Virus record (IMG/VR): IMGVR_UViG_3300020432_000004
Strand: one strand, 5' to 3'
Source of the DNA: a virus
Lineage: Duplodnaviria > Caudoviricetes
DNA length: 64,000 nucleotides
The translations under genes were made by a program, and so were the position numbers. A model generated the notes under the pieces. That model worked only from the letters and a program-made list of their open reading frames with translations. It ran no database searches and was not told where the DNA came from. Position 1 is the first letter of the stretch; each line of letters starts with the position of its first letter. Below are positions 1 to 64,000 of the stretch, one piece after another.

Positions 1-3000
1 GCAGAAGTTATTGGATTTGACTTTGCAGGTAATACAATATATCTTGGTAAAATTGGTAGATCACTAAGAGGTGGTGCTGATTATCATCAGTTTAACTTCT
101 CTAACGCTGCTCAATTAGATACTGCACAGAAGAAATTTGGAGATTCATCATTACTACTTGATGCTGCAACAAATGACTATATTCAAATTCCTGCATCATC
201 TGAATTTACTCGTGGTACAGGTGATTATACTATTGAGTTCCAAGTTCGTTTAGATGCAACATCATTAGTAGATACTAAAACTCTACTTGATATGAGAACA
301 AGTGCTACTGAAGTTGCACTTAGAATTTACTTACAGGCAGCACAAGTTAGAGTTAATGTTAATGGATCAGATATAGCAACATCTGGTGGAAATGCTTTAA
401 ACAATGATGTTTGGTATCATCTTGTAATTCAGAGAACTGGAACTTCTCTTAAGATCTACTCTAATGGAGTTGAGATAGGAACTGGAACTGATAGTAGTAA
501 CTATACACTAGACAGACCTATAAGAATTGGATCTGATTTGTCTGGTCTTAACAGTATGACTGGTCATATTGACGAGTTTAGATATTCTGTTGTTTCACGT
601 TATGCTACAGCACCATTCAATGCTCCTAGTGGAATATTCCAAGGTGATGCTGATACAAAGGTACTATGTCACTTTGATGGTGCTGATGGTCAAACTTCTA
701 CTGAAGATTGGTCTGGTGGTGAATCATTTACTAAGACTGAATACATTAATAATGATGCTATCTTAAAGACACATCAAGCATCTAACGCTGCACCTGCAGG
801 ATTTACTACTAAGAGTCACAGATATCTTAACGCTGCAGATTTAATGTTAATGAACAAGGAATACCTTGCTCAAGAAACAGTTTATATTATGAAAGAAGTA
901 TTCCCTGCTCATAGCGTTAAGGGAAGCGAAGTTGACTGTGAAGATGATGTAAGAGATGTTATTGATTCTCTTGTAGATGACTTACGTAATGGTAGTAACC
1001 ATCATATGTGGAAAGCATCTTCATACTATGTCAATAGAGAAGTAAATCCAATTCAAATTGTAAACGTAGAAGATGATGTCTCTATGACAGTCTTTGTTTA
1101 TAAGATTTTAGATAAACTTGCTAAGTATATTGTTAATAATGTTCCTTGGAGTACTCAAGGTGATCATGGTTTAATTCAGAAATATGATACTTCTATTACA
1201 TTTGATGGTTATACATCTCAGACATTAACTAAGTTTACTCCAACTGCAATCGACTATCATCCATCAATGGGTGACATGGAGATAACAGCTGCAAGTCATG
1301 GACTCGCGGCCCCTAGAACTATTACAGCAACAGACTCAGGATACACTGCTACCACTGGTGTTTTGACGATTCAATCTGTTGGGCACAACTTAGAAACTGG
1401 AGACAGAATTAAGTTTGAACCTAATTCTATTACCATGACTTGTACTTGTGATGGTAATGTAGTATCACAGAGTTATCCTCGAACAGACGATCCAGCAAAC
1501 CAAGGTTGGTTAGAAGTAGCGAAGATTGATAATGATAACTTTAGTGTAAATGTTGGAACATCTCCTACAGTAAATTATACTGCAACATCTGCAGATTATG
1601 ATTCTAATACTGGTTTCTTAACTATGGACATTGGTGACAATGATCTAAGACCAGGTAGTAAGTATACTGTTTCTAACGCTGCATATAATCCTACTACTGG
1701 TGTAATGACAGTCAGTGTTGGTAATGATCAATATGATGTTCATGATGCTGATTATAGTCCTACAAGTGGTGATTTAGAAATCTATACTGGAACACATAAC
1801 TTAAAGACTGGACAAAGAGTTAAGATTGCTAATGATGGTATTACATTTAGATGTTCTCAAGATGACTATGCAACAGATCATGCATATCCAAGAGCAACCG
1901 ATCCTGCACGTGATACAGCATTAGAAGTTACTCATGTAACTGATACATCATTTACTGTAAACGTTGGTAAGTCTCCTATCGTTACTTACGATGTTTCTAA
2001 TGCAACATTCAATCCCAACAATGGTGATATGGAGTTGACTATTGGAAGTCATACTTTGGCACAAGGTACTTCTATTAGAATAGCAACTCAAAGTATTGGA
2101 TTTACATGCACATATGGTGCAGGTGTTCATTACTATCCAAGACCTCTAATTGATGAGCATGTTCCTAGCGATGCAGCATATAATCCAACAACAGGTGTAG
2201 TAACATTTACTGTTGCTCAAGGACATGGAATGAAGAATGGTGATAAGGTTAAGATCCCTGATTATGCACTTTCATTTACATGTGATAAAGATAATAATGT
2301 AACTACTCACAGATATCCTAGACCTTATGATCCTGTTAGTGATAGATGGATTGAAATAAGTAATGTTCAAACAACATCATTTGATGTTCAAGTATTAGAT
2401 ACTGCTCCATCTACAAATACATCTACTCATACTTTTGTAAGTTTTGCAGGTGTAATTCAACAGAAACGTGATAAGTCATTTGAACAGTCTATTGAAATAA
2501 CTGGAACAACTCCAACAACTATTACTATTAATGTTGGTATTTCAAGTAATACAACAACTCATACATATTCAACTTCTAAAGCAGGTGCTGTAATTACTGG
2601 TGGTAATTATAAGCATAAGTTCAGATCTGCACTTGACAATGCTATTACAGTTGAGCATGGATTATATGTTGGTGATAGAGTCATGTTTGATAGAGACTCA
2701 CTAACATTTACATGTCTCGAAGATAGTAATGCTACTGAGCACACATATCCAAGAATTACAGATCCTTACTATAATAAGTGGTTACCTATTTCTAATGTAA
2801 CTCATACATCATTTGATGTTCAAGTACTAAGTTCTACACCTTCTACTAACCAAACTGCTCATACATTTGTTCGTTCTAAAGTTAATGGTTTAACAAGATC
2901 TGGTGAGACACTAAAACTTGCTAAAGATGCATTATCATTTACATGCTCACAAGATAATGATGCTACTGTTCATTCTTATCCTAGAGTTGATGATAGTGTT

Positions 3001-6000
3001 TATAATACTGCTATTCCAATTTGGAGTAATGGTAGCACTAGAATGACTGCTCAAAGTGCAACTTATAACACTGCAGAAGGATTATTAATTATTACTATAT
3101 TAAATCATGGTTTAACAGTTGGAACTGAACTAAGATTAGAGAATAACTCATTAGTCTTTACATGTTCTAAAGATGGTAATAAGACTGAGCATTCTTATCC
3201 TAGACCTAAAGATCCATTTGCTGCTAGATGGTTAAGAATTAAGGCAGTTACAGATCATACATTTACATTATTTGTTGGTGCTGCGAGTCCTACAGGTCAA
3301 TATGCTCATACATTTGTACGAGCTATTAAGGATGGTATTGTAAAACGTGATAACACTGTTACCATAAACGTTGGTGCAACTCCAACTAAGGCGTATACTC
3401 CATCAGCTGCAACTTATAATGCTGGTACTGGTGCTTTAGAATTAAATGTTGGAAATCATAGTTATCCTGCTCCAACACAACATACACCAACAGATGTAGC
3501 ATATAATCCTGTTAGTGGTGTAATGACTTTGACTATTGCAGGTCATAACTTCTCTAATGGTGAGAAAATTAAGATTGATGATAATGGTATTACATTAAGT
3601 TGTCCTTATGGTGGTGCGACTGGATCTGCTGCACAGAAAACTTATCCACGTCCAACTGATCCAGTTAGCAACAAATGGATTCCAATATTCAACGTAACTA
3701 CAGATACTTTTGATGTTCAAGTATTAGATAAGGTTCCATCAACTAACGTTGATACACATACCTTTGTAAGTGCAGTTAATAACTGTGTTAAGAAAGCAAA
3801 TTACACTGTTAAACTTGCTCCTGATTCATTAGTAATGACTTGTGATATGGATAGTAATGCTACTAAGCATCTATATCCTAGATCTAATGTTGCTCAACAT
3901 ACTGCAAGCACAGGAACTACTTACAATCCAGTATCAGGTGTACTTAAAGTTTCTATTCCAACTGAATCATTTACTGCAAGTGCTGCAAACTATAATGTAA
4001 CAACAGGTGATTGTGTATTAACAATATCTCAGAATGCAGGATCTTATAATGTTACTGGTGCAACTTATGCACCTACAACTGGTGTTCTAGTTCTTACAAT
4101 CGGAACTCATAGTTTAACAACTAGCGATAGAATTAAGATTACTCCAGAATCACTTAAGTTTACTTGTGATTACAACAACGATAATAATGAAACAATTCAT
4201 CCTTATCCTAGAGCATCAGGTGCTTATAATTCAACAAATTCAAAAGCAGACTATGCATATGATACATGGTTAGATATTACTGCTGTAAGTCCTAACACTA
4301 TCACTGTTAATGTTAACGGTGGACAGGGTGCTATTACTGATATTAGTAACCATACATTTGTTGGTGCACTTGATGGTGCAGTTCAAGTTGGTCACGGTAT
4401 CGTACCTGGCAACAAAGTTAAACTTGCTCCTAACTCACTAACATTTACTTGCACATTAGATGGTAATACTGCACAAAAATCTTATCCTAGATCAACAGGT
4501 GCTAATACAACAAGTGGTGCTGACTATGCTTATGATAAGTGGCTCAGAGTTATGGCAGTTGGTGAAAATACAATTACTATTAACTTGAATGGTGGTCAAG
4601 GTGCTATCTCAGATACATCAGCACATACATTCGTTTCTGCAACTACAGATGGTATTACTCTTGGACATGGTATGGTTGCAGGTACACCAATCAAGATTAA
4701 AGATAATTCAATTAAGTTTAGATGTGGATTTGATAATTATGAAACTCTACATCCATATCCAAGACCTAGTGATCCTGCAAGTGATAAGTGGTTGTTTATC
4801 AGTAATGTAGATGATAGTAGTTTTGAGGTTAACGTTCTACAAGGAACAACTCCTACAAATACTACAACTCATACCTATGCAGGTTCTGATGATTTAGGTA
4901 TCATTCAAGGAGATCCACTTGTTGCCCAAGCAATTCCTATTGATTCAGTTACAAGTAATACTATTACTATCAATGCTTTAGATGGATATACACCTTCATT
5001 TACACCAAATCATACATTAGACAGTATATCTACAAATCAATTTACACCAACTAATGCTGTATACAACGGTGAAACTGGTGTAATGACAATTACAGTAGCA
5101 ACTACTCTATTCCAACCATCAATGATTGCTTATAATGCAATTACTGGTGAAATGCAAATGACTATAGGTTCTCATAGTCTATCAATAGGACAAGAGATAT
5201 TAATTGCACCTAATTCACTAACATTTACTTGTGATTATAATGGAGATGGAAACACTACAAACAAAACTTATCCTAGAGCATCAGGTGCTGCAACTCCTAG
5301 CGGTGCTGACTTTGCATACAACAATCATTTACAAATTACCGATACAACAGCAACTTCGATCACTGTTAACGTAAATGGTGGTGGAGGATCAATTACTGAT
5401 ACAACAAGTCATCAGTTTGTTTCTGCTACAGCAGGTGCAATCAGTGTAGGTCATGGTATACAAAATGGTGAAAAAATTAAGATTGCTGATGGTGGAATAA
5501 CATTCACTTGCACTCATGATAGCAATGCTACAAATCATCCTTATCCTCGTGCAACTGACCCTGCTAGTGGTAGATGGTTAGACGTTATGAACGTCACCAA
5601 TACAACATTCGATGTTCAAGTACTTGACGAAATTCCTTCAACAAATACTACAGCACATACATTTGTTTCTGCTACAACTAATGCTATTACAAGAGCAATA
5701 GTTTCAACTGGTGGTAATTACAAACATAAGTTTGTATCTGGTCTTACAAATGGTGTTAGAACAGGTGGAGATTACACTCATACATTTGTTTCTGCAACTA
5801 CAAACGGTATTCATGTTGCAGGTGACTGTGTATACATTGATGATAACTCACTAAGATTTACTTGTTCTCAAGATAATCATCTAACACAACATGATTATCC
5901 AAGATCAACTGATCCTGCAAGTCATCAGGTGATGGAAGTTAAGACTGTAGATAATGATAGATTTGTTATTAACGTTGGTAAGTCACCACAAGACAAACGT

Positions 6001-9000
6001 TATGATCACTTATTTGTTAGTGGAGATGCTAATTCTATTACTAAGTCTAAGTATTTCGTTACAAATTGTTCTGATGTTTATACAACTACAAACAACTTAA
6101 TTTCTATACTAACAGATACAATAGAACAGGCTGCTTTAGCATCTCCTGTAGATCATCTTGCAACTGTTACTGATCTAAATCCAGTACAAGAATTTATTGG
6201 TGGTAGAGTTCATTCATATCTTGAAGTTCCATTTAAGATCACTTATGAAGATGATGCTAGTGAATTAATATACACAGATAGAATTGATGTATTCAGTCGT
6301 TACAGATTCCGTGATGCTGCTGAATTAATTCGTCAGAATCGTGGTGCTATTGTAGATAAAGCATCATTTGATATGTTGCAGCGTTATCCAGATCTTAATC
6401 AGGATATGCCTAGAAACCAGAATGGTGCATCCACAGATGGAACTGAACGTTGTAAGACTGACTTAGGATTAGTTGTTGATGGTCTTGCTAATGATGTAGA
6501 AAATGGTGGTAATAAAAACGTTGTTACTGCTGCAGGATTCTATATCGGTGCTAATAATGAAATACAACATATTAGATTACAATTACCACAATCTATCTAC
6601 GTTCACGAACGTTTAATATACTACTTAAAGCAAGCAATAGATGGAACTCTAACAACTGATAATACAGAAAATCTCATTGTTGGAGACTGGGGTATTACAA
6701 ATAATGACTATACAACATCGTACGATGTATATGATGCTGCATATACTCCTTCAACTGGTGATCTAACATTAACTCTTGCTTCAAATACTGGATCTTATAG
6801 TGTTAGTGGTGCTGTTTATAATCCAACATCAGGTGATTTAACACTTACAATCGGAACTCATACATTAACAACTACTGATAAAGTTGGAATTGCTGAGGAG
6901 TCATTAGTCTTTACTTGTGATTACAATGGAAATGGTAATCAAACTCAAAAGAGATATCCTAGATCATTTGGTGCTAACACTACAAATGGTGCTGACTATG
7001 CATATAATCAGTTCCTTGATATCACAGCAGTAAATCAATCTGGTGGAACAATCACTGTTAACGTCAATGGTGGTCAAGGTGCAATTACAGATACAACAAC
7101 TCATAACTTTGTTGTTACTCCATCTGCCACAAATGCAGTTACTGTTGGTCATGGATTTGGTGTAGGTGATAGTTTACAGATCAATAACGAAGCATTAACA
7201 TTTACATGTTCAATGGATGGAAATGTTTCTAATAAAACATATCCTCGTGCAACTGATCCTGCATATGGTAAGGCACTTACAATTAATTCTAGAACTGCAA
7301 CAACTGTAACTGTAAATGTAGGACCTAGTCCGTTAGTTAGGTACACACCAACAATGGCAACATACACTGCCTCAACTGGTGTAATGGTTCTTACTATTGG
7401 TAACCATAACTTACAAGTTGGTCAACCAATTAAGATTAGTGGAGGTGCATTGAAGTTTACATGCTCAATGGATCAAAATGAATCTATTAAATCATATCCA
7501 AGAACTACAGATCCATTCTACGACAAACCTATTGATATTACTGCAACTACAGCAGATACTATTCAGATAAACGTTGGTCAAAGTCCTATTGTAATGCACA
7601 ATGTTTCTAATGCTACTTACGATCCTAATACAGGTGTAATGGTATTAACAATCGGTATAAACCACGGATTAACTGCTAATACTAGCATTAAACTTGCTAC
7701 TGAATCATTAGTCTTTACTTGCACATTAGATGGTAATACAGTTGAGAAATCTTATCCTCGTGCTACAACTGCTAACACAGGAACAGGTGCTGACTATGCA
7801 TATGATACTGCAATCAATATTGATTCTGTAGATCAAAATGCAGGAACAATTACTATCAATGTAAATGGTGGACAAGGTGCTATTTCTGATACATCAGCAC
7901 ATACATTTGTTTCTGCTAATTCTGGTGCTGTAAGATCTGGTGGAGATTATGTTCATACATTCCATTCAGCAGATACTGAATCTGTAATAGCAGGTGGAGA
8001 TTATACTCATGTATGGGCAGGTGGTACTGCTACAGATGCAGTCTTTACTGTTGGTGATTGTGCAGATGTTAAGACTAACATTGAATCATTAATAGAAACT
8101 GTTAATGATATTATTGCACCTACTGGAAAGGATTATGATGTTGCAGGTAATAGACTTTACTTTAACAGAGAACTTATTGCAGAAGATGTAACATCTAATA
8201 TGTTAACTGGATTTACATATCAAGCAGGTCCTACAACATACTTTGCATTCCAATTCGGAGGATCTAATTTAGAAGCAACCGAGTTCCAAGCTGATGTAGA
8301 GTTCCTTGTTAAGTCATTAATATCCGATTTACAGACTGGTGGTAATAGTAGTTCTATCAGAGCACTTGAAGAAACATATCTCAACGCAGATGGAACACTT
8401 CATAGAATTGAAGATATGGTTATGGCAACTGTCTATGGTATGGAAGTACTTAAGGAAGTTGGTCGTGAAGTAATTAGAAATAATGTATATAACTCATTTG
8501 AGAGTCAACCATTTGGTGCATATTCAACACCATCAGGTAAAGCTGCTTATAGAGATGGTGAAGAAACAGTTGATATTGATCAGGTTGTTGGAGACTGGAA
8601 TAATCTTCTTGATCATGTGATTGAGTTCTTCTCACCTGGCAAGAAGATTGCTAGAAGTGGTATGAAGCAAATTCTTTATAATGCAAACTACTATAAGAAT
8701 GAATTAAACAATCTTGTTAATACTCAGTTTGGAACTGGATCATGGGTATACAATGATTTTGTTGATCAGTTACTTGGAAATATGATCCAAGACTCTATTA
8801 CAACTGACGTAGATCATGTTATAGATGCTTACAGACTTACTGTTGACAATGTGAGTGGTGAGTTTAAGGTTGATGAGGTTGTTACAGCATCAGGTGGTGG
8901 ATATGCTAAGATTCTTGAATGGGATAGTAAAGATAGACATCTTTATATTGGATCATTCTTAGAAGGTACAATCTCTGGTGGTGAAACAATTACAGGTCAA

Positions 9001-12000
9001 ACAGCAGGTGCAGCAACCATTATTACTGGTGGTGTTAGCAAGAAATTTGATTGGTATACACATCCTGCAAACGTTGAGATTCTTAGAAATGCAAGGTTAA
9101 TTAGTTCTAGTGTTCAAGATCAATTAATAGGTCAAAACGTTGGATATAATTTCCCAGAAGATTTGACTGGAGGCGGTAATGTTCTTACTAATGTAACAAT
9201 ATCAACAGACGTAACTGCTGCTCCTGATAATGCAGTTACTGCTGATAAGATTGTAGCAACATCAACTGTAGGTACTCATATATTACATAACAATTACAGT
9301 TTGAATGCGTTTGAAACATTTGACTCTGGTAACGTCACCTTTGATACTAGTGGAGAAACATTTGATACTGGACAAGTAGGTACAGCAGAAAGTCAGCAGT
9401 TTACATACTCCATATTCTTGAAGCAAGGTGAATATACTAAGGCACGTTTCCAAGTATCTCTAGATGAAGATACTCCTCAGAGACAGCAAGCATTCTATGA
9501 TATTGATTTAACAAATGGAACTACAGGTAGTATATTCCAACCTCAAGGTGGTTTACAGATAGATGCATCTGGTGTTATACCTTATGGTGGAGGATGGTAT
9601 AGAGCATTTATTACAGTTACATGTTCATTCGGTTTCCAACAACTCCGTCAAATGGTTCAAATTAAAAATGCTACTGGTCAAACTAGTTTTGGTGGTAATG
9701 GAACTGATGGTTTATTTGCATGGGGACAGAAATTAACTAAGGGATTAATTGATCCTTATGCTGCTACATCTGGTGAAGTATTCTATGCTGATACAGAATA
9801 CAACATTAAGACATATACTATCAATAAATTAGAAGGATGGATATATGATGCATTGAAGGATCAGTTAATTAATCCTTCTCCTGAGTCAGGATTCGTACCT
9901 TACTTTAGTGATGCTGATGCAGCAAATTATCATCCAGATTCAGTTCATAGATTAGTAAGATATAGTTTAGATATTATCCGTAATCAATTATTGAATAGCA
10001 CTTACTACACTGATATTATTGTTCAAAATGGTATAGTAAGTCCAACTAAAGATTATGGAACATTTGATATTCCTGTTGGATTAGCAGGTGGTCTAAACAA
10101 TGCTGATTACTTATATGGTCTAGCATCTGGTTCATACGCTGAACTAGAGAAAGTAACCATGAATGAAGGTGAAGTTGTTCAGATTTATCAGAGATTCCGT
10201 ATTGATGGTAATATTGTTGATGGTCCTTTCTTCATGAATGAAGTAGTTGAGAAACAAGGTGATAACACAGTTACTGGTGTTGTATATGGATTCTTTGAAG
10301 ATGATAACTTTAAGTATCTTGATGTTGCTGTAACTGGTGGAACATTCTCAGTATTAGATTATGTTGTTGGTGCAACTAACACAACAACTGCTCAGATCAA
10401 TGCTATTGAAGATAGAATACAGATTACTGATCTTCTAGGAGAATTTACAGATAATATTCCATTCAAAGGATATGACACAGGTGAAACTGCAATCCCAACT
10501 GGATTCTTAAAAGCACAAGCTGCTGTTACAGATAATAGTGGTGGTAAATTAACTGTTGACACTGAAACACTCATAGGTACATTTGAAACCACTGCTACAA
10601 TATTCCCAGAACAATCTAAATTATTCCTTGATGTTGCCAGATATGATGGATTAGATACCTTAATAGGTTACAGAATATCATCTGCAGGACATACAAGAAT
10701 TGGTATTTCAATTCAAAATAACAAGAACGTATTTACAGTTGGTAATAGACTTAATAAGATTACTAATGGTGTTATTGATCCTAATAACTATGGTATTATT
10801 ACAGAACTTGATCTTGACAATAACATCATATACTACATTCTTGCAGCAGGTAATATTACTAATGGTGATCAAGTTGGTGACTTTGGACCTGCACCAGATC
10901 CACTCAATCCATTAGGACACGCAGTAATTAACACTAAGTTAGATGTTGCAGGTGCTGCTACTGCATTGATTCAAGATATTAAAGAGGTTGGTGTTAATAA
11001 GAGATTCTATCTAACAGATGTTCGTGGAACATTTAGTGGTAGAGATGGAATCTTCAGTAAAGATGGTTACAAGGCAGCGATCATAACTAAGACTGATCTT
11101 AAGGGACGTGTAGAACGTGCATTTAGAGGATTTGATGGAGTTCAAACTAACTTTAAGTTAACTATTGAGAATGGAACTAAGTACTTCCCTGATCCTGCAG
11201 GACATATGTTGATCTTTATCAATGGTGTTCTACAACCACCAGGTTCAGCAAATGCTTATACAGCATTCTCAGATAACATCCAGTTTACTGAAGCACCTGA
11301 TCTTGGAGCATCATTTACAGGATTCTATGTTGGTAAACTAAGACAGTTAGATGATATATCATTTGAGTTTGATTCATTACGTCAGTCATTCAACTTGAAA
11401 CGTGACGATGTGTTCTACTCATTGACACTGACTGATGGTGTTCAATCTTCTACAATCTTACCAGAAAATAATATCATTGTTTCACTCAATGGTGTTATAC
11501 AGGAACCAGGCGTTGGTTTTGAATTGGTTGGTTCTAGAATTATATTCTCTGAAATTCCTCGTGTTGGATCAACCTTCGTTGCCTTCTCCTACGTTGGTTC
11601 TGAAGCGGACGTAGACGCTGCTGAGGTTGTACCTCCAATCGAAGTTGGTGACTTTATTGATATACAAGGTGAGACTGAAGATAGACAGGTTGCTGTTATC
11701 GAATCTTCTAACTCCTTGATTACATTCGACTATCTTGGATCTGTATTTGGACAGAATGCAAAAGCATCTGCCACACTAACATCTGGAACTATTGATAGAG
11801 TTCAAGTTACAGCAGGTGGATCTGGTTACACAACTAGACCAAATGTAAGGGTTGACTCTATATCTGGATTTGATGGAAACATTCGTGCACTCGTCGGGGT
11901 TGCAGGTGTTGAAGTCAGTAACGTTGGTTCTGGATATCAAAACCCTGTAGTTTCTGTTGAAACTGTAGTCCCCGATGACTGGACTCCTCCTGACTTAAGT

Positions 12001-12039
12001 CTATACGGAGAAGAACCAGTTGACCCCGAAACCCCATAA
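1..12039 (+). CDS. Giant virion structural protein (baseplate/fibre-associated), 5'-truncated; LamG-like domain, helical repeats, 19 nested FTC..YPR domains
   Basis: Frame +1 is open from base 1 (AEVIGFDFAG...), so ATG 292 is internal. It has a LamG/ConA-like motif (WYHLVIQR...GHIDEFRYS), C-terminal FDG..T.F.L / INGVLQ.P repeats and GSGY repeats typical of cyanomyophage structural proteins, and lies upstream of baseplate genes. Confidence 0.85.
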   Translation, partial: AEVIGFDFAGNTIYLGKIGRSLRGGADYHQFNFSNAAQLDTAQKKFGDSSLLLDAATNDYIQIPASSEFTRGTGDYTIEFQVRLDATSLVDTKTLLDMRTSATEVALRIYLQAAQVRVNVNGSDIATSGGNALNNDVWYHLVIQRTGTSLKIYSNGVEIGTGTDSSNYTLDRPIRIGSDLSGLNSMTGHIDEFRYSVVSRYATAPFNAPSGIFQGDADTKVLCHFDGADGQTSTEDWSGGESFTKTEYINNDAILKTHQASNAAPAGFTTKSHRYLNAADLMLMNKEYLAQETVYIMKEVFPAHSVKGSEVDCEDDVRDVIDSLVDDLRNGSNHHMWKASSYYVNREVNPIQIVNVEDDVSMTVFVYKILDKLAKYIVNNVPWSTQGDHGLIQKYDTSITFDGYTSQTLTKFTPTAIDYHPSMGDMEITAASHGLAAPRTITATDSGYTATTGVLTIQSVGHNLETGDRIKFEPNSITMTCTCDGNVVSQSYPRTDDPANQGWLEVAKIDNDNFSVNVGTSPTVNYTATSADYDSNTGFLTMDIGDNDLRPGSKYTVSNAAYNPTTGVMTVSVGNDQYDVHDADYSPTSGDLEIYTGTHNLKTGQRVKIANDGITFRCSQDDYATDHAYPRATDPARDTALEVTHVTDTSFTVNVGKSPIVTYDVSNATFNPNNGDMELTIGSHTLAQGTSIRIATQSIGFTCTYGAGVHYYPRPLIDEHVPSDAAYNPTTGVVTFTVAQGHGMKNGDKVKIPDYALSFTCDKDNNVTTHRYPRPYDPVSDRWIEISNVQTTSFDVQVLDTAPSTNTSTHTFVSFAGVIQQKRDKSFEQSIEITGTTPTTITINVGISSNTTTHTYSTSKAGAVITGGNYKHKFRSALDNAITVEHGLYVGDRVMFDRDSLTFTCLEDSNATEHTYPRITDPYYNKWLPISNVTHTSFDVQVLSSTPSTNQTAHTFVRSKVNGLTRSGETLKLAKDALSFTCSQDNDATVHSYPRVDDSVYNTAIPIWSNGSTRMTAQSATYNTAEGLLIITILNHGLTVGTELRLENNSLVFTCSKDGNKTEHSYPRPKDPFAARWLRIKAVTDHTFTLFVGAASPTGQYAHTFVRAIKDGIVKRDNTVTINVGATPTKAYTPSAATYNAGTGALELNVGNHSYPAPTQHTPTDVAYNPVSGVMTLTIAGHNFSNGEKIKIDDNGITLSCPYGGATGSAAQKTYPRPTDPVSNKWIPIFNVTTDTFDVQVLDKVPSTNVDTHTFVSAVNNCVKKANYTVKLAPDSLVMTCDMDSNATKHLYPRSNVAQHTASTGTTYNPVSGVLKVSIPTESFTASAANYNVTTGDCVLTISQNAGSYNVTGATYAPTTGVLVLTIGTHSLTTSDRIKITPESLKFTCDYNNDNNETIHPYPRASGAYNSTNSKADYAYDTWLDITAVSPNTITVNVNGGQGAITDISNHTFVGALDGAVQVGHGIVPGNKVKLAPNSLTFTCTLDGNTAQKSYPRSTGANTTSGADYAYDKWLRVMAVGENTITINLNGGQGAISDTSAHTFVSATTDGITLGHGMVAGTPIKIKDNSIKFRCGFDNYETLHPYPRPSDPASDKWLFISNVDDSSFEVNVLQGTTPTNTTTHTYAGSDDLGIIQGDPLVAQAIPIDSVTSNTITINALDGYTPSFTPNHTLDSISTNQFTPTNAVYNGETGVMTITVATTLFQPSMIAYNAITGEMQMTIGSHSLSIGQEILIAPNSLTFTCDYNGDGNTTNKTYPRASGAATPSGADFAYNNHLQITDTTATSITVNVNGGGGSITDTTSHQFVSATAGAISVGHGIQNGEKIKIADGGITFTCTHDSNATNHPYPRATDPASGRWLDVMNVTNTTFDVQVLDEIPSTNTTAHTFVSATTNAITRAIVSTGGNYKHKFVSGLTNGVRTGGDYTHTFVSATTNGIHVAGDCVYIDDNSLRFTCSQDNHLTQHDYPRSTDPASHQVMEVKTVDNDRFVINVGKSPQDKRYDHLFVSGDANSITKSKYFVTNCSDVYTTTNNLISILTDTIEQAALASPVDHLATVTDLNPVQEFIGGRVHSYLEVPFKITYEDDASELIYTDRIDVFSRYRFRDAAELIRQNRGAIVDKASFDMLQRYPDLNQDMPRNQNGASTDGTERCKTDLGLVVDGLANDVENGGNKNVVTAAGFYIGANNEIQHIRLQLPQSIYVHERLIYYLKQAIDGTLTTDNTENLIVGDWGITNNDYTTSYDVYDAAYTPSTGDLTLTLASNTGSYSVSGAVYNPTSGDLTLTIGTHTLTTTDKVGIAEESLVFTCDYNGNGNQTQKRYPRSFGANTTNGADYAYNQFLDITAVNQSGGTITVNVNGGQGAITDTTTHNFVVTPSATNAVTVGHGFGVGDSLQINNEALTFTCSMDGNVSNKTYPRATDPAYGKALTINSRTATTVTVNVGPSPLVRYTPTMATYTASTGVMVLTIGNHNLQVGQPIKISGGALKFTCSMDQNESIKSYPRTTDPFYDKPIDITATTADTIQINVGQSPIVMHNVSNATYDPNTGVMVLTIGINHGLTANTSIKLATESLVFTCTLDGNTVEKSYPRATTANTGTGADYAYDTAINIDSVDQNAGTITINVNGGQGAISDTSAHTFVSANSGAVRSGGDYVHTFHSADTESVIAGGDYTHVWAGGTATDAVFTVGDCADVKTNIESLIETVNDIIAPTGKDYDVAGNRLYFNRELIAEDVTSNMLTGFTYQAGPTTYFAFQFGGSNLEATEFQADVEFLVKSLISDLQTGGNSSSIRALEETYLNADGTLHRIEDMVMATVYGMEVLKEVGREVIRNNVYNSFESQPFGAYSTPSGKAAYRDGEETVDIDQVVGDWNNLLDHVIEFFSPGKKIARSGMKQILYNANYYKNELNNLVNTQFGTGSWVYNDFVDQLLGNMIQDSITTDVDHVIDAYRLTVDNVSGEFKVDEVVTASGGGYAKILEWDSKDRHLYIGSFLEGTISGGETITGQTAGAATIITGGVSKKFDWYTHPANVEILRNARLISSSVQDQLIGQNVGYNFPEDLTGGGNVLTNVTISTDVTAAPDNAVTADKIVATSTVGTHILHNNYSLNAFETFDSGNVTFDTSGETFDTGQVGTAESQQFTYSIFLKQGEYTKARFQVSLDEDTPQRQQAFYDIDLTNGTTGSIFQPQGGLQIDASGVIPYGGGWYRAFITVTCSFGFQQLRQMVQIKNATGQTSFGGNGTDGLFAWGQKLTKGLIDPYAATSGEVFYADTEYNIKTYTINKLEGWIYDALKDQLINPSPESGFVPYFSDADAANYHPDSVHRLVRYSLDIIRNQLLNSTYYTDIIVQNGIVSPTKDYGTFDIPVGLAGGLNNADYLYGLASGSYAELEKVTMNEGEVVQIYQRFRIDGNIVDGPFFMNEVVEKQGDNTVTGVVYGFFEDDNFKYLDVAVTGGTFSVLDYVVGATNTTTAQINAIEDRIQITDLLGEFTDNIPFKGYDTGETAIPTGFLKAQAAVTDNSGGKLTVDTETLIGTFETTATIFPEQSKLFLDVARYDGLDTLIGYRISSAGHTRIGISIQNNKNVFTVGNRLNKITNGVIDPNNYGIITELDLDNNIIYYILAAGNITNGDQVGDFGPAPDPLNPLGHAVINTKLDVAGAATALIQDIKEVGVNKRFYLTDVRGTFSGRDGIFSKDGYKAAIITKTDLKGRVERAFRGFDGVQTNFKLTIENGTKYFPDPAGHMLIFINGVLQPPGSANAYTAFSDNIQFTEAPDLGASFTGFYVGKLRQLDDISFEFDSLRQSFNLKRDDVFYSLTLTDGVQSSTILPENNIIVSLNGVIQEPGVGFELVGSRIIFSEIPRVGSTFVAFSYVGSEADVDAAEVVPPIEVGDFIDIQGETEDRQVAVIESSNSLITFDYLGSVFGQNAKASATLTSGTIDRVQVTAGGSGYTTRPNVRVDSISGFDGNIRALVGVAGVEVSNVGSGYQNPVVSVETVVPDDWTPPDLSLYGEEPVDPETP
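1225..6051 (+). repeat. 15 copies of a ~100-aa domain (Y.P.TG.L.LTIG.H / FTC..D....H.YPR / DP...W..I....F.VNVG / HTFVSA), recursively nested
   Basis: 15 YPR motifs, each preceded by a Cys-containing strand, counted in the translation. Confidence 0.9.
6712..8055 (+). repeat. 4 further nested copies of the same domain
   Basis: 4 FTC..YPR motifs, followed by stacked closing strands (HTFVSANSG, GDYVHTFH, GDYTHVW). Confidence 0.9.
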
Positions 12040-12042
12040 ATA
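12035..12042 (+). promoter_or_regulatory. T4-type late promoter (CATAAATA)
   Basis: NATAAATA motif just upstream of ATG 12061. Confidence 0.7.
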
Positions 12043-12060
12043 ACTAAAAAATAGCGAACA

Positions 12061-13287
12061 ATGGCTAAACAAGTAATCGGTCTTGGATCTGCTGCTAATG
12101 ATAACACAGGTGATACTCTTCGTGCAGGTGGTGATAAGGTTAACGACAATTTCAGTGAAGTTTATACTGCTTTAGGTAATGGAACAGACCTAACGATAAC
12201 TCTTGCCAATCCTGGCGTTAATCAGGTGTTACGTTATAATGGATCTACTTTTACTCCTTCAGATTATAGTACTCTGACTTCTTCATTAGATGTAAATGGT
12301 AATACAATAATTTCTACATCAAACGGTAATATCCCTATTGCTCCAAATGGAACTGGTAATGTTACCATTGCTGCAGGTGGTGTAACCAATACTTTTAACG
12401 GAACTACTGGTAATGTTGATTTCCCAACTTCTATTGCATATAAGAATGAGTATACAGCAATAGGATCAGCACCTTCTGCCTCATCATATACAGGTTATTT
12501 CTTTACAGTTGATGGTGATGATAATCCATATGTAAATATCAATATTACTGCAGGTGGTGTTGGAGATACAAGAGCAAAAATTTTAACAGAGTACTCTAGT
12601 CTTGGACAAGTTGGAGATGTAGATACAACAACAAATGCTCCTACTAATGGACAATTATTAAAGTGGAATACATCAGATGGTAAATGGGCACCTGCTGATG
12701 ATCTAGCTGGTGCAGGATCTCAGAATTTATGGGAATCTATTGTTGCCGATACAGGAACAGCAACTGCTGATTCTGCAACTGATTCATTAACAATAGCAGG
12801 TGGAACTGATATAGGAACTAGCATAACTGGTGATACAGTAACTATCAATTATACTGGAACTCCTGTAACTTCATTTGCTGCATTGACTGATACAGACCTT
12901 TCTGGAATAGTAAAGGGTGACTCAGTTTATTGGAATAATACTGATTGGGTTGTAGCTAGAAGTCCTGTTATTTGGTGGAACTTAAACTCTGTTGGTGGAT
13001 CTGATTATACTTTCTCTGGTCCTGGTTTTACTGGTGCTGTGAATGACCCAACTCTTTATGTTTATAGAGGGTTTACTTATATCTTTGATAACTCAGTTCA
13101 AGGTGGTGCTCATCCATTTAGGATTCAAAGCACACAGGGTTTAACTGGAACTCCATATACTGCAGGTCAGTCAGGTAGTGGATCTAATATTTTATATTGG
13201 ACAGTTCCGTTGGATGCTCCTGCGGTTTTATATTATCAGTGTACACTTCATTCTGCCATGCAAGGCACAATTAACGTAGCGGTATAG
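12061..13287 (+). CDS. gp9/gp10-like baseplate-fibre connector protein with C-terminal cupredoxin-like domain
   Basis: N-terminus MAKQVIGLGSAANDNTGDTLRAGGDKVNDNF resembles the T4 gp9/gp10 N-terminal motif; C-terminus has HPFRI...YYQCTLHSAM. Confidence 0.7.
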   Translation: MAKQVIGLGSAANDNTGDTLRAGGDKVNDNFSEVYTALGNGTDLTITLANPGVNQVLRYNGSTFTPSDYSTLTSSLDVNGNTIISTSNGNIPIAPNGTGNVTIAAGGVTNTFNGTTGNVDFPTSIAYKNEYTAIGSAPSASSYTGYFFTVDGDDNPYVNINITAGGVGDTRAKILTEYSSLGQVGDVDTTTNAPTNGQLLKWNTSDGKWAPADDLAGAGSQNLWESIVADTGTATADSATDSLTIAGGTDIGTSITGDTVTINYTGTPVTSFAALTDTDLSGIVKGDSVYWNNTDWVVARSPVIWWNLNSVGGSDYTFSGPGFTGAVNDPTLYVYRGFTYIFDNSVQGGAHPFRIQSTQGLTGTPYTAGQSGSGSNILYWTVPLDAPAVLYYQCTLHSAMQGTINVAV

Positions 13288-13290
13288 TAA

Positions 13291-16200
13291 ATGACAAGAA
13301 CAGTTCCTGGTTCTGGTGCCGTCATTGAACCAATATTTGATGAGATTTTTGGAGTTCGTGCGGTAGAAGTTTTAGATGGTGGTAGTGGATACACAACATC
13401 CGATCCCCCTCGTCTTACTATAACTGGTTGTGGAACTCCAGATGTAGAAGCATTGTTGTATCCAATTATTGATAATGAGTCAGGAAGAATTATACACGTT
13501 AGAGTTCTTAGTAGAGGTAGAGGATATGATCCATTAAGATTACAGATCATTCCAGAACAAGAAACTCCTAATGTTGTAACGTCATTTGATATAAAAAGAA
13601 TATTTCAATCACATCCTAATAGTCCTACTACAGCAGCATTTACAGATGATAGACTCAGAATAGTATCTGATAATCATCCTAAACCATCTCAACATTTCTT
13701 GACTGAAAGAGAACCAGGTGGTTCTGATACAATAGTTGATAGATCCTTTGATCAGACTTTTATCTATAGAGGTGGTAAAGATGTTCCTCATCCAGACGCT
13801 GCTAATAGACAATATCAAGGTGATAAAGCCATGGGTATCATGGCAAATGGTGTTTTACTTCATACACCTGAGTGGGGACAAGATGGAAATCCACCACCAG
13901 GATTTACTATTGATGCTGTAAAATATCCTTACATAAAAAATAATAATGCTTATGATGCTGTACTAGATAATCAAGTTTATTATTATAAAACAAATAAACT
14001 TATAAACGAATGGAATTTAGATAATGGTGTATTTGATTGGGGTAGAATAAGACAGTTTGTTTGGCAAGTTAAAACAGAACATGATAATGTTTTAATAGAC
14101 TTAACGAGTTTAGATCAGACTATAGGTTCAGTTGAAGTAGGTAGAGTTGTTGATTGTATTACTTCTACTGCAAAAGGTGAAGTAGCAAAAATTGTTAAAG
14201 ATAATTTAGGTAATCCTACAAAAATATATTTAAGAAATCTTACTGGTGTTCCTTTCCAAGAAAATGATGTATGTTTAGGTGCTAATGGATTCCAGTTTAG
14301 AGTATCAGGTATTCCTAGAACATTTGAGACTGGTATATTCTATATTGAGTTTGGAGAAGAAGCACATGAATTTGGTCCTTTCTCACCTGGCACATTTTAT
14401 TTTGCTCCAGAAGGAATCAAAGTTCAAAGAAATTATTTAATTATTTGGGATCAAAGTCATCCATCTAACGGTGGACAAGGTGGAATGCCACACCCAATGA
14501 GATTCAGTACAACTGCTGATGGAACTCTTAATGGTGGAACTTTATATTATAACAGCACTGGTGTTACACAAGCACCTGCTGCTGATTACGAGGATGAATA
14601 TAAAGCATTATTCTTAATGAATGCTGATGAGAATAATAAAATTTATTATCATTGTGCATTCCATCGTTATATGTCTGGATATCTTGGTGATGAAGGTTAC
14701 ATGGAACTTGCATCAGATGTAGATCCTGACCCAATGGTTAATACTTATTATTTTAAAGAGTATTATCAAAGTAATACAAGTGATCCTAATACCATTGATT
14801 ATAGTAGACATCCTGATGGACACTCTAAAATATTGGGTATGTCTTTTGATGGATATCCCATCTATGGTGCTTGGGGTTATAATTCAACTGGAGCTACTGC
14901 TAGAGAAGTCTCAGGATATAGATTAAAAACAACTGCTGAGTTACCAGGTAATCGTCCTGATGTTAATACAGTTTCTACTGTAACATATACTGTAACTGTA
15001 TCAAACGGAAAATTTCAATTTGATGGAAGTAGACCTTCATTTTTAACATTAGAAAGAGGTAAGACATATATCTTTAATCAAAATGATGCATCAAACGATA
15101 GTAGTCATATATTTGTCGGTACATCTGATGATGGATGGCATGTAGGTGCACCTCCTATTATTGGAGATACATCATATCTTTTACCAGGCACTCATGTAAC
15201 TTACTGGATTGATGGTGCTCAAACTACTTACAATACTTACATCTCTGCTTTTAATACTGCAACAACAAGAGAAACTAGATTCCATGTTCCTGTTGATGCA
15301 CCTATAGCATTATATTTGTTTGGATACTCTGTAGCAGATACAGGAATAAGATGTGTTATTGAGGGTTATGTACTTGGTGATTTAACTGAAGATTATATAC
15401 ATGATTCAAGTGTTGGAACTCTTGATGCTTATAATGGTAAGTTCGGTCCTACTCCAGAATATCCTAACGGAACCTATGCATATTATATGACAGAAGATAG
15501 TTCTTCTGTTCCTACGTATCCTTATGCTATAGGTAATAGATTTTATGGAACTCCATTATTTGAAGGTGATAATGTTCCTGCACAAGTAGATACATTCCCT
15601 GCAGGTGCTGCAGGTGATGTTGTTCTAAACGCTAGTGGACAAATAGCATACATTAGAATGACAAAGTTTGGTGATAATTATTTCGGTCCTGCACAAGCAA
15701 AAATATTAGGTGGAGAAGGAACTGGTGCATTGGCAAGTCCTATTGTACAAACAGTTACTGGTTTATCATTATTAAATTCTGGTAGAGAGTATGCTACACC
15801 TCCAACACTTATATTTGAAGGAGGTGGAGGTGGTGTTGGTGCTGAAGGTGCTGCTGAGATTGATACCTTCGGTAAAGTTACTTCTATTAATATTGTTGAT
15901 GAAGGTGAGTTCTATCAGGAACCTCCTTATGTGTTAATTACAGGTGGTGGAGGTATTGGTGCTAAAGCGGTTGCTAGAATTGATCAGGGTGTAATTGTAG
16001 GAATTGATGTTACAGATTCTGGTTCTGGATATATCAATCCACCAAATATTGTATTTACTAAACTTGTTAATTTAAAACGTAAGACAAGAGCAAGACAGTC
16101 TTATAACTCTCAAGCAATTTACTTAACTGGTCTCGTAAAAGATTTAGCTGCATCAGATACAGAAATATTTGTTGATACTACTACAGGTTTTCCTGGTTCT

Positions 16201-17463
16201 GGAGAACTGATTGTAAACACTGAAACGATTACTTATACTGGTAAAGCAACTGGTAAGTTCTTTGGTTTGACAAGAGGTGTAAACTTTAACTATGACCAGA
16301 GAATTATATTAGATGCAACTCAGAACAACCAACAGGATATATCAACATACCAGTTTAATGTTGGTGATAGAGTTATTCGTAGAATTGATAATGCAAATAA
16401 TAAAGTTGCAAAGGTATATGACTGGAATCCTCAAACTAGAGAACTATTAGTAACATTTGAAGTTGATGAATTGGCATTCATTGATGGTGGTATTCCATCA
16501 ACTTTAGATGCTATTGTACAGTTTGATGCAGGTGTTGCTGCTAGTGCAAGTAATGCTTTTGATCCTCATCAAATTACTTTTGCTGCAAATGAAGATATTA
16601 TAACTTTGACTGATCCTATAGGTAGAATTTTAGATACTAAATTTGTTGATGTTGCAGAAAATGCAGGAGCTGGTGACGGTATTCCAGATTTATTTAATAC
16701 AGGTACTGATTATGAAAACCAGATAGCACTAGATGGTGGTATTTACAATTCATTATATGGTATTGAAGAAACTCAAGGTGGAACTAATACTACTCTATTT
16801 GCAGTTGCTGATCAGGTCAAAGATGGTTCTATACCATTTAAGTATGCAACTGTAGAAACTGCAGGAACACTAACTGATGGTGTAGATCATTCTGCAAGAT
16901 TAAATGTATATGTAGATCTAAATCAAGGTAATGGACAAAATTATGTTGTCAATGATCTAGTGACAGGTGATATATCTGGTGTAAGAGGAACTGTTCTTGG
17001 ATGGGATCCTACTACTGGATTACTAGAAGTTGGTAATGTAACTCCATTCAATACTGGTAATATCAATATAGGTATTGCAGGTTACTTCTATGAGTTCTCT
17101 GCTAGAGAAACAGTGATTGATTTCATTGTTCAAAATCCAGGTACTAACTATACTGCACCTCCTTCGGTAACAGTAGAGAACATTGGTGATATACAAGCAA
17201 CAGCAAGTGTTAACATGACTGCTGCAGGTGACCAAGTTGCTTCACTAACAATCACAAATGGTGGTTATGGTATTGCACAAAATATTGATGAAAGTTTTGT
17301 AACACATCCGACAGTTACATTTACTAATAATGCTAGTGATAGCACAGGATCTGGTGCTGTTGCTCAAGCAGTTCTTGGTGGAGAACGCATTGCAGGTAAT
17401 ACTGGTGCGAGTTATAGGATCAAGAGAATTGAATATCAAGCACAACTCCAGTCTAAGGAGTAG
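13291..17463 (+). CDS. Baseplate wedge initiator (gp7-like) with split YHYH-like domain and cupredoxin-like insert
   Basis: Immediately upstream of g8; GSGY...P repeats; YHYH-family motifs (FDGYPIYG, LDAYNG, TPEYPNGTYAY); YYHCAFHRYM. Confidence 0.7.
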   Translation: MTRTVPGSGAVIEPIFDEIFGVRAVEVLDGGSGYTTSDPPRLTITGCGTPDVEALLYPIIDNESGRIIHVRVLSRGRGYDPLRLQIIPEQETPNVVTSFDIKRIFQSHPNSPTTAAFTDDRLRIVSDNHPKPSQHFLTEREPGGSDTIVDRSFDQTFIYRGGKDVPHPDAANRQYQGDKAMGIMANGVLLHTPEWGQDGNPPPGFTIDAVKYPYIKNNNAYDAVLDNQVYYYKTNKLINEWNLDNGVFDWGRIRQFVWQVKTEHDNVLIDLTSLDQTIGSVEVGRVVDCITSTAKGEVAKIVKDNLGNPTKIYLRNLTGVPFQENDVCLGANGFQFRVSGIPRTFETGIFYIEFGEEAHEFGPFSPGTFYFAPEGIKVQRNYLIIWDQSHPSNGGQGGMPHPMRFSTTADGTLNGGTLYYNSTGVTQAPAADYEDEYKALFLMNADENNKIYYHCAFHRYMSGYLGDEGYMELASDVDPDPMVNTYYFKEYYQSNTSDPNTIDYSRHPDGHSKILGMSFDGYPIYGAWGYNSTGATAREVSGYRLKTTAELPGNRPDVNTVSTVTYTVTVSNGKFQFDGSRPSFLTLERGKTYIFNQNDASNDSSHIFVGTSDDGWHVGAPPIIGDTSYLLPGTHVTYWIDGAQTTYNTYISAFNTATTRETRFHVPVDAPIALYLFGYSVADTGIRCVIEGYVLGDLTEDYIHDSSVGTLDAYNGKFGPTPEYPNGTYAYYMTEDSSSVPTYPYAIGNRFYGTPLFEGDNVPAQVDTFPAGAAGDVVLNASGQIAYIRMTKFGDNYFGPAQAKILGGEGTGALASPIVQTVTGLSLLNSGREYATPPTLIFEGGGGGVGAEGAAEIDTFGKVTSINIVDEGEFYQEPPYVLITGGGGIGAKAVARIDQGVIVGIDVTDSGSGYINPPNIVFTKLVNLKRKTRARQSYNSQAIYLTGLVKDLAASDTEIFVDTTTGFPGSGELIVNTETITYTGKATGKFFGLTRGVNFNYDQRIILDATQNNQQDISTYQFNVGDRVIRRIDNANNKVAKVYDWNPQTRELLVTFEVDELAFIDGGIPSTLDAIVQFDAGVAASASNAFDPHQITFAANEDIITLTDPIGRILDTKFVDVAENAGAGDGIPDLFNTGTDYENQIALDGGIYNSLYGIEETQGGTNTTLFAVADQVKDGSIPFKYATVETAGTLTDGVDHSARLNVYVDLNQGNGQNYVVNDLVTGDISGVRGTVLGWDPTTGLLEVGNVTPFNTGNINIGIAGYFYEFSARETVIDFIVQNPGTNYTAPPSVTVENIGDIQATASVNMTAAGDQVASLTITNGGYGIAQNIDESFVTHPTVTFTNNASDSTGSGAVAQAVLGGERIAGNTGASYRIKRIEYQAQLQSKE

Positions 17464-17473
17464 TCGGAATCCG

Positions 17474-17481
17474 CATAAATA
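17474..17481 (+). promoter_or_regulatory. Late promoter (CATAAATA)
   Basis: Motif upstream of g8, followed by AGGAGG. Confidence 0.7.
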
Positions 17482-17506
17482 AACAGGAGGACAATAGTCT
17501 TAGAAA

Positions 17507-19039
17507 ATGGCAGCTCTATTAACTGATCAATTTAGAATTTTTTCAGCACAAAAATTTATTAAGGCTCTTGAAGGTCCCGTTGCAACTCAAAGTGATGATG
17601 ATGCAGGGGCTACGAGGGACAGGTTATATCTTTTCATAGGTAGACCACAAAGTTGGGATAATGAAAACTCACCACCACAGGCAGTGGATTCATTTGCCGA
17701 ATTTTCTGGTGCATATGATGATATGGTTTCAATGAAGCGTGTGCTGGCTTCCGATACTGTGCAGGTTGTTCGTAGAATTGACTGGGTTTCCCCAGAACAA
17801 ACTACTGGTGGATTAGGTTTTACCTATGACATGTATCGTCACGACTATTCTCCAAGTAAAACTGCTGCCTCTGGTGCTACTAAATTATATGATTCTGATT
17901 TTTACGTTGTAAACTCTCAGTATCAAGTATATAAGTGCATCTATAATGGAACTTCACCCTCAGATCCAAATGGAAAACCTTCTACAGTGGAACCTACAGG
18001 TACTTCTACTTCAATTATCACTACTGGTGATTCTTATCGTTGGAAATACATGTATACCATCCCAGTAGCATCGGTTCTTAAGTTCTTCTCGAACGATTAT
18101 ATGCCTGTATTCACAAATGCTGCTGTAAAAACAAACGCAGTTGCAGGTGAAATTGATACTGTTGTTATCAATGCTGCAGGTTCTGGTTATAACAATGGAA
18201 CTTATGATAACGTTGCTATTAATGGTGATGGAACTGGTGGTCGTGTTTCACTAGTTGTAGATGGTGGTAAAATTATTTCTGCTACTGTTACATCTGGAGG
18301 AACAGGATATACCTTTGGTAAAATTTCTGTTGATAACGTTACTGGTATTGGAACAGGAACTGGTGCTCAAGTGGATGTCATAATTCCACCACCAGGCGGT
18401 CACGGTGCTGATTCTGTTGTAGAACTTGGTGCTTTCCGAGTTATGATTAATGCTAAACTTTCATACGATGAAGGTGCAGGTGACTTCCCAGTTGACAACG
18501 ACTATCGTCGTATTGGTTTAATAACAAACCCTTTAAAATTTGGAACCGAGGAATTAATTTCAGACTTGACTGTATCTGCTACTAAGGCAGTTATATTCTC
18601 ACCTACATTCCAAGGTAACTACGTTCCTGATGAAATTATTACACAAACAAGAGTTGTTGGAGGATCTAACGTTACTGCTCGTGCTCGTGTTATTTCATGG
18701 AATGCAACTACAAAACTATTAAAGTACTATCAGAATGCTGTAGATGGTATCTTCCCAGAAGTTACAGGAACACAGAATGAATTTGATGGTTCAAACGTGA
18801 TTAATGGTGCTACATCTGGTGCTGCAGGGCAACCCGATGTTAACTTCCCCGCCATCCCAAACTCTTCTTCTAGAACAATTAACAATACTGAGTATGACTT
18901 AGGTATGAAGTTTAACAATGGTTATGCTAAACCCGAAGTTTCCTCAAGTAGCGGTGACGTTGTTTACATAGATAATAGAAGATCCATCAGTCGTGCAAAC
19001 GACCAAGTAGAAGATATTAAAATCGTAATCGAGTTCTAA
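17507..19039 (+). CDS. g8: Baseplate wedge subunit gp8
   Basis: MAALLTDQFRI, LYLFIGRPQSW, VYKCIYNG, YRWKYMYTI and C-terminal EDIKIVIEF are typical of cyanophage gp8. Confidence 0.92.
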   Translation: MAALLTDQFRIFSAQKFIKALEGPVATQSDDDAGATRDRLYLFIGRPQSWDNENSPPQAVDSFAEFSGAYDDMVSMKRVLASDTVQVVRRIDWVSPEQTTGGLGFTYDMYRHDYSPSKTAASGATKLYDSDFYVVNSQYQVYKCIYNGTSPSDPNGKPSTVEPTGTSTSIITTGDSYRWKYMYTIPVASVLKFFSNDYMPVFTNAAVKTNAVAGEIDTVVINAAGSGYNNGTYDNVAINGDGTGGRVSLVVDGGKIISATVTSGGTGYTFGKISVDNVTGIGTGTGAQVDVIIPPPGGHGADSVVELGAFRVMINAKLSYDEGAGDFPVDNDYRRIGLITNPLKFGTEELISDLTVSATKAVIFSPTFQGNYVPDEIITQTRVVGGSNVTARARVISWNATTKLLKYYQNAVDGIFPEVTGTQNEFDGSNVINGATSGAAGQPDVNFPAIPNSSSRTINNTEYDLGMKFNNGYAKPEVSSSSGDVVYIDNRRSISRANDQVEDIKIVIEF

Positions 19040-22000
19040 TGGCACAAAATACTAATCTAAACGTAACACCGTATTACGACGACTTTGATAAAGCAAAGAA
19101 CTTTTATCGAGTATTGTTTCGTCCTGGTTTTCCAATACAGGCAAGAGAACTAACACAGTCTCAATCAATTCTACAAAATCAAATTGAGAATATGGGAACC
19201 CATCTATTTAAAGATGGTTCTATGGTTATACCTGGTCAAGTTGGTTATGACTTGAATGTAGATGCCATAATGGTTCAAGAGTCTTTCTTAGGTGCAGACG
19301 TAGAGAGTTATAGAAATCAGATTACAGGAAAAATTATTACAGGTTTGACATCAGGTGTTAAAGCAAAAGTGCTTTATAGTATTTCATCTGCTCAGTCAGA
19401 CAAAGGATATATTACACTGTATATTAAGTACATTGAATCAGGTGGAGAAGAAAATAATCAAACTACATTTACTAATAATGAACAGTTAATTACAGATACA
19501 GAAATAACTTTTGGAACCACTCTTATTGAAGTAGGATCACCATTTGCACAATTACTACCTACAGCAGCAACACAAGTTGGATCTGTAGCATATGTGCAGG
19601 AAGGTGTTTACTTTATTAGAGGTTTCTTTGTAGACGTTCCTTATCAGTACATTCTCCTTGATCAATATGGAAGTAACCCCAAATACAGAATCGGACTTGA
19701 GATCCTTGAATCAATCATCACCCCAGAAGATGACTTATCACTCAATGATAACGCTGCAGGAACATCTAATTATGCTGCTCCTGGTTCTCACAGGTTCAGA
19801 ATAACAACTAACCTTGTCAAGAAATTACTTACAGACGAGGCAGATAAAGACTTTATTGAATTACTACGTATCAATGGTAATAAAATTGAGAAATTAGTTG
19901 ATCGTAGTGCATATGATGAACTAGAAAAATCTCTTGCAACTAGAACTTACGAAGAATCTGGTGACTATGTTGTTAGTGATTTCCAAATTAATATGAGAGA
20001 GAACCTAAATGATGGGTTCAATAATGGTGTTTATGAATCAGGTGATACAACTGCTCAAGGTAATAGTGCTGCAGAAAGCATGTATGCTATTGAGTTTGGT
20101 CCTGGTACTGCATATGTTAGAGGATATAGACTTAAAACTTTATCTCCAACTTATGTTGACTTAGCAAAACCAAGAGATACAGAAGCTGCTCAGAACACAA
20201 TTATACCATTTACATTAGGTAACTACTCTAAGATTCAAAATCTATATGGATTTGTTAATACAGCAGGTTCTACTATTGGTAATGCATATCAGACAGTAGA
20301 ATTACATGATAGATTTACAGCAACACCAGGTGATGCTGTTGGTAATTTAATTGGATATGCACGTGTAGCATCTCTAGAATTTTTACAAGATCCTGATAGT
20401 AATTTTGGTGATGCTGATGACAAATATAATATGCATTTGTTTGATGTTCAAATGTTCACTGTATTACATTTGGCAAGTGCACAAACAATTAGTACTGGTG
20501 CTGCTGATCAAAGAGGAACTTTAGTTGTTGGTAAATCATCAGGTGCAAGAGGATATCTAATTGATAACGTTGCTTCTGCTACTCACTTAAATCTTTATCA
20601 AGTTGAAGGAAACTTCCAGAAAGGTGAGATGGTAACTGTAGATGGTTTGAACTTAGATACTATCACTAACATGCACCAATATGTGTATTCAGATACTAGA
20701 CAGGTTCTTGCTAGAGATGAAAATACACAAGCTGTTGAATTTACTGCAGATATTATATTAGAAGATCTTAAGTTTGTTCAAGGTGCTACATTCACTTATG
20801 ATGCTACAAGTAGTAATGAAAAAATTACTGGTTTAAATTCAAACTTTGCTGCTGATTTAAGACCTGGCGATAGATTATATTTCTCTGAAACAAAATATGT
20901 TGATGTAGATTTTGTTGATCCTACAAACTTAGCATCATCTAATAATTCAACAATCTTTACTTACTCTACTCAAGTAGTAAACGTTACACCTGGTGCAGGT
21001 TCTGCAGGTCCTACTGGAGGAACTTATAATACAATCCTACGTTATAGAGCAAAACTTTGGGAAACAGAGAAGGCAACACTTCTTAAGCAAATGCCTAAAC
21101 CATATGTTAAGAGCATCTCTGATGAATCTATGGTTGTTAGAAGAACTTTTGATAACCAAACTGTTGCTGCAAACGCTATATCAATTACTCTACCTGAGAA
21201 TGAACAGTTCCAAGCAATTACAAACTCTGCATATTCATTCACAGTTATGGGTAGTACATCATCTGCATATCCTGTAGGTGCACAAATTCCTATTGACACT
21301 GTAAATACTGGTGCTATTGGTTATACAACATTTACATCTGCTGATAGAACTACAATTCAGATAACAAACTTAGATGTAACAGGTGATGCAGGTGCAATTA
21401 CATCTGTTAAAGTTACAGCATCTGTTTCTAAGAACGTTACTGCTAAGAAAACAAAATCACCTTATAACATGTTTGTATTGAAGGTGAATCAAACTGTTTC
21501 TAATTTAGATAAGCAAAATTATGGTCTTACATATTCTGGAGTATACGGAACTAGAATTGAAGATGTAGATCTATCATTAGGTATAACAGACGTATTTAAT
21601 ATACATGCTGTATATGAGTCACTAGATGACGCTGATCCTATTCTTCCATCTATTACTTTAGTTGAACCAACATTCTTTGAAACTAAGAGTATTGTTACAG
21701 GTAAAACATCTGGTGCGAGAGCAAGAGTTGTTGACTTTAACTCAAGTACTTTAAAACTATCCATAGTTTATTTGAGTGGACAATTCATATCTGGTGAAAC
21801 AGTTGATGGATTTAATAGTAGTAATATTGCTATTCAAGGTATTATTAATGACTCTGTAGGATCTATTGTTGCAGGATCTAAAGTTATTACAGATCGTTAT
21901 GAATTAGAAACTGGTCAAACAGGATTTATCTATGGTATATCTAAACTTGTAAGAAAGAAAGGTGTTGCAAAACCAATTAGAAAACTAAAAATTGTTTTAG

Positions 22001-25000
22001 ATTACTATTCTCACGCTGCAACTGGAGATTACTTTGCAGGTCAATCATATTTGGATACACCATATGCAGACGTTCCTTATTATCAAGAGAAATTCCTACC
22101 TGATTTCTTAGACTTTAGACCAGGTGTTAAAAACTTATTTACAGGAACTGGAACAGTTTCATCTCCTGCATATGTTAATGCTGCTACACTAGACTTTAAG
22201 CATAGAACATTCCCAACTGCAGGTAGTCCTGCTGCTACATTGTTTGACGTACCTAAAGTCAATAGTGATTTCAGATGTGACTTTGATTGGTATCTTCCTA
22301 GAGTTGATAAGTTATACTTACTACCTACTGGAGAGTTCCAAGTTGTTAAAGGTAAGTCAGAACAAAGACCTTCTCCTCCAGACGATCTACAAGATGGTAT
22401 GTTACTAGCAACGTTGCTACACGCACCATATGGTTTTGATCCTGCATCTGATGTTGTTATACAGAAATCTGATAATAGACGTTACACAATGCGTGACATT
22501 GGTAAGATAGAAAAACGTCTTGATCAAGTTGAATACTATACATCTCTTAATATGTTAGAGAGTGATACATTCAACGTTGAAATTACTGATGCATCTGGTA
22601 AGAATCGTTTAAAGAATGGATTTATTGTAGATGATTTTACAGATCATTCTAAGTCAAGTACAACTAACCCAGATTTTGCTGCTGCATTAAGTTACTCTGA
22701 TGGAACAGCACAACCTTCACACTATACTACAAATACAGCATTATTAATAAATGAGTCTTTATCTCAAGGTTATAGAAAAACAGGACCTCTGATTACATTA
22801 CCATATGAAGAAATACCATTAATTACACAATCATATGCATCTCGTGTTGAGAACGTTAACCCATTCAACGTATTTACATACATTGGACGTATTGACCTAA
22901 CACCTGCTAGTGATGACTGGGTAGATACAAATCGTCTTCCTGTTAATGTCATTGACGTTGAAGGTGATTTTGAAGCAACTAGCAGAGCGATGAATGTAGA
23001 TCAATCTGGTTTTGCTCCTATTCAATGGGGTTCATGGAATACTAACTGGAGTGGAGAATCCACAGGTGCATGGAGTAGATGGAGAGAACATACATTTGCT
23101 AACTTTGTTCGTGGTAGAGGTCGTCGTGTTATGGGATCAAGAACCATTACGACTACAACTAACCAGACTAGAAGAGGTATTAGAAGTAGAGTAGTTCCTA
23201 GGATTGATCGTCAATCTATGGGTGATAGAACTGTATCTTCAACTTCTATTCCTTGGATACGTTCTAGAAATATTGATGTAACTGTTGCTAGAATGAAACC
23301 AAGAACTACATTCTATTCATTCTTTGATGGAACTAAGATTGGTGATTATATGATGCCAAAAGTTCTTGAAGTTATTAAAGATCCTTCTACAGATAGTAGA
23401 ACAAACTCAACACCATTTGTGATTGGTGAAACAGTTAGAGGTCTAACAAGTGGTGCTAGATTTAGAGTTTCTGCACCTAACGACTTCTTTACATGGAATC
23501 CATATGATGATACTGATATGCCTTCATCATATTCTTCAACTACAAACTTTATTAATGTTGATACAGACTCTCTTGCTGCACAGGCAGTTGGACAATATTA
23601 CGGTAATATTCAAGTAGGTGAAGTACTAGTTGGAACATCAGGTGCACGAGCAGTTGTGCGTGATCGTAGATTAATGACTGATAGATTAGGACAATGGAAA
23701 GGTTCACTATTCATTCCTCCTCCTCAAATTAGTACAAATCCACGTTGGCAAACTGGTAGTAGATTATTAAGGTTAACAACACATCCAGAAGATGCTAGAA
23801 CTGGTGGAGCAGTTGCTTCTGCTGCACAAACAGAATACGCTGCAAAAGGAACTTTAAATACATTACAAGAAAACGTTCTTGCTATTAGAAACGCAGACAT
23901 TGTTCAAGATACAGTAACACAAGATAGAACAGTACAAACAACTAGAACTGAGACACGTCAGGTTGGTTGGTGGGATCCACTTGCTCAATCATTCTTGGTT
24001 GATGAAGAAGGTGGTGTATTCTTAACTTCTGTTGATGTTTACTTTAACTCTAAAGATGGCAACATTCCTATCTCAATGCAGATTAGAACAATGTCAAATG
24101 GTTATCCAACAACATCTATTCTTCCTTTCTCTGATGTTACAGTAACTCCTGATACTATCCAGACATCTGAAACTGGTGCTATAGCAACTAAGTTTACGTT
24201 CCAAGCACCTGTTTATATTCCACAGTCTATTGAGCATTGCTTTGTTCTATTCTCAGACTCTAATGAATATCAGGTTTGGATTTCTAGAATGGGTGAATTA
24301 GATATTACTGGAGACAGAACTATATCTGAGCAACCATATGCAGGTGTGTTATTCAAATCACAAAACGCATCTACTTGGACTGCTGACCAGTATGAAGATC
24401 TTAAATTTATTATTTACAAAGCGGTATTCGATACTAATACTGTAAGTCAATTAACGTTGAACAATGCTCCTCTAGACTTAGGTAATGGTGGTAAGATTGT
24501 ATTAAGAACTGATCCAGTACAAACATATCAACCAGAGTTACAACTAGTAATGAATGCTGTAAACAGTGTTTTACCTTATACAGTTGGTGCTCGTGTGTAT
24601 CAGAAAACAACTCTTGCACAAGGAACAGTTAAGGAAGTTACAGACAGTAATGCAGGTGTTCTTCTAACTATCAATGATATATCAGGAACATGGCAAGCAG
24701 GTTCATCAACTGGTGGAACAATTATTAATAGATTAGTATCTTCCAAGACTACTGCTACTATGACAGTAAGTAGTGCATCTGGTGACTTTACAGTTGGAGA
24801 AACTATTACAGGTAACAGTGCTGCTGCTCCAACTGCAGAGGTTGTTAGTTGGACAGATAATGGTGGAGGAAATGGATCGTTAACACTTAAGTATGTGTCA
24901 ACAACCTTTACTACAACTACAGAACAAATTAGTGGTGGAACATCTGGTAAAACTGCTACTGTTGCAAGTATCAGTTATGCAGGTGATAACGTATCTTCTT

Positions 25001-26268
25001 CAACTGTTCAAGATGCTTTCCCAAGTAGCACACCAACATACACAACATCACAAAGAAGAGTAACAGTACAACATTCACATCATGGTATGCATGATACTGA
25101 TAACAATGTTGTTATTGAGGGTGTTAAATCTGAAGTATCACCAACATACTTGACATCATCTATATCTGATTCAGATACAACTATACAAGTTAATGATGCT
25201 ACTGCGTTCCACACTGTTATTAATGGTGCAAACGTAGGTTCTCTAAACTTAGGTTATATTAAGATTGAAGATGAGATTATGTCTTACACAGGAATTAGTG
25301 GAACTGGTAAAACTATTACTATTAATGAAAGAGGATTAGCAGGAACTACTGCTGTAAGTCACGCTGATGAAACAGATGTAGAATGCTATAACTTAGATGG
25401 TATTCCTCTAATTGAAATTAATAAGACTCATAATAATATTATGAATCCTACCTTAGATAGTTACGATCTTGCAACTTCATCTATTGCTAGGTTGGGTATT
25501 AGGTCAGGTGATAACCATGTTATTGCATCACAAAATATTCAGTATGAGATCATTTCTCCTCAGATTCAGAGAATGACTCTACCTAAGACACAGATTACTG
25601 CAAGAGTTAACACTATTACAGGTACATCTATTAATGATGGAAATGCATTATCACAAAATTCATTCAGTAATACTGGTGAGTTCTATGATGTAAACCTAGG
25701 TGAGGACAACTACTTTGTTGCTCCACAGTTGATATGTTCTGCTATCAATGAGTCTGCTGAATTAAGTGGTGCCAAGTCATTTAGACTTGACTTAACAATG
25801 TTCAGTGAAATGGATAACGTAACTCCTGTTGTTGATACTGACAGAATGTCTATCACTACAATCAGTAATAGAATCAATGCTCCTAGTGATACTACCACCG
25901 CTACATTACCAGTTGGTGATGAACATAACGGTGTTTATATTACTAAGGTTGCTGATCTAACTAATCCATCATCCTCTATTAAATTAATGTTTGCGGGTTA
26001 TCGTCCATCTAACACTCACATTAAACCTCTATATAGAGTATTACCCTCTGGATCTACTGATCCAATCGAAAGTTTAGGATGGCAGTATTTTGATACTCAA
26101 GATGCTAAGATTCCAGATACTACTGAGGAAGTAGAATTTTTCGATTATGAGTATGAAGTCACTGGTTTAGACTTCTCACAATATCAAATTAAGATAGTGT
26201 TCGTATCTCCAAACCAAGCATACTCACCAGTCATTAGAGATCTAAGAGCAATCGCCCTTGCTGTATAA
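19039..26268 (+). CDS. VrlC-like / DUF4815 large virion structural protein
   Basis: N-terminus PYYDDFD..KNFYRVLFRPGFPIQARELTQ, internal KNGFIVDDF and DPLAQSF, C-terminus DLRAIAL. Confidence 0.85.
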   Translation: MAQNTNLNVTPYYDDFDKAKNFYRVLFRPGFPIQARELTQSQSILQNQIENMGTHLFKDGSMVIPGQVGYDLNVDAIMVQESFLGADVESYRNQITGKIITGLTSGVKAKVLYSISSAQSDKGYITLYIKYIESGGEENNQTTFTNNEQLITDTEITFGTTLIEVGSPFAQLLPTAATQVGSVAYVQEGVYFIRGFFVDVPYQYILLDQYGSNPKYRIGLEILESIITPEDDLSLNDNAAGTSNYAAPGSHRFRITTNLVKKLLTDEADKDFIELLRINGNKIEKLVDRSAYDELEKSLATRTYEESGDYVVSDFQINMRENLNDGFNNGVYESGDTTAQGNSAAESMYAIEFGPGTAYVRGYRLKTLSPTYVDLAKPRDTEAAQNTIIPFTLGNYSKIQNLYGFVNTAGSTIGNAYQTVELHDRFTATPGDAVGNLIGYARVASLEFLQDPDSNFGDADDKYNMHLFDVQMFTVLHLASAQTISTGAADQRGTLVVGKSSGARGYLIDNVASATHLNLYQVEGNFQKGEMVTVDGLNLDTITNMHQYVYSDTRQVLARDENTQAVEFTADIILEDLKFVQGATFTYDATSSNEKITGLNSNFAADLRPGDRLYFSETKYVDVDFVDPTNLASSNNSTIFTYSTQVVNVTPGAGSAGPTGGTYNTILRYRAKLWETEKATLLKQMPKPYVKSISDESMVVRRTFDNQTVAANAISITLPENEQFQAITNSAYSFTVMGSTSSAYPVGAQIPIDTVNTGAIGYTTFTSADRTTIQITNLDVTGDAGAITSVKVTASVSKNVTAKKTKSPYNMFVLKVNQTVSNLDKQNYGLTYSGVYGTRIEDVDLSLGITDVFNIHAVYESLDDADPILPSITLVEPTFFETKSIVTGKTSGARARVVDFNSSTLKLSIVYLSGQFISGETVDGFNSSNIAIQGIINDSVGSIVAGSKVITDRYELETGQTGFIYGISKLVRKKGVAKPIRKLKIVLDYYSHAATGDYFAGQSYLDTPYADVPYYQEKFLPDFLDFRPGVKNLFTGTGTVSSPAYVNAATLDFKHRTFPTAGSPAATLFDVPKVNSDFRCDFDWYLPRVDKLYLLPTGEFQVVKGKSEQRPSPPDDLQDGMLLATLLHAPYGFDPASDVVIQKSDNRRYTMRDIGKIEKRLDQVEYYTSLNMLESDTFNVEITDASGKNRLKNGFIVDDFTDHSKSSTTNPDFAAALSYSDGTAQPSHYTTNTALLINESLSQGYRKTGPLITLPYEEIPLITQSYASRVENVNPFNVFTYIGRIDLTPASDDWVDTNRLPVNVIDVEGDFEATSRAMNVDQSGFAPIQWGSWNTNWSGESTGAWSRWREHTFANFVRGRGRRVMGSRTITTTTNQTRRGIRSRVVPRIDRQSMGDRTVSSTSIPWIRSRNIDVTVARMKPRTTFYSFFDGTKIGDYMMPKVLEVIKDPSTDSRTNSTPFVIGETVRGLTSGARFRVSAPNDFFTWNPYDDTDMPSSYSSTTNFINVDTDSLAAQAVGQYYGNIQVGEVLVGTSGARAVVRDRRLMTDRLGQWKGSLFIPPPQISTNPRWQTGSRLLRLTTHPEDARTGGAVASAAQTEYAAKGTLNTLQENVLAIRNADIVQDTVTQDRTVQTTRTETRQVGWWDPLAQSFLVDEEGGVFLTSVDVYFNSKDGNIPISMQIRTMSNGYPTTSILPFSDVTVTPDTIQTSETGAIATKFTFQAPVYIPQSIEHCFVLFSDSNEYQVWISRMGELDITGDRTISEQPYAGVLFKSQNASTWTADQYEDLKFIIYKAVFDTNTVSQLTLNNAPLDLGNGGKIVLRTDPVQTYQPELQLVMNAVNSVLPYTVGARVYQKTTLAQGTVKEVTDSNAGVLLTINDISGTWQAGSSTGGTIINRLVSSKTTATMTVSSASGDFTVGETITGNSAAAPTAEVVSWTDNGGGNGSLTLKYVSTTFTTTTEQISGGTSGKTATVASISYAGDNVSSSTVQDAFPSSTPTYTTSQRRVTVQHSHHGMHDTDNNVVIEGVKSEVSPTYLTSSISDSDTTIQVNDATAFHTVINGANVGSLNLGYIKIEDEIMSYTGISGTGKTITINERGLAGTTAVSHADETDVECYNLDGIPLIEINKTHNNIMNPTLDSYDLATSSIARLGIRSGDNHVIASQNIQYEIISPQIQRMTLPKTQITARVNTITGTSINDGNALSQNSFSNTGEFYDVNLGEDNYFVAPQLICSAINESAELSGAKSFRLDLTMFSEMDNVTPVVDTDRMSITTISNRINAPSDTTTATLPVGDEHNGVYITKVADLTNPSSSIKLMFAGYRPSNTHIKPLYRVLPSGSTDPIESLGWQYFDTQDAKIPDTTEEVEFFDYEYEVTGLDFSQYQIKIVFVSPNQAYSPVIRDLRAIALAV

Positions 26269-26501
26269 TGAAAATCCCGATTAAAGACGGAGAGAAAAGA
26301 CTCGAAGGATGGTACAAGGATGATAGAACTGGAGCAATCCAGTGTTCTGACAAAGCGAAGTATGAACAATACATGAAGCAATATAGAGCAGAACAAAAGA
26401 AAGAACTTGATTTAGCCACTTTACAAAATGATGTTTCTGGTCTAAAATCAGAGTTAGATGAGATTAAATCTCTTCTGTTAACGTTAACAAAACAATCCTG
26501 A
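26268..26501 (+). CDS. Hypothetical protein (C-terminal coiled coil)
   Basis: Stop/start coupled to the upstream gene (TAATG); heptad-like C-terminus. Confidence 0.75.
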   Translation: MKIPIKDGEKRLEGWYKDDRTGAIQCSDKAKYEQYMKQYRAEQKKELDLATLQNDVSGLKSELDEIKSLLLTLTKQS

Positions 26502-26503
26502 TT

Positions 26504-26740
26504 ATGGAAAAAATAGGTCAAGACCAAATGTTGTCTCAATTTAAAGAGAGATATACAGGTCTGATAAATGAAAATCAGCAACTTGCTGAAAAAATTAAAC
26601 AAAATGAAGTGCAAGCACTAAAGCTTCAAGGTGCTATCGAAGCATTGGAGTATTACAATCCTCCCGAAGAGACTCCAGAATCACCCCCAGAAATACCTGC
26701 GGATGATATAGCTGATGAGTCTCCTGGTTTAACTGATTAA
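26504..26740 (+). CDS. Hypothetical coiled-coil protein with acidic tail (possible fibre chaperone)
   Basis: Tightly packed ORF followed by a terminator; LKLQGAIEALE heptads. Confidence 0.7.
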   Translation: MEKIGQDQMLSQFKERYTGLINENQQLAEKIKQNEVQALKLQGAIEALEYYNPPEETPESPPEIPADDIADESPGLTD

Positions 26741-26749
26741 TGATTTTTT

Positions 26750-26775
26750 AAGGGGGACACGAGTTCCCCTTTTTT
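26750..26775 (+). terminator. Rho-independent terminator
   Basis: AAGGGGGA-cacgag-TTCCCCTT stem followed by a T-run. Confidence 0.8.
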
Positions 26776-26780
26776 AGTGA

Positions 26781-26788
26781 CATAAATA
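26781..26788 (+). promoter_or_regulatory. Late promoter (CATAAATA)
   Basis: Directly after the terminator, upstream of the fibre gene. Confidence 0.75.
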
Positions 26789-26827
26789 ACTTGGAAGCAT
26801 GTTCTCATAAGGTTGTCCTAAAATAAA

Positions 26828-29800
26828 ATGGCAAATAGAATACAATTAAGAAGGGGTGGTGCTCAGGAATGGGCAAACGCAAACCCTACTCTTGCTCAAG
26901 GTGAATTGGGTATTGAGTTAGATACTGGTCGATTTAAGATAGGTGATGGTGTATCAGCATGGAATACCTTGCGATATGAAAGACCTGTTGAATCTATATC
27001 TAACACTGCAAACACTCTTGTACAAAGGGATGCTGATGGTAATTTTGCTGCAGGTGTTATAACTGCAACGTTGATTGGTAACGCTTCTACTGCTGCAAGA
27101 CTTTCATCAACTAGACAGATAACTTTATCTGACGACCTAAGTGCTACAGGAACATTTGACGGATCACAAAACTTAAACCTTGCTGCAGAACTTTCTTTAG
27201 TTTCAACACTCCCTCATTATGATGGAACATCTTCTTCATCTGGAACTTATAACAAAGTAACTGTAGACGCAAAAGGTAGAATTACTGCTGCACAAGACTT
27301 TACTACAAGTAACAATGGAACCCTTGCTGATTACGGTCTAGATGGGACTGTAGAGGGTGCTTCTGCTCAACCTTATGATTTAGACCTAGTTGCTGTTGCA
27401 GGTCTTACAACGACTGGTATTATCGCTAGAACTAGTGGTGGTGCTATGTCAACCAGAACCGTTACTGGAACTGCAGGAAAGATACAAATTAATAATGGTG
27501 CAGGTGTAAACGGTAACCCAACAATTAATTTAATTACTACAACTGTAGTACCTGGTGATTATAATACAGAGTCTTTGACATCTGTAAGTGCTGTAGGAAG
27601 TAATAGCGAACCATTTGGAACTGAGACTGTAAACGCAGTTAAGTTTACTGTTGACGAAGATGGTAGATTACAGTCATCTACAAACGTTCCTATTGCAACT
27701 GCTACAGAAGGTAGTAAGTATGGTGCATTTAATGGTGCTACCAATTATGTAAGATATAATATAATTGAAACAGGAGGTAAGGTATATCAAGCAATTCAAG
27801 ATATTAGTTCTGGAGGAGTTGCACCAACTCATGTAGATAGTTCTGATGCTAATGGTTGGAGATATCTCGCTGCTGCTGCAGTAGAACAAAAAGGATTAGC
27901 ATCATTTGCTCAAGAAGATTTTGATGTAGATTCAAATGGTCATGTTACTATTGCTCCTGCAGGTGTAGATAATACACAGATGCAAAATAATAGAATAGGT
28001 TTTGCAGATGGTAATACAGTAGAGAATTTTGAATTAGATCAAGAATTAACTGCAACAACTGGTTATAGAGGATTTAACTATCTTAATTATGTTAAGGTAA
28101 ACAATACTTCTGGTAGTCTATTATTTGGTGCAAACAATACAGGAGATAGTGGAAACGGAGAAGTTGATATTAATGTAAGAACTGTATTCAGTGATCCTGA
28201 TTTCATGTTCGATGGTGCAGGTACACAACAGATTGATAAAACTGGTGATGGTGATTTCAACATAGAACTCACACAAAACACTGCAGTAGATAGAAACCTA
28301 ACTGTATCTTCTACTAACGCAGGTTCTGGAACTAGCACATTAACATTATCTGCAGAAGATGTAGTAGATATTGATGCCACTGCTGCAACTGGAAAGGTAC
28401 ATATAGAAACAATGAGATTCCAAGCAGACCATATTGGTGCTGTTGGAGACATTTTAATTGACCCTAATGACGACAGAGATGTTAGTGGTCTAGTAACAAT
28501 TAGAGGAAACTTACAAGTAGATGGAACGACTACAACAGTTAATTCAACAGTCACAACGTTGGATGATCCAATCATTACTCTTGGCGGTGACACTGCTCCT
28601 GCTAGTGATGATGGTAAGGATAGGGGAGTTGAGTTCAGATATTATGACTCTCAAGCAAGACTTGGATTCTTCGGTTACGACGATTCGTATGCAGATCTCG
28701 GAGGACACTCAGGGGGATTCCGTTTTCTATATGATGCCACAAATATTGGAGAGGTATTTACAGGAACAGATGCAGGGGTCATTGCAGGAAATCTAAAACT
28801 TACAACTAATACTAATTCAACATCTAATACTACAGGAGATTTGGTAGTAGCAGGTGGTGTAGGTATAGGTGATGATGTTAATATTGGTGGAACAGTTGAT
28901 ATTGATACTAACTTAAGAACTCGTGGAACTACTAGATTTGATGACGAGGTAGTTATTCAAGGTGCTTCTAAGAACTTCATTATGAAGAACGGAAGTGGAA
29001 CTGCAAAAATTACTGCAGGATCTACAACTGGTAACATTACTATGGAAGGCATCCTTGCTGTTACAGGCAATGTAGATGTAAACACTGACAAGTTTAATAT
29101 AACAGCATCCTCTGGTAATACTGCTATTGCAGGTACTCTAGTAGTAAGTGATGCAACTACTATAAAGGCAGACAATAAGTTCTTCAAGATTCAAACTGCT
29201 GCAGCTGCAGATAAATTTACAGTTGATACAGACAACGGTAATACAGTTATATCTGGTGAGTTGAATGTTAACTCAGCTGTTGATCTTGATACAACATTAA
29301 ACGTAGATGGTGGTGCTACATTCCAAGACAATGTAACTATCAACGCTGATAACAAGATGTTTAAGATCCAGACAAATGGATCTGTTGATAAGTTTACAGT
29401 AGATAGTGATAATGGTAATACAGTTATTGCAGGTCAGTTAAATGTAAACTCAGCTGTTGATTTAGATAGCACTTTAAATGTTGATAACGCTTCTACATTC
29501 CAACACAATGTAACTATCAATGCTGACAATAAGATGTTCAAGATACAGAACAACTCAAACAGCGATAAGTTTACAGTAGATACTGACAACGGAAATACAA
29601 CTATACAAGGAACCGTTGATATTGTTGGTAACACAACTCTCACAAATAACTTTACAGTTAATGGTTCTCAAACAACTATTGGTAATGCTAATAGCGATGT
29701 TCTAACTGTTAATGCAGACGCAACATTTACAGATGATCTTACAGTAAATGCAACCGTTGACTTTGATTCAACTCTAAATGTTGATGGTCAAGCAACCTTC

Positions 29801-32800
29801 CAAGACAATATCATCTTGAACGCTGACAATAAGATGTTCAAGATACAGACTAATGGTTCTGTAGATAAATTTACAGTTGATTCTGATAATGGTAATACAG
29901 ATATACAAGGAACATTAATAGTACAGGGTCAAACTAGTATTATTGATTCACTTGTAATCAATGCTTCTAATGAGAACTTCTTAATTCAGAATGGTTCTGG
30001 TGTTAATAAGTTTACAGTTGATACAGACAATGGTAATACTAACATTGTTGGAACAATAACTGTTGGAAGTGCATCACAAATTAATTCTACTCTTGGTGTT
30101 ACTGGAGTTACAAGTCTAACAAATGCTGCAGACCAAACAATTACAGGAACATATGGTGCAGATGGTGGTGTAAGAATTAGCGGTGGTGTTGGAATTACTA
30201 AGAGACTTGCTGTAGGATCTGATGCAAGAGTATATGGTAATACCACATTATCAGGAACTGTAGATATTGATAATAATACTGATGTATCTGGTAAGTTTAA
30301 TATTAGTAATACTCAAGATGCCACAAGTTTTGCAGATAATTCTGTAGCATTTACTAATGATGGTGGTGCAAGAATTACTAAGAACACTTACATTGGTGGT
30401 GATCTTGTTGTTTATGACAACACTAACACAAGAGCTGCATTTACTGTTACTAATTTAACAGGAGATGGCGAGTTCCATAATGATCTTACAGTTGGAGGTA
30501 ACTTAATAGTCAATGGAGCAACAACTACTGTCAACAGCACGGTCACAACTCTCGATGACCCTGTTATTACTTTGGGTGGTGACACAGCACCAGTCTCTAA
30601 CGATGCTAAGGATCGTGGTGTTGAGTTCCGTTACTACGACGGCTCTGCTAAAGTTGGGTACTTCGGATTAGATAGATCATCCTTAGAATTTGCATTCTTA
30701 ACAGACGCTACTAATAATTCAGAGATATTTACAGGAACTGACGGTGCATTAAGAGTTGGTTCTATTCATGTTACAGGTGCAGGACAATCTGTTGACATTG
30801 ATTCAAATGCAAACATAGATGGAACTCTAACTGTAGATGGTCAAATTACATCTCAGGTATCATCAGGACCTGCTCTTGTTATTCCAACAACTGATAAGAT
30901 TAATAATCTAAACGCAGACCTATTGGATAGCATGACAACTGCGACTGCAAACACTGCATCTACAGTTGTTAATCGTGACTCATCTGGTGACTTTGCTGCT
31001 AATATTATCACTGTTGCATCTGGAACTGGATCAGGTGCAGGTATTCAAGGTAACGCAATTACTGCTGACGAATGGAAGACTGCTAGAACATTAACAGTTA
31101 ATGGTGTTGTAAACGGAAGTATAAGCATTAATGGTGGTTCAGATATTACACTTACAACAACATTTGATGATCCTGATATAACTGGATTATCTGGAATGAC
31201 TGGTACTGGTTATGTTGTAAGAACTGCTGCTAATACTTTTGCACAAAGAACCTTACAAGTTACAGGAAGCTCAGGTATAACACTTACCAATGCTGATGGT
31301 GTTCAAGGAGACACAACTATTAACGTTGCTTCTACACCTAACAATGCATCTGACAACTTAGTCTTACGTGATGGATCTGGTAACTTCTCTGCAGGAGAAA
31401 TAACTGCAGATCTAAGTGGTAACTTAATTGCTAATTCCAGTACAGCAAAAACAATAATTCCTGTTACTGATTCTGCTTGGAATCTAGGATCTAACTCTGC
31501 TAGATGGTTACACATTTATGGTGATAATATTACTGCAACTGATGCAACTATTACTAATATTAGTGGTGATTTAACTGGTAACTTAGTTGCATCATCTTCC
31601 ACAACTAAAACTATAGTTCCTTCACAGGCTTCTCAATGGTCTATAGGACATACTACTAACAGATACTCATACGTTTATTCAGATAACTTTATTGGAACTA
31701 CAGCACAAGTAGATGTAAATGGTGATCTAACTGGTAATTTAGTTGCATCTTCTAGTACTGCAAAAACAGTAGTTCCTGCTGCTAATTCTACTTGGAATCT
31801 AGGAGCAACTGCAAACAGATGGGCATATGTGTATGCAGATACTTTCACAGGAACTACTGGAAATATTGATCAGGTAAATGGTAATCTAAGTGGTAACTTA
31901 GTTGCATCAAATTCCTCAACTAAAAATATAATTCCTGCTACTGATAGCACTTGGAATATAGGATCTTCCACAAACAGATATGCATACATTTATGGAGATA
32001 GCCTTGTTGCTACTTCTGCAACTATTGATCAAGTAAATGGTGATCTAAGTGGTAACTTAGTTGGTAATTCTTCCACAACTAAAACTGTAGTTCCTGTTAC
32101 TGATTCTACTTACAACCTAGGATCAACTTCAAACAGATATGCATATGCTTATGCAGATAGCTTTGTTGGTGATACTGCAAATATTGGTCAAGTAAATGGT
32201 GATCTAGGTGGTAATTTAACTAATAACTCATCTAGTGCAAAAACTATAGTTCCTGCTGCTACTTCTACTTGGAATCTAGGATCAACTACAAACAGATGGG
32301 CATATACTTACTCAAATAGTTTTGTTGGTACTTCCGCAACTATTGATAGTATTAATGGTGATCTAGGTGGTAACTTAACTAATAACTCATCTACTGCCAA
32401 GACATTTGTTCCTGTTCAAGACAACACTTGGAATCTAGGATCTACCACAAATAAATGGGCATATGGATATATCAATACAGTAAATGGAGTTACAGGAACA
32501 TTCACTACATTGTCTGGTGATCTAGGTGGTAACTTAACTAATAATTCATCTACTGCAAAAACTATAGTTCCTGTCACAGGTTCTACTTGGAATCTAGGAT
32601 CTGGCACAAATAGATGGGCATATCTATATGTTGATACTATCAATGTTGCAAATGCTATTAGTGCTAACGTAACTGGTGACCTAACAGGTAATGCTGATAC
32701 TGCAACTGCCTTACAGACTGCAAGAACTATCGGTGGCACAACCTTTGACGGAACTGCTGATATTACTCCTGCTACTGCAACACAGGCAACAAACCTTAAC

Positions 32801-34342
32801 AACCATGATACTGATAGTTTATCAGAAGGTGCTTCAAATCTATACTACACAGAAACAAGAGTACAAAACAAACTTGATAATGCGTTTGCACAGTTACAAG
32901 CAATGTTGAATAATCTTGCTACTACAACTACATTGAAACTTAATCTATCAGGAGATCCAACACCTGGTGCTGTTGTATCTCTTGGATCTATTACAGCAAG
33001 TGGTCTTGGAGGATTTACTGCAGGAACTGACGTTGCAACTTCTGGATCAGCAACTGGAACTGGATTAACAGTTGATACAACTGTAGTTGATGGTGCAATT
33101 ACTGCTGTTGCCTTAAACCAAGGTGGAACAGATTACTTAATCGGAGATACTTTAACAATCACAAATGCTAATGCAGGTGGTGTTGCTACATTGAACCTTG
33201 GATCATTAGTAACTGGAACTGGTGGATTCAGTAATGCAACTGCTGTTGCAACAACTGGTGGATCAGGAACAGGATTAACTCTTGATACTACAGTAGATGC
33301 ATCTGGAGCACTCACAAACCTTACAGTGAACGCTGCAGGAACTGGTTATGCAAATGGTGAAACAATTACACTTACAAATCCTAATGCAGGTGGAGTAGCT
33401 ACAACAGATACTCTTGTCGTTGGAACTGGTTATATTGACGGAACTGGACTTGCAACGACTGGTGGTGGGGGAAGCGGTTTGACAGTTGATGTTACTACAT
33501 CAGGTGGTCAAGTAACTGGAGTTACAGTGAACGCTGCAGGAACAGGATATGCTGTTGATGACACCATTACCATAACCAACCCTAATGGTGGTGGAGTACA
33601 AACACTAGGATCTATTGCTACTGCAGGAACAGGATATGCTGATGGAACTGGTATCGCAGTTGTTGGAGGAGGTGGAACTGGATTAACAGTTGATCTCACT
33701 ACATCAGCAGGAGTAGTTACTGGTGTTGCAATCAATGCAGATGGATCTGGTTATGCAGCATCTGACGTTGTTACTATTGTAAATGCTAATGGATCAGGTG
33801 CTAAGACTCTTGGTTCTATTACAACAGCAGGAACTGGATACTCAGCAGGAACTGGAGTTGCAACAACTTCAGCTGGATCAGGAACTGGTCTAACAGTTGA
33901 TACTACAGTTGATGAAAATGGAGCAATAACTGCTGTTACAATCAATGATGATGGATCTGGTTATGCAGCATCTGAAGTTATAACTATTGCAGGGGGTAGT
34001 GGAACTGCTCAATTTACTGTGTCAGAAATACATGGTAATGGTTGTACAATTCCTATATCTGCTGTATTTGGCAATGATGCAACCTTTGATGTTGCAAGTG
34101 TATTTGTTGATGGTTCTATCAACATTGCTACTGTATTCACAGATGCAACATTCTCACTCGCTGACATCACAGCGATGGAAGTCGGTGCAACTCTAACAGG
34201 AGCAACTAGTGGAACTGTTGGAACTATTACTGCTATGGATAGCAGTTCTGTTACTGTTGATAATGTAGATGGATTCTTCAAAGTAGGAGAAACCGTTGGT
34301 GCTAATGATGTTACTAACTTGACTATTAATTCATTCGGATAA
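26828..34342 (+). CDS. Long tail/neck fibre protein (2504 aa)
   Basis: N-terminal RIQLRRG...NPTLAQGELGIELDTGRFKIGDG fibre anchor motif; several G/T/N-rich repeat blocks; upstream of g13. Confidence 0.85.
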   Translation: MANRIQLRRGGAQEWANANPTLAQGELGIELDTGRFKIGDGVSAWNTLRYERPVESISNTANTLVQRDADGNFAAGVITATLIGNASTAARLSSTRQITLSDDLSATGTFDGSQNLNLAAELSLVSTLPHYDGTSSSSGTYNKVTVDAKGRITAAQDFTTSNNGTLADYGLDGTVEGASAQPYDLDLVAVAGLTTTGIIARTSGGAMSTRTVTGTAGKIQINNGAGVNGNPTINLITTTVVPGDYNTESLTSVSAVGSNSEPFGTETVNAVKFTVDEDGRLQSSTNVPIATATEGSKYGAFNGATNYVRYNIIETGGKVYQAIQDISSGGVAPTHVDSSDANGWRYLAAAAVEQKGLASFAQEDFDVDSNGHVTIAPAGVDNTQMQNNRIGFADGNTVENFELDQELTATTGYRGFNYLNYVKVNNTSGSLLFGANNTGDSGNGEVDINVRTVFSDPDFMFDGAGTQQIDKTGDGDFNIELTQNTAVDRNLTVSSTNAGSGTSTLTLSAEDVVDIDATAATGKVHIETMRFQADHIGAVGDILIDPNDDRDVSGLVTIRGNLQVDGTTTTVNSTVTTLDDPIITLGGDTAPASDDGKDRGVEFRYYDSQARLGFFGYDDSYADLGGHSGGFRFLYDATNIGEVFTGTDAGVIAGNLKLTTNTNSTSNTTGDLVVAGGVGIGDDVNIGGTVDIDTNLRTRGTTRFDDEVVIQGASKNFIMKNGSGTAKITAGSTTGNITMEGILAVTGNVDVNTDKFNITASSGNTAIAGTLVVSDATTIKADNKFFKIQTAAAADKFTVDTDNGNTVISGELNVNSAVDLDTTLNVDGGATFQDNVTINADNKMFKIQTNGSVDKFTVDSDNGNTVIAGQLNVNSAVDLDSTLNVDNASTFQHNVTINADNKMFKIQNNSNSDKFTVDTDNGNTTIQGTVDIVGNTTLTNNFTVNGSQTTIGNANSDVLTVNADATFTDDLTVNATVDFDSTLNVDGQATFQDNIILNADNKMFKIQTNGSVDKFTVDSDNGNTDIQGTLIVQGQTSIIDSLVINASNENFLIQNGSGVNKFTVDTDNGNTNIVGTITVGSASQINSTLGVTGVTSLTNAADQTITGTYGADGGVRISGGVGITKRLAVGSDARVYGNTTLSGTVDIDNNTDVSGKFNISNTQDATSFADNSVAFTNDGGARITKNTYIGGDLVVYDNTNTRAAFTVTNLTGDGEFHNDLTVGGNLIVNGATTTVNSTVTTLDDPVITLGGDTAPVSNDAKDRGVEFRYYDGSAKVGYFGLDRSSLEFAFLTDATNNSEIFTGTDGALRVGSIHVTGAGQSVDIDSNANIDGTLTVDGQITSQVSSGPALVIPTTDKINNLNADLLDSMTTATANTASTVVNRDSSGDFAANIITVASGTGSGAGIQGNAITADEWKTARTLTVNGVVNGSISINGGSDITLTTTFDDPDITGLSGMTGTGYVVRTAANTFAQRTLQVTGSSGITLTNADGVQGDTTINVASTPNNASDNLVLRDGSGNFSAGEITADLSGNLIANSSTAKTIIPVTDSAWNLGSNSARWLHIYGDNITATDATITNISGDLTGNLVASSSTTKTIVPSQASQWSIGHTTNRYSYVYSDNFIGTTAQVDVNGDLTGNLVASSSTAKTVVPAANSTWNLGATANRWAYVYADTFTGTTGNIDQVNGNLSGNLVASNSSTKNIIPATDSTWNIGSSTNRYAYIYGDSLVATSATIDQVNGDLSGNLVGNSSTTKTVVPVTDSTYNLGSTSNRYAYAYADSFVGDTANIGQVNGDLGGNLTNNSSSAKTIVPAATSTWNLGSTTNRWAYTYSNSFVGTSATIDSINGDLGGNLTNNSSTAKTFVPVQDNTWNLGSTTNKWAYGYINTVNGVTGTFTTLSGDLGGNLTNNSSTAKTIVPVTGSTWNLGSGTNRWAYLYVDTINVANAISANVTGDLTGNADTATALQTARTIGGTTFDGTADITPATATQATNLNNHDTDSLSEGASNLYYTETRVQNKLDNAFAQLQAMLNNLATTTTLKLNLSGDPTPGAVVSLGSITASGLGGFTAGTDVATSGSATGTGLTVDTTVVDGAITAVALNQGGTDYLIGDTLTITNANAGGVATLNLGSLVTGTGGFSNATAVATTGGSGTGLTLDTTVDASGALTNLTVNAAGTGYANGETITLTNPNAGGVATTDTLVVGTGYIDGTGLATTGGGGSGLTVDVTTSGGQVTGVTVNAAGTGYAVDDTITITNPNGGGVQTLGSIATAGTGYADGTGIAVVGGGGTGLTVDLTTSAGVVTGVAINADGSGYAASDVVTIVNANGSGAKTLGSITTAGTGYSAGTGVATTSAGSGTGLTVDTTVDENGAITAVTINDDGSGYAASEVITIAGGSGTAQFTVSEIHGNGCTIPISAVFGNDATFDVASVFVDGSINIATVFTDATFSLADITAMEVGATLTGATSGTVGTITAMDSSSVTVDNVDGFFKVGETVGANDVTNLTINSFG
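29160..30055 (+). repeat. ~5 copies of the NADNKMFKIQ...DKFTVD(T/S)DNGNT repeat
   Basis: Visible in both translation and DNA (gctgacaataagatgttcaagatacag recurs). Confidence 0.85.
31406..32675 (+). repeat. 8 tandem ~53-aa fibre repeats (GDL.GNL...SS.AKTIVP....WNLGS..NRWAY.Y)
   Basis: Eight copies counted at a ~159-nt period. Confidence 0.9.
32960..34170 (+). repeat. 5 nested GTGLTVD...GTGY repeats followed by 5 stacked closing strands
   Basis: Five ~70-aa units, then TAQFTVSEIH / GCTIPISAVF / DATFDVASVF / DGSINIATVF / DATFSLADIT. Confidence 0.8.
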
Positions 34343-34348
34343 TAACAA

Positions 34349-35155
34349 ATGTCTGCTACTAGACCCTCAAGTAAAACTGAATTAAAAGACTATGCCCTTC
34401 GTAGATTAGGTTATCCTACGATTGACATAAACGTCGCTACTGAGCAGTTAGATGACTTAGTAGAAGAAGCTATTGATTACTACCAAGAATATCATTATAA
34501 CGGAAGTTATAAAGCATTTCTTAGAATAGAAGTAACCGAAGCAATAAAAAATAATGCACAAGCATACTCTCAAGAAGGTTCTAGTGCATGGTATGGAATT
34601 AATAATTATGTTGATACTGCACCTGGCACATTAGGTATCAATCATGTATATACAAGTATTGGTGCATCTAGTATAGTACCAGGAAATATTTTTAATATTA
34701 AATATCAGATATTTTTGAATGACATCTATGCTATGACGCATGGACATATTTTACACTACTTCTTAACCTCACAATATCTTGAAACTCTTGATTGGATTAC
34801 TAACTCACAGGCAAATCGTAGAGTAAAATGGAACGAACATCAAGGTAGATTATATCTTGATATGGATTGGAGTGACTTTGAAGTTGGTGACTACATACTA
34901 GTAGACTGCACAATGAGGCAAGATCCAGATACATATACAGGAATGTATAATGATAACTGGTTAAAGGATTACGTTGAAGCACTATTCCAACAACAGTGGG
35001 GTAGGAACTTAAGTAAGTATGATGGGATTCAAATGCTAGGTGGTGTTACCTTAAATGGTAGACAGATCCTAGAAGATGGATCAACTTTCAAATCAGATCT
35101 TGAAAAAGAACTTCGTGATCGTTACGAAATTCCACCTATGGATATAGTGGGGTAA
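34349..35155 (+). CDS. g13: Neck protein gp13
   Basis: LKDYALRRLGYP..INV, QWGRNLSKYDGIQMLGGVTLNG. Confidence 0.95.
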   Translation: MSATRPSSKTELKDYALRRLGYPTIDINVATEQLDDLVEEAIDYYQEYHYNGSYKAFLRIEVTEAIKNNAQAYSQEGSSAWYGINNYVDTAPGTLGINHVYTSIGASSIVPGNIFNIKYQIFLNDIYAMTHGHILHYFLTSQYLETLDWITNSQANRRVKWNEHQGRLYLDMDWSDFEVGDYILVDCTMRQDPDTYTGMYNDNWLKDYVEALFQQQWGRNLSKYDGIQMLGGVTLNGRQILEDGSTFKSDLEKELRDRYEIPPMDIVG

Positions 35156-35159
35156 TTAA

Positions 35160-36086
35160 ATGGCTATCTCAAACACACCTGCACAAGATTACGTACAGTC
35201 TGATTATTCTCATAGTGCACGTTTTAAAGCAAACGGTTCTGCACAAGAGCAAAAGTTCATTGAAAACCTAGTAGTAGAAAGCATTGAAATCTATGGTCAA
35301 GACATATATTATGTTCCGAGGACTATTGTCAACCGCGACACAGTTTTCGGAGAAGATTCTGACGGAAAGTTTGAATCAGCTAAACCAATCAGAGCCTACG
35401 TCAATAATGTCGAAGGATGGGAAGGACAAGGTGAGTTACTTACAAAATTTGGAATACGTATCGAAGATAAGACGACGTTTATATTCTCCCGTGAAAAGTT
35501 TAAAGAAAAAGTGGACGACTCTACAACACTTAATGTCGAAGGACGACCAAACGAAGGGGATCTAATATGGTTTCCTATAACTAAACATTTATTTGAAATA
35601 CAATTTGTAGAAGTAGAAAGACCATTCTATCAGTTAGGTAGAAACTTTGTATGGGAATGTCAGTGTGAACTCTTCGAGTACAGTGACGAAGCGATTGATA
35701 CAGGCATTGCAGAACTAGATGCTATCGAAACTGCATTTGCAAATGCTATTACAGTAGGTCTTGCTACTGGTGGTAGCGGTGACTTTACAGCAGGTGAGAC
35801 TGTTACAGGTGGTTCATCTAATGTAACTGCTGAAGTTAAGTCTTGGGATTCTGCTACTAGAACTCTTATTGTTATAAATCGTTCTGGAACATTTACTGTT
35901 CCCGAAACCATTACTGGTGGAACATCTAGTGCGTCTTGGACAACCGCATCTTATAATACTATAGATAATAAGAACATCGAGTACGATCAAAACATGGAGT
36001 TTGAGACTGCTGATGATGATATTATTGACTTCTCCGAATCTAATCCATTTGGAACTGTTGGAAACACTACTGACTTGACAATCTAA
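35160..36086 (+). CDS. g14: Neck protein gp14
   Basis: ESIEIYGQDIYYVPR, RPNEGDLIWFP, FSESNPFG. Confidence 0.95.
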   Translation: MAISNTPAQDYVQSDYSHSARFKANGSAQEQKFIENLVVESIEIYGQDIYYVPRTIVNRDTVFGEDSDGKFESAKPIRAYVNNVEGWEGQGELLTKFGIRIEDKTTFIFSREKFKEKVDDSTTLNVEGRPNEGDLIWFPITKHLFEIQFVEVERPFYQLGRNFVWECQCELFEYSDEAIDTGIAELDAIETAFANAITVGLATGGSGDFTAGETVTGGSSNVTAEVKSWDSATRTLIVINRSGTFTVPETITGGTSSASWTTASYNTIDNKNIEYDQNMEFETADDDIIDFSESNPFGTVGNTTDLTI

Positions 36087-37117
36087 TGCTAGGAACATAC
36101 GCTTACCACGAAATATTCAGAAAGACCATTGTTGGTTTTGGAACTCTCTTCAATAATATTGAATTGAGAAGACAGAATGAGGTTATGAAAGTTCCTCTTG
36201 CATATGGTCCTAAACAAAAATTCTTAGCACGTTTAGATCAAAACCCTGATCCTACAAATAAAAGAGTACAAATAACATTACCTAGAATTTCTTTTGAAAT
36301 TGCAGGTATGAGTTACGATCCTACAAGAAAAGTATCTCCTACTCAAAAGATAAAGATATCAAAAGACGTAGATGAAAATTATAATACTTACATGCCAGTT
36401 CCATATAATTTAGATTTTGAACTAGCAATTATTTCTAAGAACCAAGATGATGGTCTACAAATTTTAGAACAGGTATTACCTATATTCCAACCTCATTATA
36501 ATCTACCAGTCAAGTTATTGTCTGCAATGAAAGAGATAAAGGATGTTCCTGTAGTTCTACAATCTATAGACTATGAAGATGATTATGAGTCAGACTTTAC
36601 TTCTCGTAGAGCAATCATCTATACACTAAGGTTTACTGCAAAAACATATCTATACGGTCCTGTTACAGAACACAAGATCGTCAGAAAGGCAAAAGTCGAT
36701 TACTATTCATCTACAAATACAACTACAGCACCAAGACAGGTTCGTTATACTACTACACCAGAGGCATGGACTGATAAGGATGGAACTGTAGTAACTACCT
36801 TGTCTGCTAATATTACTGCTGCAACTACTAACATTCCAGTTGCAAGTGCAACAGGTGTTGCTAAGTGGGATGATCTTTATATTGGTAGTGAGCAGATGAA
36901 AGTTACTGGTATAACAGGTAATACTGTTCATGTACAAAGAGGTCGAAATGGAACTGTAGCAGCAACTGCAGTAGGTGGAGCAAACGTATTTAAACTTGAT
37001 GCAGCTGATGACGCATTAGTCACTGCTGATGATGATTTTGGTTTCAATGAAACTACATCATTCTTCCAAGACATGAAGAAATACAACCCTGTGAGTGGTC
37101 AAGATGAATCCATTTGA
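36086..37117 (+). CDS. g15: Tail sheath stabilizer/terminator gp15 with inserted C-terminal beta domain
   Basis: FGTLFNNI, KVPLAYGPKQKFL, LPRISFE, PVPYNL, LQILEQVLP. Confidence 0.95.
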   Translation: MLGTYAYHEIFRKTIVGFGTLFNNIELRRQNEVMKVPLAYGPKQKFLARLDQNPDPTNKRVQITLPRISFEIAGMSYDPTRKVSPTQKIKISKDVDENYNTYMPVPYNLDFELAIISKNQDDGLQILEQVLPIFQPHYNLPVKLLSAMKEIKDVPVVLQSIDYEDDYESDFTSRRAIIYTLRFTAKTYLYGPVTEHKIVRKAKVDYYSSTNTTTAPRQVRYTTTPEAWTDKDGTVVTTLSANITAATTNIPVASATGVAKWDDLYIGSEQMKVTGITGNTVHVQRGRNGTVAATAVGGANVFKLDAADDALVTADDDFGFNETTSFFQDMKKYNPVSGQDESI

Positions 37118-37532
37118 AGGACTAGATAAGACTTTCGGAACTGAACCTTCCGAACTTAAAAAACATGTAGAAAAGGTAAAACCATCACTAAAGAAAAGTG
37201 AGCAAGAGGACATAGTAAAAGACTATGAAGCATCTCGTGCTCAACTACATAACTTAGTGATGAAAGGACAGGAGGCAGTCGATGGAATACTTGACGTGGC
37301 AAGAGCGTCAGATCATCCTAGAGCTTATGAAGTGGCAGGTCAACTTATTAAAAATGTAGGTGATGTTGCTGATAAGTTAATTGATCTTCAATTAAAAATA
37401 AAAGAATTAGATAAAGAGGAGAAGAAAGGACCTACGAATGTTACTAATGCCATGTTTGTAGGTAGCACATCGGATCTTCAAAAAATGTTAAAGGCACAAA
37501 AGAACATAAATAAAGATACTGAAACAACATAG
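37104..37532 (+). CDS. g16: Terminase small subunit gp16
   Basis: DYEASRAQL, HPRAYEVAGQL, FVGSTSDLQK; ATG 37104 preferred over GTG 37095. Confidence 0.92.
   Translation: MNPFEGLDKTFGTEPSELKKHVEKVKPSLKKSEQEDIVKDYEASRAQLHNLVMKGQEAVDGILDVARASDHPRAYEVAGQLIKNVGDVADKLIDLQLKIKELDKEEKKGPTNVTNAMFVGSTSDLQKMLKAQKNINKDTETT
37505..37512 (+). promoter_or_regulatory. Late promoter (CATAAATA)
   Basis: In the g16 3' end, upstream of ORF 37541. Confidence 0.65.
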
Positions 37533-37540
37533 ACACGACA

Positions 37541-38077
37541 ATGACAGTACTTAATGTATTAAGCACTAACACTATAGCAGCAGGAGCAACTGAATATCAG
37601 GTGATCCAGACTGGATTCTATAGAGTTGGTTCCACTGCAGGTGCAGCAACTGTAACCTTTGGTAGTGGTCCTGCAATCACACTTGTGCAGAATGAGTTCA
37701 TTCTTGTAAAAGGTGGTAAGCCAGGTCAAGCACAAATTATAAAGGCAGTCTCAGATTCTACTGGAGATTACTTTGTTGGACAACATCTACAAGATAGTTC
37801 TGCCAACCATCCATTCTCTGTAGGAGATTTTATCGCTGTTGTAGATAACGGTACTAGTCCTTCCATAGACAGTAACTTCTTATCAGCAGGAACGGCAGGT
37901 AAAAAAATAACTGCTGCAAATAATGTTAATATGTTAAGCACAGATATTGATTCATCAAGTGCGTCTGCTGATTATACATATTCATCAGGCAATAAAGCAC
38001 TAGTTCAACGCTGCGTAAAAATCGCTGCTGCTACCAGTGCGGTTATCGTAGAAGAAGTGCAAGTAGTTGGTGGGTAA
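37541..38077 (+). CDS. Hypothetical (probable virion) protein
   Basis: 178-aa ORF rich in beta-formers and small residues, downstream of a late promoter. Confidence 0.7.
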   Translation: MTVLNVLSTNTIAAGATEYQVIQTGFYRVGSTAGAATVTFGSGPAITLVQNEFILVKGGKPGQAQIIKAVSDSTGDYFVGQHLQDSSANHPFSVGDFIAVVDNGTSPSIDSNFLSAGTAGKKITAANNVNMLSTDIDSSSASADYTYSSGNKALVQRCVKIAAATSAVIVEEVQVVGG

Positions 38078-38910
38078 TGGAAACCTGTAAAAAGGGACAA
38101 TACTATTGTAACACTGATAAAAAGTGTAAACCTATTCCTGATGGACATACAGTTCGTGAAGATGGGTTTCTAGTGAAAGAGGCGAAGAAGTACTACGGTG
38201 GTAAGAACACTAAACCTAAAGGGTTTGGAACTGACCAACGAGGACCTATCAATCAAGAAGCGGAACGTATTGTTCGTGGTATGAAAGCGAAGAGTGCAGG
38301 TCGTTTTAAAAAATTATATGGGAAACGTGATAAGGAAGTAATGTATGCTACCGCTAACAAGTTGGCACAAAAAGAACAATTAAAAGTTATGTATTATCAG
38401 GATTTCATCAAATTAGTAGAAGGTAATCCTACAACACGTATGTTAACTAAGTCTAAGACAAAACAGACTGGTAATATAAGTGCTGATAGGGGATCTGATG
38501 AGAAAACAAATCGAGAAAAACGCAAAGGTCTCGAAAAAGATTTAAAGAAAAAAGGCATTGGTTACAAAAAAGGTGTAGGAGAGTATAAATACAAATCCGA
38601 TGATGGCAAAGAAGGTACAGGTCGTGAGGTTACATACCAAACAAGTCCTGGCAAAGGAATGTCAAAACGTAGATTCGGAAAAGTAATGCGTCGTTTAGGA
38701 CGCAAGCATGGTCAAGAGTCAGTCATTACAAAAGACAAAGACAAACCTGCAAGACTACACGATACACAAAGTAAAAAACCAGGCAAATCTGCAAATCTAG
38801 GGAAATCCAATCCAGGTAAAAATCCAAAGGGCGAAGGCGAGACATCAGGAACCAAAATTAGAAGTGGAAAATTACCAAAAACAAACAAAAAAGCGTATCA
38901 CTACAATTAA
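38077..38910 (+). CDS. Highly basic hypothetical protein, possible capsid-internal protein
   Basis: Lys-rich; Cys-rich N-terminal motif CKKGQYYC...KKCKPIP; coupled start (TAATG). Confidence 0.75.
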   Translation: METCKKGQYYCNTDKKCKPIPDGHTVREDGFLVKEAKKYYGGKNTKPKGFGTDQRGPINQEAERIVRGMKAKSAGRFKKLYGKRDKEVMYATANKLAQKEQLKVMYYQDFIKLVEGNPTTRMLTKSKTKQTGNISADRGSDEKTNREKRKGLEKDLKKKGIGYKKGVGEYKYKSDDGKEGTGREVTYQTSPGKGMSKRRFGKVMRRLGRKHGQESVITKDKDKPARLHDTQSKKPGKSANLGKSNPGKNPKGEGETSGTKIRSGKLPKTNKKAYHYN

Positions 38911-38995
38911 GAACGCTATAGAAGACCTACAAAAAGAACATGATGAAGGCTGTTGTAAGCAACCGTCTTCAAAGCAAAACAACAAAACCATTTAG
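38864..38995 (+). CDS. Possible 43-aa hypothetical protein
   Basis: GTG-start ORF (VENYQKQTKKRITTIKNAIEDLQKEH...) that fills the gap before the next late promoter. Confidence 0.3.
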   Translation: MENYQKQTKKRITTIKNAIEDLQKEHDEGCCKQPSSKQNNKTI

Positions 38996-39006
38996 GTATT
39001 TTTGCT

Positions 39007-39014
39007 TATAAATA
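39007..39014 (+). promoter_or_regulatory. Late promoter (TATAAATA)
   Basis: Exact T4 late consensus upstream of the PTOX cluster. Confidence 0.8.
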
Positions 39015-39039
39015 ATTGTGTAATGGAGTTGAAACTATC

Positions 39040-39261
39040 ATGTCCCACTACACGGTTGGTTACCATAATAACCTAAATCAGCATTTTGAAATATGCGAGT
39101 ACGCCGATACCGCATATGACGCAATAGAACACAGTAAAGAGGATGTCTCGTATCTACACGAGCATCCTTCTTTTATTGATTATTGCAAACAAATTCCAAT
39201 CCGAACAGAGGTAGATAACGTCTTCCTTTCTAGGGCATGTGGAATACCAATGGGGTGTTAA
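39040..39261 (+). CDS. Small hypothetical protein (MSHYTVGYH...EICEYA), cyanobacterial/cyanophage type
   Basis: ATG 39040 preceded by GGAG and the late promoter. Confidence 0.7.
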   Translation: MSHYTVGYHNNLNQHFEICEYADTAYDAIEHSKEDVSYLHEHPSFIDYCKQIPIRTEVDNVFLSRACGIPMGC

Positions 39262-39263
39262 CT

Positions 39264-39368
39264 ATGAAAAATTTACCAATAACATCCTCGTTAATTATCT
39301 TTGTAACTATAGGCACAGCACTATGGTTTTATCCCCAATACGCTTGGGCACATCCTATATTAGTATGA
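39264..39368 (+). CDS. 34-aa hydrophobic peptide (MKNLPITSSLIIFVTIGTALWFYPQYAWAHPILV)
   Basis: Own translation; its stop overlaps the PTOX ATG (ATGA). Confidence 0.6.
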   Translation: MKNLPITSSLIIFVTIGTALWFYPQYAWAHPILV

Positions 39369-39865
39369 AAAAATTTAATACATGGGTCTTGGATACTACA
39401 ATCTATATCCTTGACTTTCTCTACAGAGGTAGAGACTTCCAGAGGTTCTGGGTTCTAGAGGTGATAGCAAGAGCACCTTACTTTTCATTTATCAGTGTGT
39501 TACATTTTCGTGAATCATTAGGACTTAGAGGAGAAGAACACATATACTTAATGAAGGAGCACTTCTATCAAGCATTAAATGAGACCGAGCATCTGGAGGA
39601 AATGGAGACTAGGGAGGGCAATAAGTACTGGATTGATCGGTTCTTTGCCAAGCACCTTGTTCTGGTTTATTATTGGATCATGGTTGGGTATTATCTCATT
39701 GATCCTGTTAACGCTTATGACATCAACATGAAGATAGAGAAACATGCATACGAGACATATACAAAATATAGTGCATGGCATCCAGAAGATAAGAAGATAG
39801 CAGAGATAGCAGAAGACGAATTGAAGCATGCAAAAGAACTACACCACGCAATGTCAATGATATGA
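39365..39865 (+). CDS. ptoX: Plastoquinol terminal oxidase (PTOX, alternative oxidase family)
   Basis: RFWVLEVIARAPYF, NETEHL, IEKHAYETY and EDELKH provide the di-iron ligands; the likely start is MKKFN at 39365. Confidence 0.95.
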   Translation: MKKFNTWVLDTTIYILDFLYRGRDFQRFWVLEVIARAPYFSFISVLHFRESLGLRGEEHIYLMKEHFYQALNETEHLEEMETREGNKYWIDRFFAKHLVLVYYWIMVGYYLIDPVNAYDINMKIEKHAYETYTKYSAWHPEDKKIAEIAEDELKHAKELHHAMSMI

Positions 39866-39966
39866 TCGTCTGGAGTATTGTATGGATGATTGCAATACTT
39901 GTCATTTGTGTGAGTGTTGTGATATACTACATATTAAGATTCGATCATTTCTGGCCAAATGAATAA
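39862..39966 (+). CDS. 34-aa single-TM peptide (MIVWSIVWMIAILVICVSVVIYYILRFDHFWPNE)
   Basis: Own translation; ATGA overlap with PTOX and overlap with the next ORF. Confidence 0.6.
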   Translation: MIVWSIVWMIAILVICVSVVIYYILRFDHFWPNE

Positions 39967-40231
39967 GATTTTCATTACATGTATTGTTGGTGCAATAGCA
40001 TGGTGTGCTGCAGCATCAGCAGGAACTCTTATTGATATTGATCGTGAACAATTTTATGATGATCTTTGGGAAGGATATAGAAAGGCAGTCATAGAAAAAA
40101 ATATGGAAAATGCCACCCCTGTTGAAGATTCTATAAATAGTGCACTAGAGGATTTTTGGGAGCAAGAACATGGGAGCAATGGTTCCACCAAGTCGGAAGA
40201 GTTGTTACAACTTCCGAGTAGTGTCGATTGA
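39959..40231 (+). CDS. Hypothetical protein with signal-peptide-like N-terminus
   Basis: MNKIFITCIVGAIAWCAAASA followed by an acidic domain. Confidence 0.6.
   Translation: MNKIFITCIVGAIAWCAAASAGTLIDIDREQFYDDLWEGYRKAVIEKNMENATPVEDSINSALEDFWEQEHGSNGSTKSEELLQLPSSVD
40132..40139 (+). promoter_or_regulatory. Late promoter (TATAAATA)
   Basis: Exact consensus upstream of the nuclease and g17. Confidence 0.75.
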
Positions 40232-40634
40232 TAGAGTTGTTGATGGTGATACCATTGATGTTTCAATAGACTTAGGATTTGATCTTATTAAAAAAGAAAG
40301 AGTACGCGTAGCAGGTGTTGATACTCCTGAGAAGAGAACTAGAGACTTAGAAGAAAAAGCATTAGGTATTGATGCTACTAACTGGATGAAGAAAAACTTA
40401 GAGGAAACTTTAGATGGAGATGAGGAACTTACTATCAGAACCGAACTCGTCGGTGGCATGGGTAAGTATGGTAGGCTTCTTGGTTGGTTATATGTCGGGG
40501 ATGATGATGTATCACTTAATGAAAAAATGATTGATGAAGGATATGCATGGGCATATGATGGTGGTACAAAACAGAAAAATTTTGAAGAGTTGAGAGAGAT
40601 AAGAAGATCAAAAGGAACTTTACTTGAGGGATAA
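40170..40634 (+). CDS. Staphylococcal nuclease (SNase/thermonuclease)-like endonuclease
   Basis: RVVDGDTI, RVAGVDTPE, GKYGRLLG, LNEKMIDEGYA. Confidence 0.9.
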   Translation: MGAMVPPSRKSCYNFRVVSIDRVVDGDTIDVSIDLGFDLIKKERVRVAGVDTPEKRTRDLEEKALGIDATNWMKKNLEETLDGDEELTIRTELVGGMGKYGRLLGWLYVGDDDVSLNEKMIDEGYAWAYDGGTKQKNFEELREIRRSKGTLLEG

Positions 40635-42283
40635 TGGCACAACAGGAAGTATACTTAGGTAATCCTAATCTTAAAAAAGCAAACGTTTCTCAGAATTTTA
40701 CTAAGAAACAAGTTGCTGAGTATTTGAAATGTGTAGAAGATCCTATCTACTTTATTAGAACATATATTAAAATCGTTTCACTAGACGAGGGTATCATACC
40801 ATTTAAGATGTATGATTTCCAAGAGAGTATGGTAGGTAAGTTTCATAAACATAGATTTAATATTGCTAAGTTACCTCGTCAGTCTGGTAAATCAACAATC
40901 GTTACAGCATATCTATTATGGTATGTGCTATTCAATGATAATGTAAATGTCGCAATCCTCGCAAACAAAGCCCCAACTGCAAGAGAAATGTTGGGACGCT
41001 TACAATTATCTTACGAGAATCTTCCTAGATGGTTGCAACAAGGTATCTTGGGGTGGAACAAAGGAAGCTTGGAGTTGGAGAACGGAAGTAAGATCCTCGC
41101 TTCAAGTACTAGTGCTTCTGCTGTTCGCGGTATGTCCTTTAACATTATATTTCTGGACGAGTTCGCGTTCGTTCCGAATCATATTGCTGAACAGTTCTTT
41201 GCTAGTGTGTATCCTACTATATCTTCTGGTAAAAAAACAAAAGTTATTATTATTTCTACACCTCATGGGATGAACCAATACTATAAGTTATGGCACGATG
41301 CTGAACGTGGTGCTAATAACTATGTTGCAACTGAGGTTCATTGGTCTCAAGTACCTGGCAGAGATGCTAAATGGAAACAACAAACTATTGAGAATACATC
41401 TGAAGCACAGTTCAGAGTTGAGTTTGACTGTGAGTTCTTAGGATCTGTTGATACTCTTATATCTCCTAGTAAATTAGGTGCTATGCCATATGATGATCCT
41501 ATTAAACAAAACAGAGGTCTAGCAATATATGAAGAAAGAATAGAAGATCATAATTATATTGTAACTGTTGATGTATCTCGTGGTATTGGTGGTGACTACT
41601 CAGCATTCTGTGTTGTAGATACTACAACCATACCTTACAAATTAGTTGCTAGATATAAAAACAATGAAATAAAACCAATAGTCTTACCTAATATTATTGT
41701 TGATGTATGTAAACATTATAATAATGCATATGTTCTATGTGAGGTAAATGATATAGGTGGACAGGTAGCAGACATCATTCAATATGATTTGGAATATGAG
41801 AATCTATTAATGGCTGCTATGCGTGGTAGAGCAGGTCAACAACTAGGACAAGGTTTCTCTGGTAAGAAAACACAACTTGGTGTGAAGATGAGTACTGCAG
41901 TTAAACAAGTTGGTTGTTCTAATCTTAAGGCATTAATAGAAGATGATAAATTATTAGTTACAGATTATGACACTATATCTGAACTGACTACATTTATTCA
42001 GAAAGGTCAATCATTCCAAGCAGAAGATGGATGTCATGATGATCTTGCTATGTGTCTTGTTATTTTTGGATGGATGGCAATGCAAGAATACTTTAAAGAG
42101 ATGCATGATAATGATGTCAGAGCAAGAATATATGCGGATCAAAGAGATGCTATAGAACAAGATATGGCTCCATTTGGATTTATTAATGACGGATTAGAAG
42201 ATGATGTTATTGTTGATGCACAGGGAGAAAGATGGGAACTCGCGGAATATGGTGATGTTCAACACATGCTTGACTTTAGGTGA
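40634..42283 (+). CDS. g17: Terminase large subunit gp17
   Basis: PRQSGKS Walker A, IIFLDEFAF Walker B, DVSRG and HDDLAM nuclease motifs. Confidence 0.97.
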   Translation: MAQQEVYLGNPNLKKANVSQNFTKKQVAEYLKCVEDPIYFIRTYIKIVSLDEGIIPFKMYDFQESMVGKFHKHRFNIAKLPRQSGKSTIVTAYLLWYVLFNDNVNVAILANKAPTAREMLGRLQLSYENLPRWLQQGILGWNKGSLELENGSKILASSTSASAVRGMSFNIIFLDEFAFVPNHIAEQFFASVYPTISSGKKTKVIIISTPHGMNQYYKLWHDAERGANNYVATEVHWSQVPGRDAKWKQQTIENTSEAQFRVEFDCEFLGSVDTLISPSKLGAMPYDDPIKQNRGLAIYEERIEDHNYIVTVDVSRGIGGDYSAFCVVDTTTIPYKLVARYKNNEIKPIVLPNIIVDVCKHYNNAYVLCEVNDIGGQVADIIQYDLEYENLLMAAMRGRAGQQLGQGFSGKKTQLGVKMSTAVKQVGCSNLKALIEDDKLLVTDYDTISELTTFIQKGQSFQAEDGCHDDLAMCLVIFGWMAMQEYFKEMHDNDVRARIYADQRDAIEQDMAPFGFINDGLEDDVIVDAQGERWELAEYGDVQHMLDFR

Positions 42284-42294
42284 CGTTTCAAAAA

Positions 42295-42302
42295 TATAAA
42301 TA
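42295..42302 (+). promoter_or_regulatory. Late promoter (TATAAATA)
   Basis: Exact consensus upstream of g18. Confidence 0.8.
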
Positions 42303-42343
42303 ATCTTAGACAACCGCTAATGGCATTCTAGGAGTATATAAAC

Positions 42344-44596
42344 ATGGCAGCGAATCAATCATCGCCAGGTGTAGTAGTACAAGAGAGAGATCTGACAACT
42401 GTCTCTACAGTATCAACTGCGAATATTGGTGTAATGGCAGCCCCCTTTGAGTTGGGACCTGTAGAAGAAATCGTTGAGGTCTCAAGTGAGAGACAATTAG
42501 CAGAACAGTTTGGTGAACCAAATGACTACAACTATGAGTATTGGTTTACTGCTGCACAGTATCTTGCATACGGAGGTACACTTAAGACAGTCCGTGTTGC
42601 ATCATCAACCTTAAAGAACGCAGTTGACACAGGAACTGCACCTTTAATTAAAAATTTACAAGATTACGAAACAACTTTTGAAACTGCAAACAACACATTT
42701 ACATGGGTTGCAAGGACTGCAGGTGCTAAAGGTAATTCAATCGGTGTATTTGTAACAGACGCAGGTGCTGATCAAATCGCTGTTATTCCTGCTCCTGGTT
42801 CTGGTAACGACCCTGAGTTCGTTGCAGACGCTGCTATAAGTGCATCTTCTGGTGCTGCAGGTAAAGTATTCAAGTATTCCATAGTCTTAACAGTTGAGTC
42901 AGTTGTTGGTGATTTTACACCTGGTGCAACAACAACAATTAGCATTTCTGGTTCTAACGAAACAGTTAATGTTCTATCATATGACCCAACAAACCTTAAA
43001 CTAGAAATCGGATTACCTGGTGGCGGTGTTACAGGTATTATTGCTGCAGGTCAGACAATTACTCAAGGAACAAATACTTGTGATATTGCAACAAACGGAA
43101 TTGAAAGACGTTTGTATATTGCAAGTGATAAAGGAACTGTTGCTTTCGCTGCTGCTGACAGTATTCAAGATACAAACTCTACAGCATTCTCTATTACATC
43201 TGTAAGAAATGAGTATGCAGAGCGTGAGTATCTACCAGGCGTTAAGTGGATCAACGTTGCTCCACGTCCTGAGACTTCACAGTTTGCATCACAGAATGGT
43301 GGATTCAGAGATGAAATGCATGTTCTTGTGGTTGACATTGATGGTAAGATCACAGGTACTGTTGGTGCATTACTTGAGAGATTTACTGGTCTATCAAAAG
43401 CATCAGACGCTAAGACTTCTGTAGGAGAAACAAACTACTATCCAGAAGTTATTAAACAGCAATCACAATACATCTTCTGGGGTGAGCACGAATCTACAAC
43501 ATTCGCTGCTACTGGAACTGCTTCAGATGGTGTTTGGGGACAGAGTGCTCAAACACGTCAGTTCAACCTATTGCGTTCAGCAGCTGGTTCAACTGATTAC
43601 CCTGCAGGTAGAACTACCGTGGGTTCTAAAAACAATTCCACTTACTACTACAGATTCATTAACGGTGCTGATTACGGTACTTCTGGTGGATCATATACAG
43701 TATCTAACACAGATGTTGCTACAGCATATCAGTTAGTCGAGGATCCTGAGTCACAGACCATTGACTTTATTCTCGCTGGTCCTTCTGGTCCTGATGACGC
43801 AAGTGCAATCGCTAAGATTACTTCACTAACAAATATTGTTGAAGAGCGTAGAGACTGTATGTTATTTGTATCACCAAGACGTGCAAACGTTGTGGGTGTA
43901 AGTAGTGGAACGACTGTTACCACAAATATAATCAACTTCTTTAAGCAACTACCAAGTAGTTCTTATATGGTATTTGATTCTGGATACAAATATATTTACG
44001 ACAAGTATAACGACGTTTATAGATATATCCCTTGTAACGGTGACGTAGCAGGTCTATGTTTACAGACAACTGAGACATCAGAAGCATGGTTCTCACCTGC
44101 AGGATTCCAACGTGGTGTTTTAAGAAATGCTATTAAACTAGCATATACACCAACTAAAACTCAACGTGATAACTTATACGCTAACAGAGTTAACCCAGTA
44201 GTATCATTCCCAGGACAGGGTGTAGTACTATTCGGTGATAAGACTGCTCTTGGATTTGCCAGTGCATTTGACAGAATTAACATTCGTCGTTTGTTCTTGG
44301 TTGTTGAGAGAGTTATCTCTGGTGCTGCTAAGGCACAACTCTTTGAACAGAATGATGAGTCACAAAGATCACTCTTTGTTAACATCATCGAACCATATCT
44401 AAGAGATGTTCAAGGACGTAGAGGAGTTACAGACTTTATTGTTAAGTGTGATTCTTCTAACAATACTCCAGAGGCAGTTGACCGTGGTGAGTTTTATGCG
44501 GAGATATACTTGAAACCAACCCGTACAATCAATTACATCACTCTAACATTCGTTGCAACACGGACTGGTGTTAGTTTCGGTGAGGTCGCAAGCTAG
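42344..44596 (+). CDS. g18: Tail sheath protein gp18
   Basis: SPGVVVQERD, WFSPAG, FDRINIRRLF, FVATRTGVSF. Confidence 0.97.
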   Translation: MAANQSSPGVVVQERDLTTVSTVSTANIGVMAAPFELGPVEEIVEVSSERQLAEQFGEPNDYNYEYWFTAAQYLAYGGTLKTVRVASSTLKNAVDTGTAPLIKNLQDYETTFETANNTFTWVARTAGAKGNSIGVFVTDAGADQIAVIPAPGSGNDPEFVADAAISASSGAAGKVFKYSIVLTVESVVGDFTPGATTTISISGSNETVNVLSYDPTNLKLEIGLPGGGVTGIIAAGQTITQGTNTCDIATNGIERRLYIASDKGTVAFAAADSIQDTNSTAFSITSVRNEYAEREYLPGVKWINVAPRPETSQFASQNGGFRDEMHVLVVDIDGKITGTVGALLERFTGLSKASDAKTSVGETNYYPEVIKQQSQYIFWGEHESTTFAATGTASDGVWGQSAQTRQFNLLRSAAGSTDYPAGRTTVGSKNNSTYYYRFINGADYGTSGGSYTVSNTDVATAYQLVEDPESQTIDFILAGPSGPDDASAIAKITSLTNIVEERRDCMLFVSPRRANVVGVSSGTTVTTNIINFFKQLPSSSYMVFDSGYKYIYDKYNDVYRYIPCNGDVAGLCLQTTETSEAWFSPAGFQRGVLRNAIKLAYTPTKTQRDNLYANRVNPVVSFPGQGVVLFGDKTALGFASAFDRINIRRLFLVVERVISGAAKAQLFEQNDESQRSLFVNIIEPYLRDVQGRRGVTDFIVKCDSSNNTPEAVDRGEFYAEIYLKPTRTINYITLTFVATRTGVSFGEVAS

Positions 44597-44612
44597 ACCT
44601 ACGATTATAACT

Positions 44613-44637
44613 AAGACCCCTTCGGGGGTCTTTTTTT
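44613..44637 (+). terminator. Rho-independent terminator with cUUCGg tetraloop
   Basis: AAGACCCC-TTCG-GGGGTCTT followed by a T-run. Confidence 0.92.
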
Positions 44638-44659
44638 ATGCTCGAAAATTTTAGTTTGT

Positions 44660-44666
44660 CTAAATA
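44660..44666 (+). promoter_or_regulatory. Late promoter variant (CTAAATA)
   Basis: Between the terminator and g19; the same variant occurs at 45281, 46926 and 46933. Confidence 0.6.
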
Positions 44667-44694
44667 CTACTGACGGAAATTCTTTATATCACCA

Positions 44695-45276
44695 ATGGCA
44701 GAAAGAGGAACTATTGACGATTTTAAAGCGAAGGTCACCTCAGACTTCGCACGTCCTAATCTATTCCAAGTTGATCTAGCCTTCCCTAATGATATACTTC
44801 AAGGAGCTGACCTCATAGATCTTGGTAAGTTTACTGTGAGAGCAGCTAATTTGCCTTCATCTCAGGTTGGTGTAATTGAAGTTCCATTTAGAGGACGAGT
44901 GCTTAAGATCGCGGGAGACAGGACATTTGAACCTTGGACTATTACTGTTATGAATGACAGTGGGTTCAAAGTTAGAACCGCATTTGAATTGTGGGCAAGT
45001 AGCATTCAAGCTTACAATGAGAACTTTACTTCAGCAGCAGGTCTTGGTGACAAGTCTGATAGTACTGGTTACTTCGCTGATATGAAAGTTCATCAGTTAG
45101 CAAGAGATCTAAAAGCAGGGGATCAACCTAAGATACTTAAATCTTACAAGTTCTATAACGTATTCCCAAGTAATATCGCAGCGATAGATCTTGACTTTGG
45201 AAACAATGATGCAGTTGAAGAGTTCACTGTTGAGTTACAAGTCCAATACTGGATGCCAGAATCGAGCCAGGACTAA
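44695..45276 (+). CDS. g19: Tail tube protein gp19
   Basis: ARPNLFQV, FRGRVLKIAGDRTFEPWTITV, EEFTVELQVQYW. Confidence 0.96.
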   Translation: MAERGTIDDFKAKVTSDFARPNLFQVDLAFPNDILQGADLIDLGKFTVRAANLPSSQVGVIEVPFRGRVLKIAGDRTFEPWTITVMNDSGFKVRTAFELWASSIQAYNENFTSAAGLGDKSDSTGYFADMKVHQLARDLKAGDQPKILKSYKFYNVFPSNIAAIDLDFGNNDAVEEFTVELQVQYWMPESSQD

Positions 45277-45312
45277 CCTCCTAAATATAACAGGAACAAT
45301 CATTAAAATATA

Positions 45313-46929
45313 ATGGCACAACAGCTCTTCGGTTTTTCACTAGAGAGAGCAAAGAAGGTTCCCAAGGGACCTTCTTTTGTTCAAAAGGATAGTTTAGATG
45401 GATCACAACCTGTAGTGGGTGGTGGTTACTATGGCTATTCTGTTGACTTTGATGGACAAATCCGTAATGAATATGAACTCATCACTCGTTATAGAGAGAT
45501 GGTTCTACAACCAGAATGTGATAGTGCAGTTGACGATGTAGTTAACGAAACTATCTGTGGTAACTTTGACGACGTACCTGTAGAATTAGAACTATCTAAT
45601 CTTAAGGTATCCGAAAAAATTAAAAAACTAATGAGAGAAGAGTTCCAAGAGATTCTTCGTTTATTAGATTTTGATAATAGATCCTATGAGATCTTCCGTA
45701 GATGGTATGTCGATGGAAGATTGTTCTATCATAAGGTTATAGATCCTAAAAAACCACGTAACGGTTTAGTCGAATTAAGATACATCGACCCTAGAAAGAT
45801 TCGTAAGGTTACTGAATACGAGCAGAAGAAACCTGGCGAATTGAGAAATGCAGACCTTAATACTCAGTTGACTCAGAAGAGTGCTGAGTATTTTCTGTAC
45901 AATCCAAAGGGACTTAGAAATTCTACTAATCAAGGACTGAAAATTGCACCAGATTCAATTACATATTGTCACTCTGGTATTCAAGACCTTAATAAAAACA
46001 TGGTCTTGTCACACTTACATAAAGCAATCAAGGCAGTTAATCAACTGCGAATGATTGAAGATAGTCTTGTAATCTATCGTTTATCAAGAGCACCAGAACG
46101 TAGAATATTCTATATCGACGTTGGTAACTTACCTAAGAACAAAGCGGAGCAATACCTTCGTGAAGTTATGGGTAGGTATAGAAACAAACTTGTATACGAT
46201 GCAAACACAGGAGAGATAAAAGATGACAAGAAATTCATGTCAATGCTCGAAGACTTCTGGTTACCCAGAAGAGAAGGGGGACGAGGTACTGAAATCTCTA
46301 CGTTGCCAGGTGGACAAAATCTTGGAGAACTTGAGGATGTCAAGTACTTCCAAAAGAAACTTTACAAATCGCTCAACGTTCCGAACTCAAGGTTAGAGAC
46401 TGAGACTACATTTAACATAGGACGTGCTGCTGAAATCACACGTGACGAAGTTAAATTCCAAAAGTTTGTCGCACGTCTACGTAAACGTTTCGGTGAACTA
46501 TTCACAGACCTTCTTAAAACACAACTCATTCTTAAGGGAATCATCTCTATTGAAGAATGGGAAGTGATGAAAGAGCACATTCAGTTTGACTACATTGCTG
46601 ACAATTACTTTACAGAACTCAAAGAGATTGAAATCCGCAATGAAAGAATGAATGAAGTTAATCAAATGGATCCTTACGTTGGTAAGTACTTCTCGATTGA
46701 ACACATTCGTCGTCAAATATTGAAACAAACTGATGTCGAGATAAAAGAGATCGACAAACAGATTGAAGCTGAAACGGAAGCAGGTTTAATCCTGTCTCCA
46801 GAAGACCAGATGGCAGCAGAGATGGGCATGATGCCAGGCGAAGAAGGAGGAGCACCTGCAGAAGGAGGAGCACCCCAAGACCCAAAGTCCGTAATTGATC
46901 CTGCGGATCAGAAGCGGGGAGAGTTCTAA
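45313..46929 (+). CDS. g20: Portal protein gp20
   Basis: YRLSRAPERRIFYIDVGNLPK, EDFWLPRREGGRGTEI. Confidence 0.98.
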   Translation: MAQQLFGFSLERAKKVPKGPSFVQKDSLDGSQPVVGGGYYGYSVDFDGQIRNEYELITRYREMVLQPECDSAVDDVVNETICGNFDDVPVELELSNLKVSEKIKKLMREEFQEILRLLDFDNRSYEIFRRWYVDGRLFYHKVIDPKKPRNGLVELRYIDPRKIRKVTEYEQKKPGELRNADLNTQLTQKSAEYFLYNPKGLRNSTNQGLKIAPDSITYCHSGIQDLNKNMVLSHLHKAIKAVNQLRMIEDSLVIYRLSRAPERRIFYIDVGNLPKNKAEQYLREVMGRYRNKLVYDANTGEIKDDKKFMSMLEDFWLPRREGGRGTEISTLPGGQNLGELEDVKYFQKKLYKSLNVPNSRLETETTFNIGRAAEITRDEVKFQKFVARLRKRFGELFTDLLKTQLILKGIISIEEWEVMKEHIQFDYIADNYFTELKEIEIRNERMNEVNQMDPYVGKYFSIEHIRRQILKQTDVEIKEIDKQIEAETEAGLILSPEDQMAAEMGMMPGEEGGAPAEGGAPQDPKSVIDPADQKRGEF

Positions 46930-46961
46930 ATACTAAATATATAATGTAGGTAACTATTATT

Positions 46962-47297
46962 ATGCCAAGCGAAATAGCACAAGGAATCGTCGATCATATA
47001 TTTGGCGATGAAAAAGCAAAAGCGGTAGATGCATTTAACGATGCAATGGCTGCTACAGCTTATGATGCAATACAAGCTCAGAAAAAAGAGTTTGCACAAA
47101 AAATGGGTTTTGAACTAGATCAAACTGCACAATCTGCAGCTGATGAACTAGAAGATAAGTTAGTAGATGACGGATCTGGTGAAACTAAGGTTGAACCTGT
47201 CTTACCTGACAGACTACCACATGAACCACCTGTTGATGCTACACCTGCATCTGTAGAAGAACCAATAGAGGAACCAAAAAATGAGACTGATAGCTGA
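46962..47297 (+). CDS. Acidic prohead-core-associated hypothetical protein
   Basis: Between g20 and g21 (the T4 g67/g68 position); acidic. Confidence 0.65.
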   Translation: MPSEIAQGIVDHIFGDEKAKAVDAFNDAMAATAYDAIQAQKKEFAQKMGFELDQTAQSAADELEDKLVDDGSGETKVEPVLPDRLPHEPPVDATPASVEEPIEEPKNETDS

Positions 47298-47925
47298 AGA
47301 GATCACTCAAGTTGATTTCCTAACTGAGGAAAAGAACGGAAAGAAGTCACACTTCATAGAAGGTATTTTCTTACAATCAGAGATCACTAATAAGAATGGA
47401 AGGATGTATCCTTTCAAAACACTTCAGAGAGAAGTCGCTAAGTACGAAGAGTCACAGATCAGAAAAGGTCGTGCACTTGGAGAACTTGGACATCCAGATG
47501 GTCCTTCAATCAACCTAGATAGGGTATCCCATAAGATAGAATCTTTGAGAGAAGATGGAAATAATTTCGTCGGTAGAGCAAAGATACTTGACACACCTAT
47601 GGGTAACATTGCATCATCACTACTAAGTGAAGGTGTAAAGTTAGGAGTTTCTTCAAGAGGAATGGGTTCTCTGAAGAAAGAATCTAATTGCAACATAGTC
47701 CAAGATGACTTTATGCTTGCAACTGCTGCTGATATAGTAGCAGATCCTTCAGCACCAGACGCATTTGTGAATGGTATCATGGAAGGAAAAGAATGGGTAT
47801 GGGACAATGGAGTTATTAAAGAAGCAAGAATAGCGGAAATTAAGAACGAAATTGATCATGCAACCCTTATAAATTTACAGGAAAAGAAGCTTTCCGCATT
47901 CGAGAAGTTTCTTAAGAGTCTGTGA
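47281..47925 (+). CDS. g21: Prohead protease gp21
   Basis: ALGELGHP, LGVSSRGMGS, DIVADPSAPDAFV. Confidence 0.96.
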   Translation: MRLIAEEITQVDFLTEEKNGKKSHFIEGIFLQSEITNKNGRMYPFKTLQREVAKYEESQIRKGRALGELGHPDGPSINLDRVSHKIESLREDGNNFVGRAKILDTPMGNIASSLLSEGVKLGVSSRGMGSLKKESNCNIVQDDFMLATAADIVADPSAPDAFVNGIMEGKEWVWDNGVIKEARIAEIKNEIDHATLINLQEKKLSAFEKFLKSL

Positions 47926-47927
47926 TT

Positions 47928-47935
47928 TATAAATA
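47928..47935 (+). promoter_or_regulatory. Late promoter (TATAAATA)
   Basis: Exact consensus upstream of g22. Confidence 0.8.
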
Positions 47936-47972
47936 AAACTGTATATAACGCTAATGTAATCGGAGTTAAACA

Positions 47973-49073
47973 ATGTCTGAGACCTCTAATAAAGAGTTAG
48001 ATAACATGGAGCAAGTGAAAGAAGACGCAGCAACTGGAACAGCAGCTATCACTAAAGGTGCGACTTCTGGAGAAAAGATTGATACTTCTCAAGGTAAGTA
48101 CACTGATATCGGTGGTTCTGATAGTAAATCATCAGAAGGTGCTAAGGGAACTGAAAATCTAGGAAGCAAAGCTGCAGCCCCTGTAGGAGTAGAAGGTGAT
48201 AAGTCTATCAAGACTAAACCATCAGCTGCAGGAACATCTAACGTAAGTGCAGGTCTTAGTGGTAAGATCTTCGATGACGTGGAGAACAAAGATGAAGAAA
48301 CAATCCAAGAACAAGAAACAGAGACAGCAGATGAAGCCAAGTACGACTTTACTGCGGATGTTGACGCTCTTGTCGGAGGTGAAGAACTATCAGAAGAGTT
48401 CAGAGACAAAGCAGTAACCATCTTTGAAGCCGCAGTCACCTCAAGAGTAAATGAGGAAACTAAAGCGTTAACTGAAGCATTTGAATCTACTCTGACTGAG
48501 GAAGTCGAGAAGATCAAAACAGAATTGGCTGAAAAAGTCGATGACTATCTATCTTATGCTGCTGAACAGTGGATCAAGGAAAATTCACTCGCTGTTGAGC
48601 ACGGTATAAAGACTGAGATGGCAGAGTCATTCTTTAACGGTCTAAAAGGTCTCTTCGTAGAGCATAACTTTAATGTTCCCGAAGAAAAATACAATCTCCT
48701 AGACGGAATGTCAGGGGAACTTGATGAAATGGAGAAAAAACTCAATGAGCAAATCGACGCTAACGTATCTTTGAACAAGAGAATTGGCGAATTTGTTAAA
48801 ATGGAAATCGTGAACGAATGTGCTGCAGGTCTCGCAGAGACACAAAAGGAGAAACTAGTTTCTCTTGCAGAGGGTGTTGAGTTTGAGAATGAAGAAGACT
48901 ATCGCAAGAGAGTCGAAACAATTAAGGAATCATATTTCACTAGGAAGGCTGAAGTTGCTGCAGAATCTGCAAAAACTGAACCCACCGAAGAAAGTTCAGA
49001 ACCCTTAGTTGAAAGTACAGCAAGCGGAACTATGTCGAAATACGTAGATGCAATCGCTCGTTGGTCCAAATAA
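47973..49073 (+). CDS. g22: Prohead core scaffold gp22
   Basis: LSEEFRDKAVTIFEAAV, KVDDYLSY, TIKESYF; lies between g21 and g23. Confidence 0.93.
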   Translation: MSETSNKELDNMEQVKEDAATGTAAITKGATSGEKIDTSQGKYTDIGGSDSKSSEGAKGTENLGSKAAAPVGVEGDKSIKTKPSAAGTSNVSAGLSGKIFDDVENKDEETIQEQETETADEAKYDFTADVDALVGGEELSEEFRDKAVTIFEAAVTSRVNEETKALTEAFESTLTEEVEKIKTELAEKVDDYLSYAAEQWIKENSLAVEHGIKTEMAESFFNGLKGLFVEHNFNVPEEKYNLLDGMSGELDEMEKKLNEQIDANVSLNKRIGEFVKMEIVNECAAGLAETQKEKLVSLAEGVEFENEEDYRKRVETIKESYFTRKAEVAAESAKTEPTEESSEPLVESTASGTMSKYVDAIARWSK

Positions 49074-49101
49074 TTAATAAACTACTTAACAAGGAGACAT
49101 A

Positions 49102-50499
49102 ATGTCACTACAATCACTCCAAGAAAAGTGGGCACCCGTTCTAAATCACGAAGCTCTTCCAGGCATCGAGGATACTTACAAGAAAGGCGTAGTCGCACAA
49201 CTTCTTGAGAACCAAGAAATAGCATTAAAAGAAGAGGGTAACGTTCTTAACGAAACTCTTCAGACAGTTGGAACAGGTGGATTCGGTGCAGGTGCAACTG
49301 CAACAGGTCCAGTCGCAGGTTTCGACCCAGTATTAATTTCATTGATCAGAAGATCAATGCCTATGTTGATCGCTTACGATATCGCAGGTGTTCAACCAAT
49401 GACAGGTCCTACAGGACTTATCTTTGCAATGAGAACTGCTTACGGAGATGAGAGAAGTCCTGCTTCCTCAGACTTCAGAGAAGCATTCTTCAATGAGCCT
49501 AACGCAGGTTTCTCTGGTGCAGGTGGAACAGGTCTATCAAACTATGACCCAACAGCATCAGGTTCTGCAGTTAACGACGCTGAAGGAGCAAATCCAGGTG
49601 TTCTTAATGACTCATCACCAGGTACCTACGAGGTAACAGGCGATGCAACAGGCATGAACACAACTACTGCTGAAGCATTAGATGACTCAAGTGCATCTAC
49701 AGCATTCAGAGAGATGGGTTTCTCAATCGAGAAAGTAACTGTTACAGCGAAATCTCGTGCTTTGAAAGCTGAGTACAGTATTGAGCTTGCTCAAGACTTG
49801 AAAGCAATTCATGGTCTAGATGCCGAGCAAGAGTTAAGCAACATTCTCTCAACAGAGATCCTTGCTGAAATCAACAGAGAAGTTGTTAGAACTATCTACA
49901 CTAACGCTGTTGCAGGTGCTCAAAACAATACTGCTAACGCAGGTATCTTCGACCTTGACGTTGACTCAAATGGAAGATGGTCAGTTGAGAAGTTCAAAGG
50001 ACTTCTATTCCAGATCGAACGAGATGCTAACGCTATCGGTCAGCAAACTCGTCGCGGGAAGGGCAACATCCTAATCTGTTCTGCAGATGTGGCTTCTGCT
50101 CTTGGTATGGCAGGTGTTCTAGATTACGCTCCTGCTCTTAATGGTAACAACGCATTAACAGGTGTAGACGATACTTCCTCTACTCTAGTTGGAACATTAA
50201 ACGGACGCATTAAGGTCTATGTTGATCCTTACTCTGCTAACGTTGCTGACAAGCACTTCTATGTTTCTGGATACAAAGGTACTTCACCTTATGACGCAGG
50301 ATTATTCTACTGCCCATACGTTCCATTACAGCAAGTCAGAGCAATCAACCCAAATACCTTCCAGCCCAAGATTGGCTTTAAGACAAGATACGGTATGGTT
50401 TCTAACCCATTCGCACAAGGTCTTACACAAGGTAGTGGTGCTCTTACAGCGAACACAAACAAGTACTACAGAAGAGTACAAGTTGCAAACATCATGTAA
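49102..50499 (+). CDS. g23: Major capsid protein gp23
   Basis: GVQPMTGPTGLIFAMR, KSRALKAEYSIELAQDLKAIHGLDAE, FQPKIGFKTRYG. Confidence 0.99.
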   Translation: MSLQSLQEKWAPVLNHEALPGIEDTYKKGVVAQLLENQEIALKEEGNVLNETLQTVGTGGFGAGATATGPVAGFDPVLISLIRRSMPMLIAYDIAGVQPMTGPTGLIFAMRTAYGDERSPASSDFREAFFNEPNAGFSGAGGTGLSNYDPTASGSAVNDAEGANPGVLNDSSPGTYEVTGDATGMNTTTAEALDDSSASTAFREMGFSIEKVTVTAKSRALKAEYSIELAQDLKAIHGLDAEQELSNILSTEILAEINREVVRTIYTNAVAGAQNNTANAGIFDLDVDSNGRWSVEKFKGLLFQIERDANAIGQQTRRGKGNILICSADVASALGMAGVLDYAPALNGNNALTGVDDTSSTLVGTLNGRIKVYVDPYSANVADKHFYVSGYKGTSPYDAGLFYCPYVPLQQVRAINPNTFQPKIGFKTRYGMVSNPFAQGLTQGSGALTANTNKYYRRVQVANIM

Positions 50500-50517
50500 T
50501 TCAAATTACATATTTCC

Positions 50518-50542
50518 AAAGAGACCTTCGGGTCTCTTTTTT
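50518..50542 (+). terminator. Rho-independent terminator with cUUCGg tetraloop
   Basis: AAAGAGACC-TTCG-GGTCTCTTT followed by a T-run after g23. Confidence 0.92.
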
Positions 50543-50548
50543 ATTGTT

Positions 50549-50556
50549 CATAAATA
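50549..50556 (+). promoter_or_regulatory. Late promoter (CATAAATA)
   Basis: Between the terminator and g3. Confidence 0.7.
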
Positions 50557-50569
50557 ATTAAAAAGTTTA

Positions 50570-51118
50570 ATGGCAAACTGGTATAAAGAACAGCTTACGA
50601 ACAAGAACTTTTTGTCTCCAATAGGATTTGTATTTCTATTAGATAAGGCAAGGAAGACTTCTTTCCTATGTCAGAAAGCAAACCTACCTACAATGGTATT
50701 AGGTGATGTCAATATTCCTACAGCAGGTTTCGTTCCTATTCCTGTAGAAGGTAATATACAGTATCAAGATTTAAGTATTGAGTTTATAGTTGACGAAGAT
50801 TTAAGAAATTATATGGAACTCCATAACTGGATGAGAGCATTAGGAACACCTCAAAGTCGTGGAGAAAGAAATCAATGGCAAGTACAATGGGAAGATCATC
50901 CTACAGAAGATGGTAGATTCTCAGATGCTACTCTACAGGTATTGAACAATAACAACCTTGCTAATTTTGATATAGTATTTAAGTCACTATTTCCTACATC
51001 ATTAAGTTCTCTACCATTTGATGTCACATCTGGTGACAATAACTACCTAACTGCTACCGCAACATTTAGATACATATTATATGAAATCAGAAATGTCAAC
51101 ACCACCGACAGACGTTGA
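50570..51118 (+). CDS. g3: Tail completion / tube terminator gp3
   Basis: NFLSPIGF, FIVDEDLRNYMELHNW, FSDATL, FPTSLSSLPFD. Confidence 0.92.
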   Translation: MANWYKEQLTNKNFLSPIGFVFLLDKARKTSFLCQKANLPTMVLGDVNIPTAGFVPIPVEGNIQYQDLSIEFIVDEDLRNYMELHNWMRALGTPQSRGERNQWQVQWEDHPTEDGRFSDATLQVLNNNNLANFDIVFKSLFPTSLSSLPFDVTSGDNNYLTATATFRYILYEIRNVNTTDRR

Positions 51119-51537
51119 TGCCCAAAATAAAGTTTGAAAAAACATTGCTTATCGGATCAGGTAAAATTACTTGGTATCAGAAGGCAGAAAGGTGGGTAAG
51201 AAGAAAATTTAAGAATCCTTTTACGCAGCATCTCCTATTAGGTATTATCAAATACTTGCAAACGCAATGGATTAATGCTAAGATATATAATACTATGAAG
51301 GATGTCGATGCAGACATTGAAAAAATCCAATCCCAATGGGAAGAAAATGACCAACAAACAAGACACAACATCGTGGAGACAGGAGTATTTGGAGATGAAA
51401 ACTGGTCTATCCAAATTACAAACCCAGTTGTTGAAAGAGGGTCCGAAGCAACTAGCACAGGCATGGTTACTGGGAGCGATGCATCAGGACTACGACAGGA
51501 TGAAGGGGATCAAGAGGAATTACCCGAAAGAAAATAA
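51115..51537 (+). CDS. Hypothetical protein (3' half overlaps another ORF)
   Basis: Start overlaps the g3 stop; no recognisable motif. Confidence 0.5.
   Translation: MMPKIKFEKTLLIGSGKITWYQKAERWVRRKFKNPFTQHLLLGIIKYLQTQWINAKIYNTMKDVDADIEKIQSQWEENDQQTRHNIVETGVFGDENWSIQITNPVVERGSEATSTGMVTGSDASGLRQDEGDQEELPERK
51256..51284 (+). promoter_or_regulatory. sigma70-like promoter TTGCAA-N17-TAAGAT (extended TGn)
   Basis: 17-bp spacer; upstream of the 51347 ORF, uvsY and uvsW. Confidence 0.55.
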
Positions 51538-51598
51538 AGGACAAATGCAATCCTCATTGAAGGAATATCTACAAAGTCAAAAAGATCAAGGCATTTAA
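51347..51598 (+). CDS. Hypothetical protein (WRQEYLEMK...GPKQLAQAW..GAMHQDY)
   Basis: Ends 2 nt before uvsY; downstream of the internal promoter; alternative start at 51302. Confidence 0.7.
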   Translation: MTNKQDTTSWRQEYLEMKTGLSKLQTQLLKEGPKQLAQAWLLGAMHQDYDRMKGIKRNYPKENKGQMQSSLKEYLQSQKDQGI

Positions 51599-51600
51599 TT

Positions 51601-52029
51601 ATGAATCTAGAGGCATTACAGGAACAGTGGAAATCTGATTCTGTTATTGATCCTGAGAAATATGGTGAGGAGTCTACTAGGATTCCTCAACTTCACTTGC
51701 GGTACATGGAAATATACAACACGTATGCCTTGATGAAGAAAGAAAGACAGAGTGAATATAGAAAGATGGTAAGGGAAAAATGGATATACTATAAAGGTAA
51801 AGCACCTGCACAAAAATATAAAGAACTTCCTTTTGACTTTAAACTTATGACTAAGGAGGAAGTCAATATGTTCATCGAGTCTGACGATGACATACAAAAA
51901 TTACAATTAAAAATAGACTATATAGATCAAGTGCTCTTCTTTTTAGATGGTGTCTTGAAGCAAATTGGAAGTCGTAACTTTCAAATCAAAAATGCTATTG
52001 AGTGGGAGAGGTTTCAAAGTGGCATGTGA
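51601..52029 (+). CDS. uvsY: Recombination mediator UvsY
   Basis: W..DSVID...ES.RIPQLH, YYKGKA, RNFQIKNAIEW; upstream of uvsW. Confidence 0.92.
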   Translation: MNLEALQEQWKSDSVIDPEKYGEESTRIPQLHLRYMEIYNTYALMKKERQSEYRKMVREKWIYYKGKAPAQKYKELPFDFKLMTKEEVNMFIESDDDIQKLQLKIDYIDQVLFFLDGVLKQIGSRNFQIKNAIEWERFQSGM

Positions 52030-52032
52030 TCT

Positions 52033-53487
52033 ATGGATCTTACAATCCGAAAGAAGAATGAAGTATATTTAAAAGTTGACGCTGAACCATCTACCCATCA
52101 AGAACTAGCAGATTTTTTTACCTTTGAGGTTGACAATGCAAAGTATATGCAGAAGAACCGAAGGTATAAAGGTTGGGATGGGAAAGTAAGATTATATTCT
52201 CCTGCTACTGGGGAGATATACTGCGGTCTATATTCATATCTAATAGATTGGTGTCAGAAAAAGAAGTATTCATATCATACTGAAAAGCACGAACATTTTG
52301 GTCTCCCTTTGGAAGAGAACGATCTAATAACTCCTGAGGCTGTAACTGGCTTCGTTCGGGCACTTTCTCTTCCTGTAAAAGTACGCGATTACCAACTGAA
52401 AGCAATATACGAATGCCTGAGATACAACAGACGAGTCCTATTGTCGCCAACTGCCAGTGGGAAATCCTTGATGATCTATTCATTGGTTAGGTTTCATGTA
52501 AATGTTGATCGTCCAGTTCTTATTGTAGTTCCTACTACTTCTCTTGTAGAACAAATGTATAAAGACTTTGAGGAGTATGGATGGAAAGCATCAGCATACT
52601 GTCATAAGATATACGGTGGAGAAGAAAAATATACAGATAAACCAGTTGTAATTACTACTTGGCAATCCATATACAAGGAACCACGTAAATGGTTTGAACG
52701 CTTTGATGTTATTATAGGCGATGAAGCACATTTATTCAAGGCTAAATCTCTAACAAGATTAATGTCTAAGTTACATGACTGTAAGTATAGGTATGGTTTT
52801 ACTGGGACACTGGATGGAACTAACGTAAATCAATTAGTATTAGAAGGTGTTTTTGGTAAATGTTCTAAAGTAACTAAGACTGAAACACTGATGAAGAAAG
52901 GACATCTTGCTCAGTTAAAAATAAAAATTTTATTGTTGAAACATGAAGAGAAACTATTTGAAGGATATCAAGATGAGATAGAGTACCTGACCGAACATGA
53001 AAACCGTAATAAATTTATCCGAAATCTAGCGTGTGACCTAGAAGGTAATACACTAGTGCTCTTTAATTACGTAGAAAAACATGGTCTACCTTTACATGAA
53101 TTGATAAATAGCTATACAGATAAGTCTGTATACTTAGTTCATGGTGGTGTTGAGACAGAAGATAGAGAAGAGATTAGATGGTTGACTGAAAGGTCTAGCA
53201 ATTCTATTATCGTTGCATCGTTAGGAACATTCTCTACTGGTATCAATATCAAAAACCTACACAATGTTATTTTTGCATCACCTTCTAAATCAAGAATACG
53301 TAACCTTCAGTCGATAGGTCGTGTATTGAGGAAGGGAGAGAATAAATCGAAAGCAACTCTTTATGATATAGCTGATGACATTTCTACGGATACAGGAAAG
53401 AACTATACTCTCCGACATCTATATGAAAGGATCAAAATATATAATGAAGAGAACTTTAATTATGAAGTTGTAGAAATTACTATCTAA
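52033..53487 (+). CDS. uvsW: RNA-DNA/DNA helicase UvsW
   Basis: SPTASGKS, GDEAH, GFTGT, LQSIGRVLR. Confidence 0.96.
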   Translation: MDLTIRKKNEVYLKVDAEPSTHQELADFFTFEVDNAKYMQKNRRYKGWDGKVRLYSPATGEIYCGLYSYLIDWCQKKKYSYHTEKHEHFGLPLEENDLITPEAVTGFVRALSLPVKVRDYQLKAIYECLRYNRRVLLSPTASGKSLMIYSLVRFHVNVDRPVLIVVPTTSLVEQMYKDFEEYGWKASAYCHKIYGGEEKYTDKPVVITTWQSIYKEPRKWFERFDVIIGDEAHLFKAKSLTRLMSKLHDCKYRYGFTGTLDGTNVNQLVLEGVFGKCSKVTKTETLMKKGHLAQLKIKILLLKHEEKLFEGYQDEIEYLTEHENRNKFIRNLACDLEGNTLVLFNYVEKHGLPLHELINSYTDKSVYLVHGGVETEDREEIRWLTERSSNSIIVASLGTFSTGINIKNLHNVIFASPSKSRIRNLQSIGRVLRKGENKSKATLYDIADDISTDTGKNYTLRHLYERIKIYNEENFNYEVVEITI

Positions 53488-53488
53488 C

Positions 53489-53932
53489 ATGGCAATCAAT
53501 TACGCAAAGCATGAAGAGGAGTTCTACGGAGTTTTCAAACTCGTGAGTGGAGAGGAAGTACTTGGTCGAGCAGTTTTAACAGAAGATCAAGGAGAGTCTC
53601 TAGTTTTTATTCAAGAACCAGTTTGTATACAATTCATAGACAAAGAAATAAATGAAAAGAAACTAGCACGTGCTATTGGGTTTTCCAAATGGCAACAGTT
53701 ATCTGATGAAGATTTTTATATTATAAGAGAGAAAGATATTATTACTGTTTCATCTATGAATAAAGAAGTTATTTTCATGTATGAAGCATACGTCCACGGT
53801 GCCGACGGTTTTGGGAAACCTAGACCACAAATGAAAACAGACCTCAGTAAAACTTCTGGTTACGTAGGTAGGATTGATGAGGCAAGAAAGAAGTTTGAAA
53901 AGATCTTTAAAGACTCTACAGAATCCCCTTGA
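53489..53932 (+). CDS. Conserved hypothetical protein (Sm-like N-terminus)
   Basis: FKLVSGEEV motif; lies between uvsW and g55. Confidence 0.75.
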   Translation: MAINYAKHEEEFYGVFKLVSGEEVLGRAVLTEDQGESLVFIQEPVCIQFIDKEINEKKLARAIGFSKWQQLSDEDFYIIREKDIITVSSMNKEVIFMYEAYVHGADGFGKPRPQMKTDLSKTSGYVGRIDEARKKFEKIFKDSTESP

Positions 53933-53946
53933 ACCCTTACATGGTT

Positions 53947-53975
53947 ATTGTAGTGGTATTTGACACCTTTGTCAA
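53947..53975 (-). promoter_or_regulatory. Divergent sigma70 promoter TTGACA-N17-TACAAT (antisense)
   Basis: The palindrome TTGACA-cctt-TGTCAA supplies a minus-strand -35 box, with TACAAT exactly 17 bp away. Confidence 0.6.
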
Positions 53976-53988
53976 GCCCTGCTATAAT
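53960..53988 (+). promoter_or_regulatory. Consensus sigma70 promoter TTGACA-N17-TATAAT for g55-g47-g46
   Basis: Exact consensus boxes; GGAGG RBS before ATG 54012. Confidence 0.9.
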
Positions 53989-54011
53989 AAATCTATTGTC
54001 GGAGGACAAAT

Positions 54012-54485
54012 ATGAGGAAGGCGAATCCCAAAAAGAAGCAGCACTACGTTGATAACGCTGAGTTTTTAAACCAGATTATCAAATATAAAAGAAAAGTCAA
54101 GGAAGCGGAAGAATCTGGCAAAGCCAAACCCCGCGTGAACAATTATATAGGAGGGTGTTTTTTAAAGATAGCTACCCACCTATCGTACAGACCGAACTTC
54201 ATCAACTACATGTATAAAGATGACATGGTATGTGATGGGATAGAGAACTGTATCCAATACATTGATAACTTTGATCCAGAAAAATCTAGAAATCCTTTTG
54301 CCTATTTTACACAGATAGTTTACTATGCCTTCCTTCGTAGAATTGCCAAAGAGAAAAGACAGATGGATATAAAGGAAAAGATATTAGAGAAGTCTGGTTA
54401 CGAACATGTATTCTCAGTTGACGGAGAAGCAAGTGCAGACTATAATCAAATTAAGTCTCGTGTGGAGATGAATACTAAACGATGA
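54012..54485 (+). CDS. g55: Late sigma factor gp55
   Basis: HYVDNAEF, LSYRPNFINY, NPFAYFTQI..AFLRRI.KEK. Confidence 0.96.
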   Translation: MRKANPKKKQHYVDNAEFLNQIIKYKRKVKEAEESGKAKPRVNNYIGGCFLKIATHLSYRPNFINYMYKDDMVCDGIENCIQYIDNFDPEKSRNPFAYFTQIVYYAFLRRIAKEKRQMDIKEKILEKSGYEHVFSVDGEASADYNQIKSRVEMNTKR

Positions 54486-55516
54486 AGATATTATTAATAA
54501 CTGATCAACACTTTGGTGTTCGTAATGACAACGTGTACTTTATAGAACATTATAAAAAATTCTATGGTCAAATAGTCATACCATTTATAGAAAAACTTGG
54601 TATCAAAGAGATTATTAATCTAGGTGACACGTTTGATAAACGTAGATCAATAAACTATATGTCTCTTGATGAAGCAAAGTCAATGTGGTTTGATCCTATT
54701 ACAGAACTAGGATGTCATATGACTAGTCTAGTAGGTAACCATGACATATATTATAAGAATACACTTAGGATAAATGCTCCAACAGAACTATTAGGAGAGT
54801 ACGAAAACTTTGATACAGTAGATAAACCAACTACTCTTAACTATGATGGGTTAGATATCCTTATGCTACCTTGGATATGTGAAGATAACTATGATAAAAC
54901 TCTTAGAGTAATTACTGAGAGTGAAGCACCTGTGTGTATGGGTCATCTAGAACTCAATGGTTTTGAAGCACATCCTGGTCATGTAATGCAGACAGGAACT
55001 GACATGTATATATTCCAGAAATTTAAAAAGGTATTTTCTGGACACTATCATACTAAATCTAATATGGATAATTGTTATTATCTTGGCAACCCTTACCAAT
55101 TATACTGGAGTGATTATGGAGCAAGAAGAGGATTCCATGTCTTCGACACAGAAACTTTACGAACTACTTTTTACAGAAATCCCTTTGACACTTTTCATAA
55201 GTTGTATTATAATAATAAATTGGAGCCATTGGATGAGAAAAGTCTGGAAGGAACATTCGTCAAACTCATAGTAGAAGACAAAGGTGACTATGCTAGATTC
55301 GATTACAATGTGCGAAAACTTCAAGATATAGGTCTTGCAGATCTTAAAATTGTAGAAGACCTTAGTGTCAATCTTGAGGAAGGTGATGCTACCATAGAAA
55401 CTGAAGACACTTTAACTTTACTTGATAACTACATAGATGAAATAGATATCAAAGTAAATAAAGATAATGTCAAATCAGTTATGAGATCACTTTACATGGA
55501 GGCAGCAGAACTATAG
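54482..55516 (+). CDS. g47: Recombination endonuclease subunit gp47 (Mre11/SbcD-like)
   Basis: ITDQHFG, LGDTFD, GNHD, SGHYH. Confidence 0.96.
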   Translation: MKILLITDQHFGVRNDNVYFIEHYKKFYGQIVIPFIEKLGIKEIINLGDTFDKRRSINYMSLDEAKSMWFDPITELGCHMTSLVGNHDIYYKNTLRINAPTELLGEYENFDTVDKPTTLNYDGLDILMLPWICEDNYDKTLRVITESEAPVCMGHLELNGFEAHPGHVMQTGTDMYIFQKFKKVFSGHYHTKSNMDNCYYLGNPYQLYWSDYGARRGFHVFDTETLRTTFYRNPFDTFHKLYYNNKLEPLDEKSLEGTFVKLIVEDKGDYARFDYNVRKLQDIGLADLKIVEDLSVNLEEGDATIETEDTLTLLDNYIDEIDIKVNKDNVKSVMRSLYMEAAEL

Positions 55517-55767
55517 TGTTCGTATTGACAACTGGAAAAAAAGGTGGTGTATGGTCTGTTATGAATGACAAGAACAAAAAGACTGTACATTGTTTTGAAG
55601 AAAGAGAAGATGCTGAAAGGTATCTCTATCTTCTTGAAGCAGATGACGTTACAGACTTAACAGTCATGGAAGTTGATCCAGATATAGTTGCCCTAAACTG
55701 TGACAATTTTGGTTATAATTATACTATTGTCACTCCAGATGATTTTATAGTTCCCCCTAAAAAATGA
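55516..55767 (+). CDS. DUF3110-like protein
   Basis: FEEREDAERY..LLEA motif; GTG start coupled to the g47 stop. Confidence 0.7.
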   Translation: MFVLTTGKKGGVWSVMNDKNKKTVHCFEEREDAERYLYLLEADDVTDLTVMEVDPDIVALNCDNFGYNYTIVTPDDFIVPPKK

Positions 55768-57485
55768 TTACATTTGAAACTTTGAAGTGGAAGAACTTTC
55801 TTTCCACAGGTGATCAGTGGATTGAGATGAACCTCAATACAACTACATCTACATTAATCGTAGGTGCAAATGGTGCAGGTAAATCTACTATGTTAGATGC
55901 ATTGACATTTGCTTTGTTTAACAAACCGTTTAGGAAAATTTCTAAAGGTCAACTGGTAAATAGTATCAACGAAAAAGGAACTAAAGTCGAACTGACATTT
56001 ACTATAGGGAGGGATGAGTACCGTGTATTCAGAGGAATTAAACCTACTACGTTCGAGGTTTATAGGAACAATAAGTCACTTGATCAGGATGCTGCAACTA
56101 AAGACATGCAGAAATACCTCGAACAAAGCATTCTCAAACTCAACTTCAAGTCCTTTACACAAGTCGTCATCTTGGGTTCATCCACATTTGTCCCCTTCAT
56201 GCAACTCAAAGCACCTCACAGGAGAGAAGTTATCGAAGATCTACTCGACATCCAGATCTTCTCACAAATGAATCAACTCCTTAAGGATAGAGTTCGTGCT
56301 GCTAATATAAAAGATAAAGACTGCACACATATGGTAATGTTGGCAGAAGAGAAAGTAACATCACAAGAGAAGTTAATAGACTCATTGAAAGAAGTTAATG
56401 ATGAATTAAAAGAAACTCAACTAAAAAAATTAAATACAAAGAACCTCCAGATCTTAGATATATGCAAGGACAAAGAGGAGATTGAAAAACAATTAGAAAC
56501 ATCAAAGGACGTATTAAAAGACTTTGATAGTCATAAGAAATCACTACAAGAGTTAAGGTCTACTGAATCTGATATCAAATCAGAACTAAGGAGAGTCACT
56601 AAAGAAACAAAATTCTTTAAGAACAATGATACATGCCCTACATGTACTCAGGTTATCAATCCAGATTTTAAAAAGGATAAGGTAGATATTCTAACAAAGG
56701 ATGGTGTATCTCTTACAAAGAAAACAAACGAATTTAAAGAACAGATTTCTACTCTTGTAGAAACTATACAGGAACTAGAAACTATATCTGAAGAGGTATA
56801 TCAACTTCGTAGTCAGGTATCATCTTATGATAGAGACATTATTCGTTTAGAAAAAGATGTACTTACTATTGAAAAGGAATTAGATAAGTTAGCACATGAT
56901 ACTCCTAACATTGATAAGGAGAATCATATACTAAAGTCTCTTGAATCAGATCTAGAAGATGTCAGAGACAAGTGTGGTAAGGTATCAGAAGAACTAGATG
57001 AGTTCAAAGTCGTTGCTAATTTACTGAGAGACTCTGGTATCAAAGCAAAAATTATTAGAAAGTATGTGCCTGTATTCAATACATTGATTAATAAATATCT
57101 GCACAGTATGGATACCTACTTTAACTTTACTCTTGATGAAGAGTTTAATGAAGTTATTAAGAGTAGGTTTAGAGATGAGTTTAGTTACTCATCATTCTCA
57201 GAAGGTGAGAAACAAAAGATTGACTTAGCACTTCTCTTTACTTGGAGAGAGGTAGCACGTATGAAGAACTCAGCAGCAACTAATCTGTTGATTCTTGATG
57301 AAGTATTTGATAGTTCTCTTGATGCTGCTGCAACAAATGATCTAATCAGTATACTTTTAAAACTAGGTGCTGACACAAATTTATTTGTGATATCACATAA
57401 AGGTGAAATTCTTATGGATAAATTCAAACGAACTTTATCCTTTGAAAAGATAAATGATTTTAGTAAAATGGTGGATGATGCTTAA
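55764..57485 (+). CDS. g46: Recombination ATPase subunit gp46 (Rad50/SbcC-like)
   Basis: GANGAGKST, CPTC zinc hook, FSEGEKQKIDL, LILDEVFD. Confidence 0.97.
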   Translation: MITFETLKWKNFLSTGDQWIEMNLNTTTSTLIVGANGAGKSTMLDALTFALFNKPFRKISKGQLVNSINEKGTKVELTFTIGRDEYRVFRGIKPTTFEVYRNNKSLDQDAATKDMQKYLEQSILKLNFKSFTQVVILGSSTFVPFMQLKAPHRREVIEDLLDIQIFSQMNQLLKDRVRAANIKDKDCTHMVMLAEEKVTSQEKLIDSLKEVNDELKETQLKKLNTKNLQILDICKDKEEIEKQLETSKDVLKDFDSHKKSLQELRSTESDIKSELRRVTKETKFFKNNDTCPTCTQVINPDFKKDKVDILTKDGVSLTKKTNEFKEQISTLVETIQELETISEEVYQLRSQVSSYDRDIIRLEKDVLTIEKELDKLAHDTPNIDKENHILKSLESDLEDVRDKCGKVSEELDEFKVVANLLRDSGIKAKIIRKYVPVFNTLINKYLHSMDTYFNFTLDEEFNEVIKSRFRDEFSYSSFSEGEKQKIDLALLFTWREVARMKNSAATNLLILDEVFDSSLDAAATNDLISILLKLGADTNLFVISHKGEILMDKFKRTLSFEKINDFSKMVDDA

Positions 57486-57720
57486 AGTTTGGAAAATATG
57501 GAAGTACTCATTAGGATCTTTTAATGATGAAACAACGAAGGAATATGATAATGCTGTGGTCGTTGTTCGATCTGTTATCTGTGCTTGTTATCTCATTACT
57601 AATTGTTTTATTGTATCAGGGGTGATACGACATTGGAATGCCAATCAGAAAAGTGGCACACAAGTGGTCGCACCTGTTGACAGTTCCGCTATAATAAAGA
57701 CATCTAAGGAACAGCAATGA
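57478..57720 (+). CDS. Small membrane hypothetical protein
   Basis: WKIWKYSLGSF...TNCFIVSGVIRHW with one hydrophobic segment; overlaps the g46 stop. Confidence 0.65.
   Translation: MLKVWKIWKYSLGSFNDETTKEYDNAVVVVRSVICACYLITNCFIVSGVIRHWNANQKSGTQVVAPVDSSAIIKTSKEQQ
57639..57695 (+). promoter_or_regulatory. Cyanomyophage early-type promoter: inverted repeat TGCCA-N10-TGGCA plus TATAAT
   Basis: Palindrome at 57639-57658 and -10 box at 57690-57695; same layout as 61544-61602. Confidence 0.6.
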
Positions 57721-59879
57721 ACATCAATCAAGAAGTCAAAGGAACACTCGCTAGACTACTAGCAACAGAAAACCTTACAGTAGAGCATCGTAAGGTAAGC
57801 ACAGCATACTTCGATACAGAGAAGCGTCTACTATGTCTTCCTATCTGGAAGAATGCTTCTAACACAGTATACGATCTTCTAGTAGGTCATGAGGTAGGAC
57901 ATGCATTATACACACCTAACGAAAGACCAGAGAATGTTAACAAGTCATTCCTTAATGTTCTAGAGGATGTAAGAATCGAGAAGTTGATGAGAGCAGCATA
58001 TCCAGGTCTTAAGAAAACTTTCTTCAATGGATATGCAGAGTTATGGAAGGATGACTTCTTTGGTGTTGCTAACGAAGATGTAAATGAGATTGCTTTTATT
58101 GATCGTATCAATCTATTCTACAAAGGTTGCTATGACATGGAGTTCACTGATGAAGAGAGAGTATATGTAGAACGTGCAGGTGCAACAAAAACTTTTGATG
58201 AAGTTGTAGAACTAGCAATCGAACTATATGGTTTGATGGAAGAGAAAGATCTAGAGAAACTTGCATCATTACCTAACGAAGGAAATGACATGGACTTTGA
58301 TCTAGATGACTTTGAATTGACTCCATCTCAATCAGACAATCAAGGTGAAGAGCAGAGAATTGACTCTAAGAAACCTGCTCAGTCAGACTCTAATCCAGAA
58401 GATGAGGGAGATGAAGATGAGCAAGATGCACCACTACCTTCTACTATGGGTGGAGATACAGGTACTGTTGAGACAGAAGCAAAAACAGATGCAGCATTTA
58501 TAGAAGCATTAGATTCATTAATTGATGAGGATGCTAAAGAGTGGGTTTACTTAGACTTACCAAAGATCGACTTAGACAAATTCATCATACCTTCTAAGCA
58601 AATTACAGAGACACTATACTATCACTTCAACGGTAGAGCAATGTCTTCAAGCGACGAATATAACTGGTATATGGAGCAACTTAACTATGGAATCAAAAAG
58701 TATCTTGATTTCAAAAAGTCAGCATCTAAAACTGTAAACTATCTTGTAAAACAGTTTGAAATGAAGAAGTCTGCAGAGAACTACAAGAGACAGGCAACTT
58801 CTAAGACAGGTGTTATCAATACAAATGCACTTCACAAGTACAAGTTAACAGATGATATCTTTAAGAAAATCACTGTTGTTCCAGATGGTAAGAATCATGG
58901 TCTTGTAATGTATCTTGACTGGTCTGGTTCTATGTCTTGGACTATCCTTGATACACTTAAGCAAGTATACAATCTAGTTTGGTTCTGCAAAAAAGTAAAC
59001 ATTCCATTCAGAGTATACGGATTTGCTAGTGGTTTCAAAGGTGGTAGAGGTTACTACTATCATGGTAATGATCATACTCATCCATGCATGACACCAAAAG
59101 AAAATCAGTTAGCGATTGGTGATGATGTAGATTTACTAGAGTTCTTATCTTCTAGACAACGCACTAGAGATCTTGAAGAGTCAATGAAGTATCTCTTCCT
59201 ACAGTGCCAAAGTTTCCATAACTCACAGTTAGGATATTGTCATGAGTATAGTTTAGGTGGAACTCCATTAGCAGAAGCACTATATGCTTCACGTCAAATT
59301 GTTGACAGACTAAAGAGAGAAGAGAAAGTATCTAAAGTAAATGTTATCTGTCTAACTGATGGCGAAGCACAACCAATGAACTTCACTGCTAAGTCAACTT
59401 ATGAGCACAACGAAGGTCAGTGGTATGCAAAGAGTCTAGCAACTACTTATGGTAAAGTTTACTTCTTACGTGATAGAACAACTGGTTACACTAAGAAAAT
59501 AGATACTTGCTCAAGTGCTACTACATCAGGTATCGTAGGTTTCCTTAGAGAAATTACTGATTACAACTGGGTAGGTATTCGTCTATGCAACAAAGGTGAT
59601 GCAAATCGTATGTTCAGACAGTACGCTATGGCAGACTATGAGAAACTAGATAAGCAATGGAGAAAAGAAAGATGGGCATCTATCAAGAATGACTGTGGAT
59701 TTACTGAAGCATTCTTTATGCCTGACAGAGGTAACGGAGAAGGAACTCAGGATATCGAAGTCAAGCAAAAGAGTGAGGTTGCTACTAAGGCAGAACTACA
59801 ACGTGCATTCAAAAAGCACATGGGTTCTAAGATGACTAACAAGACAATCCTCAACGCATTCATCAATCAAATAGCATGA
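57717..59879 (+). CDS. CobT-like protein: N-terminal HExxH metallopeptidase-like domain, acidic linker, C-terminal vWA (MIDAS) domain
   Basis: HEVGHAL, NVLEDVRIE, LDWSGSM, GGTPL, LTDGEA. Confidence 0.85.
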   Translation: MNINQEVKGTLARLLATENLTVEHRKVSTAYFDTEKRLLCLPIWKNASNTVYDLLVGHEVGHALYTPNERPENVNKSFLNVLEDVRIEKLMRAAYPGLKKTFFNGYAELWKDDFFGVANEDVNEIAFIDRINLFYKGCYDMEFTDEERVYVERAGATKTFDEVVELAIELYGLMEEKDLEKLASLPNEGNDMDFDLDDFELTPSQSDNQGEEQRIDSKKPAQSDSNPEDEGDEDEQDAPLPSTMGGDTGTVETEAKTDAAFIEALDSLIDEDAKEWVYLDLPKIDLDKFIIPSKQITETLYYHFNGRAMSSSDEYNWYMEQLNYGIKKYLDFKKSASKTVNYLVKQFEMKKSAENYKRQATSKTGVINTNALHKYKLTDDIFKKITVVPDGKNHGLVMYLDWSGSMSWTILDTLKQVYNLVWFCKKVNIPFRVYGFASGFKGGRGYYYHGNDHTHPCMTPKENQLAIGDDVDLLEFLSSRQRTRDLEESMKYLFLQCQSFHNSQLGYCHEYSLGGTPLAEALYASRQIVDRLKREEKVSKVNVICLTDGEAQPMNFTAKSTYEHNEGQWYAKSLATTYGKVYFLRDRTTGYTKKIDTCSSATTSGIVGFLREITDYNWVGIRLCNKGDANRMFRQYAMADYEKLDKQWRKERWASIKNDCGFTEAFFMPDRGNGEGTQDIEVKQKSEVATKAELQRAFKKHMGSKMTNKTILNAFINQIA

Positions 59880-60499
59880 GTCTCTGGAAAAATTATCAGG
59901 AAGCGGTTTTTGAAACGTTTCCTGATTTGACATTTGAAAAACAACATGTTCACTGGATCAATGACAGGGGAGTAAACCTCACTGCTGACTTGTATTCTGG
60001 TAAACATTTTATTAAGTCTAGGCATGTTGATATATGGGATGACAAACTAAACATTCATAACAATGTAATCTATCCTAAGACAGGACATAACCTTCCCTGT
60101 TTTGGTATGGATCTCATGGGGTTCTTTGAAAAGAAAGTCATCATAGTATTTGACTTCCAACATCCTGTAGAAAAATATCTAATGTCTGTACCTGAGTTAC
60201 CAAAAGCAGAAGGAACATATAGATTCTTTGAACCTGGTAATCATTTCTCTGAAAATATATTTGTTAGGTATTGCACTATGTCTGAGGTAGATGATTATCT
60301 TCCTGACTTTAAAAAATATCTATCGGTATATAAAAGTATGTTAGATGAAGCACAACCCACAGGAGAGGATACTAGTTGCTATAATGATTTTGATAAGTAT
60401 ATGATAAGACTTGACCCTATCTCAGGATATCTAGGTAGTGCCTTTGGTAAAGAAGAATCAGATAAACTAATCAAGGAGTTCTTTTTCAGTTATGCATAA
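59876..60499 (+). CDS. pebS: Phycoerythrobilin synthase (ferredoxin-dependent bilin reductase)
   Basis: YPKTG..LPCFGMDLM, KKVIIVFDFQHP, YRFFEPGNHFS, DFDKYMIRLDP; both catalytic Asp equivalents present. Confidence 0.93.
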   Translation: MSLWKNYQEAVFETFPDLTFEKQHVHWINDRGVNLTADLYSGKHFIKSRHVDIWDDKLNIHNNVIYPKTGHNLPCFGMDLMGFFEKKVIIVFDFQHPVEKYLMSVPELPKAEGTYRFFEPGNHFSENIFVRYCTMSEVDDYLPDFKKYLSVYKSMLDEAQPTGEDTSCYNDFDKYMIRLDPISGYLGSAFGKEESDKLIKEFFFSYA

Positions 60500-61172
60500 T
60501 ATTAATCAGGACATAGCAGTTCTATTAGCATACTGTATGCAGGACTTTGAGGGTGTAGAACCATTAGAGTGTCCTATGCCAGAAGTTAAAAGGGAAGATC
60601 TTGTCATTAGAAATACAATGTACAAGACACCTAAACTTAGGAAGATACATTTAGAACTAGCAGAACTAAAAGGATTAAAGATATTACACTGTGTATTTTT
60701 TCCAGACCCTAATTATAATTTACCTATCTTTGGATGTGATATAGTTGCTAACGATAAGATTGTTAGTGCTGCTATTGTTGACGTATCACCAGTAAAAGGA
60801 TTTGAAGAGTGGGATAAGATTAGAGATATTAGTAATGCTTTTGACTTTAGTGAGAAGAGACATATACCTGCATGGGGTGATGATGTATTTTCTCCTTATG
60901 CTAAGTTTATGCGTTTAAGTAATGACAAAGACATATCAAACTTCTATGTTCTTGTAGTAAACTACTTAAAAACATATTGTGATCTAGTAGATTCTGCTGA
61001 AAAGGATGACAACTGGATCATGACTATGCTAAGATATGATGACCAGATTCATTATTGTAAACAACAAAAAAAGAATGACAAAACACGTGCCATTCTTGTA
61101 AATTTATTTGATGAAACTTGGGCAAATAATTACATAGATAATGTACTATTTGACCTTCCTAGGATTAAATAG
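60492..61172 (+). CDS. pcyA: Phycocyanobilin:ferredoxin oxidoreductase
   Basis: RKIHLELA..ILHCVFFP..LPIFGCDIV (His/Glu/His/Asp catalytic set), SAAIVDVSP, QKKNDKTR. Confidence 0.93.
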   Translation: MHNINQDIAVLLAYCMQDFEGVEPLECPMPEVKREDLVIRNTMYKTPKLRKIHLELAELKGLKILHCVFFPDPNYNLPIFGCDIVANDKIVSAAIVDVSPVKGFEEWDKIRDISNAFDFSEKRHIPAWGDDVFSPYAKFMRLSNDKDISNFYVLVVNYLKTYCDLVDSAEKDDNWIMTMLRYDDQIHYCKQQKKNDKTRAILVNLFDETWANNYIDNVLFDLPRIK

Positions 61173-61322
61173 ATTCCAGTTCTTATTGAAGATTACATCT
61201 ATGTAAACCCATTTTGCATAGTGAACTCCACGATAACACAGCAGGGCAAAGACCTTCTCTGGATTATGAATTTCTGGATCGTATTCTGGAACATCTGGTA
61301 TCTTCCAATTAATTTGTAACAT
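61146..61322 (-). CDS. 58-aa protein with DUF4278-like L.YRGV.Y motif
   Basis: Own translation MLQINWKIPDVPEYDPEIHNPEKVFALLCYRGVHYAKWV...; RBS AGGAGGT (61331-61337) and CTAAATA late promoter (61342-61348) on the minus strand. Confidence 0.75.
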   Translation of the reverse strand: MLQINWKIPDVPEYDPEIHNPEKVFALLCYRGVHYAKWVYIDVIFNKNWNLFNPRKVK

Positions 61323-61391
61323 TTGTCTTTACCTCCTGTAATATTTAGTGTTCGGAGATCCTAACAAAAAAGTTCAAGCAAGCACATTTTT

Positions 61392-61556
61392 ATGAAAACT
61401 ACCAAATGGTCTGCCTACATTCTATTACAATCTAATAGATTAACTAAAGTAGAATTTACAACCGAATCAAATTTAAGAGAAGATGCTGAACAACGTTGTA
61501 AAGCGATGTATGGAGTAAGTGATATCAGACAGCTTAAAAGAGAGTGGACAGTTTAA
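61392..61556 (+). CDS. 54-aa hypothetical protein (MKTTKWSAYILLQSNRLTKVEF...)
   Basis: Own translation; fills the gap before the cobS promoter. Confidence 0.6.
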   Translation: MKTTKWSAYILLQSNRLTKVEFTTESNLREDAEQRCKAMYGVSDIRQLKREWTV

Positions 61557-61602
61557 TTAGTGTACCACGTGGCTTGCAAATGGTATCGTTTACTATTATA
61601 AT
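61544..61602 (+). promoter_or_regulatory. Early-type promoter: GTGGACA...TGTACCAC inverted repeat plus TTGCAA-N17-TATAAT
   Basis: -35 at 61574-61579, -10 at 61597-61602, imperfect palindrome at 61544-61568. Confidence 0.7.
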
Positions 61603-61633
61603 AAATGTATAAATAAATGATTCCGATTACATC

Positions 61634-62704
61634 ATGACTTTCCAACCAATCTTTACTAAAGACGATCTCCTTAACTTCTTTCAAGCAGGAGACATAGACA
61701 CAGAACAAGTAAAAGCATTCGCTACAAAATACAATGTTCAGATTCAAAGTGTCACCAAGAGAATGAACAAACTTCCACAGTTCCAGAAACTAGGTCGTGG
61801 TCGTTGGAATCTTACTGCACAAGAGATTCATAAGGCATTTGTTGCACCTTCTGCACAACCTGCTGTTGAGACATCTTACATTCCTGATAAGGACAACACC
61901 TATGTTCCTTTCGGTAACTACAATAGTCTCAAGAAGATTATACAGTCTAAGATGTTCTATCCTGCGTTCATCACTGGTCTATCTGGTAACGGAAAGACTT
62001 TCTCTGTTGAGCAAGCATGTGCTGCTCTAGGACGTGAGTTGATCAGAGTCAACATTACTATCGAGACAGATGAAGATGATCTTATCGGTGGTTTCCGTCT
62101 TAACGATGGGTCAACTGTATGGCATAACGGTCCTGTTATTGAAGCACTCGAAAGAGGTGCAGTACTTCTCCTAGACGAGATCGACCTAGCATCTAACAAG
62201 ATTCTATGTTTACAATCTATCCTTGAAGGTAAGGGTGTATTCCTTAAGAAAATTGGAAGATTTGTAAAACCTGCTGCAGGTTTCACGATTATAGCCACCG
62301 CTAATACAAAAGGAAAAGGTTCTGACGATGGTAGATTCATAGGAACTAATGTTCTTAACGAAGCATTCCTTGAGAGATTCCCTATCACTTTTGAGCAAGA
62401 GTATCCATCTGCATCTATTGAGAATAAGATTCTAGCAAATCAAGGATGTGATAAAGAGTTCGCAGACAACCTAGTCAAGTGGGCAAGTATCATCCGTAAG
62501 ACATTCTTTGATGGTGGTGTTGATGAAGTGATTACAACACGTAGACTTGTTCACATTGTTCAAGCATTCAACATCTTCAACAACAGATTGACTGCTATCA
62601 CTCATTGTGTTAACCGTTTCGATGATGACACTAAGCAATCATTCCTTGATCTTTATACTAAAGTTGACGCAGGGGAAGAAACAGAGTATAATGAAGGGGA
62701 ATAA
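61634..62704 (+). CDS. cobS: CobS-like MoxR-family AAA+ ATPase
   Basis: GLSGNGKT, LLLDEID, ATANTKGKG, NEAFLERF. Confidence 0.92.
   Translation: MTFQPIFTKDDLLNFFQAGDIDTEQVKAFATKYNVQIQSVTKRMNKLPQFQKLGRGRWNLTAQEIHKAFVAPSAQPAVETSYIPDKDNTYVPFGNYNSLKKIIQSKMFYPAFITGLSGNGKTFSVEQACAALGRELIRVNITIETDEDDLIGGFRLNDGSTVWHNGPVIEALERGAVLLLDEIDLASNKILCLQSILEGKGVFLKKIGRFVKPAAGFTIIATANTKGKGSDDGRFIGTNVLNEAFLERFPITFEQEYPSASIENKILANQGCDKEFADNLVKWASIIRKTFFDGGVDEVITTRRLVHIVQAFNIFNNRLTAITHCVNRFDDDTKQSFLDLYTKVDAGEETEYNEGE
62664..62692 (+). promoter_or_regulatory. sigma70 promoter TTGACG-N17-TATAAT inside the cobS 3' end
   Basis: 17-bp spacer; upstream of the DUF3310-like gene and g45. Confidence 0.75.
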
Positions 62705-62716
62705 TAACCCTTCATT

Positions 62717-63031
62717 ATGAGGAAATACAATGAGGATGGATATCTAAAAGAGATTTCCGAATACATTGCTAATACATACCGAGGTCATTATTCTGTAGGA
62801 AACGTACAGACTCTTGACCTCATTGACTCTGTTGGTGATGCTGAAGCATTCTGTAGAAGTAATGTTCTAAAGTATGCATCACGTTATGATAGGAAAGGGA
62901 CAGCAAGAAAGGACATTCTAAAGATTGTTCACTATGGTCTACTCCTCCTACACTTCAACGACAAACGCGAAAAAGCAAATCAAACTAATGCAGGAACTCC
63001 TTCTGCCTTTACTGTAGATTACGACAAATGA
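62717..63031 (+). CDS. DUF3310-like protein (putative nucleotide kinase family)
   Basis: HY...QTLDLI...FCRSNVLKYASRY..KG...DILK. Confidence 0.75.
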   Translation: MRKYNEDGYLKEISEYIANTYRGHYSVGNVQTLDLIDSVGDAEAFCRSNVLKYASRYDRKGTARKDILKIVHYGLLLLHFNDKREKANQTNAGTPSAFTVDYDK

Positions 63032-63687
63032 TTATGATTACCAAACCCACTATTGAAATTCTAAAGAACTTTTGTTCTATCAACAAGTCTCTTGTTATTA
63101 AACCTGGCAATAGGTTAAGTACATTAAGTATCAATAAAAATATTCTTGCCTATGCTGATGTTGAGGAACAGTTTGATTCACAGATGTCTATCTATGATCT
63201 CTCAACATTTTTAGGTGGGTTATCTTTATTTGAGAAACCATCTATTGATACATCAAAAGATAATTATGTAACTGTTAGTGATGCTGCAGGACGTTCTAAA
63301 ACTAGATTCTTCTATGCCGATCCTGATATTATTACACAACCTCCAGAAAAGGAAATTACTCTTCCTAGTCAGGATGTTAGTTTCCATCTTGATGCTAATG
63401 TTCTTCAGCAACTTCAACGTGCTGCTTCAGTATATCAACTACCAGACTTATGTCTTTATGGTGACAGTGAAGTAATGAACTTGACTGTATGTGATAAGAA
63501 GAATGATACATCAAACAGTTATTCAGTTGAAGTAGGATCTACAGATGCTGAGTTCTGCTATTGTTTTAGAGTTGAGAATTTAAAACTATTACCTGGTGCA
63601 TATGATGTGTCAATAAGTAAAACTAACGTTGCACTCTTCCAAGGTAATGGGATAAAATATTTTATAGCACTAGAACCAAACACATGA
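63028..63687 (+). CDS. g45: Sliding clamp gp45
   Basis: ILKNFCSINKS, IYDLSTFL, ENLKLLPGAYDV, YFIALEP. Confidence 0.95.
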   Translation: MIMITKPTIEILKNFCSINKSLVIKPGNRLSTLSINKNILAYADVEEQFDSQMSIYDLSTFLGGLSLFEKPSIDTSKDNYVTVSDAAGRSKTRFFYADPDIITQPPEKEITLPSQDVSFHLDANVLQQLQRAASVYQLPDLCLYGDSEVMNLTVCDKKNDTSNSYSVEVGSTDAEFCYCFRVENLKLLPGAYDVSISKTNVALFQGNGIKYFIALEPNT

Positions 63688-64000
63688 ACATCTTTGTGAC
63701 TGACCCAGACCCCATTAAATCAGCACAAGTCTTACCAGACAAACACATAGTAAAGATGCCATTAGAGACATGTCAAATGCTTTCTATTGTTGCATCAGAG
63801 AAATGGGGTCATGGATTCGGTGTTCTACCTAAAGTAGATGGAGCACCATACAAAACAGATAAGGGTGCATTTCGTAATCACCCTTGTACTATCTGGGCAC
63901 AGAATAACTTTCGTTGGTTGATAGAACATGGTCTTGCATTGTGTGCAGAATATACACACAGATATAACAAGACACATAGTTGTCAATACACCATAGAGTG
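63684..64000 (+). CDS. Pyrimidine dimer DNA glycosylase-like protein (DenV family), 3'-truncated
   Basis: Own translation MNIFVTDPDP..SAQVLPDKHIVKMPLETCQML...NHPCTIWA...LCAEYTHRY; ATGA overlap with g45. Confidence 0.8.
   Translation, partial: MNIFVTDPDPIKSAQVLPDKHIVKMPLETCQMLSIVASEKWGHGFGVLPKVDGAPYKTDKGAFRNHPCTIWAQNNFRWLIEHGLALCAEYTHRYNKTHSCQYTIE

What the first reader, a model, noticed from the sequence alone, without database searches (positions are those of the whole stretch)
6712..8055. Second nested tree (4 copies) inserted at the equivalent site of the next helical repeat
Seen: A1 [2 whole] B1 C1 [A3 B3 C3 [4 whole] D3] D1. Both trees sit inside a helical host repeat (HRYLNAADL... at ~817, RYRFRDAAEL... 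at ~6298) and end just before the host motif C.DV (NCSDVYTTTNNL, DCADVKTNIESL). Two later helical repeats (~8130, ~8640) lack a tree. Inference: a helical stalk with a fixed acceptor loop from which trees of different size (15, 4, 0) have grown.
Basis: partly seen in the sequence, partly recalled or inferred. Interest (0 to 1): 0.75.

Follow-up and report, generated by a model that had tools for sequence, protein, structure and literature searches.

The report
Second nested barrel tree, pigment-fold loop
Four copies of a small beta-barrel domain are spliced into one another and sit in one surface loop of a phycobiliprotein-like helical domain of a giant cyanophage baseplate protein. Related phages carry 0, 1, 2 or 4 barrels at exactly that loop, so the stages of growth by domain insertion can be compared directly.

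Summary
Window 6721-8052 encodes four copies of a 100-115-aa barrel domain in the order A1 [copy 2] B1C1 [A3B3C3 [copy 4] D3] D1. HMM coordinates, reconstitution of the split copies and an AlphaFold model all fit this nesting; the model closes barrel 3 with strand D3 around copy 4.

- **Host.** The "helical repeat" is a phycobiliprotein-like globin-fold domain (VIA-align Z 18.4 to phycoerythrin beta; Pfam PF00502 below threshold).
- **Site.** Both trees sit in its last inter-helix loop, 2-3 residues before a conserved Cys.
- **Occupancy.** Among 106 distinct relatives, this loop is empty in 80. It holds one barrel in 10, two in 3 (two different topologies) and four in 13 (two topologies), in at least four separate host clades.
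- **Selection.** The tree is under the same purifying selection as its flanks (dN/dS about 0.27).

Two claims are weaker. The fourth helical repeat (about 8640) is not supported. Copying between the two trees is only weakly supported.

The closest published parallel is the recursive Si3 insertion of cyanobacterial RNA polymerase. This scan has already noted similar self-nested barrels and nested phycobiliprotein-like domains in other cyanophage genomes, and tree 1 in this window. I found no published description.

The parts
1..12039 (+). 3' part (4012 codons) of the giant gp7-position baseplate / virion structural gene; the 5' end lies outside the window
   Evidence: Homologues: P-SSM4 gp7 (7312 aa), P-SSM7 (7124 aa), S-MbCM6 (7022 aa). 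The frame is 8034 aa in G001.
6298..6720 (+). Phycobiliprotein-like repeat 2, from its first helix to the acceptor point in the last inter-helix loop (aa 2003-2143); includes the Cys84-like 'RCKTD'
   Evidence: HMM 'up' score 259. AF2 of a tree-less orthologue: pLDDT 84.5. VIA Z 18.4 to phycoerythrin beta. Profile alignment to CpcA Cys84.
6721..6792 (+). A1: first hairpin of barrel 1, the outermost barrel (aa 2144-2167)
   Evidence: HMM positions 2-22. Same spacing from the host 'GDWGIT' motif as in single-copy orthologues.
6793..7146 (+). Barrel 2, contiguous, ADYAY subtype, inserted in the A|B loop of barrel 1 (aa 2168-2285)
   Evidence: HMM positions 2-111. Matched as one barrel in the AF2 model, residues 38-161.
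7147..7338 (+). B1C1: body of barrel 1 (aa 2286-2349)
   Evidence: HMM positions 20-89. Groups with the outer copies of L017 and L166 at 95% support. The reconstituted copy 1 aligns over its whole length with the S-MbCM6 single copy, 47% identical overall.
7339..7593 (+). A3B3C3: barrel 3 without its last strand, inserted in the C|D loop of barrel 1 (aa 2350-2434)
   Evidence: HMM positions 1-92. AF2/VIA range 220..440.
7594..7938 (+). Barrel 4, contiguous, ADYAY subtype, inserted in the C|D loop of barrel 3 (aa 2435-2549)
   Evidence: HMM positions 1-112. AF2/VIA ranges 304..423.
7939..7992 (+). D3: return strand closing barrel 3 (aa 2550-2567, 'GGDYVHTF...')
   Evidence: More than 25 VIA rows align about 75 residues over model 220..440, which is aa 2347-2567 and ends exactly at the end of D3. 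Adding D3 raises the HMM score from 76.0 to 85.4.
7993..8052 (+). D1: return strand closing barrel 1 (aa 2568-2587, 'GGDYTHVW...')
   Evidence: Same spacing to the host Cys as the D strand of single-copy orthologues. Adding D1 raises the HMM score from 78.5 to 84.3. Not resolved in AF2 (pLDDT below 50).
8053..8121 (+). Last helix of repeat 2, with 'GDC' at its N-cap (aa 2588-2610)
   Evidence: A1 alignment. In the tree-less model, Cys148 precedes helix 149-166. Cys conserved in at least 90% of sequences in A3.
8131..8661 (+). Phycobiliprotein-like repeat 3, without a tree (aa 2614-2790)
   Evidence: HMM E 2e-6 / 2e-8. Second globin-like half of the AF2 model; tandem-haemoglobin matches.
817..1245 (+). 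Phycobiliprotein-like repeat 1 up to its acceptor loop (aa 176-318); host of the 15-copy tree 1
   Evidence: dn.hmm E 2.4e-11. Junction in the same alignment column as tree 2.
6058..6141 (+). Last helix of repeat 1 ('NCSDV...'), directly after tree 1

Best explanation
What it is. Nucleotides 6721-8052 encode a branched, covalently continuous cluster of four small beta-barrels, probably six-stranded and FCCH-like. The cluster is built by domain-in-domain insertion:
- Barrel 1 is inserted in the last inter-helix (G-H-like) loop of a phycobiliprotein-like globin-fold domain of the giant gp7-position baseplate protein.
- Barrel 2 sits in the first hairpin loop of barrel 1.
- Barrel 3 sits in the last loop of barrel 1.
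- Barrel 4 sits in the last loop of barrel 3.
The chain therefore leaves barrels 1 and 3 unfinished. It closes them in reverse order with two short 'GGDY-H-F' return strands and then re-enters the host helix.

What is shown. Shown here are the segment order, the equivalence of the two acceptor loops, the phycobiliprotein-like host fold, the natural series of 0, 1, 2 and 4 barrels at this loop, and purifying selection on the tree.

What is inferred.
1. Growth is by insertion of pre-existing barrel cassettes into at least four permissive loops: A|B, FxC-YPR, after YPR, and C|D.
2. For C|D nests, growth may be by paired tandem expansion of the outgoing (ABC)n and returning (D)n half-arrays, helped by recombination between phages.
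3. The tree is an outward-facing decoration or adhesion cluster of the baseplate, whose size and topology change quickly between cyanophage lineages.
For: Segment order matches the nested reading.
- HMM local hits reproduce the predicted partial and whole units.
- Reconstituted copies 1 and 3 each align end to end as one domain to an HMM built from six independent single-copy orthologues. The A and D pieces each add score.

Structure model.
- In the AF2 model (pLDDT 63), single PDB barrels align about 75 residues at rmsd 2.2-2.6 A over model 220..440. This range is A3B3C3 plus D3 and skips copy 4, which is matched separately at 304..423. Copy 2 is matched at 38..161.

Before-and-after pairs in relatives.
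- Syn30 and P-SSM4 have an empty loop ('GDWGITQDGGGCANV').
- S-MbCM6 has one barrel.
- L150 and L099 have a second barrel in the C|D loop of a collinear outer barrel.
- P-SSM7 has a cassette between FxC and YPR of a barrel that is otherwise collinear with the one-barrel allele L176.
- L166 has four barrels with copy 4 placed after the YPR of copy 3.

Counts and distribution.
- Nineteen of 23 distinct trees have equal numbers of A, core and D tokens. The other four have the same length, so they are regex misses.
- Occupied states lie in at least four separate clades among 106 distinct hosts, 80 of which are empty.
- dN/dS of the tree is 0.25-0.28, against 0.13-0.38 in the flanks.

Host fold.
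- AF2 pLDDT 84.5 and pTM 0.80; VIA Z 18.4, rmsd 2.6 A over 155 residues to phycoerythrin beta; all top 50 rows are phycobiliproteins.
- PF00502 matches 51 of 77 orthologues below threshold.

Barrel fold leads.
- UBA1 FCCH, Z 7.5; phi92 endosialidase inserted barrel, Z 7.7; phage tail-tube barrels.
- An Atlas cluster of viral E1_FCCH proteins scores 0.91.
- FCCH barrels face outward on siphovirus tail tubes (PMC13576161).
Against: - The AF2 model of the tree is only moderately confident, and its alignment is shallow (13 sequences, 71-100% identical).
- Closure of barrel 1 by D1 is not seen in the model (pLDDT below 50).
- Sequence alone cannot tell which D strand closes which barrel: the mis-pairing control scored 86.4 against 84.3 for copy 1 and 83.6 against 85.4 for copy 3.
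- I could not read model coordinates or contacts directly.
- The direction of change (gain or loss) is inferred from a midpoint-rooted FastTree with several weak nodes.
- No unbalanced intermediates were seen, so the half-array growth route has no direct support.
- The fold assignment of the barrel rests on middling scores (Z below 8; Pfam E 0.096 in one of seven copies).
- The function (adhesion or decoration) is inference only.
- Homology to T4 gp7 itself was not found by sequence.
Confidence: 0.78

Rival explanations
1. This is not nested. It is an irregular repeat array in which 'unfinished' units are complete five-stranded domains, or exchange strands with neighbours, and the trailing 'GGDY-H-F' units form their own small beta-sheet or linker.
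For: The D strands are 18-20-aa tandem-like units (D6 and D16 repeats). Sequence scores do not discriminate D3 from D1. D1 has pLDDT below 50 in the model.
Against: - The number of D strands equals the number of cores in every architecture seen: 1, 2 and 4 copies, in five topologies.
- Single-copy orthologues are contiguous A-B-C-D, and the split copies are collinear with them.
- AF2/VIA places D3 as the closing strand of barrel 3.
Confidence: 0.08
2. The series 0, 1, 2, 4 reflects repeated loss from an ancestral large tree (clean deletions of whole nested units), not growth. The acceptor loop is then a relic site and not a hot spot for insertion.
For: Deletion between repeated units is easy at the DNA level. 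Several deep nodes of the host tree are weak (support 0.24-0.50). The related tree at the upstream repeat is large in most phages examined.
Against: - Eighty of 106 distinct hosts are empty, and the occupied states are nested within empty clades. For example, L166 sits inside a Syn30-like empty clade with support 0.90.
- The resident barrels differ in subtype between clades (DP type or ADYAY type), and the four-copy trees differ in topology and in the origin of their copies. This requires independent builds.
- Empty loops are short and conserved ('GITQDGGGC'), with no remnant of a tree.
Confidence: 0.12
3. The trees were not built in place. Whole ready-made trees, or parts of them, move between phages and between the two acceptor loops by homologous recombination in the conserved host flanks (module exchange).
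For: - L166 carries a four-copy tree inside an otherwise empty host clade. Its outer barrel groups with the window's barrel 1 at 95% support.
- Copy 4 and the tree-1 copy at aa 1385 share 80-84% DNA identity over 82-120 nt.
- A conserved C-to-A junction ('NVG.SPIV..VSNAT') occurs in both trees (repeat D14).
Against: Exchange explains the distribution but not the origin of the nests. The inner copies of L166 are not orthologous to the window's, and its copy 4 sits at a different loop. This rival is compatible with the best explanation and does not replace it.
Confidence: 0.3

Closest known systems
Si3 insertion of cyanobacterial RNA polymerase beta' (RpoC2)
   Same: Both are recursive insertion of copies of one small beta domain family into each other. 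Both have branching nodes and sit in a single loop of a host domain. Si3 is described as eight domains in a six-level recursive architecture (PMC13114784; see also PMC10895346).
   Different: - The fold differs: Si3 is built from sandwich-barrel hybrid motifs, whereas no RNA polymerase chain appeared among the top 50 VIA rows here.
- The host differs: trigger loop there, phycobiliprotein-like domain here.
- Si3 is essentially fixed within cyanobacteria. Here the same loop varies from 0 to 4 barrels (0 to 15 at the sister loop) between related phages.
- This tree is three levels deep (four counting the host), so it is shallower than Si3.
E1 FCCH-type beta-barrel, including the FCCH decoration domain of siphovirus tail-tube proteins (Pfam PF16190; PF08813 proteins)
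   Same: Both are small closed beta-barrels. In UBA1 the FCCH domain is itself an inserted domain (established knowledge). On phage tail tubes it faces outward (PMC13576161). Leads found here: VIA Z 7.5 to 4p22_B and Z 7.9 to 9jlf_E; Atlas score 0.91 to a viral E1_FCCH cluster and 0.90 to a Phage_tail_3 cluster.
   Different: The sequence match is not significant (PF16190 E 0.096 in one of seven copies). The signature FxC...YPR...HTF is specific to this family, which has only 656 clusters with E <= 0.001 among 1.84 billion representatives. No self-nesting is described for FCCH domains.
Phycobiliprotein beta subunits (CpcB / CpeB, Pfam PF00502), as relatives of the host domain
   Same: The globin-like core is shared (Z 18.4, rmsd 2.6 A). 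A Cys aligns with the bilin-binding Cys84. A second conserved Cys lies in the last inter-helix loop, where beta subunits carry Cys155 (position inferred from helix order).
   Different: The match is below the Pfam gathering score (15.7 bits against 22.2 for the first member). The domain is embedded as tandem repeats in a virion protein and carries a 448-aa insertion in that loop. Bilin binding is untested.
Beta-barrel domain inserted in the beta-propeller of phage endosialidases (phi92, 4hiz)
   Same: This is also a small barrel inserted into another domain of a phage host-recognition protein. VIA Z 7.7 over 84 residues, aligned to copy 2.
   Different: It is a single insertion into a different host fold. 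The similarity is middling, and I have no evidence here for sugar binding.

Membership tests
Recursive same-family domain insertion (Si3-type architecture) | A domain is split in sequence by a complete copy of the same family | tested here: met
   HMM coordinates 2-22 / 2-111 / 20-89 / 1-92 / 1-112. The reconstituted split copies align end to end.
Recursive same-family domain insertion (Si3-type architecture) | An inserted domain is itself a host (depth of at least 2), and one host carries two inserts (branching) | tested here: met
   Barrel 1 hosts barrels 2 and 3; barrel 3 hosts barrel 4. The same logic holds in L150, L166 and P-SSM7.
Recursive same-family domain insertion (Si3-type architecture) | The split pieces form one compact domain in three dimensions | tested here: inconclusive
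   Met for barrel 3 in a moderate AF2 model (VIA range 220..440). Not resolved for barrel 1 (D1 pLDDT below 50). I had no access to coordinates.
Sandwich-barrel hybrid motif (the Si3 fold) | Fold match to the RNA polymerase beta' SBHM domains | tested here: inconclusive
   No RNA polymerase chain among the 50 best VIA rows. The model is multi-domain and of moderate confidence.
E1_FCCH (PF16190) | Pfam gathering score reached | tested here: not met
   One of seven copies at E 0.096; the others gave no hit.
E1_FCCH (PF16190) | Six-stranded closed Greek-key barrel similar to the UBA1 FCCH domain | tested here: inconclusive
   VIA Z 7.5 / 7.3 / 5.9 to 4p22_B, 9mc4_A and 2v31. Atlas score 0.91. These are middling scores.
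Phycobiliprotein (PF00502), host domain | Globin-like phycobiliprotein fold | tested here: met
   VIA Z 18.4, rmsd 2.6 A over 155 residues. All top 50 entries are phycobiliproteins.
Phycobiliprotein (PF00502), host domain | Pfam gathering score reached | tested here: not met
   15.7 bits against the 22.2 cut-off for the first member. Fifty-one of 77 members match below threshold, best E 1.3e-4. In G001 the match is 16.4 bits.
Phycobiliprotein (PF00502), host domain | Cys at the position of the bilin-binding Cys84, with the following Asp | tested here: met
   The profile alignment places 'rCktDlg' on CpcA 'kCarDig'. Cys60 is at least 90% conserved and Asp63 is invariant in A3.
Phycobiliprotein (PF00502), host domain | Covalent bilin chromophore | not testable with these tools
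   This needs spectroscopy or mass spectrometry of virions or of recombinant protein.
T4 gp7 baseplate wedge protein | Position in the baseplate gene cluster | tested here: met
   In S-MbCM6 the orthologous gene follows two genes annotated 'baseplate wedge subunit' (T4-GC_105 and T4-GC_106) and precedes a baseplate wedge tail fiber protein connector and further baseplate wedge subunit genes. In P-SSM4 and P-SSM7 the neighbouring genes are annotated gp9 and gp8, and the P-SSM4 gene itself is annotated gp7. The window has ORFs of matching length downstream.
T4 gp7 baseplate wedge protein | Sequence similarity to T4 gp7 | tested here: inconclusive
   phmmer of the 3915-aa part against PDB sequences found no gp7. 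The N-terminal half of the protein lies outside the window.

The most novel reading that the evidence does not exclude
The acceptor loop may be the pigment loop of a still bilin-binding domain.
- The host repeats keep a Cys at the Cys84 position. Most relatives keep the full C-x-R-D motif in repeat 3.
- They also keep a second Cys ('GDC' / 'GGC') at the N-cap of the last helix, where beta subunits carry Cys155. That is the site served by T-type lyases (PMC2327270).
- The 99%-identical relative encodes a CpeT-family T-type lyase.

If the virion domains are chromophorylated, the barrel tree grows 2-3 residues from a covalently bound bilin. The cyanophage baseplate would then carry pigment. The enigmatic phage cpeT and bilin-synthesis genes would have a virion substrate, and the trees might shield or position the chromophore.
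Probability: 0.1. Interest if true: 0.95.

Novelty: new variant of a known kind. Interest (0 to 1): 0.72.

Why it matters
Recursive insertion of a domain into copies of itself is documented in print essentially for one case, Si3 of cyanobacterial RNA polymerase, and only as an end state.

Here the same acceptor loop is empty, or holds one, two or four barrels, in related and abundant marine phages. There are at least four permissive loops and two independent four-barrel topologies. The steps by which nested architectures arise can therefore be compared allele by allele and tested experimentally.

The finding also shows that the variable part of a cyanophage baseplate giant protein is organised as trees on a phycobiliprotein-like scaffold. 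This gives a concrete place to look for host-range determinants. It also raises a testable question: does a fold borrowed from the host's light-harvesting antenna still bind pigment in the virion?

Tried and rejected
- **Foldseek on the tree model.** The whole 475-residue model gave nothing against the PDB (best E 1.7e-3, TM below 0.12).
- **Pfam on the barrel.** No family matched the barrel in the whole protein or in seven single copies, apart from scattered weak hits.
- **Profile of seven copies against PDB sequences.** Only a chance-level hit.
- **D-strand mis-pairing control.** It did not discriminate the pairings. The pairing therefore rests on topology and the AF2 model.
- **Fourth helical repeat at about 8640.** HMM E 0.6. 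hhalign of a 40-sequence alignment against repeats 2+3 gave only the trivial overlap. I rejected it as a full repeat.
- **The window's own assembly.** It is not held, so I used the nearest record, G001.
- **Ferredoxin-dependent bilin reductase (PF05996).** Not found in G001, which is only 62% complete, so this is uninformative.
- **T4 gp7.** Not found by phmmer.
- **Near-identity DNA search in the phage collection.** Only a 97-nt match to P-SSM7.
- **Literature searches.** I found no paper on phycobiliprotein-like domains or nested barrels in cyanophage structural proteins.
- **Tandem-array reading.** I considered that the tree is a plain tandem array. The token order AABDBABABDDD is not (ABD)n, so I rejected it.
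Full report
**Context.** The finding lies inside one very long open frame, window 1-12039 on the + strand, open at the 5' end. tblastn against phage records shows that it is the giant gene at the gp7 position of the baseplate cluster of T4-like cyanophages (Kyanoviridae). Homologues are P-SSM4 'gp7' (7312 aa), P-SSM7 (7124 aa), S-MbCM6 (7022 aa) and Syn30 'similar to gp7'. The downstream genes have the same order as in the window. In the nearest held record (G001, 99% identical in this region) the frame is 8034 aa. I number residues from the ATG at 292 (protein P0001), so aa n starts at nt 292+3(n-1). phmmer found no T4 gp7 among PDB sequences, so 'gp7-like' rests on gene position and on others' annotation.

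**Observation.** There are 19 FxC...YPR cores: 15 at aa 395-1869 and 4 at aa 2222-2488. Seven copies are contiguous and align as a 100-115-aa unit. I describe the unit as four segments:
- A: 'Y..A.Y.P.TG.L.LTI'
- B: 'G.H.L..G..I.....L.F.C......YPR'
- C: 'DP...W..I..V....F.VNVG.SP', or the longer ADYAY / NVNGGQG variant
- D: '..HTFVS'

An HMM built from these copies hits only this ORF in the whole window. Two 18-20-aa 'GGDY-H' strands follow, at aa 2550-2567 and 2568-2587, directly before the host motif GDCADV.

**Is it really nested?** Three lines of evidence agree.
1. *Reconstitution.* Joining A1+B1C1+D1, or A3B3C3+D3, gives sequences that align as a single uninterrupted domain to an HMM built only from six single-copy orthologues of other phages (HMM 4-120 of 121, and 4-115). 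Removing A or D lowers the score, from 84.3 to 71.5 or 78.5 for copy 1 and from 85.4 to 76.0 for copy 3. A1 and D1 have the same spacing to the host residues (GDW......GDC) as the A and D strands of single-copy orthologues.
2. *Structure model.* An AlphaFold2 model of aa 2128-2602 is all-beta (13 orthologues, mean pLDDT 63). A Foldseek-independent search against 48,161 PDB chains returned many single-domain barrels that align about 75 residues at rmsd 2.2-2.6 A over model range 220..440, which is aa 2347-2567. That range runs from the start of A3 to the last residue of D3. Other rows match 304..423 (copy 4) and 38..161 (copy 2). So in the model barrel 3 is closed by D3 around copy 4, as the bracket rule predicts. 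Barrel 1 is not resolved, because D1 has pLDDT below 50.
3. *Token counts.* In 23 distinct trees at this site from relatives, the token strings are ABD, ABABDD, ADABBD and AABDBABABDDD. The numbers of A, core and D tokens are equal in 19. The four exceptions have the same lengths as the balanced ones, so they are regex misses.

One limit: the mis-pairing control (D3 swapped with D1) does not discriminate. Which D strand closes which barrel therefore rests on topology and on the model.

**The host is phycobiliprotein-like.** An earlier first-reader note on this genome (e1-5750320) suggested this, and I tested it.
- A profile of 77 tree-less orthologues of repeats 2+3 finds almost only phycobiliproteins among PDB sequences: smURFP / allophycocyanin alpha at E 0.003 and C-phycocyanin alpha at E 0.05-0.6.
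- The printed alignment puts the conserved host Cys ('rCktDlg') on the bilin-binding Cys84 of CpcA ('kCarDig').
- Pfam PF00502 matches 51 of the 77 below threshold, best E 1.3e-4. In G001 its only match is this ORF (E 4.5e-4).
- The AlphaFold2 model of a tree-less orthologue is confident (L038, 362 aa; pLDDT 84.5, pTM 0.80).
- The model's residues 1-167 superpose on phycoerythrin and phycocyanin beta subunits at Z 18.4-16.2, with rmsd 2.1-2.7 A over 140-156 residues. All 50 best entries are phycobiliproteins. The whole model also matches tandem-fused haemoglobins, meaning two globin-like domains.

In that model the acceptor point lies between residues 146 and 147. This is the loop between helix 104-123 (plus a short 139-142 turn) and the last helix, 149-166. 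By helix order this is the G-H loop. A Cys conserved in at least 90% of sequences (residue 148, 'GGC' / 'GDC') sits at the N-cap of the last helix. From established knowledge, beta subunits carry their second bilin at Cys153/155 in that loop. I could not obtain a residue-level superposition, so this equivalence is inferred.

**Equivalent site in the two trees.** Repeats 1, 2 and 3 are related (HMM E 2.4e-11, 3.8e-7, 2e-6). With the trees excised, MAFFT aligns the long helix before the loop and the 'C.DV' helix after it. The two junctions fall in the same column. I chose the exact cut points, so the independent evidence is the alignment of the flanking helices. Repeat 3 (nt 8131-8661) has no tree. 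The proposed fourth repeat at about 8640 is not supported.

**A natural series.** I anchored the site with HMMs of the flanks and examined about 170 loci from phage records, IMG/VR and metagenomes. After removing duplicates there are 106 distinct hosts: 80 empty, 10 with one barrel, 3 with two and 13 with four. The architectures are as follows.

| State | Examples | Layout |
|---|---|---|
| Empty | Syn30, P-SSM4 | GDWGIT...GGCANV, with only a few loop residues between |
| One barrel | S-MbCM6 (DP subtype, 105 aa); L126, L138, L090 (ADYAY subtype, 116-117 aa) | contiguous A-B-C-D |
| Two barrels | L150, L099 | an ADYAY barrel in the C\|D loop of an outer barrel that is collinear with the S-MbCM6 barrel |
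| Two barrels | P-SSM7 | a cassette between FxC and YPR of a barrel otherwise collinear with the one-barrel allele L176; the cassette starts with a D-like strand, so it is apparently circularly permuted |
| Four barrels | the window's clade (447-450 aa, 66-100% identical flanks) | A1 [copy 2] B1C1 [A3B3C3 [copy 4] D3] D1 |
| Four barrels | L166 (434 aa) | copy 4 sits after the YPR of copy 3, not in its C\|D loop |

On a host-flank tree the occupied states fall in at least four separate clades. L166 is nested among empty Syn30-like hosts with support 0.90. The upstream phycobiliprotein-like repeat or repeats carry 15 (window), 11 (P-SSM4), 7 (Syn30), 5+2 (P-SSM7) and 0 (S-MbCM6) barrels, each followed by a 'GDC.DV' helix where one is present.

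**Relationships of the copies.** In a maximum-likelihood tree of 34 cores, barrel 1 groups with the outer barrels of L017 and L166 (95% support). Barrel 3 is its sister (74%), which suggests that barrel 3 arose by duplication of the outer barrel. The ADYAY copies form two sub-types that each occur in both trees: 2207 with 1290 (73%) and 2475 with 1385 (49%). At the DNA level, copy 4 and the tree-1 copy at aa 1385 are 80-84% identical over 82-120 nt, against 60-72% for the other copies aligned in the same repeat families. A conserved C-to-A junction ('NVG.SPIV..VSNAT') is shared by both trees. This is weak support for exchange between trees. The ADYAY subtype is old, because it is the sole resident copy in several other phages.

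**Selection and distribution.** The tree's dN/dS is 0.25-0.28, within the range of its flanks (0.13-0.38). All about 30 four-barrel alleles are intact. The barrel family is rare: 656 clusters with E <= 0.001 among 1.84 billion representatives. Most are multi-copy, either giant proteins or fragments.

**Fold of the barrel.** The best structural rows are small closed barrels, all at Z 6-7.9:
- a phage FCWL1 head-to-tail interface chain
- the inserted barrel of the phi92 endosialidase
- the UBA1 FCCH domain
- ferredoxin-reductase FAD barrels
- EF-Tu domain 2

The protein-language-model atlas places the nearest named clusters at a viral E1_FCCH cluster (0.91) and a Phage_tail_3 cluster (0.90). FCCH barrels decorate the outside of siphovirus tail tubes (PMC13576161). 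I therefore call the domain FCCH-like only tentatively. Pfam does not support membership.

**How it most likely works.**
- *Shown.* A branched set of four barrels is encoded as a well-formed nest in one loop of a phycobiliprotein-like domain. The nest is conserved under purifying selection. The same loop is a recurrent site of gain, or at least of change.
- *Inferred, build-up.* Barrels are added as cassettes into permissive loops. P-SSM7 shows that a cassette need not respect domain boundaries. This fits a barrel closed by pairing of its first and last strands.
- *Inferred, C|D nests.* The sequence is (ABC)n followed by (D)n, that is, two tandem arrays. Depth could therefore also change by unequal crossing-over in each array, with selection for matched numbers. 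I saw no unbalanced intermediates among about 170 loci, so this route is unproven.
- *Inferred, function.* By analogy with outward-facing FCCH or Ig-like decorations and with the endosialidase barrel, the tree is probably a peripheral adhesion or decoration cluster of the baseplate.

**Comparison with what is known.** The only published recursive same-family nest I found is Si3 of cyanobacterial RpoC2: eight domains, six levels, with bifurcating nodes (PMC13114784). The present case shares the principle. It differs in fold, in host and, above all, in being polymorphic between close relatives. My searches found no paper describing phycobiliprotein-like domains or nested barrels in cyanophage structural proteins. 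The scan itself has noted self-nested barrels and nested phycobiliprotein-like domains in several other cyanophage genomes, and tree 1 in this window. Those notes agree with my reading but are not independent evidence.

**Verdict.** It is a new variant of a known kind, recursive domain insertion. Its value lies in the allele series and in the pigment-fold scaffold.

Noticed in passing
window 6298-6720, 8053-8661 and 817-1245; G001:C1:96166-96594 (-): The helical repeats are phycobiliprotein-like. They keep a Cys at the Cys84 position and a second Cys at the N-cap of the last helix, where beta subunits carry Cys155. The 99%-identical relative G001 encodes a CpeT-family (T-type lyase) protein above the Pfam cut-off. 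T-type lyases are specific for Cys-beta155 (PMC2327270). Possible bilin binding by the virion is untested.
   Followed up: partly
window about 8275-8300 (aa about 2662-2670): The window's own repeat 3 reads 'EFQADVEF' where most relatives keep the canonical phycobiliprotein motif C-x-R-D ('CQRDLKL'). The Cys and Arg are lost in the window and L009, but kept in L017.
   Followed up: partly
L004 (P-SSM7) aa 5636-5760 of its ORF: The second barrel of P-SSM7 is inserted between FxC and YPR of the outer barrel. It begins with a D-like strand ('VHIFVSG') before its own A strand, so the cassette looks circularly permuted. L176 is the matching one-barrel allele.
   Followed up: partly
L166:1260-2642: A distant lineage, about 45% identical in the flank and nested among empty-loop hosts, carries a four-barrel tree. 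Its first three positions have the same layout as in the window, but copy 4 is inserted after the YPR of an ADYAY-type copy 3. Its inner copies are not orthologous to the window's.
   Followed up: partly
window 1958-2045 and 7568-7655: The junction from a C strand into the next inserted A strand ('NVG.SPIV..VSNAT..P') is conserved between tree 1 and tree 2 (72% DNA identity, repeat D14). It also occurs in L150 and L017. This hints that junction-spanning units are copied.
   Followed up: no
window 2938-3012, 3835-3909, 5857-5931 (cores at aa 883, 1182, 1856): Three tree-1 cores form a separate clade (96% support). They lack the 'G.H.L' histidine and an A strand of their own, and each starts directly after a preceding HTFVS strand.
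   Followed up: no
window 9310-9747 (aa 3007-3152): This part of the same protein resembles the head spike fibre Rcc01080 of the Rhodobacter gene transfer agent (PDB 6tb9; E 5e-8).
   Followed up: no
window 319-582 (aa 10-97): A Laminin_G_3 / concanavalin-A-like lectin domain (PF13385, E 1e-10) lies upstream of repeat 1.
   Followed up: no
BFVD hits of model ma59b6e49760d: The phycobiliprotein-like fold also matches other cyanophage tail proteins at E 1e-8 to 1e-4: S-CAM1 and S-WAM2 'tail protein', S-H9-1 'tail fiber-like', S-SCSM1 'long tail fiber', and S-PM2 T4-like GC 830. None is named as such.
   Followed up: no
whole barrel family (alignment A4): Invariant His (G.H.L), Cys (F.C), Asp and His (HTF, on the return strand) across contiguous copies could form a metal site that clasps the return strand to the barrel body. 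I could not test this without coordinates.
   Followed up: no

What the first reader, a model, noticed from the sequence alone, without database searches (positions are those of the whole stretch)
32920..34342. Independent 5-deep Matryoshka nest at the fibre C-terminus
Seen: five ~70-aa units (..GTGLTVD..G.(I/V)T.V..N..G.GY....ITI.N.N) each stop short of a final strand. Five short strands of similar pattern then follow in a row at ~34000-34170. The block itself interrupts another domain (TLKLNLSGDP ... MEVGATLTGATSGTVG...FKVGETVG). Inference: the chain runs out through five domains and returns, completing each one, which forms a hairpin-like stalk. A different domain family thus uses the same nesting strategy, suggesting a general way this phage extends virion appendages.
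Basis: partly seen in the sequence, partly recalled or inferred. Interest (0 to 1): 0.72.

Follow-up and report, generated by a model that had tools for sequence, protein, structure and literature searches.

The report
Five nested barrels in cyanophage fibre
The last 470 residues of a giant fibre protein of a marine T4-like cyanophage most likely form five small beta-barrels plugged one inside the next, each finished by one short strand that the chain supplies on its way back; related phages carry 1 to 8 such levels, which makes this an unusually regular and deep case of domain-in-domain building.

Summary
ORF 26828-34342 (+), 2504 aa, is the cyanomyovirus 'YadA-domain structural protein/fiber', just upstream of the gp13/gp14/gp15 homologues. 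Its C-terminus has five ~69-aa units (HMM E 1e-24 to 1e-27), then five 11-12-aa strands, then a conserved 55-aa end.

The nesting inference is supported, by prediction only. In an AlphaFold2 model (pLDDT ~90 over units and strands), single ~70-80-residue barrel domains from the PDB align over model ranges 298-373, 227-387, 160-397, 89-409 and 17-420. That is unit 5+strand 1, 4+2, 3+3, 2+4 and 1+5, which is mirror order.

Units equal strands in 119 of 120 orthologues (n = 2-8), and in S-RIM2 (1), Syn19 (2), P-RSM4 (4) and P-SSM4 (6). The one exception is a mosaic of a 4-unit and a 3-unit lineage.

The barrel resembles T4 sheath gp18 domain I (Z 5.4, 24% identity) and EF-Tu domain 2. Not verified: that the block interrupts a further domain (pLDDT <50), and the rod shape, since no coordinates were available.

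Nested insertion is known (RNA polymerase Si3, gp18), but I found no description of such a homotypic, count-variable nest. This scan has already noted the orthologous nest on other DNA (e1-5790640, e1-5935248).

The parts
26828..34342 (+). Gene of the 2504-aa fibre / 'YadA-domain structural protein' (T4-like cyanophage gene cluster 402); N-terminal Mtd_N domain
   Evidence: ORF list and translation. Pfam Mtd_N E 1.6e-13. phrog_697 full length, E 0. Orthologues are annotated as fiber / structural protein in P-SSM4, P-RSM3, Syn19 and others. The neighbours are baseplate wedge genes upstream and gp13/gp14/gp15 homologues downstream.
32840..32911 (+). Helix before the nest (residues 2005-2028), predicted trimeric coiled coil
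   Evidence: The homologous helix of the 1-unit orthologue P0139 (716-750) is the interface of a predicted homotrimer. ipSAE is 0.49 against a best control of 0.00. The mark was reached by 20 of 30 solved one-chain pairs and 1 of 23 single chains. The runs agree in at least 68% of contacts and partner pLDDT is at least 89. My own alignment and three copies were used, unlike the calibration.
32912..32968 (+). 19-aa N-terminal linker (residues 2029-2047), almost invariant; proposed first half of an enclosing domain
   Evidence: 13 of its residues are invariant in 52 orthologues. Only 1 of 19 columns varies among close relatives. pLDDT is <50 in the model, so its structural role is not shown.
32969..33178 (+). 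Unit 1 (outermost barrel, strands a-e)
   Evidence: HMM E 6.8e-25. Model strands E21-29, 38-42, 53-59, 62-70 and 80-83. Barrel domains align over model range 17..420, that is together with strand s5.
33179..33388 (+). Unit 2 (strands a-e)
   Evidence: HMM E 7.3e-25. Barrel domains align over model ranges 89..409 and 94..406, that is together with s4.
33389..33592 (+). Unit 3 (strands a-e)
   Evidence: HMM E 3.6e-24. Barrel domains align over model ranges 160..396 and 160..397, that is together with s3.
33593..33796 (+). Unit 4 (strands a-e)
   Evidence: HMM E 6.2e-26. A barrel domain aligns over model range 227..387, that is together with s2.
33797..34000 (+). Unit 5 (innermost barrel, strands a-e), contiguous with its closing strand
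   Evidence: HMM E 1.4e-27. T4 gp18 domain I aligns over model range 298..373 (Z 5.4, rmsd 2.4 A, 68 aligned, 24% identity).
34001..34036 (+). Closing strand s1 (sixth strand of unit 5)
   Evidence: Model strand E367-373, pLDDT ~90. VIA range 298..373.
34037..34072 (+). Closing strand s2 (sixth strand of unit 4)
   Evidence: Model strand E379-385. VIA range 227..387.
34073..34108 (+). Closing strand s3 (sixth strand of unit 3)
   Evidence: Model strand E390-397. VIA ranges 160..396/397.
34109..34141 (+). Closing strand s4 (sixth strand of unit 2)
   Evidence: Model strand E401-408. VIA ranges 89..409 and 94..406.
34142..34174 (+). Closing strand s5 (sixth strand of unit 1)
   Evidence: Model strand E412-419. 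VIA ranges 17..420 and 19..418.
34175..34339 (+). Conserved 55-aa C-terminal segment (residues 2450-2504); fold and role not resolved
   Evidence: About 30 residues are invariant in 52 orthologues. pLDDT is <50 in the monomer model. There is no profile similarity to the unit. A few of its residues touch between chains in the trimer model of the 1-unit orthologue.

Best explanation
The C-terminal 470 residues form a homotypic five-level nest of small six-stranded beta-barrels.

Architecture:
- Each ~69-aa unit supplies strands a-e of one barrel.
- The next unit is inserted in the loop before strand f.
- After the innermost barrel is completed by the adjoining strand, the chain returns and supplies the missing sixth strand of units 4, 3, 2 and 1 in turn.
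- Neighbouring barrels are therefore joined by two chain crossings, one outward and one returning. The two ends of the whole block lie side by side, next to the conserved 19-aa linker and the 55-aa C-terminal segment.

Assembly: the block follows a helix that is predicted to form a trimeric coiled coil, so a fibre would carry three such arms, one per chain.

Inferred, not shown:
- The nest is an arm built in whole-barrel steps. Its length is set by the number of levels (1-8 in related phages).
- It projects the innermost barrel away from the fibre end, for contact with the host surface or with another part of the virion.
- Folding must go from the inside out, because the outermost barrel cannot close until the whole block has been made.
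- A change of level number needs matched gain or loss of one unit and one strand.
For: Complete domain: the barrel occurs with all six strands contiguous in singletons (P0226, P0237), in the innermost unit here, and in the 1-unit orthologues P0139 and S-RIM2. Units 1-4 therefore lack a strand that the family normally has.

Model of the window: pLDDT is ~90 for model residues 20-420, pTM 0.60, and four of five models agree in mean pLDDT at 82.6-83.7.

Structural alignment against 48,161 PDB chains: one-domain barrels with 67-82 aligned residues span model ranges 298..373, 227..387, 160..396/397, 89..409 and 17..420. The ends are unit k and strand 6-k.

Second model: in an 8-unit orthologue the outer four levels give 17/19..667/669, 89..657/658, 160..645-648 and 229/230..634/635.

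Counts: units equal strands in 119/120 orthologues with n = 2-8. The strand-region length rises by 11.2 aa per unit, r = 0.98. Named isolates give 1/1, 2/2, 4/4 and 6/6.

Type mapping: unit types and strand types correspond nearly one-to-one in mirror order. Mutual information is 0.85 bit, against 0.56 for same order and 0.11 +/- 0.04 for shuffles; 0 of 2000 shuffles reach it.

The one exception: P0066 (4 units, 3 strands) is a mosaic, 93% identical to a 4-unit protein in front and 99% identical to 3-unit proteins behind.

Family habit: the same barrel is nested at another split point in unrelated secreted bacterial proteins.

Trimer: ipSAE 0.49 against a best control of 0.00. The mark was reached by 20 of 30 solved one-chain pairs and 1 of 23 single chains. 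The runs agree in at least 68% of contacts and pLDDT is at least 89. The interface is the helix. My own alignment and three copies were used, unlike the calibration.
Against: - No coordinates or contact map could be read. The pairing is inferred from the first and last aligned residues of structural alignments with modest Z (3.1-5.5) on predicted models.
- AlphaFold2 may favour a nested solution because it has seen nested barrels (Si3, sheath proteins).
- The inner four to five levels of the 8-unit model are poorly predicted (pLDDT 40-75).
- The mirror mapping of types can also arise from history alone, if the arrays grow at their common junction.
- The enclosing segments are not modelled (pLDDT <50).
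- No experiment bears on shape, rigidity or function.
- Variation among close relatives is not concentrated in the innermost unit, which gives no support to a receptor-binding tip.
Confidence: 0.8

Rival explanations
1. Beads on a string plus a separate sheet. The five units are self-sufficient five-stranded domains in tandem, and the five short strands form their own antiparallel meander or solenoid at the end of the fibre.
For: The short strands are linked by 3-4-residue Gly/Asn turns, as in a beta-meander. No coordinates were available to exclude strand-strand pairing directly.
Against: - One-domain PDB barrels align across unit k plus strand 6-k in two models.
- The family's complete domain has six contiguous strands where it stands alone.
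- This model gives no reason for the equality of unit and strand counts in 119/120 orthologues and four isolates.
Confidence: 0.06
2. Inter-chain completion. In the trimeric fibre the returning strands complete the barrels of a neighbouring chain, giving a domain-swapped, interlocked bundle instead of three separate arms.
For: Phage fibres are commonly intertwined trimers (general knowledge). The region follows a predicted trimeric coiled coil. The models of the nest were monomers, so they cannot exclude swapping.
Against: In the trimer model of the 1-unit orthologue the confident interface is the helix plus a few residues of the C-terminal segment. The barrel and its closing strand are not named among the contacts. 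The monomer model closes all five barrels with high confidence on its own.
Confidence: 0.08
3. No defined nest. The Gly/Thr/Ser-rich repeats are a flexible or only partly ordered region, and the model is an artefact of repeat-rich alignments.
For: The composition is Gly/Thr/Ser-rich. The inner levels of the 8-unit model have low confidence.
Against: - The alternating hydrophobic pattern is strongly conserved.
- pLDDT is ~90 in the 5-unit model.
- There is structural and weak sequence likeness to solved barrels: gp18 domain I at Z 5.4 and 24% identity, and Pfam PF22639 at E 0.059 here and 6.3e-5 in P0087.
- The counts are strictly balanced.
Confidence: 0.03

Closest known systems
Si3 insertion of cyanobacterial RNA polymerase beta' (RpoC2); PDB 8EMB, 8GZH
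   Same: Small beta-barrel-type domains of one kind are inserted into each other. Several domains are therefore built from distant parts of the chain, and the polypeptide folds back over itself into a long arm (PMC10895346). A 2026 survey of 2.7 million domains names it as the extreme case, with six nesting levels (PMC13114784).
   Different: - Si3 is irregular. Four of its eight SBHMs are continuous, the connections vary, and the nest branches.
- Here every level is split at the same loop (before the last strand), and all returns are single 11-12-aa strands in one uninterrupted array.
- Here the number of levels varies from 1 to 8 between orthologues.
- Fold likeness to Si3 is not established: only Foldseek rows at E ~0.6.
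- Si3 sits in an enzyme's trigger loop. This nest sits at the end of a virion fibre.
T4 tail sheath protein gp18 (PDB 3FO8, 3FOA) and related sheaths ('Russian doll' organisation; PMC3004832, PMC6088184)
   Same: [quoted passage not shown] It is the best structural match of the unit: Z 5.4, rmsd 2.4 A, 68 aligned, 24% identity. The Klebsiella phage KP1 sheath gives Z 5.1 and 27% identity.
   Different: - The gp18 nest is heterotypic (four different folds), is four levels deep and is fixed. Here a single fold is nested in itself.
- gp18 domain I has an extra alpha-helix, and the units show none.
- The Pfam model PF22639 scores below its cut-off, 13.8 against 27 bits.
- A profile of the complete unit finds no sheath protein in the PDB by sequence.
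Domain 2 / C-terminal barrels of translational GTPases (EF-Tu, Hbs1, eRF3, SelB, eIF2-gamma) and of aminomethyltransferase-type folate enzymes
   Same: These six-stranded barrels of about 75-80 residues superpose on unit+strand pairs of every level (Z 3.0-4.2, rmsd 3.1-3.8 A).
   Different: The Z scores are low and sequence identity is 4-16%. This shows a common barrel arrangement, not kinship or function.
Other nests reported by this scan in T4-like cyanophage virion proteins (e1-5750329 and e1-5750330 in this genome; e1-5790640 and e1-5935248, orthologues of this nest in other genomes)
   Same: The building principle is the same. The two orthologue notes describe 8-deep and 6-deep versions of this very C-terminal nest.
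   Different: These are unchecked AI notes, not literature. The nests at 1225-8055 of this window use another sequence family, since my unit HMM does not hit them, and they are branched, whereas this one is strictly linear.

Membership tests
Recursive (nested) domain insertion, A1-B1-C-B2-A2 type | Domains are discontinuous in sequence: an N-terminal part and a C-terminal part of one compact domain are separated by a complete inserted domain | tested here: met
   This is prediction-level evidence. One-domain PDB barrels with 67-82 aligned residues span model ranges 17..420, 89..409, 160..397 and 227..387. In the 8-unit model they span 19..667, 89..658, 160..646 and 230..635.
Recursive (nested) domain insertion, A1-B1-C-B2-A2 type | Closing parts follow in the reverse order of opening parts, and their numbers are equal | tested here: met
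   The range ends follow mirror order. Units equal strands in 119/120 orthologues and four isolates. Mutual information is 0.85 bit for mirror order against 0.56 for same order.
Recursive (nested) domain insertion, A1-B1-C-B2-A2 type | Direct strand-to-strand contacts between each closing strand and its own barrel | not testable with these tools
   The structure tool returns no coordinates or contact map.
Gp18_dom_I (Pfam PF22639), outer barrel of contractile sheath proteins | Sequence match above Pfam's gathering score | tested here: not met
   13.8 bits against a cut-off of 27, E 0.059. The related nozzle protein P0087 scores 23.3 bits. A PDB profile search finds no sheath protein.
Gp18_dom_I (Pfam PF22639), outer barrel of contractile sheath proteins | Six-stranded beta-barrel superposable on gp18 residues 98-188 | tested here: inconclusive
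   Z 5.4, rmsd 2.4 A, 68 aligned, 24% identity. These are the top three rows, about 1 Z unit above the rest, and they are again on top in the second model at Z 5.5. A Z under 8 may reflect only a common arrangement.
Gp18_dom_I (Pfam PF22639), outer barrel of contractile sheath proteins | An alpha-helix packed on the barrel (PMC3004832) | tested here: not met
   DSSP of the model shows no helix anywhere in residues 1-476.
Sandwich-barrel hybrid motif (SBHM) of RNA polymerase Si3 | SBHM fold | tested here: inconclusive
   There are only weak Foldseek rows, 8emb_B and 8gzh_Z at E 0.6 with TM below 0.1. Neither is among the 50 listed VIA rows, which does not exclude the fold.
Cyanomyovirus 'YadA-domain structural protein / fiber' (phrog_697; T4-like gene cluster 402) | Full-length sequence match, N-terminal Mtd_N domain, and position directly upstream of gp13-gp14-gp15 | tested here: met
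   phrog_697 E 0 over 8 stretches. Mtd_N E 1.6e-13. The downstream genes match head-tail adaptor, head closure and sheath stabiliser families. The order is the same in S-RIM2, Syn19, P-SSM4 and P-RSM4.

The most novel reading that the evidence does not exclude
This fibre family carries the most regular self-nested protein architecture so far noticed. One barrel fold is always split before its last strand and is stacked 1 to 8 levels deep in natural orthologues. That would exceed the six-level record of RNA polymerase Si3 (nine levels if the conserved end segments form an enclosing domain). The barrels would have to fold from the inside out. The level number would evolve only through matched unit and strand indels, with unbalanced recombinants such as P0066 as rare intermediates or dead ends. 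The same barrel nests at a second split point in secreted bacterial proteins, so self-nesting would be an intrinsic habit of this fold.
Probability: 0.6. Interest if true: 0.78.

Novelty: new variant of a known kind. Interest (0 to 1): 0.66.

Why it matters
**Extent of nesting.** Domain-in-domain insertion is usually one level deep. A 2026 survey of 2.7 million domains gives six levels, in cyanobacterial RNA polymerase, as the extreme (PMC13114784).

**A natural series.** Here an abundant group of ocean viruses offers the same barrel nested 1, 2, 3, 4, 5, 6, 7 or 8 times with one fixed rule.
- This makes questions on folding with very long-range strand completion directly testable. The last strand of the outer barrel lies 400-650 residues after the rest.
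- The same series can be used to test the stiffness of double-linked domain chains, and how repeat numbers that must stay balanced evolve.

**Phage biology.** The level number is a variable feature of a conserved virion fibre of Prochlorococcus and Synechococcus phages, so it may bear on adsorption.

**Protein design.** The arrangement suggests a way to build arms of set length whose two ends stay together.

Tried and rejected
- PDB sequence searches found nothing useful, either with the profile of the whole C-terminus or of the complete innermost barrel (two chance rows at E about 1).
- Foldseek against the PDB gave no match at E <= 0.001.
- hhalign of the C-terminal 55 aa against the unit profile gave probability 0.5%. 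The idea that the enclosing segments are a sixth, diverged copy of the barrel is therefore not supported.
- The 8-unit orthologue model is confident only for the outer three units. VIA ranges resolve the outer four levels. The inner four levels are unresolved, so an 8-deep nest rests on counts alone.
- Variation among 13 close relatives is not concentrated in the innermost (tip) unit. Units 1 and 4 vary most, so a hypervariable receptor tip is not supported.
- Tandem Repeats Finder found no DNA tandem repeat. The units are old duplicates.
- Literature searches for an earlier description in cyanophage fibres found none. The library lacks most subscription journals.
It was rewritten to derive the codes from the files and run.
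Full report
**Where it is.** The window is part of a T4-like cyanomyovirus. The C-terminal 513 aa of the ORF match 244 phage records, all of them Synechococcus or Prochlorococcus phages. The finding lies at the end of ORF 26828-34342 (+), 2504 aa.
- The ORF has an Mtd_N domain at its N-terminus and matches phrog_697 over its full length.
- Orthologues are annotated 'fiber' or 'YadA domain-containing structural protein'.
- Upstream lie baseplate wedge genes and a 2409-aa structural protein. Directly downstream lie homologues of gp13, gp14 and gp15.
- The order is the same in S-RIM2, Syn19, P-SSM4 and P-RSM4.

**The observation.**
- Residues 2053-2396 hold five units of 68-70 aa that align in register. 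A unit HMM scores them at E 1e-24 to 1e-27.
- At the DNA level the units are 60-81% alike with a period of 201-213 nt, and there is no recent tandem array.
- Five segments of 11-12 aa with one shared alternating pattern follow at residues 2392-2449, window 34001-34174.
- Before the block lies a 19-aa stretch that is almost invariant in 52 orthologues. After it lies a conserved 55-aa end.

**What a complete domain looks like.** Where the domain stands alone it has six strands in a row, the sixth following the fifth after a short Gly-rich loop. This holds in P0226 and P0237, in the 1-unit orthologues P0139 and S-RIM2, and in the innermost unit here. Units 1-4 stop after strand five. The block as a whole holds 5 x 5 + 5 = 30 strands, which is five six-stranded domains.

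**Counts in relatives.** I counted units with the HMM, and strands by stepping back from the conserved end, in 120 orthologues from the 5.8-billion-protein collection.
- The pairs of counts were 2/2 (1 protein), 3/3 (42), 4/4 (24, one of them read by eye), 5/5 (28), 6/6 (18), 7/7 (1) and 8/8 (5).
- The strand region grows by 11.2 aa per unit, r = 0.98.
- Named isolates give 1/1 (S-RIM2), 2/2 (Syn19), 4/4 (P-RSM4) and 6/6 (P-SSM4).
- The only mismatch is P0066, with 4 units and 3 strands. It is a mosaic: its front is 93% identical to a 4-unit protein and its last 160 aa are 99% identical to 3-unit proteins. It is therefore either a recombinant or an assembly chimera.

**Structure.** I folded window 32912-34339 (476 aa) with an alignment of 52 orthologue tails.
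- Mean pLDDT is 83.7 and pTM 0.60. pLDDT is ~90 over residues 20-420, which includes all five short strands, and below 50 for residues 1-15 and 422-476.
- The tool gives no coordinates, so I read the topology from structural alignments against 48,161 PDB chains. Single barrel domains with 67-82 aligned residues cover these model ranges:

| Model range | Pair | Example match |
|---|---|---|
| 298..373 | unit 5 + s1 | T4 gp18 domain I, Z 5.4, rmsd 2.4 A, 24% identity |
| 227..387 | unit 4 + s2 | aEF1-alpha (3wy9_A), Z 3.3 |
| 160..396/397 | unit 3 + s3 | SelB (5lzb_z), Z 3.8; eIF2-gamma (1s0u_A), Z 3.6 |
| 89..409, 94..406 | unit 2 + s4 | eRF3 (3j5y_B), Z 3.3; Sap S-layer (8rwf_A), Z 3.1 |
| 17..420 | unit 1 + s5 | EF-Tu-domain-2-type barrels, Z about 4 |

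- Each range starts at the first strand of a unit and ends at the model strand (E367-373, 379-385, 390-397, 401-408, 412-419) that the mirror rule predicts.
- A compact 75-residue barrel cannot span 400 residues unless it is built from the two ends of that range.
- A second model, of an 8-unit orthologue (725 aa), is poorer, with mean pLDDT 66. It repeats the rule for the outer four levels: 19..667, 89..658, 160..646 and 230..635. Its inner four levels are unresolved.

**Sequence evidence for the order.** Unit types and strand types correspond almost one-to-one in mirror order over 20 distinct architectures.
- The unit types were classed by the first strand and loop. The strand types were classed by the strand end.
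- Mutual information is 0.85 bit in mirror order, 0.56 bit in same order, and 0.11 +/- 0.04 for shuffles.
- This would also follow if both arrays simply grow at their common junction, so it is supporting evidence only.

**Assembly state.** Three copies of the 1-unit orthologue P0139 (residues 716-902: helix, linker, one barrel, end segment) were folded with controls.
- ipSAE is 0.49 and the best control 0.00.
- The mark was reached by 20 of 30 proteins solved as one-chain pairs and by 1 of 23 solved as single chains.
- The runs agree in at least 68% of contacts, and pLDDT is at least 89.
- My own alignment and three copies were used, unlike the calibration. Coiled coils may also pass from likeness to solved ones.
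- The confident interface is the helix (716-750) plus a few residues of the end segment. The barrel is not part of it.
- I therefore read the fibre end as a trimeric coiled coil from which each chain sends out its own arm.

**What it is like.** The fold is a small six-stranded barrel.
- By structure it is closest to the protruding domain I of contractile sheath proteins, and more loosely to EF-Tu domain 2. Pfam's Gp18_dom_I stays below its cut-off, and the units lack the helix of gp18 domain I (PMC3004832).
- The building principle is that of gp18 (I in II in III in IV; PMC3004832, PMC6088184) and, closer still, of the Si3 insertion of cyanobacterial RNA polymerase. In Si3, barrels of one kind are inserted into each other (PMC10895346), and it is listed as the six-level extreme in a 2026 survey (PMC13114784).
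- This nest differs in being strictly regular. There is one fold and one split point, all return segments are single strands in one array, there is no branching, and the level number varies from 1 to 8 among orthologues.
- I found no description of it in the searchable literature.
- BFVD holds predicted models of relatives, all of them uncharacterised virion proteins.

**Wider occurrence.** A scan of 1.84 billion representatives finds the unit in 586 clusters.
- These include baseplate wedge proteins and a podovirus nozzle protein.
- They also include secreted bacterial proteins with PA and type-IX-secretion sorting domains. There the HMM hits run as several first halves, one whole unit, then the same number of second halves. 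That is the same barrel nested at the hairpin after strand three.
- Self-nesting thus looks like a habit of this fold.

**What is not shown.**
- That the 19-aa linker and the 55-aa end form one interrupted domain. pLDDT is <50, there is no likeness to the unit, and no 0-unit orthologue was seen.
- The shape and stiffness of the arm.
- Its function. Variation among close relatives is not focused on the tip unit. The innermost unit does come in two alternative types in different lineages, which hints at module exchange.
- My reading of function, an arm of stepwise length for surface contact, is inference from the position in a fibre and from the exposed position of such barrels in other virion proteins.

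**Earlier notes of this scan.** After my main results were in, I looked these up. The orthologous nest was reported in two other genomes as 8-deep and 6-deep (e1-5790640, e1-5935248). Other, branched nests of another sequence family were reported in this same genome (e1-5750329, e1-5750330). These are AI notes and I did not use them as evidence.

**Verdict.** The nesting inference is supported at the level of prediction plus comparative counts. It is a new variant of a known kind.

Noticed in passing
P0137, P0146, P0147, P0149, P0234 (proteins; not in the window): Secreted bacterial proteins with a PA domain and a type-IX-secretion sorting domain carry the same barrel nested at a different split point. 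They show three or four first halves (strands a-c), one whole unit, then the same number of second halves (strands d-f).
   Followed up: partly
P0066 (orthologue, metagenome contig): This is the only orthologue with unequal counts (4 units, 3 closing strands). It is a mosaic of a 4-unit lineage (93% identity in front) and a 3-unit lineage (99% identity behind), so it is either a natural recombinant or an assembly chimera.
   Followed up: partly
Orthologues P0030, P0063, P0084, P0098 and others; P-SSM4 and P-RSM4 (L083, L084): The innermost unit exists in two alternative types. One is the regular type. The other is longer, with an extra ~30-aa segment and a Gly-rich linker before its closing strand. 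The two types are distributed across lineages with different level numbers, which suggests exchange of the tip module.
   Followed up: no
P0087 (1809 aa; not in the window): A podovirus nozzle protein (Pfam Phage_nozzle, E 2e-150) has two to three copies of the same barrel in an N-terminal extension.
   Followed up: no
window 17507-19036 (+): The baseplate wedge protein (phrog_438) gives weak, partial, overlapping hits to the unit HMM at aa 207-292 (E 1e-4 to 1e-3). It may hold diverged copies of the barrel.
   Followed up: no
window 31478-32600 (+), residues ~1540-1930 of the same protein: Eight to nine tandem repeats of about 53 aa, each with a Trp-Asn-Leu-Gly-type motif, lie upstream of the nest. 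These look plainly tandem, not nested.
   Followed up: no
window 28616 and 30608 (+), residues 597 and 1261 of the same protein: An 11-residue motif (KDRGVEFRYYD) occurs twice, 664 residues apart, inside two longer similar segments. Another first-stage note in this scan covers this duplication.
   Followed up: no
window 29210-29900 (+), residues ~795-1030: Four copies of a ~59-aa repeat with a conserved Asp-Lys-Phe-Thr-Val-Asp motif sit in the shaft of the fibre.
   Followed up: no
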